Shown: positions 1 to 20,000 of the stretch, in pieces
Position numbering within the stretch: the first letter of the stretch is position 1
How the letters are laid out: each line of letters starts with the position of its first letter
Source of the DNA: an uncultured virus (IMG/VR IMGVR_UViG_3300046794_000135)
Taxonomy: Duplodnaviria; Heunggongvirae; Uroviricota; Caudoviricetes
Strand: one strand, 5' to 3'
Virus record (IMG/VR): IMGVR_UViG_3300046794_000135
Length of the DNA stretch: 20,000 nucleotides
Position numbers and translations under genes: made by a program
Notes under the pieces: model-generated
The model's database searches: none
What the model was told of the DNA's origin: nothing
Seen by the model: the letters and a program-made list of their open reading frames with translations, nothing else

Positions 1-153
1 GCGCTCCTGCAGCGCCATAAGCTTCGCCAGCGTGTCGGGATCGGCGTTCGACGAGAGCGCACGGTCGAGCATTTCGAGAGGCGTGATTGTCCGCGATGCG
101 GTACGGGCAGGAACATCGTGCTCGATGGTCTTAACGGCGGTAGACATGGGCAT
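1..153 (-). CDS. Probable ERF-family ssDNA-annealing protein, N-terminal part (runs off the left edge)
   Basis: Manual translation MPMSTAVKTIEHDVPARTASRTITPLEMLDRALSSNADPDTLAKLMALQER; SD CAGGAGGT upstream; the 'L.KLMALQER' N-terminus is typical of phage ERF proteins; position in the leftward early operon. Confidence 0.55.
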   Translation of the reverse strand, partial: MPMSTAVKTIEHDVPARTASRTITPLEMLDRALSSNADPDTLAKLMALQER

Positions 154-346
154 TTACCTCCTGATTGTCTTTGGCGATCCGGTGTGCTTCCGGCTGCCCG
201 ATGAAGTAGAATGAGAGGAAGACGACGACCAAGACGCCGAACAGGGTCACGGCTTGGTTGAGCCCGCTGATAAGGCGCTGGCGCTCGACCTCAACCTTGT
301 CGTTTAGAGCCTTGGCGCGGTCGAGGTAGGATTGAGCCTCATTCAT
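131..346 (-). CDS. Small hypothetical membrane protein
   Basis: 71 aa with one hydrophobic segment (AVTLFGVLVVVFLSFYFIG); ATGA overlap with the upstream gene. Confidence 0.7.
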   Translation of the reverse strand: MNEAQSYLDRAKALNDKVEVERQRLISGLNQAVTLFGVLVVVFLSFYFIGQPEAHRIAKDNQEVNAHVYRR

Positions 347-675
347 GCCCAGTCCCTCGTCTCGCGCTGGTGGTGAGCTTCGTCGTCACGAGCCATATCG
401 TTCTGGCTTTCGGCTTCGGACATCAGCCAGGACGTGAAGGCTTCGGAACAGGTGAAGTGGCCCTCGATCGACGAAGGAAGCTTGATCCTGTTGAGGCCGT
501 CCAAGAAACGGACATCGTCAACCTCGATGCTGGGTTCCTCGCCGGGCTCGGTCAGCGTCTGCTTGCAGCCGGGATGGACGGTGAAATCAACATGAACCGT
601 CAGGAGGATACTGGTGCCGCATTCCCACCCGAATATTTCGATTGTCTGCTTGGCGTGATACTTCTTGCTCATCAC
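343..675 (-). CDS. Hypothetical early phage protein
   Basis: 110-aa ORF coupled to both neighbours by 4-bp overlaps. Confidence 0.75.
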   Translation of the reverse strand: MMSKKYHAKQTIEIFGWECGTSILLTVHVDFTVHPGCKQTLTEPGEEPSIEVDDVRFLDGLNRIKLPSSIEGHFTCSEAFTSWLMSEAESQNDMARDDEAHHQRETRDWA

Positions 676-1067
676 TCAGCAGCCTCCGCGAAGTGACGCT
701 CAAGGCGAGCTGCCGGCGAATGTCCGAAGAACACGACATCATCGGTCCGCTGGTCGCTGGCGTCGTCTGGATCGCGCTCCTGAGACTGTGTGACGGCGTC
801 TGCCCATTCCTGAGCGCAATGGCGACCGTCAACCGTCTTGTCGTCGTAGAGCACGTCCATGATCATCCGGCAGAGCATCTGGTCGAAGGTGTTCGAGCCA
901 GTGACGCTGGGCGTAGGAAGCGTGCGGCGTCCGTCGAGGACGATCGACGTAATGGCGAAGTCGCCGTCGCCGTTGTCCTCAAGCTTGGCCTGTCCGTAGA
1001 TCAGGACGCCTTCACCGAGACCGGGCAATTTTAGCTCATCGAAATCGTATTGGGTCTGGAATGCCAT
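672..1067 (-). CDS. Hypothetical acidic early phage protein
   Basis: Start moved to MAFQTQ at 1067 because of SD GAGGAG upstream; overlaps the next gene. Confidence 0.75.
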   Translation of the reverse strand: MAFQTQYDFDELKLPGLGEGVLIYGQAKLEDNGDGDFAITSIVLDGRRTLPTPSVTGSNTFDQMLCRMIMDVLYDDKTVDGRHCAQEWADAVTQSQERDPDDASDQRTDDVVFFGHSPAARLERHFAEAAE

Positions 1068-1174
1068 GTCTGCCGCTCCTCGGTTCATCCGTTCGCCGTC
1101 TCTCCGTGCTGTCACGCGCTGCTCATCGGCGTTCACGAGTAGGGCCGCCCCTACCGGCATCGGGGGATTGCTGC

Positions 1175-1447
1175 CTAAGCAGCAGCCCCGATCTGCGTTG
1201 CCTCGGTGATGATCGACACGATTTCAGAGGCTGGGAGGCCCCACGCAGCTTTGGCGAACAGGTCGCGAGCCTTGGTGGCGTCTGCCTCGTAGGACCGAAG
1301 CTGGTCGCCGTACTGTTCGAAGGCGTGGACGTTCTGGCGCGTCATCGACATGAACGCGAGCTTGTCGGTATTGCGCTTGACCTTCGTGGCCGAGCCGATT
1401 GCTGCCTTGTAGAGGTTGACCAGTTCGTTGCGGGTTGCGGTTTCCAT
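1175..1447 (-). CDS. Hypothetical protein, first gene of the leftward (PL) operon
   Basis: Start METATRNEL at 1447 with SD GAGGAG, just downstream of the predicted PL promoter. Confidence 0.75.
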   Translation of the reverse strand: METATRNELVNLYKAAIGSATKVKRNTDKLAFMSMTRQNVHAFEQYGDQLRSYEADATKARDLFAKAAWGLPASEIVSIITEATQIGAAA

Positions 1448-1485
1448 TGTCGTCTCCTCAGCGGGTGTTGTTGTTTGATGAGGAG

Positions 1486-1513
1486 AGAATACCAGAATGG
1501 CATAGACAGTCAA
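1486..1513 (-). promoter_or_regulatory. PL-like promoter
   Basis: Minus strand TTGACT-16 bp-TATTCT; an operator lies between the -35 and -10 and overlaps the -10. Confidence 0.65.
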
Positions 1514-1527
1514 TACCAGCTTGGTAT
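1489..1527. promoter_or_regulatory. Left operators OL1 (1489-1503) and OL2 (1513-1527)
   Basis: ATACCAGAATGGCAT and ATACCAGCTTGGTAT: 15-bp palindromes 24 bp apart, matching the sites between cI and cro. Confidence 0.8.
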
Positions 1528-1530
1528 AAA
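1503..1530 (+). promoter_or_regulatory. Rightward promoter for the HTH gene, divergent from and overlapping PL
   Basis: TAGACA-16 bp-TATAAA, with OL2 in the same relative position as the operators in PL and PR. Confidence 0.55.
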
Positions 1531-1538
1531 AGATTGGT

Positions 1539-1886
1539 ATGAGCAAAAAAGATGAAACCACCACAGATAGAATCAGGGCGCTAAAAAAGAAGTACCCTCC
1601 CGTGCAAGTCGGCCCATTCCTGGTGATGCAGAGGAGGTGGATAAGGCGCGTCAATCAGATGGCTGCGCTAACGCATGTTCAGCGATGCGCAGCGGTCTTC
1701 ATCGGAGCGTTCGCGACTCCGGACCGGCCATTTTGTGCGGCAGGAATGGAATACATCTGCAGCCACGTCGGCTGCGAGAGGACCGCAGTTTTCAGAGCTG
1801 TGACGTATTTGGAGGGTCTCGGCTACATGACGGTCGATCGTCAAAAAAGAGCCGGAAATGTCTATCGGATTCAGGTGCCAATCTGA
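1539..1886 (+). CDS. Winged helix-turn-helix protein resembling the N-terminal domain of phage replication initiators (HTH_36-like)
   Basis: Motif LTHVQRCAAVFIGAFA...C..GMEYICSHVGCERTAVFRAVTYLEGLGYMTV......NVYRI fits the HTH_36 pattern. Confidence 0.65.
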   Translation: MSKKDETTTDRIRALKKKYPPVQVGPFLVMQRRWIRRVNQMAALTHVQRCAAVFIGAFATPDRPFCAAGMEYICSHVGCERTAVFRAVTYLEGLGYMTVDRQKRAGNVYRIQVPI

Positions 1887-1892
1887 CAGTTT

Positions 1893-2010
1893 ATGTTGCT
1901 GTGGGGCAACCTCTTCCATGTTGCTGGGGGGCAACACAATATAGACGGGTGCTGATATAGACGGGAGTTATCTTCTATTAGTTTGGCTTAGGATAAGGGT
2001 AATTATTAGA
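1893..2010. repeat. Iteron-like repeats plus AT-rich tract; candidate replication origin
   Basis: ATGTTGCTGTGGGGCAAC (1893-1910) and ATGTTGCTGGGGGGCAAC (1918-1935), each GTTGC-N6-GCAAC; ATATAGACGGG twice (1939-1949, 1955-1965); AT-rich 1966-2010. Confidence 0.6.
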
Positions 2011-2044
2011 AGGGTGAGGGATGAAAATCGACCCCATCACCTTC
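2009..2044 (-). terminator. Possible terminator downstream of cI
   Basis: Imperfect inverted repeat GAAGGTGATGGGGT/ATCCCTCACCCTTC on the minus strand followed by an AT-rich run. Confidence 0.4.
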
Positions 2045-2055
2045 AAAAGCCAAAA

Positions 2056-2736
2056 TCAGGCCACACCGGCCAGCGCGATAAAATGCACCGAGTGTACGCA
2101 ATTCCCATCGAATCGAAGCTCTTTCGGCGGATTGAATTGCTCCAAGACCAGCTCGATGCTGTTTTGCCGGACGAAACGCTTCACGTAGGCCAAAAGCGGC
2201 CCATGCTCTTCCAGCCTCACCTGGGCGATCACGTAATCGCCACGCTTCACCCGTCGCCTTGGATCGACGAAGCAAACTTCGCCATCCTCGTACCTCGGCT
2301 CCATGCTCGAACCTGAGACTGCGACACCGTAGGCCCCCGATATGTGAGAGATCACCGGAGGTGCCATCACCTCGTAAAGCACTGTTCCGTTCATCAGAAA
2401 TTCCCCGTCAACGCCTCCTACGGCTTGCCCATAAACAGGGATTCGCCGCCCAAGACCTTCAACCTTATCCCCAACTGTCGCGTTCGGGGGATCAAATATA
2501 GGGGATGTTCTATCCGATTTCGGAACATCGTTAACAGCCTCCGATGTCCCATTTCCGAACATGAGGGACTCCGCGGTGATGTTCAGATGCGGGGCAATTT
2601 TTTCGGCCCATTCCTTCGTCAGCTTACGCTCACCGCTCTCCAAACGCTTGATTTGGGGCTGAGACGTGCCAACCAGCTCGGCCAATGCCGATTGGCTGAT
2701 GGAAATTTTTTCGCGTAACTCTTTGATCATGTTCAT
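2056..2736 (-). CDS. cI: CI-like prophage repressor (XRE HTH plus S24 peptidase)
   Basis: N-terminal HTH (ISQSALAELVGTSQPQIKRLESG), AVGG cleavage-type region, catalytic Ser in GSSMEP and Lys in YVKR; divergent from a cro-like gene. Confidence 0.93.
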   Translation of the reverse strand: MNMIKELREKISISQSALAELVGTSQPQIKRLESGERKLTKEWAEKIAPHLNITAESLMFGNGTSEAVNDVPKSDRTSPIFDPPNATVGDKVEGLGRRIPVYGQAVGGVDGEFLMNGTVLYEVMAPPVISHISGAYGVAVSGSSMEPRYEDGEVCFVDPRRRVKRGDYVIAQVRLEEHGPLLAYVKRFVRQNSIELVLEQFNPPKELRFDGNCVHSVHFIALAGVA

Positions 2737-2747
2737 ATACCGACATT

Positions 2748-2821
2748 ATTCCGATATGGAATTTTGTTCAAAAGCCATTTTGGTATGGAAAAACGCTTGC
2801 GTGCCGATGCCATTTTGGTAT
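2748..2821. promoter_or_regulatory. Right operators OR3 (2748-2762), OR2 (2772-2786), OR1 (2807-2821)
   Basis: ATTCCGATATGGAAT, AAGCCATTTTGGTAT and ATGCCATTTTGGTAT; consensus ATNCC-N5-GGHAT shared with OL. Confidence 0.8.
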
Positions 2822-2824
2822 TAT
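2797..2824 (+). promoter_or_regulatory. PR-like promoter
   Basis: TTGCGT-16 bp-TATTAT, with OR1 overlapping the -10; cro ATG 5 nt downstream. Confidence 0.65.
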
Positions 2825-2829
2825 GCAGC

Positions 2830-3069
2830 ATGACCCTTGAAGAATATCTCGAAAAGCAAGCACCGAAGCTCTCCCACGCCGAGTTTGGCGAGCGGGTTGG
2901 CGTGACGCAGGCAGCCATCAGCAGATACCTGAATGGCACTCGCTTTCCGTCTCCAGAGCTTATCCGGAAAATCCAGTCTGCGACGAACGACGTCGTGACG
3001 GCGAACGATCTTCTTGTCGGGTTTGAGAAAGCCAAATCGAAAAAGCAGGCACGGGAGAACGCCGCATGA
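2830..3069 (+). CDS. cro: Cro-like XRE HTH regulator
   Basis: MTLEEYL...LSHAEFGERVGVTQAAISRYLNGTRFPSPELIRKIQSAT...VTANDL; divergent from cI. Confidence 0.88.
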   Translation: MTLEEYLEKQAPKLSHAEFGERVGVTQAAISRYLNGTRFPSPELIRKIQSATNDVVTANDLLVGFEKAKSKKQARENAA

Positions 3070-3410
3070 GCTGGTGGGATCAAGCAACCGCCGAGCAGAA
3101 GCTCGCACAGATAGACGCTGGGATTTCCCTCGGCATGACCGGCAAGCAGATATCTATATGCTTGCGTGTCCCCGAGGTTGTGAACGGCAACAGTAAGGTT
3201 ACGGCCTTCGCTCATTCGCATGGCCGGAGTTTCCCGACGACACGGTCAATCGCCGCGATGCGAGGCGGGGCTGCAGCCGCGAAGACGCACAGCCTTCGCA
3301 TTCCAAGGCTATCCGGCACGCCTGAACACATGATCAGCGGCGCTTTCGATATTTTCGAGCGGGACGACGAGCGGGAAGAACTTTCGTTCGGTCTGGAGGC
3401 TGCGGAATGA
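3066..3410 (+). CDS. Hypothetical protein, possible N-terminal HTH (GcrA-like start)
   Basis: ATGA-coupled to cro; MSWW...GMTGKQISICL weakly resembles a GcrA-type N-terminal HTH. Confidence 0.65.
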   Translation: MSWWDQATAEQKLAQIDAGISLGMTGKQISICLRVPEVVNGNSKVTAFAHSHGRSFPTTRSIAAMRGGAAAAKTHSLRIPRLSGTPEHMISGAFDIFERDDEREELSFGLEAAE

Positions 3411-3658
3411 CCTGGAACCACAACATCAAAGCAGCCCCTCACAGCAAGAGCCAGCGCAGGGTTATCAGCACCACCAAGGGCGAGCGAGCCTACAACGAAA
3501 TTCAGCACGAGTACCTCATTCTCGAAACGAAGTGCGGGAAGGTTCTGAAATCATACTGGATCCCCGATGAAGAGCGTTGGGCTGGTCTGGCGACAGGTGA
3601 AGAGCCGATTGCGTGGCAGGAATGGCCCAAGCCTTCCAGAGCCCAGATCGCAGCATGA
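3407..3658 (+). CDS. DUF551-like hypothetical protein
   Basis: MTWNHNIKAAP ... PIAWQEWPKP terminal motifs; ATGA-coupled. Confidence 0.7.
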   Translation: MTWNHNIKAAPHSKSQRRVISTTKGERAYNEIQHEYLILETKCGKVLKSYWIPDEERWAGLATGEEPIAWQEWPKPSRAQIAA

Positions 3659-3689
3659 AACCCCCACCAAACACAGAGAGGGCGGATCG

Positions 3690-4007
3690 ATGACGTTTCG
3701 AGTTGGACAGAAAGTGTTCCTGGCCGTTGACTTCGATCCAGAAGTCAGGGCTTCGGCTCCGAGTGACGACATGATCTTACCTTCCACGGAGGTGGTCTAT
3801 ACGATCCGCCAGATTGGCGAGTTCGAAGGCGACCCGCTGGTTTGGCTTGAAGAGATCACCAACCGTCCGAGGTTTTATCTCGACGCTTTCGACTTCATGG
3901 AACAGGGGTTCGGAGCTTTCCGGTTCCGCCCAGTCGTTGAAGGGAAGGCCGATATCAGCCGGTTAAAAGCCATGCTCAATCCCTCGAAACAAGGTGTACC
4001 GGCATGA
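3690..4007 (+). CDS. Hypothetical phage protein (SH3/KOW-like start)
   Basis: MTFRVGQKV...YTIR...FRFRPVV pattern common in alphaproteobacterial phages; SD GAGGG upstream. Confidence 0.75.
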   Translation: MTFRVGQKVFLAVDFDPEVRASAPSDDMILPSTEVVYTIRQIGEFEGDPLVWLEEITNRPRFYLDAFDFMEQGFGAFRFRPVVEGKADISRLKAMLNPSKQGVPA

Positions 4008-4192
4008 GCGACACACTCTACCTGACTTTCCTCATCGTCGGCGTACCTGCCATCGGCATTGCGGCTCTCGTCTACTGCCTCTGCGTGAAAAGCGGGCAGT
4101 GCAGCCGCGAGGAAGAATCCGAGATTGCCGGCGCTCTTGAAGGCGACCTCACTCCCTACATCAAATCCCTGAACCGTGGAGAGGTGATGTGA
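4004..4192 (+). CDS. Small single-TM membrane protein
   Basis: Hydrophobic N-terminus LYLTFLIVGVPAIGIAALVYCLC; coupled overlaps. Confidence 0.7.
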   Translation: MSDTLYLTFLIVGVPAIGIAALVYCLCVKSGQCSREEESEIAGALEGDLTPYIKSLNRGEVM

Positions 4193-4470
4193 CCGAGTGG
4201 AGACCGATCGAGACCGCGCCGAAGAACACCAAGGTTCTCGCCGCCTATCAAAACGAGCATGGCAACTGGCGCATCGTGACTGCCTGTTATCACACGCAAC
4301 TCGACTGGTCCGACGAATACGGCGACCACGAGGAAGAGTTCGCGCCGGAGGATTGGTACGAGGAGAATGATAGCTCCGAAGTGATCTACCCTACCAGCCG
4401 GAAGCCCACACACTGGATGCCTCTACCGGCTCCACCCATCCTTAGCTCTGGTCCTCCCCCATTGAGCTAG
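4189..4470 (+). CDS. DUF551-family protein
   Basis: W.PIETAPK ... PTHWMPLPAPP signature; SD GGAGAGG. Confidence 0.85.
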   Translation: MTEWRPIETAPKNTKVLAAYQNEHGNWRIVTACYHTQLDWSDEYGDHEEEFAPEDWYEENDSSEVIYPTSRKPTHWMPLPAPPILSSGPPPLS

Positions 4471-4725
4471 GGCGCTGGCTCGGGCGGATCTCCTCTCCTG
4501 CCCGAGCCGGCACCAATTGCATACGCGGCAATTTCCATTGCGCGAACAATCTTACCGCAACCACGCCTAAAGGCTCGAAGCCCTCAAGCGCGGTTGCATC
4601 ACCAGCATCCGAGGCGGCGGCGGAAGGGTGCTGGTGAACTGAAATGACTGGTTGGCCCGAGCGGCGGACCATCGGAGATGACTGAGACTTAATCCCTGGC
4701 AGGATCTTGTTTTGATCATCTCCGA
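4440..4725 (+). ncRNA. Candidate structured RNA: array of about seven tandem hairpins
   Basis: Stems at 4440-4472, 4471-4514, 4515-4533, 4537-4550, 4557-4597, 4599-4637 and 4672-4725; the first two loops carry UCCUCCC and UCUCCUC. Confidence 0.55.
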
Positions 4726-4795
4726 CTTTATCGCGCTTCGACATGACTGTGTGGGCTCCGTTTACAAGGGCAACTTCGCACAGGAGAACGTCAAG

Positions 4796-5191
4796 GTGCT
4801 GGGAAACACGAACACGAGCTTGTCGAACAACGACAAGGAAAAACGAAACAGGAAGAAGGGCATGAGTGACGTCTGTTTGGCCCAAGGCCTATTGAGAGAC
4901 GCGTTCCCACCACGGCGGTACGGGAAAGTAGAAAGTGCTTTCTATGAGGCTCACAAGTTCATCAGCCGTCGCGTTCACAAGCAATTCACGCTTCGGCGTG
5001 TTCGCTCGATCTGGGAAGGTACAGCCCGAAGGATCGATAACGAGGAAATGGAAGCCCTAAAGGCTGCGCTTATCGAGGAGCATATGCGTGAACAAAGAGA
5101 ACTCCGTACCCGTCTGGCTTCGCTGGATGAGAAGATTGCCGCTTTCGATGCGCGCATCTCTCGCGAAGCACTGGAGGAAGGTGGCCGGTGA
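4796..5191 (+). CDS. Putative DNA-binding regulator (CII-like position)
   Basis: GTG start with SD AGGAG (alternative ATG at 4862); FTLRRVRSIWEGTARRID helix-turn-helix-like segment followed by a coiled coil. Confidence 0.65.
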   Translation: MLGNTNTSLSNNDKEKRNRKKGMSDVCLAQGLLRDAFPPRRYGKVESAFYEAHKFISRRVHKQFTLRRVRSIWEGTARRIDNEEMEALKAALIEEHMREQRELRTRLASLDEKIAAFDARISREALEEGGR

Positions 5192-5242
5192 CAGGATCGA
5201 CTGGGCTGATTGGATCATAGACGAGAACAAGGACGAAGATCG

Positions 5243-5509
5243 ATGACATCAGACACAGTCGCAAAAACCCAGCTTCGCGCCTTCGTGGAGCGGATCGAAA
5301 GATTGGAAGCCGAAAAGCAGACGATCACTGACGACGTCAAGGACGTCTATGGAGAGGCAAAGGGCATGGGCTTCGATACCAAGATCCTCAAGAAGGTCGT
5401 CGCCCTACGCAAGAAAGACGAGAACCAGCGCATGGAGGAAGAAGCCATCCTCGACAGCTATCTCGTCGCCCTCGGCATGCAGCCAGACCTGTTCCCCGGC
5501 GAAGGCTAA
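5243..5509 (+). CDS. gapR: GapR/DUF2312-family DNA-binding protein
   Basis: [50 protein letters not shown]...[15 protein letters not shown] is the DUF2312 signature. Confidence 0.92.
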
Positions 5510-5541
5510 CCAGTTCCCCAAGGCGCGCTCGACCTCCCAAG

Positions 5542-5581
5542 GAGCCGCCCAACTCAAGCCGTCCTAGGCGGCTCTTTCTTT
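5542..5581 (+). terminator. Intrinsic terminator, probably conditional
   Basis: GAGCCGCC/GGCGGCTC stem followed by TTTCTTT; a competing upstream arm lies at 5522-5530. Confidence 0.6.
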
Positions 5582-5597
5582 CCAAGACGAGGCAGAG

Positions 5598-6953
5598 ATG
5601 AACCTACCGGCAAGACAAAGCACTGTCCTAGACCTCGTAGACGAATACGAGGAAAAGAATGCGGCTATCGACGTCGAGCTCAAGGGCTTCGAGGAGGCGT
5701 TCACCCGCCTGGAGATGGCGGCATCGATCCAGGGCAAATACGTCTCGCCTATCACTCGCCACCGTCCGCATATCCATGCATCCGAGCTCCGCAAGGTTCT
5801 GCTGAAATCAGGCTGGAAGGCAATCTATGACCGCCTCCAGATCGATATGATTGCCAGCGCCAAGGATAAGAAGCTGTTCGAGCGCACGCTTGAAGAGCCA
5901 CCGGAGCTCACCTTCGATAATGCCAAGGCGACGTTCGGTGATTACCTCATGCGCCCGCGTCACCACATCCTACGCGGTCTGGCTGAAGTGTTTTCGGATC
6001 TCGATCAGGCTTACAAGTCGCATTCCAAGGTCAAGATCGGCGTCAAGGGTCTGCCGAAGCGTGTCATCATCAGCAGTTACGGCGGCTACGGCAGCTATGG
6101 CCGCGACAAGCTGCGGGACATCGTCAATGCGCTGGCAGCCTATCAAGGCAAGCCTCTGATGAACCATGACGAGCTCAGCGCCATTGCGGCCGCGCATGAC
6201 GCCAGCGAAGACGCCATCCTCGATGGCAGGTCGATCGCGTGGAAGAGCCGGCACCAGGCAGGTGAATACCCAACCCTCGATCGGGGAATCACGGTCAGGA
6301 AATTCAGCAATGGCAACGCTCACGTCTTCTTCGCGCCGAGCACGCTACTCGACATCAACCGAGCTCTAGCTGAGTTCTACGGCGAGGTTTTGCCAGATGC
6401 CGAGGAAGAGGACGCAAAGCGCCAGACCAGCACGGCTGTTTCGAAAGACCTGCAGTTCTACTGGTCGCCAGCAGAGGTGATCGCCAAGGCTCTGGACGAC
6501 ATCGGCATATACGGGAAAAGCTACTACAGCCGCCAGGAGCCGCCAGCCTATCGCGTGCTAGAGCCCTCCTGCGGAGATGGCCGGATCATGGACGAGCTCC
6601 GCAAGCGTGGTTGCCGGCCGTTCGGCATTGAGGTTCACGCCGGTCGTGCCGCCGAGGCGCGCGCCAAAGGTCATTCGGTAATGACTGGGAACTTCCTTGA
6701 GCAGCCCGCGCGCCCTGAGTTCGACTATGTGGTGATGAACCCGCCGTTCTACGGTCGACACTACGTCAAACACGTCAAGCACGCCCTGAAGTTCCTCAAG
6801 CCAGGCGGAACGCTCGTCTCCATCCTCCCAGCAACGGCTCACTACGACCACCAGGAGCTCCAAGGACAGTGGACAGACCTTCCAGTCGGCAGCTTCTCCG
6901 AAGCAGGCACCAACGTTCCTACGGGCATTCTGAAGATGAGGGCGCCGGCATGA
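5598..6953 (+). CDS. DUF4942-type protein with C-terminal SAM-dependent amino (N6-adenine) DNA methyltransferase domain
   Basis: Motif I VLEPSCGDG precedes motif IV VVMNPPF; ITVRKFSNGNAHVFF...INRALAEFYG in the N-terminal domain; C-terminal FSEAGTNV. Confidence 0.85.
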   Translation: MNLPARQSTVLDLVDEYEEKNAAIDVELKGFEEAFTRLEMAASIQGKYVSPITRHRPHIHASELRKVLLKSGWKAIYDRLQIDMIASAKDKKLFERTLEEPPELTFDNAKATFGDYLMRPRHHILRGLAEVFSDLDQAYKSHSKVKIGVKGLPKRVIISSYGGYGSYGRDKLRDIVNALAAYQGKPLMNHDELSAIAAAHDASEDAILDGRSIAWKSRHQAGEYPTLDRGITVRKFSNGNAHVFFAPSTLLDINRALAEFYGEVLPDAEEEDAKRQTSTAVSKDLQFYWSPAEVIAKALDDIGIYGKSYYSRQEPPAYRVLEPSCGDGRIMDELRKRGCRPFGIEVHAGRAAEARAKGHSVMTGNFLEQPARPEFDYVVMNPPFYGRHYVKHVKHALKFLKPGGTLVSILPATAHYDHQELQGQWTDLPVGSFSEAGTNVPTGILKMRAPA

Positions 6954-7144
6954 CCAGTATCCAGGAAAAGATCGATTTTGTTTCGGGGCAGATCCACAGC
7001 AAGCAGCAATGGCTCCTAGACCACGGAGAGGGAACAAAGCGCCCTTGGCCGTCGAGCGACATCGAATCCAAGCAGCAGCATCTCGTGATGCTGGAGGCGA
7101 TCCTTGCCGACTATCTATCCGCTCAATCGAGGAAGGCATCATGA
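6950..7144 (+). CDS. Hypothetical protein
   Basis: MTSIQEKIDF..., ATGA-coupled on both sides. Confidence 0.7.
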   Translation: MTSIQEKIDFVSGQIHSKQQWLLDHGEGTKRPWPSSDIESKQQHLVMLEAILADYLSAQSRKAS

Positions 7145-7332
7145 GCGACAGCGCCCTCAAACTGTTCCGCGGCGGCTTTGACTATGTCGAGATCGCCAAC
7201 ATGCTCCGCACCACGGAGGCCGAGATAGAAAAGCGGATCCACGCCGAACGTGATGTCGAAACGAACAAGGCCCGCATGCGTGTCTGGCGCCGGGAGTACA
7301 TGCGCCGGCAGAGAGCGGAGAAGCGGGCATGA
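7141..7332 (+). CDS. Small HTH-like basic protein
   Basis: ALKLFRGGFDYVEIANMLRTTEAEIEKRI resembles an HTH; coupled overlaps; SD GAGGAAGG. Confidence 0.7.
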   Translation: MSDSALKLFRGGFDYVEIANMLRTTEAEIEKRIHAERDVETNKARMRVWRREYMRRQRAEKRA

Positions 7333-7670
7333 ACAAGTACCGCAACCAGCCAGTAGAGATCGACGGATTTCGCTTCTCCAGCAAGAAAGAAGCCAACCGC
7401 TATTGCGAGCTGAAGCTTCTGCAGAGGGCCGGGGAGATATCGCACCTCGAGATCCAGCCACGCTTCAAGCTTCTCGTGAACGGTTCAGCGCTGAAATACG
7501 AGAGCGGACGACAGGCGGTCTACATCGCGGACTTTGCGTACTTCGACCCGTCACGCGAGCGGCGGATTGTTGAAGACGTGAAGAGCCCCGCGACGAGAAC
7601 GCCGCTCTACAAGCTCAAGAAGTGCCTTGTCGAGGCAATCTATCCCGCAGTGAAAATCATCGAGATCTGA
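7329..7670 (+). CDS. DUF1064-family PD-(D/E)xK endonuclease
   Basis: NKYRN...IDGFRFSSKKEANRY.EL...GEI..LE.QP.F...YIADFAY...IVEDVKS...YKLKK signature. Confidence 0.9.
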   Translation: MNKYRNQPVEIDGFRFSSKKEANRYCELKLLQRAGEISHLEIQPRFKLLVNGSALKYESGRQAVYIADFAYFDPSRERRIVEDVKSPATRTPLYKLKKCLVEAIYPAVKIIEI

Positions 7671-7679
7671 GAGGCGAGC

Positions 7680-8006
7680 ATGAACGACTTTGACGAATTT
7701 TGGTCCCTCTATCCACGGCGCATATCAAAGCGCACAGCCCAGAAGGCTTGGGACAAGGAAACGAAGCAGACGGCTCCCGCAGTCATCATCACCGGCCTCC
7801 GTCGTCAGCTTCCATACCTCACCAGCAAAGACCCTCAGTTCATCCCCCACGCCTCGACCTGGCTAAATCAAGCCCGTTGGGAAGATGAGGTTCAACCAAT
7901 TCGCAGCAACACCGGACGCAGGACAATTGCAGATGCGGCAAGATCATTCCTCAGCACCAATTATAGCGGCGATGCTTTCGGGGTTCCCAGCATCGAGCGC
8001 CATTGA
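7680..8006 (+). CDS. Stand-alone C-terminal domain of a phage replication initiator-type protein
   Basis: FDEFWSLYPRRISKRTAQKAW ... FIPHASTWLNQARWEDE motifs; own SD GAGG; no room for an N-terminal domain. Confidence 0.75.
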   Translation: MNDFDEFWSLYPRRISKRTAQKAWDKETKQTAPAVIITGLRRQLPYLTSKDPQFIPHASTWLNQARWEDEVQPIRSNTGRRTIADAARSFLSTNYSGDAFGVPSIERH

Positions 8007-8379
8007 TCCCGATATGCAGATTAGAGCCTACCTAATGGCAGTTGAAGGGATAGCGCAGGAGGCAATAGCCCGCGCTGCTCGTCTCTTCATCACAGGACAG
8101 GTGAAGGACCACAACCGGGACTTCGCCCCATCGTGCGCCTCCTTTGCCGACCAATGCCGCTATCAACAGTCTGTCATCGAAGCAGCGGCCCGCCCACGCA
8201 TCGAGGTGAAGCAGGAGACCACGCCCGCGCCGCAGGTATCCCCTCTCAAACTCAAGCTTCTCCATGAGGCTCTGCAAGGCAACGTCGCAGCAACAGAAGA
8301 ACTCAAGAAAATGTATCCCGACCTACCGGTGTGGCGCATGGCCGATCTCCCGGTGTCTAAGCTTATGGAAAGCGAGTAA
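7933..8379 (+). CDS. Putative helicase-loader/replication accessory protein (start uncertain: 7933 or 7972)
   Basis: IAAMLSGFP...YLMAVEG...AI..AA..F..G...FAPSCASF pattern; position directly after the initiator-type gene. Confidence 0.55.
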   Translation: MRQDHSSAPIIAAMLSGFPASSAIDPDMQIRAYLMAVEGIAQEAIARAARLFITGQVKDHNRDFAPSCASFADQCRYQQSVIEAAARPRIEVKQETTPAPQVSPLKLKLLHEALQGNVAATEELKKMYPDLPVWRMADLPVSKLMESE

Positions 8380-8384
8380 CAGCG

Positions 8385-8975
8385 ATGAACATGCACACGA
8401 CAAATGAACTCACAGCAGAACTCACGACCCACTACAGCGATATTCGCAGGAAGCTTATGGGCATAGCGCCGAGGAAGGGTATTCCTTCCCCAGTCGCAGC
8501 CAAGAAGGCAGACGACAGCGAACTGGTCGCCAGTTTACAGCGTGACAAGGTTTCGCTTGAAGCCGAACTGAACGACGCACGTCGCAGCCTTCGCTATGTG
8601 GCTGAGAAAGAGAAGATGCATCGCGAGACGGAACGCAGGCTGGAAAAGCTTGAGCTCGACCTGTCCGATGCTCGCGCCCGCATTCTCAGCCAAGCCGAGA
8701 TGATGAAGGTGCTGGATGAGAAAGAGGGATTCGGTGAAGTAACCGACAAGCGCCGGCCAGTTAAGGAGATTATCGCGGAAGTGCTGAAGGGCTATCCCGG
8801 CATCAAATGGGAAGACATCAAGGGCATTCGCCGCACCCGCGACCTGATCGCGCCGCGCCATGCTTGCATGAAGGCCGTCTACGAAGAGCGGAAAGACCTG
8901 TCTTTGCCGAAAATTGGGGATGTATTCTCACGCGACCACACCACAATCTTGCATGCTGTAATGAAAACAACCTAA
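8385..8975 (+). CDS. Coiled-coil protein with C-terminal DnaA domain IV-like HTH (Bac_DnaA_C)
   Basis: LIAPRHACM......DLSLPKIGDVFSRDHTTILHAV matches the DnaA signature SLP.IG..F.RDHTTV.HA. Confidence 0.88.
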   Translation: MNMHTTNELTAELTTHYSDIRRKLMGIAPRKGIPSPVAAKKADDSELVASLQRDKVSLEAELNDARRSLRYVAEKEKMHRETERRLEKLELDLSDARARILSQAEMMKVLDEKEGFGEVTDKRRPVKEIIAEVLKGYPGIKWEDIKGIRRTRDLIAPRHACMKAVYEERKDLSLPKIGDVFSRDHTTILHAVMKTT

Positions 8976-9022
8976 TAGTGCATACGATAACAAAGGCATC
9001 ATACATTTAGGAGCGGCACTAA

Positions 9023-9655
9023 ATGGCATCACGTGCAGAAAAACTCAGGTCAAAGCGTGCATCACGAAGCGTAGGGCGTCCTCGTAAAGAGGGCGTCGAT
9101 CGGTATCCAAGCGGGGATATCAAGCGTCATGAGACAGAAAAGGACGTTCTCAGCGTGGCATTGGAAGCGAGACAGCGGATACACGGTCTATCGGAAAACA
9201 ACGCCCTGGCTGGCTATACGCTGGGACGCATGTTTCTCGACGGCGCTATCAACGAAGAGCAGCGCAAGGCCGGTGACGACTACGCGGAAATCATCAGCCG
9301 CTATCATCGCCTCGTTGGAATCCCATATCCAAGCGCACGTGCGCAATCGCTGTTCACGGTGAAGGGTCACGACGGGGAAGTGACGGAAAGCCTCGCCAAG
9401 CGTGCCAGAGACGCCAGCAATCGCATGATGGAGGTGGAGGGTATTCTGCTTCGCTGCGTCGACGGCCCACAGGTCAAGGGAACGGTCTATAACCTATGCG
9501 TTATGGATTACGACCACCTGCGGGGGATGGCTCCTCAACAATTGTTGTGGCTGAAGCGGGGATTGAACGCGTTGCTCAAAAGCAAGGAGTTGCGTGAGAA
9601 AGGCAAATCAGTTATGAGTTGGGATATTCCATTCTCAGAACTGTCACCAGTTTAA
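9023..9655 (+). CDS. Hypothetical protein, putative late-gene regulator (Q-like position)
   Basis: Strong SD AGGAG; basic N-terminus with AT-hook-like GRPRK; last early gene before the packaging module; function inferred from position. Confidence 0.7.
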   Translation: MASRAEKLRSKRASRSVGRPRKEGVDRYPSGDIKRHETEKDVLSVALEARQRIHGLSENNALAGYTLGRMFLDGAINEEQRKAGDDYAEIISRYHRLVGIPYPSARAQSLFTVKGHDGEVTESLAKRARDASNRMMEVEGILLRCVDGPQVKGTVYNLCVMDYDHLRGMAPQQLLWLKRGLNALLKSKELREKGKSVMSWDIPFSELSPV

Positions 9656-9885
9656 AGGGTCGGCTTCGGCCTCTAGAGCACGTCTCCCCTGAAGAGGGGT
9701 TTCGCTAAGCCGGGGGCCGACACTCAAATCCTTGTTCGCAAGGTCGGCAGGATGGCCTCTGCCGCTTCAATTCGAGGCAATGCCTCAACGCCATCGGGAA
9801 GGCCAGTCCAATTGGGCGTAGTCGGACACGATAAAGAGCAACGCCAAGCTCTGCCTTCCCGACAATCATCCTTTCAGGGATTGAG
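9656..9885 (+). ncRNA. Candidate structured RNA/leader including a three-way junction with complementary loops
   Basis: Hairpins CCCCT-GAAG-AGGGG, CCTTG-TTCG-CAAGG and GAGGC-AAT-GCCTC; 10-bp P1 9794-9803/9853-9862 enclosing two stems whose loops GGCGT and ACGCC are complementary. Confidence 0.55.
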
Positions 9886-10074
9886 ATGAGCGACACAGAC
9901 GCATTCTCCCCTCTCGATGACTACTGCTACATCCTCGAAGCTTCCACAGACGACGGTATTCAAGGCTGGGCGCTCATAGACAGCGACGGCGAGCTTGAAG
10001 TCTTCGCAGAGAGCCGCAGAGACGTGCTCTACTACGCCGCAGCGCATGAAATCCAGATCGTCAAGCCGAATTAG
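9886..10074 (+). CDS. Small acidic protein, DUF1150-like
   Basis: WALIDSDGELEVFAESRRDVLYYAAAHEIQIV resembles the DUF1150 C-terminal pattern (L...DG......DSR..A...A..HEL..V). Confidence 0.55.
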   Translation: MSDTDAFSPLDDYCYILEASTDDGIQGWALIDSDGELEVFAESRRDVLYYAAAHEIQIVKPN

Positions 10075-10190
10075 GGCTCTTGGACGGTCGCGAATACAAC
10101 CTAGCAGGTTGTGCAAACTCCCAAAAATGACACCCACTCCCACGGCCAGTACCAACGCCAAGTTGATTAGGCCGTAAAATGAGGCCCAAA

Positions 10191-10478
10191 ATGCCTAAAG
10201 TAGGCTTAGATAGATCCAAAACGGGCAGGGCGAAGGGAACCCCGAACAAGACGACCGCGCTCTTGAAAGATGCGATCCTTCAGGCGGCAGAACTCGCCGG
10301 CGACAAGGTCGGCAATGATGGCCTTGTCTCTTACCTCACAGCCCAGGCGATCGATAACCCGGGCCCGTTCCTATCTCTCCTCGGCAAGGTTCTGCCAATC
10401 CAAATGGTTGGCGACCCAAATAACCCGATCGTCACCATAACCAAGATCGAGCTTGTTGCTCCTGATGGCAACAGCTAG
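10191..10478 (+). CDS. terS: Terminase small subunit
   Basis: GRAKGTPNKTT.LLKDAIL.AA...G...YL...A..NP..FL.LLGKVLP motif; directly upstream of terL; SD GAGG. Confidence 0.8.
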   Translation: MPKVGLDRSKTGRAKGTPNKTTALLKDAILQAAELAGDKVGNDGLVSYLTAQAIDNPGPFLSLLGKVLPIQMVGDPNNPIVTITKIELVAPDGNS

Positions 10479-11766
10479 GCTCGAGCTGCCTCCGAAGCTT
10501 ATCCCTGTTTTCATGGGTGAGGCTCGCTACAGAGGTGCATACGGCGGCAGAGGGTCAGGCAAGACACGAACTTTTGCCAAGATGGCGGCGGTCAAAGGAT
10601 ACCAGCTTTCGCAGGCTGGTCAGACAGGGGTTATCGTCTGCGGTCGTGAGTTCATGAACTCGCTTGATGAAAGCTCGATGGCCGAGGTGAAGGCGGCGAT
10701 TGCTTCCGAGCCGTGGCTCGCTGCTCATTACGACGTTGGCGAGAAATACATCCGCACCTTGGATGGCCGCATCTCGTTTGCGTTCATTGGGTTGCGGCAC
10801 AATCTCGATAGCATCAAGTCGAAATCGCAGATCCATTTGCTATGGGTTGATGAGGCCGAGCCGGTATCGGACGCGGCATGGATCAAGATCACGCCAACAG
10901 TTCGTGAGCATAATTCAGAAATCTGGGTCACATGGAACCCAGAGCGAAAGAACAGCGCCACCCACAAACGCTTTAGGGAAGACCCTCCAGAGGGGTCGAA
11001 GATTGTCGAGATCAACTACACCGACAATCCCTGGTTCCCTCATGTGCTTGAGATTGAGCGCCTGAACGACTTCCACAAGCGGCCCGATCAATACCCCCAC
11101 ATATGGGAGGGTGATTTTGTCACTGTTGTCGAAGGCGCGTATTTTGCCAAGGCTTTGGCGGTCGCTCGTCAGGAGAAGCGCATCGGTGCCGTTGCCCAAG
11201 ACCCGCTCATGCCGAAGAAGGCATATTGGGACATAGGCGTTAGTGACGCCACAACGATCTGGGTCGTGCAGTTCATCGGCCATCAGATCAGGGTCATCGA
11301 TTATTACGAGGTTGAGAACCAACCTCTGTCGGCTCACCTCGAATGGATGCGGGCCAAAGGGCATGGAAGCGCCGAATGTGTTCTGCCGCATGACGGCGAG
11401 CATCGGGATGCGGTGACAGCCATCCGGTTTGAGGATCACATCCGATCGGCAGGGTTTGAGGTCCGCACTGTTGCCAACCAAGGCAAGGGCGCGGCGATGA
11501 AGCGCGTTGAAGCTGCCCGTCGCCTGTTCCCGAACATGTGGTTCGATCAAGAGAAATGCTCGGCAGGCTTGGATGCGCTGGGCTGGTATCACGAAAAGAG
11601 AGACGAAGAGCGCGGCGTTGGTCTCGGTCCAATGCACGACTGGGCATCTCACGGGGCCGACAGCTTTGGCCTCATGGCTGTGGATCATGAAGAGCCATAC
11701 ACGCCCGCCTCTCGCAAAAGATATTCCTCACGCGGCGGTTCTTCCGCATCTTGGATGGCTGGCTGA
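10465..11766 (+). CDS. terL: Terminase large subunit (PBSX/Terminase_3-like, probably headful packaging)
   Basis: Walker A YGGRGSGKT, Walker B LLWVDEAE, coupling motif TWNP, nuclease motifs WDIG and SHGADSF. Confidence 0.95.
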   Translation: MATARLELPPKLIPVFMGEARYRGAYGGRGSGKTRTFAKMAAVKGYQLSQAGQTGVIVCGREFMNSLDESSMAEVKAAIASEPWLAAHYDVGEKYIRTLDGRISFAFIGLRHNLDSIKSKSQIHLLWVDEAEPVSDAAWIKITPTVREHNSEIWVTWNPERKNSATHKRFREDPPEGSKIVEINYTDNPWFPHVLEIERLNDFHKRPDQYPHIWEGDFVTVVEGAYFAKALAVARQEKRIGAVAQDPLMPKKAYWDIGVSDATTIWVVQFIGHQIRVIDYYEVENQPLSAHLEWMRAKGHGSAECVLPHDGEHRDAVTAIRFEDHIRSAGFEVRTVANQGKGAAMKRVEAARRLFPNMWFDQEKCSAGLDALGWYHEKRDEERGVGLGPMHDWASHGADSFGLMAVDHEEPYTPASRKRYSSRGGSSASWMAG

Positions 11767-13811
11767 TGGCTGATTACAACGACACAGCAGATGATGCGCC
11801 GCGCGGCAAAAACGCCGAACTGACGCGCACGCTGAAGTCCTGGTATGCTGAAGACATCAAGCATGTGGCCGAATGGCGCCGTATTGCCCGTGAAGACTAC
11901 GAGTTCTATAACGGTGACCAGTGGTCGCAGGACGACATGAACACCCTGCGCGATCAAAAGCGCCCAGCACTCACGTTCAATCGCATCGGCCCGCTGGTTA
12001 ACGCTGTCGTCGGGTCTGAGATCAACAATCGCCGTGAGGTGCAGTACATCCCGCGTGAGCAGGGTGACGCCATTGCCAACGAAATCCTGACATCAGCCGG
12101 TGAATGGTTCCGCGACCAGACCGGCGCCGAGGACGAAGAGTCGGACGCCTTCGAAGATGCCACGATTTGCGGTATGGGCTGGACAGACACCCGGCTTGAT
12201 TTCGAGGACGACCCTGACGGCGCACCGCAGATCCGCCGCCTCGACCCGCTGAAGATGGTTTGGGACTGCAACGCCTCAAAGCCTAACCTGGAAGACGCCC
12301 AGCGCCTTTGGTACGTGGACGAGAAGCCATATTCCGAAGTCAAGCAGATGTTTCCTGATGTTGCCAGGGAATTGCTCAATGCAGGTTGGGCCAAGACGCT
12401 CGGCAATGACCAAGCAAAGCCACATGATCAGGACCAAGCTGACCTGTATTCCGGCGATCAGAATGAGTTTTCCAGCGGATATTCGCGCAAGATGTGCACG
12501 CTGGTGGAATGCCGGTGGTTTGAGAAGGTGCCTTACTATCGCGGTCCCGATATGCAGACGATGCAGCCACGGGAGTACAGCGAGGAGCAGGTAAAGCTCA
12601 TCCGCAAGGATTTGCCCAACTTCCCGGCTGTCCGTCAATATCGGAAGGTAGTCAAGCGGGCGTTCATCGGTGCTGAAGTGCTGGCCGATCCGGATCAGCC
12701 GCTCGTCCCTCCTGGAATGTTCGGTTGGGAATGCATCACCGGCTACCGGGATAAGCTGAAGCGCACGTTCTACGGCATTGTTCGGCCTGCCAAAGACCCA
12801 CAGCGCTGGTCAAACAAGTTCTTCAGCCAGACGCAGTTCTTGCTCAACAGCCAGTCCAAGGGCGGCATCATTGCTGAACATGGGTTGGCGGAAGACCCGC
12901 GCCAGTTCGAAGAGAGCTGGGCCAAGACAGACGCGATTTCATGGGCAAAGCAGGGTGCGCTCTCTGGGCAGAACCCGAAGTTCATGCCGAAGCCCGTTGC
13001 ACAGTTCCCAAGCGGCTTCTTCACGCTGTTCAATGAGAGCAAGGAAGCCATCAGCCAGGTCACCGGCCTTTCGCCTGAATTCATCGGAACACGCGAAGTC
13101 GATCAGGCTGGCGTGCTGGAATATCAGCGCCGGCAATCATCCCTCAACCTGCTTGCGTCATTGTTCAATAGCCTGCGCCGGTATCGTAAGCGTCAGGGCA
13201 AGACAATGCTTTACCTCATCCAGAACCACCTCAGTGATGGTCGCCTCGTTCGCATCGTCGGGGATGACAAGGCTCAGTATGTGCCGCTCACCAAGGAAGC
13301 GGTGGCAAGCTCTCAGTACGACATTATCGTTGACGACGCGCCGACCAGCCCGAACGAGAAGGACCGCACATGGCAGATCATCTCCCAGATGCTGCCTATG
13401 CTGAAGGACTACATGACGCCGGAAGTCGGGCTCGAAATACTGAAATGGTCGCCTCTCCCCGCCTCTATGGTTAGCAAGCTGGAGCGCAAGGCCAAGGAAG
13501 CAGCCGAAGAGGCAGCACAGCAGCCGCCGCCGCCGACGCCCGAAGAACAGAAGATGATGCTTGAACAGCAGAAGGCGCAATTGTCTATGCAGGGCATGCA
13601 GGCCGATCTCGCGGCGCAGCAGCAGAAAAATCAGATGGATGTCCAGATGAAGGGGATCGATCTGATGGCAAAGCAGCGTGAGGCTGAGATTGACGGTGCG
13701 GTTAGTGCGGCGAAGCTTCAGCAGGACGCCCAGCGCCTCGCCATTCAGGAGCAGCAGAACGCTATCCAAGCCCAGAACGCTAATTCCCGCCGGATATCAT
13801 CGGCAGACTGA
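11766..13811 (+). CDS. Portal protein (P22-like, with long Gln-rich C-terminal coiled coil)
   Basis: FYNGDQW...RPALTFNRI.P.VN.V.G; 681 aa directly after terL; Q/A-rich C-terminal tail. Confidence 0.92.
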   Translation: MADYNDTADDAPRGKNAELTRTLKSWYAEDIKHVAEWRRIAREDYEFYNGDQWSQDDMNTLRDQKRPALTFNRIGPLVNAVVGSEINNRREVQYIPREQGDAIANEILTSAGEWFRDQTGAEDEESDAFEDATICGMGWTDTRLDFEDDPDGAPQIRRLDPLKMVWDCNASKPNLEDAQRLWYVDEKPYSEVKQMFPDVARELLNAGWAKTLGNDQAKPHDQDQADLYSGDQNEFSSGYSRKMCTLVECRWFEKVPYYRGPDMQTMQPREYSEEQVKLIRKDLPNFPAVRQYRKVVKRAFIGAEVLADPDQPLVPPGMFGWECITGYRDKLKRTFYGIVRPAKDPQRWSNKFFSQTQFLLNSQSKGGIIAEHGLAEDPRQFEESWAKTDAISWAKQGALSGQNPKFMPKPVAQFPSGFFTLFNESKEAISQVTGLSPEFIGTREVDQAGVLEYQRRQSSLNLLASLFNSLRRYRKRQGKTMLYLIQNHLSDGRLVRIVGDDKAQYVPLTKEAVASSQYDIIVDDAPTSPNEKDRTWQIISQMLPMLKDYMTPEVGLEILKWSPLPASMVSKLERKAKEAAEEAAQQPPPPTPEEQKMMLEQQKAQLSMQGMQADLAAQQQKNQMDVQMKGIDLMAKQREAEIDGAVSAAKLQQDAQRLAIQEQQNAIQAQNANSRRISSAD

Positions 13812-13891
13812 ACACCATCCACCCAGGATGGTTTCGCCCGCGTTGAGCGCATCACGCTTCGTAAGCCCACGTCACGGGCAGGAAGAAAACC

Positions 13892-14089
13892 ATGACCGAG
13901 AAAGAAATACTGGCCCTCTGCCACAAGGCGGGGTTCAAAACCGCGTCCGTTGAATTCTCTACGGAAAGCCCCGACTACAAGGTCAACGTGGGCGCCGATG
14001 GCGTTGAATACGGCTCCAAGTTCTCCGAAGGCACGACGGCAGACAACCTTAAGATATGGCTCGACGGCCTCAAAGGGGAGGCTGCCTAA
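13892..14089 (+). CDS. Small hypothetical protein
   Basis: 65 aa, SD AGGAAG, TAATG coupling to the scaffold gene. Confidence 0.7.
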   Translation: MTEKEILALCHKAGFKTASVEFSTESPDYKVNVGADGVEYGSKFSEGTTADNLKIWLDGLKGEAA

Positions 14090-15009
14090 TGGAGAGCGTA
14101 GAACTTTCACCATCGGAACAGGCGTTCTTTGAGTCTGGTGGTCAGACCGAGATTGTCGAAACACCAGCAGAAACGTCCAGCGAGCCAGCGCAGATCGAAC
14201 AGACCGGCGTCGTTCAGGAAGTATCCAGCGAACGCGATGAAAAGGGACGCTTTGTCCCGCACCAAGCGCTCCATGCAGAGCGTGAGGAACACAAGAAGAC
14301 CAAATCGGAGCTTGAGCAGATCCGGCAACGTCAGGCAGTGCTTGACGATCGGTGGAACACGCTTCTGAAGGCAAACCAGCCCGCCGAGGCCCAGCAGCCA
14401 GCCGCCCCGCCGAATCCTGAAGAGGATATCTTCGCCTATTCGAAGTGGCAGGCCGATCAGCTCAAGGCCCTTCAGGACAAGGTTGACGGTCGCGAACAAC
14501 AGGAACAGCAGTCAAGGCAGGAAGTCGAGCAGGAGCAGGCCCTGTGGGGCGAATGGAGCCAGTCGGCGCAATCTTATGCGGCAACGCAGACGGATTTCGG
14601 TGATGCGGTCAAGTTCCTCTCAGACGCCCGTGACCGGCAGCTTCAGGCACTCTCGATCGCCAACCCCGGCTTTGCCAACGAGCAGGGCAGGGTGCAGCAG
14701 ATCAACACGGAACTGAAGTCGATCGTTATTGCGGCCAAGCAGCAGGGCATGAGCCCTGCCGAGGCCGTCTACAAGATTGCGCAGGGGTATGGTTATGCGG
14801 CGGCTCCGCCCTCGCTGAAGCTCCCTGACAGCCTCGCCAAGATCGACGCTGCTCAGAATGCATCCCGCACGCTTGCGGCCTCTCCTGGTCGTGATGCGGG
14901 CGATCCAATGTCGGCGGAAGCAATCGCCAGCATGTCAAACACCGAATTCGACACCTGGTATCGCGATCCAGCGAATGCCAAGCGGTTCGATGCACTGATG
15001 AGAGGGTGA
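14089..15009 (+). CDS. Capsid scaffolding protein
   Basis: Acidic N-terminus, RDEKGRF and VP..AL..ER motifs, coiled coil; lies between portal and capsid; SD GGAGG. Confidence 0.8.
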   Translation: MESVELSPSEQAFFESGGQTEIVETPAETSSEPAQIEQTGVVQEVSSERDEKGRFVPHQALHAEREEHKKTKSELEQIRQRQAVLDDRWNTLLKANQPAEAQQPAAPPNPEEDIFAYSKWQADQLKALQDKVDGREQQEQQSRQEVEQEQALWGEWSQSAQSYAATQTDFGDAVKFLSDARDRQLQALSIANPGFANEQGRVQQINTELKSIVIAAKQQGMSPAEAVYKIAQGYGYAAAPPSLKLPDSLAKIDAAQNASRTLAASPGRDAGDPMSAEAIASMSNTEFDTWYRDPANAKRFDALMRG

Positions 15010-15041
15010 TTGTTGCAAGGCTTTCACTCTGATGAGGCCAC

Positions 15042-15067
15042 AAGGCGGGGCCATATCCGCCTTTTCG
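15042..15067 (+). terminator. Hairpin, possible weak terminator between scaffold and capsid genes
   Basis: AAGGCGG/CCGCCTT stem followed by TTCG; short U-tract. Confidence 0.35.
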
Positions 15068-15180
15068 TCTACACAGACGTTACTCGTGTCCCTTCCCAGT
15101 GGGGTTCTCTGGCTTCGCAAGCTCGCAGCGTCACCGCGACATCACACCCCCAAAAGATCATCAAAACATAGGAGCCTATG

Positions 15181-16269
15181 ATGGCTGCAACTACCTATGG
15201 TGTAAACGATGCGCTCGCGGTGAAGCTGTGGAGCAAGAAGCTTGCTGTTGAAGTAAGCAAAGCCACGGCAATCGCCCCGCTCATCGGCACCTCTTCCAAC
15301 TCTATCATCCAGCTCAAGGACGAGACTCAGAAGGGCAGCGGTGACAAGGTCACTTTCGGCCTTCGCACGCAGCTTGTCGGTGACGGTGTTACCGAAAACC
15401 AGATCCTTGAAGGCAACGAAGAAGCGCTGTCCACCTACTCGGATGCGATCCTCATCAACGAACTCGCTCATGCCGTTCGTGTGAAGAACGACCAGACGAT
15501 CGACGCCCAGCGCATCCCGTTCTCGCTTCGTGACGAAGCCAACGCGGGCCTGACCGACTGGTATGCAGACCGTATGTCTCTCGCTGCGTTCATGCAGTGG
15601 GGCGGCTACACTGCTCCTACGATGTCGTTCGAAGGCCGTACGCTGACCATCAAGCCGGTGCATTACCTCTTCAATGCCCCGACTGCCCCGACCCGCGTCG
15701 TTCGCCCGAACGCCCGCGCCAACGACCAGTCGCTTATCTCAACCGATCTGTTCACCCTGAACTTGATCGATGCGGCTGTTGAACAGGCCAAGCTTGCCAA
15801 CCCTCGTATTCGCCCCGTGCGCATCGACGGTGAAAACAAGTATGTCATGTATCTGCACCCAACGCAGGTCACCGACATTCGCACTTCAACAGCTGCCGGC
15901 CAGTGGCTCGACATCACGAAGGCCGTCTACCAGGGCTCCAAGCAGAACAACCCGATCTATGATGGGTCGCTCGGCGAATACAACGGGGTCATCCTGCGTG
16001 AAGCTGAACACGTCGTTCCCGGCGTCAATGCTTCGACCGGTGCACAGATCACCACGGTTCGCCGTGCTGTCCTGCTCGGTGCGCAGTCCGCCGTTGCGGC
16101 CTTCGGCATGAAGGCTGCTCCCGACAAGTACAAAATGGTTGAAGAACTCTTCGACTATCAACGCGAACTCGGCGTTTCCGTCCAGACCGTCCTTGGCATG
16201 AAGAAGACCGTTTTCAACGGCAACGACTTCGGCGCCATCGTGGTTGCGACCTACGCTGCACCGCACTAA
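15181..16269 (+). CDS. Major capsid protein (N4-gp56/DUF4043 family)
   Basis: AVKLWSKKL, KGSGDKVTFGL...L.G.GV.....LEGNEE.L..YSD.I.INEL.HAV, G.LGEYNGVILRE, EELFDY; SD AGGAG. Confidence 0.93.
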   Translation: MAATTYGVNDALAVKLWSKKLAVEVSKATAIAPLIGTSSNSIIQLKDETQKGSGDKVTFGLRTQLVGDGVTENQILEGNEEALSTYSDAILINELAHAVRVKNDQTIDAQRIPFSLRDEANAGLTDWYADRMSLAAFMQWGGYTAPTMSFEGRTLTIKPVHYLFNAPTAPTRVVRPNARANDQSLISTDLFTLNLIDAAVEQAKLANPRIRPVRIDGENKYVMYLHPTQVTDIRTSTAAGQWLDITKAVYQGSKQNNPIYDGSLGEYNGVILREAEHVVPGVNASTGAQITTVRRAVLLGAQSAVAAFGMKAAPDKYKMVEELFDYQRELGVSVQTVLGMKKTVFNGNDFGAIVVATYAAPH

Positions 16270-16283
16270 CGGAGATCTGAAAA

Positions 16284-16694
16284 ATGGCTACTAACACGAC
16301 TCAGATCAATCCCCCGGCCCGCCACATCTCGCAGCAGCAGATTTGCTATCTGCGTCTGGCGGTTACGTTTGCTGACGCTGGTCTTACGAAGACTGTCGGC
16401 AGCATTCCGGCTGGTGCCGTCATCCTCAAGCCACTCTCGGGTGCGTTTGTCGATACCGTCTTCAACGCCGGTACGACCAACACGTTCGACATCGGCACGG
16501 CAGCGTCTGGCGCGGTTTACTCGTCTGCGGGCTCCCTGACGGCAACGGCATTCGTTCCCGTCAATGCCACCACAGGCGTTTTCAAAGTCACCGCTGACAC
16601 CGTGGTTACTGTCACGGTCACTCTGTCCGGCACGACGGCGACGACCGGCTCGGCAACCGTTGTCATCGCCTACGTCGAGAACAACGACAACTGA
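16284..16694 (+). CDS. Putative capsid decoration/cement protein
   Basis: Thr/Gly/Val-rich beta-type protein (VGSIPAGAVI...V.TVFNAGT....DIG) directly after the capsid gene. Confidence 0.7.
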   Translation: MATNTTQINPPARHISQQQICYLRLAVTFADAGLTKTVGSIPAGAVILKPLSGAFVDTVFNAGTTNTFDIGTAASGAVYSSAGSLTATAFVPVNATTGVFKVTADTVVTVTVTLSGTTATTGSATVVIAYVENNDN

Positions 16695-16701
16695 TAACGG
16701 C

Positions 16702-16731
16702 AGGGGCGGGGAAACTCGCCCCTCTCTCTTT
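16702..16731 (+). terminator. Intrinsic terminator after the capsid/decoration genes
   Basis: AGGGGCGGG-GAAA-CTCGCCCCT with a GNRA loop, followed by CTCTCTTT. Confidence 0.7.
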
Positions 16732-16742
16732 GCGAGGCACCC

Positions 16743-16922
16743 ATGACCATCATCGAAAAGCTCGCCTCTCTCGGCTTCACCAACACGGAACTGATTGGCG
16801 AGGCACGCGGCAAGTCGACGGTGAAGATCCGCACCACCAAGGGATGGGTCTACGAAAAGTTCGCGACGATCGACGATGTTGCCCGCTGGGCTGTTTTCCA
16901 TGAGCCAGAGGACGCCGCGTAA
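16743..16922 (+). CDS. Small hypothetical protein (59 aa, absent from the ORF track)
   Basis: Manual translation MTIIEKLASLGFTNTELIGEARGKSTVKIRTTKGWVYEKFATIDDVARWAVFHEPEDAA; SD GAGG; TAATG coupling to the next gene. Confidence 0.75.
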   Translation: MTIIEKLASLGFTNTELIGEARGKSTVKIRTTKGWVYEKFATIDDVARWAVFHEPEDAA

Positions 16923-17629
16923 TGCCCATTACAGTCAACACAAACGGCCCTATCAATAGCTCGTCCTCCACGATCTTCACGACAGACCCGACATTTTCGG
17001 ACCTGATGTTCGTGATTTTCGATGAAATTGACGACACGACGGAGGAATATTCCTCCCAGGTTCAAAACGCCATTCTCGGCGCTATCCGCTTTTGCGAGCG
17101 TGAACAGTACTATTTCAACGAAACCCGCGACGTCACGTTTGACACCGTCGCTGGTCAGCAATGGTACGATGGCACAGCTAATTCAAATATCCCGACCCTT
17201 GGCCGCATCGTAGAGGCTTATCTGGAGCTTCCGAGTGGCGAGCGTCGGACCATGCGTCGTGTGACGCCGGAAGAGGTTGAGCTTCTGTCTGATAATTCCG
17301 CCTCACGTGGTGAGCCCTATTGCTGGACCTATTTCGGGCAGCGGCTGCGCATCTATCCGATCCCAAGCGATACCGTTTACACGATCCGCCTCCAGCTTGG
17401 CCCTTATCGGCTGGCGAAGATATCAGACACATCGGATAGCAATGCCTGGGTCGTGGAAGCATTCGACATGATCAAGGCGCGGGCAAAGTACATTCTGCAG
17501 AAGGACATTCTGAAGGATGCCGCCTTAGCGACGGAAGCGCTGAACGACTACAATGACCAGCATGATGCGCTGAAAGCTGAAACCTCGCGCCGCAATAGCA
17601 GCGGCTTCATCCGCGTGACTTGTTTCTGA
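16922..17629 (+). CDS. Head-tail adaptor protein
   Basis: AI..AI...E...YFNE, G.P..W......LRIYPIP...Y.I motifs typical of podovirus adaptors; position. Confidence 0.75.
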   Translation: MPITVNTNGPINSSSSTIFTTDPTFSDLMFVIFDEIDDTTEEYSSQVQNAILGAIRFCEREQYYFNETRDVTFDTVAGQQWYDGTANSNIPTLGRIVEAYLELPSGERRTMRRVTPEEVELLSDNSASRGEPYCWTYFGQRLRIYPIPSDTVYTIRLQLGPYRLAKISDTSDSNAWVVEAFDMIKARAKYILQKDILKDAALATEALNDYNDQHDALKAETSRRNSSGFIRVTCF

Positions 17630-19089
17630 TGGCTCTCATCCCGCCGGCTGAATTTCGCCCCGATATCAGTGACCTGAACAGCTCCTACACGTCTGATCTT
17701 CTGAACGTGCTGTGTGCTGAAGGCTCCTACATCCCAGCCCCAGACTATGCCCCCATTACCAGTGCCTTGCCGGATGAGCCGCTTGGCGAGCTATGCGTGA
17801 AGGCAATTGACGGGTCCACGATGATTTTTGCGGGGACGGCAACAAAGCTGTACCTGCTCAACAATACGACACTGACCTTCGATGATGTTTCGCAGCCTTC
17901 CGTTACCTATGGAGCAACACCGGGCAATCTGTGGAGTTTGAGGGCCTTCGGAAACTTCGTTATCGCGGTCAACCAGAATGATGACCCGCAGGTTTACGAG
18001 ATTGGCGCCGATGTGGCATTCCGTGACCTTGGCGGCAGTCCTCCACGGGCTGGTATTGTCCGCATCTGGGGTGATTTTGTCGTGTTGATGAACATGACCA
18101 GCAACAGCAACCGGGTTCAATGGTCTGGCCTGAACGATGCCGAGTTCTGGACGCCGGGAAGCCAGAACAGCGACTATCAGGAGTTTCCTGACGGCGGGAT
18201 AGTCCAGGGGTCATCCGAGGCGACAAACCCGATCATCTTCCAGCAGTTTTCAATCATACGAGGAACGTTCGTTCCCGGCTCTATCGAGGTGTTTTCCTTC
18301 CAGAAAATCCACGAGAAGCGCGGTGCGCAATCGCCTTACTCAATTGCAACGCGCGGCGAATACGCCTTCTACAGCGATGAGGGCGGATTTTTCCAGATCG
18401 CTCCGGATGGTTCCCTGACACCGATCGGCTTTGAGAAGGTGGACCGAACCATCTTTTCCAAGGTCATGGCGTCGAACTCCGCTAAAATCCTCGGTGCTGT
18501 CGACCCCTTCTTCTCGCGGGTCTACTGGATTGTTGACTACGATGGCACCGGCACGAACAGCAAGATGTTCGTCTATGACTGGAACCTGACGCAGTGGACG
18601 ACCATCAATGTCGCGGTAAAGCGTATTTTCCCGTTCTCGACAGCCGGTTATACCCTTGAGTCGCTTGATACCATCTCGGCCACGCTGGAAGGCTTGCCAT
18701 TCTCCCTCGACAGCAAGGCATTGCAAGGCGGGGCTCCGATCCTTGGAGCCTTCGACATGGAAAACAGGATTGGGGCCTTTGTGGGCGAAAATCTTGAGGC
18801 AGTCATCACCACGCAGGAGTTTGGCGATACGGCAGGGGGCGTCACGCGCACGACGCGATGCTATCCGGTCGTCGAGTCTGACGAGGTTTTCGTGTCGATC
18901 GGCCATCGCTTCCGCCGAAATGAAAACACCATCTGGATGAACGAACAGGTTCCATCTGCCAACACCGGTCAGGTCAGGAAACGGTCTCGATCACGCTTCC
19001 ATCGCTTCAAGATCCGCATCCCGGCTGGCGTTGTCTGGCAGCATATGCAGGGCGTTGATGTGGATTTCGCACCGGCAGGTTTTCGATGA
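17629..19089 (+). CDS. Head-closure/tail nozzle protein (P22 gp10-like, beta-propeller type)
   Basis: About 486 aa, beta-rich, RVQWSGLND...W.....SDYQEFPDGG; follows the adaptor. Confidence 0.75.
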   Translation: MALIPPAEFRPDISDLNSSYTSDLLNVLCAEGSYIPAPDYAPITSALPDEPLGELCVKAIDGSTMIFAGTATKLYLLNNTTLTFDDVSQPSVTYGATPGNLWSLRAFGNFVIAVNQNDDPQVYEIGADVAFRDLGGSPPRAGIVRIWGDFVVLMNMTSNSNRVQWSGLNDAEFWTPGSQNSDYQEFPDGGIVQGSSEATNPIIFQQFSIIRGTFVPGSIEVFSFQKIHEKRGAQSPYSIATRGEYAFYSDEGGFFQIAPDGSLTPIGFEKVDRTIFSKVMASNSAKILGAVDPFFSRVYWIVDYDGTGTNSKMFVYDWNLTQWTTINVAVKRIFPFSTAGYTLESLDTISATLEGLPFSLDSKALQGGAPILGAFDMENRIGAFVGENLEAVITTQEFGDTAGGVTRTTRCYPVVESDEVFVSIGHRFRRNENTIWMNEQVPSANTGQVRKRSRSRFHRFKIRIPAGVVWQHMQGVDVDFAPAGFR

Positions 19090-19517
19090 CGCTGAGTATC
19101 CACCTCACTCTCGACTGGCCGTATTCGCAGATTGCCCAATACGGGCGGGAAATCACCGGTGCGATGAAATCACTGGCCGACCGCTTCCCTGACGAAATCA
19201 CCGTCAAAGATTTAGCCAAGGACATCATCACCGGGAAAAACCAGCTTTGGCTGATCCTCGATGGTGAGGAGTTTGTGGCCTTCGTCACCAGCGAAATCAA
19301 AGTCTCGGAAGAGACCGGCAAGAAAACGGTCCTGCTCGGTGAACTGGCAGGGCGCGGCGGGGTCGATCTCGTTCCGATGATTGGACCGATTGAGGACTGG
19401 GCTCGCAGCATCGGGGCAACGTCCCTGACGCCGATCGGGCGCGAAGGGTGGCGCAAGCCATTGGCCAAGGCCGGTTACAAGGTGGACATCGTGAGATATC
19501 GCAAGGATCTGGCCTAA
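19086..19517 (+). CDS. Hypothetical protein with GNAT-like fold in the virion module
   Basis: QLWL...FVTSEI......LAGRG......IEDWARSIGA......GREGW.K.L...GY pattern. Confidence 0.7.
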   Translation: MTLSIHLTLDWPYSQIAQYGREITGAMKSLADRFPDEITVKDLAKDIITGKNQLWLILDGEEFVAFVTSEIKVSEETGKKTVLLGELAGRGGVDLVPMIGPIEDWARSIGATSLTPIGREGWRKPLAKAGYKVDIVRYRKDLA

Positions 19518-20000
19518 TGGGTAAAACCACTCAAAGCACGCAAAAAACCGAGAACTCTCCTCCCGCATGGGCAACGCCGCTCTTCAAGCAGTCCGCTCAC
19601 GAAGCGAGTAAGATCTATAATTCAGGTGCGGGTGGCAACGTCTACAACGGCCAGACGGTCGCGGGTCTCGGCGGCACGACGACCCAAGGCATCAACGGCA
19701 TCAAGAGCACCGTCGCGGGCCTGCCTGACAGCACCAGTGCGCAGAACAATCTCTCTGACTACGCTTCGGGCAAGTTCCTGGCAGAGGGCAATCCTTACTA
19801 CAAGGAGCGCCTGAACAACGAGATCGCAGACAGCAATGCTCTGGTTCAGAGCCAGTTTTCGGGTTCCGGCAGATACGGTTCCGGTGCCAATACGGGCGTG
19901 CTGGCGAAGAACACCAGCAACATGCTGCTTCAGGGGCTGGAGAGCGATTACAACCGCCAGCAGGCCAACCAGCTCGCGGCCACACAGCAGATCGATGCTG
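19517..20000 (+). CDS. Putative internal virion/DNA ejection protein (runs off the right edge)
   Basis: Manual translation MGKTTQSTQKTENSPPAWATPLFKQ...YNGQTVAGL...NPYY...SQFSGSGRYGSGA; open to the window end; Gly/Gln/Ser-rich. Confidence 0.7.
   Translation, partial: MGKTTQSTQKTENSPPAWATPLFKQSAHEASKIYNSGAGGNVYNGQTVAGLGGTTTQGINGIKSTVAGLPDSTSAQNNLSDYASGKFLAEGNPYYKERLNNEIADSNALVQSQFSGSGRYGSGANTGVLAKNTSNMLLQGLESDYNRQQANQLAATQQIDA

What the first reader, a model, noticed from the sequence alone, without database searches (positions are those of the whole stretch)
4440..4725. About 290-nt array of seven tandem hairpins with anti-SD-like (CCUCC) and G-rich loops in the early operon
Seen: back-to-back stems CCTTAGCTC/GAGCTAGGG (loop TCCTCCC), GGCGCTGGCTCGGGC/GCCCGAGCCGGCACC (loop TCTCCTC), AATTGC/GCAATT, ATTG/CAAT, GCAACCACGC/GCGCGGTTGC, TCACCAGCATCC/GGGTGCTGGTGA (loop GAGGCGGCGGCGGAA) and TCGGAGATGA/TCATCTCCGA. 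G-U pairs in the first, second and sixth stems favour the + strand. Known: alphaproteobacterial cuckoo/alpha-r14 sRNAs are tandem hairpins with CCUCCUCCC loops, and HK022 put and P4 CI are phage RNAs controlling termination. Inference: a phage sRNA or cis-acting antitermination RNA, with possible CCUC/GAGG loop-loop contacts.
Basis: partly seen in the sequence, partly recalled or inferred. Interest (0 to 1): 0.7.

Follow-up and report, generated by a model that had tools for sequence, protein, structure and literature searches.

The report
Hairpin array over antisense phage gene
In a temperate Rhizobium-type phage, one 300-base stretch carries conserved RNA hairpins on both DNA strands and also encodes a small protein, so the hairpins have visibly shaped that protein's amino-acid sequence.

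Summary
The hairpin cluster at 4440-4725 is real. Both strands fold far better than shuffles (z -6.05 and -7.83), and it is the only such cluster in the 20-kb window. It is conserved in 11 related phage loci with compensatory stem changes (27 of 45 consensus pairs; 0 of 500 shuffles reach this).

It is not simply intergenic RNA. Most of it lies inside a conserved minus-strand ORF of 100 aa (4442-4744), which has a conserved GGAG site and ATG, synonymous-codon variation, and about 76 protein clusters in public data.

The array is composite:
- **Hairpins A and B (4440-4514)** carry CCUCC-type loops, have G-U pairs on the + (early-operon) strand (32 versus 6), and give sub-threshold Rfam ar14 hits in 5 of 11 homologues.
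- **Hairpin D (4557-4597)** is a hairpin of the minus-strand mRNA. It shows as reverse-complement-compatible amino-acid pairs in 50 of 57 protein clusters.
- **Loop motifs** are conserved as nucleotides and are read in all three reading frames.

My best reading is a convergent sense/antisense RNA module: cuckoo/ar14-like anti-SD hairpins on the operon transcript, overlapping a structured mRNA for a small, mostly disordered protein. The function is inferred; I have no transcript data.

The parts
4440..4472 (+). Hairpin A: stem CCTTAGCTC/GAGCTAGGG, loop with UCCUCCCCC. It overlaps the last codons of both convergent ORFs.
   Evidence: Homologues have a hairpin here with different stems and CCUCC-type loops, with exact CCUCCUCCC in L005. 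The A/B module has 32 G-U pairs on the operon strand against 6 on the other.
4471..4514 (+). Hairpin B: 15-bp stem, loop with CUCCUCUCC
   Evidence: Covarying stems (helices 2 and 3). 22 G-U pairs on the operon strand against 3, and the operon strand is more stable in 9 of 9. Aligned to an ar14 hairpin in homologues.
4528..4541 (.). Hairpin C: small stem GCAAT/ATTGC with the Trp codon in the loop, inside the conserved A-x-W-x-L-P-R-M coding motif
   Evidence: My reading of the folds: the equivalent stems are GCAGAG/CTCTGC in L002, L007 and L008, and GGCAAC/GTTGCC in L006.
4557..4597 (-). Hairpin D: 19-bp stem on the minus-strand RNA with 4 G-U pairs, in the middle of the small ORF
   Evidence: Helix 4 has 10 of 14 pairs with changes on both sides. 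25 G-U pairs on the protein strand against 5. Amino-acid-level covariation in 50 of 57 clusters.
4599..4637 (.). Hairpin E: stem TCACCAGCATCC/GGGTGCTGGTGA, loop GAGGCGGCGGCGGAA
   Evidence: Varied stems around an invariant GCGGCGG loop core. The loop is read as Ala, Pro or Arg codons in different homologues.
4649..4671 (.). Hairpin F: short stem-loop
   Evidence: A hairpin at the same place in the homologue folds.
4672..4725 (.). Hairpin G: stem TCGGAGATGA/TCATCTCCGA with an inner stem. Its arms encode the conserved G-D-D/E and S-S-P/P-S-S residues.
   Evidence: Helices 5 and 6. No strand bias: 24 against 22 G-U pairs.
4442..4744 (-). Small ORF of 100 aa (P0001), ATG at 4744-4742, stop at 4444-4442
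   Evidence: It is the only stop-free frame in 11 of 11 homologues, and conserved residues use synonymous codons. Family of 76 clusters. No hit in Pfam, PHROGs, NCBIfam, PADLOC or PDB sequences. AlphaFold2 pLDDT 58.7 with one helix at residues 59-69.
4756..4759 (-). GGAG ribosome-binding site of the small ORF, 11 nt before the ATG
   Evidence: GGAG (AAGGA in L011) precedes the ATG in all 12 family members.
4790..4795 (-). CTTGAC on the minus strand, a possible -35 box for the small gene (inferred)
   Evidence: CACCTTG is conserved in 5 of 12 upstream regions, with near variants in 2 more. The E. coli-type promoter scan found nothing. The rhizobial -35 consensus is recalled, not tested.
4820..4836 (.). 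Hairpin H: TTGTCG aacaa CGACAA, between the two divergent starts
   Evidence: a hairpin at the same place in most homologues, with different stems (GCGGG/CCCGC, TTGGAG/CTCCAA, CGGAAA/TTTCCG, CCCGA/TCGGG, CTTGGG/CCCAAG).
4189..4470 (+). Upstream early gene (DUF551). Its stop at 4468-4470 lies in the 3' arm of hairpin A.
   Evidence: Pfam DUF551, E 5.9e-6. The upstream ORF ends from 8 nt before to 30 nt after the start of hairpin A in 12 of 12 loci.
4862..5191 (+). Next early gene (phrog_26665, unknown function), divergent from the small ORF

Best explanation
The 'array' is a composite two-strand RNA module inside the early operon of a P22-like temperate rhizobiophage.

On the + (operon) strand, hairpins A and B sit at the stop codon of the upstream gene. 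They expose CCUCC-type anti-Shine-Dalgarno loops, as cuckoo/ar14 sRNAs do.

On the - strand, a small gene with its own GGAG site and ATG is transcribed towards them. Its mRNA is tiled with hairpins G, F, E, D and C and encodes a protein of about 100 aa that is mostly disordered.

Shown: the hairpins, their covariation, the strand of A/B and of D, the nucleotide-level conservation of the loops, and the coding signature of the ORF.

Inferred: the operon transcript yields an anti-SD RNA domain, possibly processed from the 3' end of the upstream cistron, that pairs with SD regions. The fully complementary antisense mRNA and the operon transcript meet through their loops, so each limits the other. 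This would give a switch between the repressed prophage (small gene on) and the induced phage (operon read-through).
For: - **Folding excess.** It holds on both strands in the window and in all 9 homologous coding sequences tested (operon strand z -3.1 to -7.75).
- **Covariation.** 89.9% of cells are paired against 73.7% in shuffles. 27 of 45 pairs have changes on both sides against 15.3 (0 of 500 shuffles reach this), and slid controls give 7-10.
- **Hairpins A/B.** 10 of 12 members have two adjacent hairpins of 29-43 nt, 0-3 nt apart, with C/U-rich loops, all but two holding a CCUCC-type word. G-U pairs number 32 on the operon strand against 6. For B alone the count is 22 against 3, and the operon strand is more stable in 9 of 9. 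ar14 hits fall at exactly this spot and strand in 5 of 11 loci, plus one CcsR1 hit.
- **Hairpin D.** G-U pairs number 25 on the protein strand against 5. In 57 protein clusters, the residue pairs across the stem are reverse-complement compatible in 37 with Watson-Crick pairs only, in 50 if G-U is allowed on the protein strand, and in 38 if G-U is allowed on the other strand. The permuted mean is 12.5 and the maximum 24 of 2000.
- **Loops conserved as nucleotides.** The (CCG)n loop of hairpin E is read as Ala-Ala in 4 members, Pro-Pro-Pro in 5 and Arg-Arg in 3. The purine-rich complements of loops A and B are also read in different phases.
- **Coding.** Only one of the six frames is open, in 11 of 11 members. 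Arg90 is encoded by CGT/CGC in 5 and AGA in 5. GGAG plus ATG is conserved. The family has 76 clusters.
Against: - I have no transcript ends or strand data. The only RNA-library trace is one 301-nt contig of a mosaic relative over 4517-4626, and it could be DNA carry-over.
- No promoter-like or terminator-like site was predicted in or beside the array.
- The window's own A/B region gives no ar14 hit even at E<=10. All ar14 hits are far below the gathering score.
- Hairpins E and G show no strand bias.
- In L009, a homing-endonuclease gene replaces hairpin D and splits the ORF. That part may therefore be dispensable.
- The protein has no confident fold.
- Predicted pairing of loops A and B with start regions in the window singles out no target: the best is -17.2 kcal/mol and the next is -15.8.
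Confidence: 0.45

Rival explanations
1. The hairpins are passive RNA armour. The antisense gene leaves about 390 nt of the operon transcript untranslated. Tight folding protects that stretch from Rho and RNases. It also keeps the two complementary RNAs from annealing into RNase III substrates. In this reading the CU-rich loops have no target.
For: No + strand ORF covers 4471-4861. The + strand there is C-rich (GC skew -0.106). Stems are almost all Watson-Crick: 529 Watson-Crick, 14 G-T, 14 A-C. E and G show no strand bias. None of the hairpins looks like a terminator.
Against: Loop sequences (CCUCC-type and GCGGCGG) are conserved across three reading frames while the stems vary. Pure armour would not require that. 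The ar14-like hits fall on one strand only.
Confidence: 0.25
2. One reading: one non-coding + strand RNA of seven hairpins, acting as an sRNA or as a cis antitermination element like HK022 put or P4 CI.
For: The + strand folds well. A and B favour the + strand. The operon-strand z-score is the more negative in 7 of 9 homologues.
Against: A conserved, translatable minus-strand ORF covers hairpins C to G. Hairpin D favours the minus strand. No Rfam family reaches threshold, and no C4 or put-type hit appears. The array lies about 1.7 kb downstream of the cro-like gene, not just after a promoter.
Confidence: 0.06
3. The palindromes act as DNA: hairpins in single-stranded DNA or cruciforms, serving for example as a priming or replication signal or a recombination hotspot.
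For: Stems are nearly perfect palindromes with equal numbers of G-T and A-C mismatches overall. Mosaic breakpoints fall between hairpins, at 4517 and 4649-4653, in several metagenome contigs.
Against: The mismatch types are strongly strand-specific per hairpin, and in opposite directions (B 22:3, D 5:25). That fits two RNAs better than DNA. Loops of 14-34 nt are poor for cruciform extrusion (established knowledge). The replication genes lie 3 kb away.
Confidence: 0.05
4. It is an ordinary small protein gene, and the hairpins are a by-product of mutation (template switching that perfects quasi-palindromes) with no function.
For: The coding signature is clear. The stems are unusually perfect.
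Against: The same hairpins sit at the same positions across sequences with dS above 1. Hairpin D persists through 57 clusters at 50% identity or less. Loops are conserved independently of frame.
Confidence: 0.04

Closest known systems
Cuckoo / ar14 family of alphaproteobacterial sRNAs (NfeR1 of Sinorhizobium, CcsR1-4 of Rhodobacter)
   Same: Adjacent hairpins with variable stems and a conserved C/U-rich anti-SD loop motif. The family definition comes from passages of PMC4615179 and PMC10746234. Hairpins A and B fit the geometry and draw ar14 and CcsR1 hits on the right strand. [quoted passage not shown]
   Different: Scores are 24-35 bits against a gathering score of 58.8, with no hit in the window itself. 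The motif is usually degenerate (UCCUCCCCC, CUCCUCUCC). There is no U-tail terminator. The element is phage-borne, overlaps two ORF ends, and is followed by five further hairpins that lack the motif.
Cis-antisense RNAs of temperate phages (lambda OOP against cII, P22 sar against ant); recalled, not tested
   Same: A transcript made against the direction of an early operon and overlapping the 3' end of an early gene.
   Different: Those RNAs are short and non-coding. This one would be an mRNA of 300 nt or more for a conserved protein, and no transcript has been shown.
ColE1 RNA I / RNA II and R1 CopA / CopT kissing pairs; recalled
   Same: Several consecutive stem-loops are needed on both complementary RNAs, so the stems stay Watson-Crick on both strands and the loops make first contact.
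   Different: Those control plasmid copy number. Loop-loop contact here is only inferred.
   Same: Structured phage RNA within an early transcript.
   Different: The put sites lie just after the early promoters and consist of two stem-loops. P4 CI is a processed RNA of about 70 nt with repeated target sequences. No sequence or model match was found, and the position differs.
Dual-function RNAs and coding regions with embedded RNA structure (SgrS/SgrT, RNAIII/hld); recalled
   Same: A single RNA that is both structured or regulatory and translated.
   Different: Here nearly every codon lies in a conserved hairpin, and the opposite strand carries its own structured element.

Membership tests
Cuckoo / ar14 sRNA family (RF02344, RF02791) | Two to four adjacent hairpins of 24-50 nt, each with at least 6 bp, linkers of 10 nt or less, no multiloop (thermodynamic matcher of PMC4615179) | tested here: met
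   Window: hairpin A is 33 nt with 12 pairs, hairpin B is 38 nt with 15 pairs, linker 1 nt. 10 of 12 family members have two such hairpins, and L001 and L010 have one.
Cuckoo / ar14 sRNA family (RF02344, RF02791) | Each hairpin loop carries CCUCCUCCC or an accepted variant, in a loop of 9-27 nt | tested here: inconclusive
   The exact motif occurs only in L005 hairpin A, and UCCUCCUCCC in L006. The other loops have partial CU motifs, and some minimum-free-energy loops are only 5-7 nt. The paper's list of accepted variants is in a figure I could not see.
Cuckoo / ar14 sRNA family (RF02344, RF02791) | Reaches the Rfam gathering score | tested here: not met
   The best hit is 35.5 bits against 58.8 (L011). 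There are 5 of 11 loci with E<=2, and no hit in the window at E<=10.
Cuckoo / ar14 sRNA family (RF02344, RF02791) | Last hairpin followed by a U-tail (ar14 consensus ends UuUuu) | tested here: not met
   There is no T-run after hairpin B, and no terminator-like site in 4440-4860.
Cuckoo / ar14 sRNA family (RF02344, RF02791) | Represses translation by pairing of its loops with ribosome-binding sites | not testable with these tools
   Duplex predictions against 23 start regions of the window were not discriminating.
Protein-coding gene (minus strand, 4442-4744) | Frame kept open, start signals conserved, synonymous variation at conserved residues | tested here: met
   0 stops in one frame and 1-6 stops in each of the other five frames, in 11 of 11 members. 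Arg90 is CGT 4, CGC 1, AGA 5. Leu88 uses four codons. GGAG plus ATG is conserved. dN/dS is 0.14-0.85 in the 35 of 36 pairs with a defined value.
Intrinsic (Rho-independent) terminators | G+C-rich hairpin followed by a T-run | tested here: not met
   None of the 6 terminator-like sites in 2600-5700 falls in 4440-4860.
HK022 put / P4 CI-type antitermination or immunity RNA | Sequence or structure match, and a position just downstream of the early promoter (put) | tested here: not met
   No Rfam hit of that type. The array lies about 1.7 kb downstream of the cro-like gene start. The defining features are recalled.
Cis-antisense RNA pair | Both strands transcribed, with overlapping transcripts | not testable with these tools
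   Only contigs of public runs were available. One RNA-library contig of a relative covers 4517-4626, with its strand unknown.

The most novel reading that the evidence does not exclude
Temperate rhizobiophages carry a mobile cassette in which a mimic of the host's ar14/NfeR1 anti-SD sRNAs is overprinted by a protein gene on the opposite strand. The opposite-strand RNA, with GGAGG-type loops, could instead act as a sponge for those host sRNAs. On induction the phage would use the cassette to rewire host translation, for example transport and nitrogen-stress mRNAs. The protein's sequence would be largely dictated by RNA hairpins rather than by its own fold.
Probability: 0.2. Interest if true: 0.85.

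Novelty: new variant of a known kind. Interest (0 to 1): 0.68.

Why it matters
- **Dual coding.** This would be an unusually clear case. RNA hairpins on both strands and a reading frame share the same 300 nt, and the stem pairing shows in protein alignments as covarying residues (I-E with S-I, T-E with S-V, S-S with E-L).
- **New niche for a host sRNA type.** It would place cuckoo/ar14-like anti-SD hairpins, so far described as chromosomal and plasmid sRNAs of Alphaproteobacteria, in phage early operons.
- **Testable.** The module occurs in cultured phages (RHph_N3_2, RHph_I3_18, RHph_N2, RHEph18).
- **Annotation warning.** 'Hypothetical protein' families can owe much of their apparent conservation to RNA structure.
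- **Prior description.** I found none. The searches were 'cuckoo RNA' plus 'prophage' (0 papers), Rhizobium phage / RHph_N3_2 and antisense/early-operon terms.

Tried and rejected
- **Rfam.** At gathering score over the whole window there were 0 hits. At E<=10 over 4100-5100 there were only MIR473 and a snoRNA, which I take as noise.
- **Own genome.** None is held.
- **Other collections.** Plasmids gave no DNA or protein match. In genome contigs, 15 pattern matches held no relative. In metagenome contigs there were 3 loci. L012 appears to be the same contig as L003 (same length and overlapping range). L013 and L014 are a roughly 300-aa ORF that shares only the AVRLFAQWGLPR motif; it looks like a prenyl-diphosphate synthase, which is my recollection and not tested. 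I dropped them as false positives.
- Alignment A1 was too variable for two scans.
- **Promoter scan.** It found nothing.
- **Loop targets.** Pairing of loops A and B with 23 start regions was not decisive.
- **Alignments.** MAFFT alignments of hairpin A and hairpin E were out of register, so I made no formal pair count for them. For these I rely on per-sequence folds.
- **Small protein.** The protein atlas gave no usable hit. A profile search of PDB sequences gave none. NCBIfam and PADLOC gave none.
- **Deeper structure prediction.** A second AlphaFold2 run with the 63-sequence alignment was not accepted, so the fold rests on an 18-sequence model.
- **Public runs.** Only contigs were available, with no starts, ends or strand.
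- **Earlier scan notes.** Nothing on this DNA. One unrelated note on another genome was not used.
- **Supplements.** I opened none.

Full report
**Context.** The window is part of a P22-like temperate phage or prophage of the Rhizobium type.
- It has a cI-like repressor (HTH_3 plus Peptidase_S24, 2056-2736, minus strand) divergent from a cro-like gene (2764-3069).
- An early operon runs on the + strand. Further downstream lie a large terminase, a P22-type portal and a capsid gene.
- No whole genome is held for the window.
- The nearest named relatives are Rhizobium phages RHph_N3_2, RHph_I3_18, RHph_N2 and RHEph18.

**The observation.**
- The 286 nt fold at -135.2 kcal/mol on the + strand (z -6.05) and at -145.2 on the - strand (z -7.83). 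None of 200 shuffles does as well on either strand.
- A strand-neutral palindrome scan of the window finds 14 hairpins of score >=8. Shuffles give 7-20, so that count is chance. However, the four scoring >=9 all lie in 4471-4725.
- None of the hairpins looks like an intrinsic terminator, and no sigma-70-type promoter is predicted nearby.
- Rfam gives nothing in the window at gathering score, and only noise at E<=10.

A minus-strand ORF runs from ATG 4744 to stop 4442 (100 aa, P0001). It lies between the DUF551 gene (4189-4470, +) and the next early gene (4862-5191, +).
- RHph_N3_2 has an annotated 86-aa gene in the same place and orientation, 34% identical (E 3e-10).
- I gathered 12 database proteins and 8 viral-contig loci (34 pattern matches, 8 confirmed). 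Two further cultured-phage loci come from the four phage records hit: I fetched RHph_I3_18 and RHph_N2, RHEph18 closely matches RHph_N2, and RHph_N3_2 was already held.
- A profile search then found 76 clusters at 50% identity with E<=1e-3, nearly all 83-109 aa.
- In 11 of 11 DNA homologues analysed (L009 set aside), only this frame has no stop. The other five frames have 1-6 stops each.
- Conserved residues use several codons: Arg90 is CGT 4, CGC 1, AGA 5; Leu88 uses four codons; Val43 uses three.
- GGAG, 7-11 nt before an ATG, is conserved.
- dN/dS is 0.14-0.85 in the 35 of 36 pairs with a defined value.
- I conclude the ORF is a real gene. It has no Pfam, PHROGs, NCBIfam, PADLOC or PDB-sequence relative. 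AlphaFold2 with 18 sequences gives pLDDT 58.7 and one helix at residues 59-69. Conservation is concentrated in P-V-I and G-x-x-A-V-R-L-x-A-x-W-x-L-P-R.

**The hairpins are conserved too.**
- All 9 homologous coding sequences tested fold better than shuffles. The operon-strand z is -3.1 to -7.75 and the protein-strand z is -1.6 to -6.9.
- Their folds put hairpins at the same positions with different stem sequences.
- On a plain MAFFT alignment of 9 sequences, RNAalifold finds 45 consensus pairs, 27 with changes on both sides.
- The pair count gives 89.9% paired cells against 73.7% in shuffles. The 27 double-change pairs compare with 15.3 in shuffles (0 of 500 reach it) and with 7-10 when partners are slid by 1-3 columns.

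**Loops are conserved as nucleotides, not as amino acids.**
- The GCGGCGG core of loop E is invariant in 10 of 10 aligned sequences.
- On the coding strand it is read as Ala codons in the window, L002, L003 and L011; as Pro codons in L004-L008; and as Arg codons in L001, L009 and L010.
- The purine-rich complements of loops A and B are also read in different phases.
- The frame is nevertheless restored before the conserved C-terminal motif. So both the RNA elements and an open frame appear to be under selection.

**Which strand?** Pooled over all stems there is no bias: 529 Watson-Crick, 14 G-T and 14 A-C. Taken hairpin by hairpin, the picture splits.
- **A/B:** 32 G-U pairs on the operon strand against 6, with the operon strand more stable in 9 of 12.
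- **B alone:** 22 against 3, with the operon strand more stable in 9 of 9.
- **D:** 5 against 25, with the protein strand more stable in 8 of 11, by 5.65 kcal/mol on average.
- **E and G:** neutral, at 7:9 and 24:22.

An independent test needs no DNA. In hairpin D the first two bases of two codons on the 5' arm pair with those of two codons on the 3' arm.
- 57 of the 63 aligned cluster representatives had both anchor motifs; the other 6 were dropped for lacking one.
- Both residue pairs are reverse-complement compatible in 37 with Watson-Crick pairs only.
- The count rises to 50 if G-U is allowed on the protein strand, and to only 38 if G-U is allowed on the operon strand.
- Permuted pairings average 6.2, 12.5 and 7.9 respectively, with maxima of 14, 24 and 16 in 2000 permutations.

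Hairpin D is therefore a family-wide hairpin of the small gene's mRNA, while A and B are hairpins of the operon transcript. This argues against a purely DNA-level role.

**Hairpins A/B and known RNAs.**
- In 10 of 12 members, A and B are adjacent (0-3 nt apart) hairpins of 29-43 nt with 9-16 pairs and C/U-rich loops, all but two holding a CCUCC-type word. L005 has the exact CCUCCUCCC.
- The cuckoo/ar14 family is defined as 2-4 adjacent hairpins with variable stems, each loop carrying CCUCCUCCC, an anti-SD motif. I read passages of PMC4615179 and PMC10746234.
- An E-value Rfam scan of the 11 homologous loci gave ar14 (RF02344) hits at exactly this place and strand in 5 of 11: 35.5, 34.8, 30.2, 27.0 and 24.2 bits, with E from 0.006 to 1.9. 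It also gave one CcsR1 hit and one ar7 hit. The alignments match ar14 hairpins to A and B.
- All are below the gathering score of 58.8, the window itself has no hit, and there is no U-tail. So I file A/B as working like this family, not as a member.
- The upstream + ORF ends from 8 nt before to 30 nt after the start of hairpin A in 12 of 12 loci. In the window the two convergent ORFs overlap by 29 nt inside hairpin A.

**Other anatomy.**
- Upstream of the small gene there is a CTTGAC (4795-4790, minus strand). CACCTTG is conserved in 5 of 12 upstream regions. A further covarying hairpin, H, lies at 4820-4836. A promoter role for the CTTGAC is inferred.
- In L009 an HNH_3 plus AP2 homing-endonuclease gene on the operon strand replaces hairpin D and splits the ORF. 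The ORF stays open in the codon-aligned antisense frame.
- Public-run contigs show mosaic breakpoints at 4517 and 4649-4653, between hairpins. One 301-nt contig from an RNA library covers 4517-4626 of a relative. Its strand is unknown and it could be DNA.

**How it most likely works (inference).** Two convergent transcripts share this DNA.
- The early-operon RNA presents anti-SD loops at the end of the upstream cistron. It could act on SD regions in cis or in trans, perhaps after processing. [quoted passage not shown]
- The antisense mRNA, fully complementary and itself tightly folded, encodes a small disordered protein. It would meet the operon RNA through the loops.
- The result would be mutual control tied to the state of the prophage.
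- I put this at about 0.45. The main rival, at 0.25, is that the hairpins only protect the RNAs: from Rho and RNases across an untranslated gap of about 390 nt, and from annealing to each other.
- A single non-coding + strand RNA, a DNA-level role, and a functionless by-product are each unlikely, for the reasons listed under the rival explanations.

**Novelty.** I found no description of such a module. A phage-encoded trans-acting sRNA has precedent in bioRxiv 10.1101/2024.10.31.621285, for which I saw the listing and the start of the abstract only. I rate this as a new variant of known kinds: anti-SD hairpin sRNAs and cis-antisense pairs. Its unusual feature is that the hairpins dictate covarying residues in the overlapping protein.

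Noticed in passing
L009:2425-2985 (- strand of the locus, which is the operon strand) and L009:3288-3821: Two HNH_3 plus AP2 homing-endonuclease genes. The first is inserted inside the hairpin array and replaces hairpin D. The small ORF stays open through it in the codon-aligned antisense frame.
   Followed up: partly
window 4820-4836: An eighth hairpin (TTGTCG aacaa CGACAA) between the divergent starts of the small gene and the next early gene. It is present with different stems in most homologues.
   Followed up: partly
window 4213-4436: The DUF551 gene region is 80.4% identical in DNA to a record named Microcystis phage Mwe-JY13. This is an odd host label for a sequence otherwise seen in Rhizobium phages.
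   Followed up: no
window 5210-5509 and 5557-5573: A GapR-like DNA-binding gene (Pfam E 8e-32) is followed by the only terminator-like hairpin with a T-run on the + strand of this region.
   Followed up: no
window 4517 and 4649-4653: Contigs from several metagenome runs stop matching the window at these points, which fall between hairpins. This suggests that hairpin modules are exchanged by recombination.
   Followed up: no
window 5598-6953: A DUF4942 plus methyltransferase-domain protein of 451 aa in the early operon.
   Followed up: no
L013, L014 (metagenome contigs): An unrelated ORF of about 300 aa contains AVRLFAQWGLPR, nearly the same peptide as the conserved motif of the small protein. 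I took this as coincidence.
   Followed up: partly
window 4648-4670 and homologues: Hairpin F also carries a CCGCCGC-type motif on the coding strand, read as Arg-Arg in most members. The same triplet-repeat word therefore occurs in two neighbouring hairpins.
   Followed up: no

Follow-up and report, generated by a model that had tools for sequence, protein, structure and literature searches.

The window, a stretch of 20,000 nucleotides of DNA from an uncultured virus (IMG/VR IMGVR_UViG_3300046794_000135), carries in its late-gene leader a hairpin-rich segment of 69 nt (9794-9862, + strand) that looks, on comparison with its relatives, like one copy of an unclassified modular RNA-type element. 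Judged by that sequence comparison, what is conserved in related Rhizobium phages is a closing stem, P1, and the linker preceding it, and not the kissing loops that a preliminary description of the same DNA had placed at the heart of a compact three-way junction. The description's broader proposal, an unclassified structured + strand RNA-type element at the start of the late operon, is supported by the lack of an Rfam match, by covariation and by G·U pairs. Its defining topology is not retained, since the interior enclosed by P1, including P2, P3 and both loops, varies among the 24 aligned copies. We tentatively favor a cis-acting late-leader RNA module, in which the constant core would serve as a docking or processing platform and the interior would be a tolerated insert.

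Genomic setting of the late leader

The window comes from a temperate phage or prophage of the lambda-like kind, a relative of Rhizobium phages; its features are collected in Table 1. In lambda, the gene that lies 5' of the late operon, at the position held here by the 210-aa gene, is Q, and the gap that follows the 210-aa gene is therefore taken as the late leader. The 210-aa protein is a candidate late regulator. It belongs to PHROG 15385, a family of unknown function, has no Pfam match, and has 191 homologues, all named hypothetical and all from Rhizobium or its phages wherever a source is named. Its AF2 model (all-helical, pLDDT 66) gave no PDB fold match at E ≤ 0.001, and no profile similarity was detected between the protein and the NusG paralogue of locus L234, described below. 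A GRPxK motif is invariant near its basic N-terminus (G18, R19, P20 and K22), with R21 nearly invariant.

The leader region from 9650 to 9890 folds at −95.4 kcal/mol (z −2.84), and neither a sigma-70-like promoter nor an intrinsic terminator was detected in 8900-10600. P1 itself was considered as a terminator and rejected, zero terminator-like sites being called in that interval and the sequence 3' of the stem being CAAUCAUCC. The element was correctly placed ahead of the packaging genes in the preliminary description. Homologues of the 62-aa ORF follow the leader in L086/L192, L141, L142 and L186, whether the element is present or not. In L141 the two hairpins that precede the element are shared and are followed directly by the ribosome-binding site of the same downstream ORF; on the alignment, these hairpins mark the 5' edge of an insertion or deletion, because element-less relatives share them. 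A second single-stranded motif, (C)UUCCAAAGCC(A), lies 5' of the upstream hairpin in many leaders (e.g., L122, L118, L157, L074, L086, L150), and the window carries a shortened form of it, CUUCAAUUCG (9766-9774).

Table 1. Features of the window, in order of position (position 1 is the first letter of the 20,000-nt stretch).
Feature	Position	Strand	Description
cI-like repressor	2056-2736	-	
Rightward early operon		+	methyltransferase, RusA (7329-7670), replication proteins, DnaA-C-like protein
210-aa gene	9023-9655	+	last of the rightward early operon, after RusA and replication genes; anchors most related loci
Untranslated leader	9656-9885	+	230-nt gap from the 210-aa gene to the first late ORF, a chain of hairpins
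Two leader hairpins	9730-9764	+	CCUUG-UUCG-CAAGG and CGGCAG...CUGCCG; common to element-less relatives (L141, L189 alignment)
H0 hairpin	9774-9786	+	GAGGC-AAU-GCCUC, 13 nt, just 5' of the linker
Single-stranded linker	9787-9793	+	AACGCCA, ahead of the U opening P1; from the 5' contexts of 22 copies and alignment A4
P1 5' arm	9794-9803	+	TCGGGAAGGC = UCGGGAAGGC; constant core
Interior	9804-9852	+	49 nt, holding the P2, joiner and P3 of the preliminary description; singleton class among 24 aligned copies
P3	9835-9839 with 9848-9852	+	AGAGC with GCTCT, exact 5 bp; loop AACGCCAA (9840-9847, 8 nt)
P1 3' arm	9853-9862	+	GCCTTCCCGA = GCCUUCCCGA; 10 perfect pairs with the 5' arm
First late-side ORF, 62 aa	9886-10074	+	ribosome-binding region starts about 14 nt past P1
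Late genes 3' of the leader			62-aa ORF and 99-aa ORF, then large terminase (10453-11766), portal (11751-13811) and major head protein (15178-16269)

Fold of the window copy

Reading of the bases confirmed the perfect P1 stem of the preliminary description, and P3 with its loop and the joiner ACGATAA are both present as described there. P1 and P3 dominate the fold of the 69-mer with near certainty, pair probabilities being at least 0.98 for nine of the ten P1 pairs and at least 0.93 for P3. For P2, the two proposed arms, GTCCAATT (9806-9813) and AGTCGGAC (9820-9827), do exist, but only seven of the eight positions pair, an A·C mismatch lies mid-stem, and the helix has a probability of 0.02. 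The minimum free energy fold (−32.9 kcal/mol, z −4.49, equaled by none of 200 shuffles) is a four-way structure of cloverleaf outline in which two 4-bp hairpins replace P2, and the three-way junction, at −28.9 kcal/mol, lies 4 kcal/mol above it. The minus strand of the 69-mer folds too (−29.9, z −3.24), as expected of any inverted repeat.

The loop complementarity from which the kissing-loop junction was drawn, GGCGT with ACGCC, is real: shuffling those two loops yields at least five complementary bases in 2% of trials, and the GGCGU/ACGCC duplex alone is worth −8.4 kcal/mol. It is, however, confined to the minor fold and was picked post hoc.

A constant stem around unrelated interiors

Related loci were anchored on the 210-aa protein, which matched eight GenBank Rhizobium phages (regions from six were used), 40 IMG/VR loci and 20 genome loci, and further loci were anchored on the 62-aa ORF. 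A first pattern scan of viral contigs had returned 112 stretches, nearly all chance, with six distinct loci real. Everywhere, the 210-aa gene is followed by about 130-750 nt of non-coding sequence built of hairpins, and in many of these leaders the P1 arms of the window recur nearly letter for letter around wholly different sequence. The shared anatomy consists of a small hairpin of varying identity (H0), a linker of 7-8 nt, AAC(G/A)AGAU, a closing stem of 7-11 bp with the consensus (U)CGGGAAG(G)...(C)CUUCCCG(A), and an interior of 27-145 nt. The interiors of the 24 aligned copies belong to 18 unrelated classes (five small homology classes and 13 singletons), and loci hold zero, one, two or three copies. 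In the RHph_N2 group the base of H0 carries a long extension of about 50 nt (by eye), and of this long hairpin the window keeps only the base.

A covariance model, R1, built from the 24 aligned copies (alignment A4), matched 25 of 75 searched sources at E ≤ 0.0013, several of them duplicates and always on the gene strand; its matches outside the training set include L180, L155, L231-L234 and L238. The window falls within the R1 definition at 64.8 bits (E 8e-17), as one of the 24 training sequences itself, and scores 19.5 bits on its minus strand. None of 17 Rhizobium chromosomal loci (L124-L140) matched at E ≤ 0.0013, and weak matches below threshold were seen in L125 (E 0.045, minus strand) and L127 (E 0.15). 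A scan of 150 Rhizobium genomes with R1 placed the element in seven, with five clear members (L231, L232, L233, L234 and L238), none of which lies beside a 210-aa homologue; their upstream genes come from at least four other families.

The element is missing from L141 and L142, whose 210-aa proteins come closest to that of the window (86% and 85%), and is therefore not needed for late expression in general. Its modular character is visible in metagenomes. A 4.9-kb rhizosphere contig matches 9500-10072 with four differences, none of them in the element. Other contigs track the window to 9801, the end of CGGGAAG (two runs), and then carry a different interior, and others part from it at 9768/9770, the start of the upstream hairpin, so that the modules have sharp, shared edges.

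A single homologue of the window interior was found in a scan of 151 Rhizobium genomes, at 1486-1548 of L219 (90% over 48 nt, E 1.6e-10). It keeps the P1 stem, the junction, the joiner CACGAUAA and P3; this joiner and P3 (9835-9852) are the only parts of the interior found again elsewhere. A G-to-A change in its P3 loop and a U-to-G change in its P2-loop segment turn two of the five proposed loop pairs into C·A and G·A, with no compensation. The preliminary description had held in advance that loop complementarity neither conserved nor compensated in homologues would speak against the kissing loops, and by that standard the idea fails, on the evidence of this one homologue of the interior. None of the 23 other copies has hairpin loops with five or more complementary bases in its best fold (maximum 4). 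A metagenome pattern scan for window-type interiors, with a pattern avoiding both loops, gave no match, and a looser P3-plus-arm pattern gave 22, all chance and none with the 5' arm.

Selection on pairing

Within the core of the stem, two pairs, at columns 64/192 and 67/189, do not vary in any of the 24 copies, and the other five pairs of columns 64-70 are of a single type in 21-23 of 24. Compensatory variants occur in L002 (UCGAGAGGGUU/AGCUCUCUCGA), L162 (CAGGAAGAU/AUCUUCCUG) and L180 (CAGGACGG/CCGUCCUG), the last beside a protein just 30% identical to that of the window; both arms are altered together in L119 (UCGGGCGCC/GCGCCUGA), and the L155 variant has a bulge. Over alignment A4, 88.5% of P1 cells pair, a value inflated by the finding of most copies through the arm sequence, the variants found through 5' context or the model being the informative ones. 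Five of the ten P1 pairs change on both sides, the P1 covariation score was reached by none of 500 shuffles, and slid registers drop to 34-57% paired. All five pairs of H0 show changes on both sides across copies, with 63% of cells pairing because different hairpins occupy the slot.

Departures from Watson-Crick pairing in columns 64-70 amount to six G·U cells and one non-standard cell, in the misaligned L118 row. Because G·U pairs become A·C mismatches on the opposite strand, they fit a + strand RNA. The arms are nearly identical in phages whose neighboring proteins are only 50-65% identical, which, together with the compensatory changes, argues for selection on pairing. The comparison thus indicates that P1 is maintained as an RNA stem in the + strand sense. 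Structure is also kept within interior classes: in one class, variable columns number 2 of 54 paired and 14 of 55 unpaired, in a second 10 of 48 and 43 of 63, and two to four compensatory pairs occur in three classes, counts that are biased toward structure, and so supportive only, because the alifold structures were fitted to the same sequences.

Comparison with known RNA classes

Rfam 15 yielded nothing at gathering score anywhere in the window and nothing at E ≤ 10 in 9400-10200, as the label "unclassified" in the preliminary description had claimed, and no family matches any relative's element copy scanned. The analogies drawn there to purine riboswitches and phi29 pRNA find no support. 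The purine riboswitch aptamer (RF00167) has no covariance-model match, and its loop-loop (L2-L3) type of pairing is not kept across homologues and hence is not a family trait. The phi29-type pRNA (presumably RF00044) has no Rfam match, and the packaging genes, which encode a portal and a large terminase of the Terminase_3 type, are not of the phi29 type. A tRNA or tRNA-like assignment was rejected, ARAGORN calling no tRNA gene in the window and RF00005 giving no match at E ≤ 10; neither calls any element copy in the relatives scanned. The minus-strand ORF at 9705-9896 (63 aa), which overlaps the element, was rejected as coding, relatives differing by wholesale replacement and indels. Host-genome repeats of the REP, RIME or MITE type were rejected on counts in three genomes, where arm-pair matches number 2-7 per strand and a reversed-pattern control gives 11-13. 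An invertible DNA segment is likewise rejected, since all seven homologous interior pairs lie in the same orientation.

The bacterial Y RNAs and YrlA (RF02553) resemble the element in that a conserved closing stem encloses a domain that varies and is sometimes tRNA-like (Chen et al. 2014, PMC4201824). The window has no match to RF02553. A hairpin of the RHph_N2 group, GAGGCGAAUGCC...CUCGUCGCCUC, found beside the element in relatives (L117 2844-2906, L119 3593-3655, L120 2951-3013, L145 967-1105), reaches 35-39 bits as a YrlA stem, but this is far under the cut-off of 69, and sub-threshold matches also occur in nine of 14 control genomes. No TROVE/Ro protein was found in the three host genomes searched, and the assignment was rejected.

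RNA genes in the leaders of relatives

Transfer RNA genes are known downstream of Q in Stx phages, and in L123 (3578-3742, Gly-UCC and one with unassigned anticodon) and L114 (379-450, Gly-UCC) the homologous leader contains true tRNA genes. The element thus shares its genomic slot with phage late-leader tRNA genes and tRNA-like modules, and a few interiors have canonical T arms next to the 3' arm. Against this likeness, the P3 loop of the window is not a T loop, most interiors are devoid of tRNA features, and the element stem has 8-10 bp where a tRNA has 7. The first ~190 nt of the 3392-4083 gap of L119 hold a tRNA-like sequence of ~95 nt that has ACCA at its 3' side, the stem GGGAAGG/CCUUCCC, a long variable region, an anticodon-type loop, CUGUAAA (GUA, Tyr), and a T loop, UUCGACU, of canonical form (by eye). 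It is called by neither ARAGORN nor Rfam, and the shared stem may descend from it.

The abiF RNA motif (RF03085) was found above the Rfam cut-off in three leaders, at 2121-2156 of L144, 538-575 of L189 and 1501-1537 of L229 (minus strand), and an AbiF gene was seen beside none of these copies. The L144 copy, at 37.9 bits (cut-off 37), lies upstream of a constant-stem element, 7 nt separating the two; the motif occurs in just two of 151 Rhizobium genomes. In AbiF abortive-infection systems the motif, grouped here with the RCd22 antitoxin RNA, serves as the antitoxin RNA (bioRxiv 10.1101/2025.04.15.648962), and the leader copies could be phage-borne antitoxin decoys. Like the element, RNAs of this kind are phage-borne and structured and precede a terminator. 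The loop of the motif, CUCUCAACGAU, resembles the H0-linker sequence CUCAACGAGAU, a likeness of ~10 nt that may be chance. In contrast, the window has no abiF match.

Two further observations concern the same surroundings. At 2875-2942 of L120, in the same leader region, a DUF3800-VIII RNA motif comes near threshold (39.4 bits; cut-off 40.2). In L219 the window-type chromosomal copy and the two hairpins and terminator that follow it span 1486-1640, L234 has the same downstream sequence behind a different interior, and a pair of genes for an Xre/MbcA/ParS antitoxin and a RES toxin (1775-2628) lies directly 3' of the element region in this one Rhizobium genome.

Possible functions of the element

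According to the cis-acting reading, which we put first while holding it tentatively, the window copy represents a modular RNA carried by a group of temperate, lambda-like Rhizobium phages, where it occupies the long untranslated leader of the late operon, that of the packaging and head genes. Function would reside in the core, made up of the short upstream hairpin, the purine-rich linker and the CGGGAAG/CUUCCCG stem, and the interior would need only to fold compactly, in the window as 49 nt with one solid hairpin, P3. Once transcribed, the core would form in the nascent leader and work in cis, either docking a conserved host component or being processed by one (RNA polymerase, Nus factors or an endoribonuclease), and the presumed effect on late expression would be that the late transcript reads through downstream terminators or survives. 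Conservation is concentrated in the linker and at the foot of two helices, whose distal parts are free, a distribution that suggests a docking or processing platform and not a ligand pocket. The same core is found 3' of at least five unrelated upstream proteins, which points to a host partner and not to those proteins.

The position of the element is constant: the leader that holds it is always preceded by the last early or regulatory gene, which in the window is the one at the lambda-Q position. In L234, a prophage NusG paralogue (2321-2941, minus strand; Pfam NusG N-terminal domain, PHROG "transcription antiterminator") is encoded two genes upstream of the element. A GC-rich hairpin with a U-run follows the element by ~10-75 nt in L003, L166, L144, L155, L219, L231 and L234, as judged by eye; the terminator script, which demands perfect stems, called five of 27, two of them doubtful, and terminator counts are thus partly by eye. 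By analogy, a location past the Q-position gene or near a NusG paralogue, and before terminators in several members, fits a cis role.

HK022 put and lambda nut are cis-acting leader RNA elements of processive antitermination. The element resembles leaders of this kind in position and architecture and is not known to resemble them in sequence or by model. Like the LoaP-dependent dfn hairpin, it occupies an untranslated leader 3' of a regulator gene and 5' of terminators and a long operon, and its function would, by analogy, lie in a small hairpin-plus-linker core; LoaP, a NusG paralogue, requires a small leader RNA hairpin and an intrinsic terminator (PMC12691694). The element differs from such leaders in that its large, swappable interior has no counterpart there and in that it is dispensable in close relatives. 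Counting against a cis-acting module are the absence of a terminator in the window between the element and the first late ORF, the presence of a terminator with no element in L187, L191 and L193 (by eye), and the structure kept within interior classes, of which a mere spacer is not obviously in need.

That last observation is explained by the main rival reading, which we regard as possible but unlikely, in which the stem and linker would be only a clamp and processing signal and the interior a putative payload, an accessory small RNA made from the heavily transcribed late leader. Termination or processing of the tRNA type would release this RNA, which might act as a mimic or decoy of a host regulatory or defence RNA. 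Such a role would explain the structured, diverse interiors, with their compensatory pairs in three classes, as well as the neighboring RNA genes, the same slot holding tRNAs (L123, L114) or the abiF motif (L144, L229) in relatives. Canonical T arms occur in the interiors of L156, L117 and the first L119 copy, loci such as L151, L162, L168 and L119 hold two or three copies with different interiors, and the window interior has its chromosomal twin in L219, with two hairpins and a terminator, just upstream of the Xre/RES pair. Most copies have U at −1, and ACCA lies past the stem in eight of the 22 copies listed, features that would suit RNase P. On the other side, T arms are confined to a few interior classes, and no copy is accepted by ARAGORN or the Rfam tRNA model. 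The N2-class element has no host counterpart in 151 Rhizobium genomes, and a minimal version with a plain hairpin as its interior, which would leave no cargo, seems present in L121 (by eye).

A bolder form of the payload idea, to which we give rather little credence, takes the elements as a phage-borne library of swappable, small structured RNAs ("RNA morons"): the late leader would express them, a common stem would clamp and process them, and their hypervariable cargoes would mimic or decoy host RNAs with regulatory or defence-associated roles. It is hinted at by the L219 twin beside the Xre/RES pair, by the adjacent abiF and tRNA slots and by the 18 unrelated cargo classes among 24 copies.

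We consider it improbable that the elements are evolutionary debris, decayed inserts, tRNA-like or other, within a leader prone to recombination, with functionless RNA and with arms that act as homology patches for module exchange. The coming and going of the element among close relatives, the halting of metagenome contig similarity at module edges (9801 and 9768/9770), the homing-endonuclease genes scattered through the region in Rhizobium phages and the tRNA-Tyr-like pseudo-tRNA with the same stem in L119 (by eye) would all be accommodated by such a history. It would not account for arms that stay near-identical despite 50-65% identity of their neighbors, for the compensatory changes elsewhere, or for the common orientation of seven of seven homologous interior pairs, and there is no amplification in host genomes, where matches stay below the reversed control.

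A site acting at the DNA level, with the arms as inverted double-stranded sites for the small terminase (in the manner of the lambda cosB R sites), a late activator or a recombinase, would be suggested by a fixed-sequence inverted repeat just 5' of the packaging genes, and is very improbable. The arm spacing ranges from 27 to 145 bp, both arms alter together in variants, the non-Watson-Crick departures are G·U on the + strand only (bar the one misaligned cell), the covariation in the interiors is of RNA type, and no inverted interiors were seen. A cos site is, moreover, not to be expected of circularly permuted phages with a Terminase_3-type terminase, and the phage records here are circularly permuted assemblies with an enzyme of that type.

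Hardly credible at all is the junction of the preliminary description, locked by riboswitch-like intramolecular or pRNA-like intermolecular loop pairing: the rarity and strength of its loop complementarity are outweighed by the improbable P2, the two loop pairs broken in L219, the lack of such loops in all 23 other copies, the lack of Rfam matches, the type of packaging genes and the absence of the element from the closest relatives. Among the functions proposed with it, an antitermination-type leader RNA stays plausible, whereas ligand-binding and oligomerizing roles are not supported. The remaining probability falls to some explanation not yet conceived.

Implications for late-gene control

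The element is of a known kind, the phage leader RNAs, and what sets it apart is that a single constant stem encloses many unrelated inserts. Should the core of the cis-acting module prove to be a docking site on the nascent late transcript, lambda-like alpha-proteobacterial phages, whose late switch is, to our knowledge, uncharacterized, would have a new cis element of late-gene control, and the Q-position 210-aa protein would become more accessible to study. Should the interiors prove to be cargo, phages would be trading small RNAs at a hot spot in the leader, all held by the same clamp; these would be accessory genes of a new form and might supply anti-defence RNAs. On either reading, one stem around many inserts provides a natural experiment for work on RNA structure.
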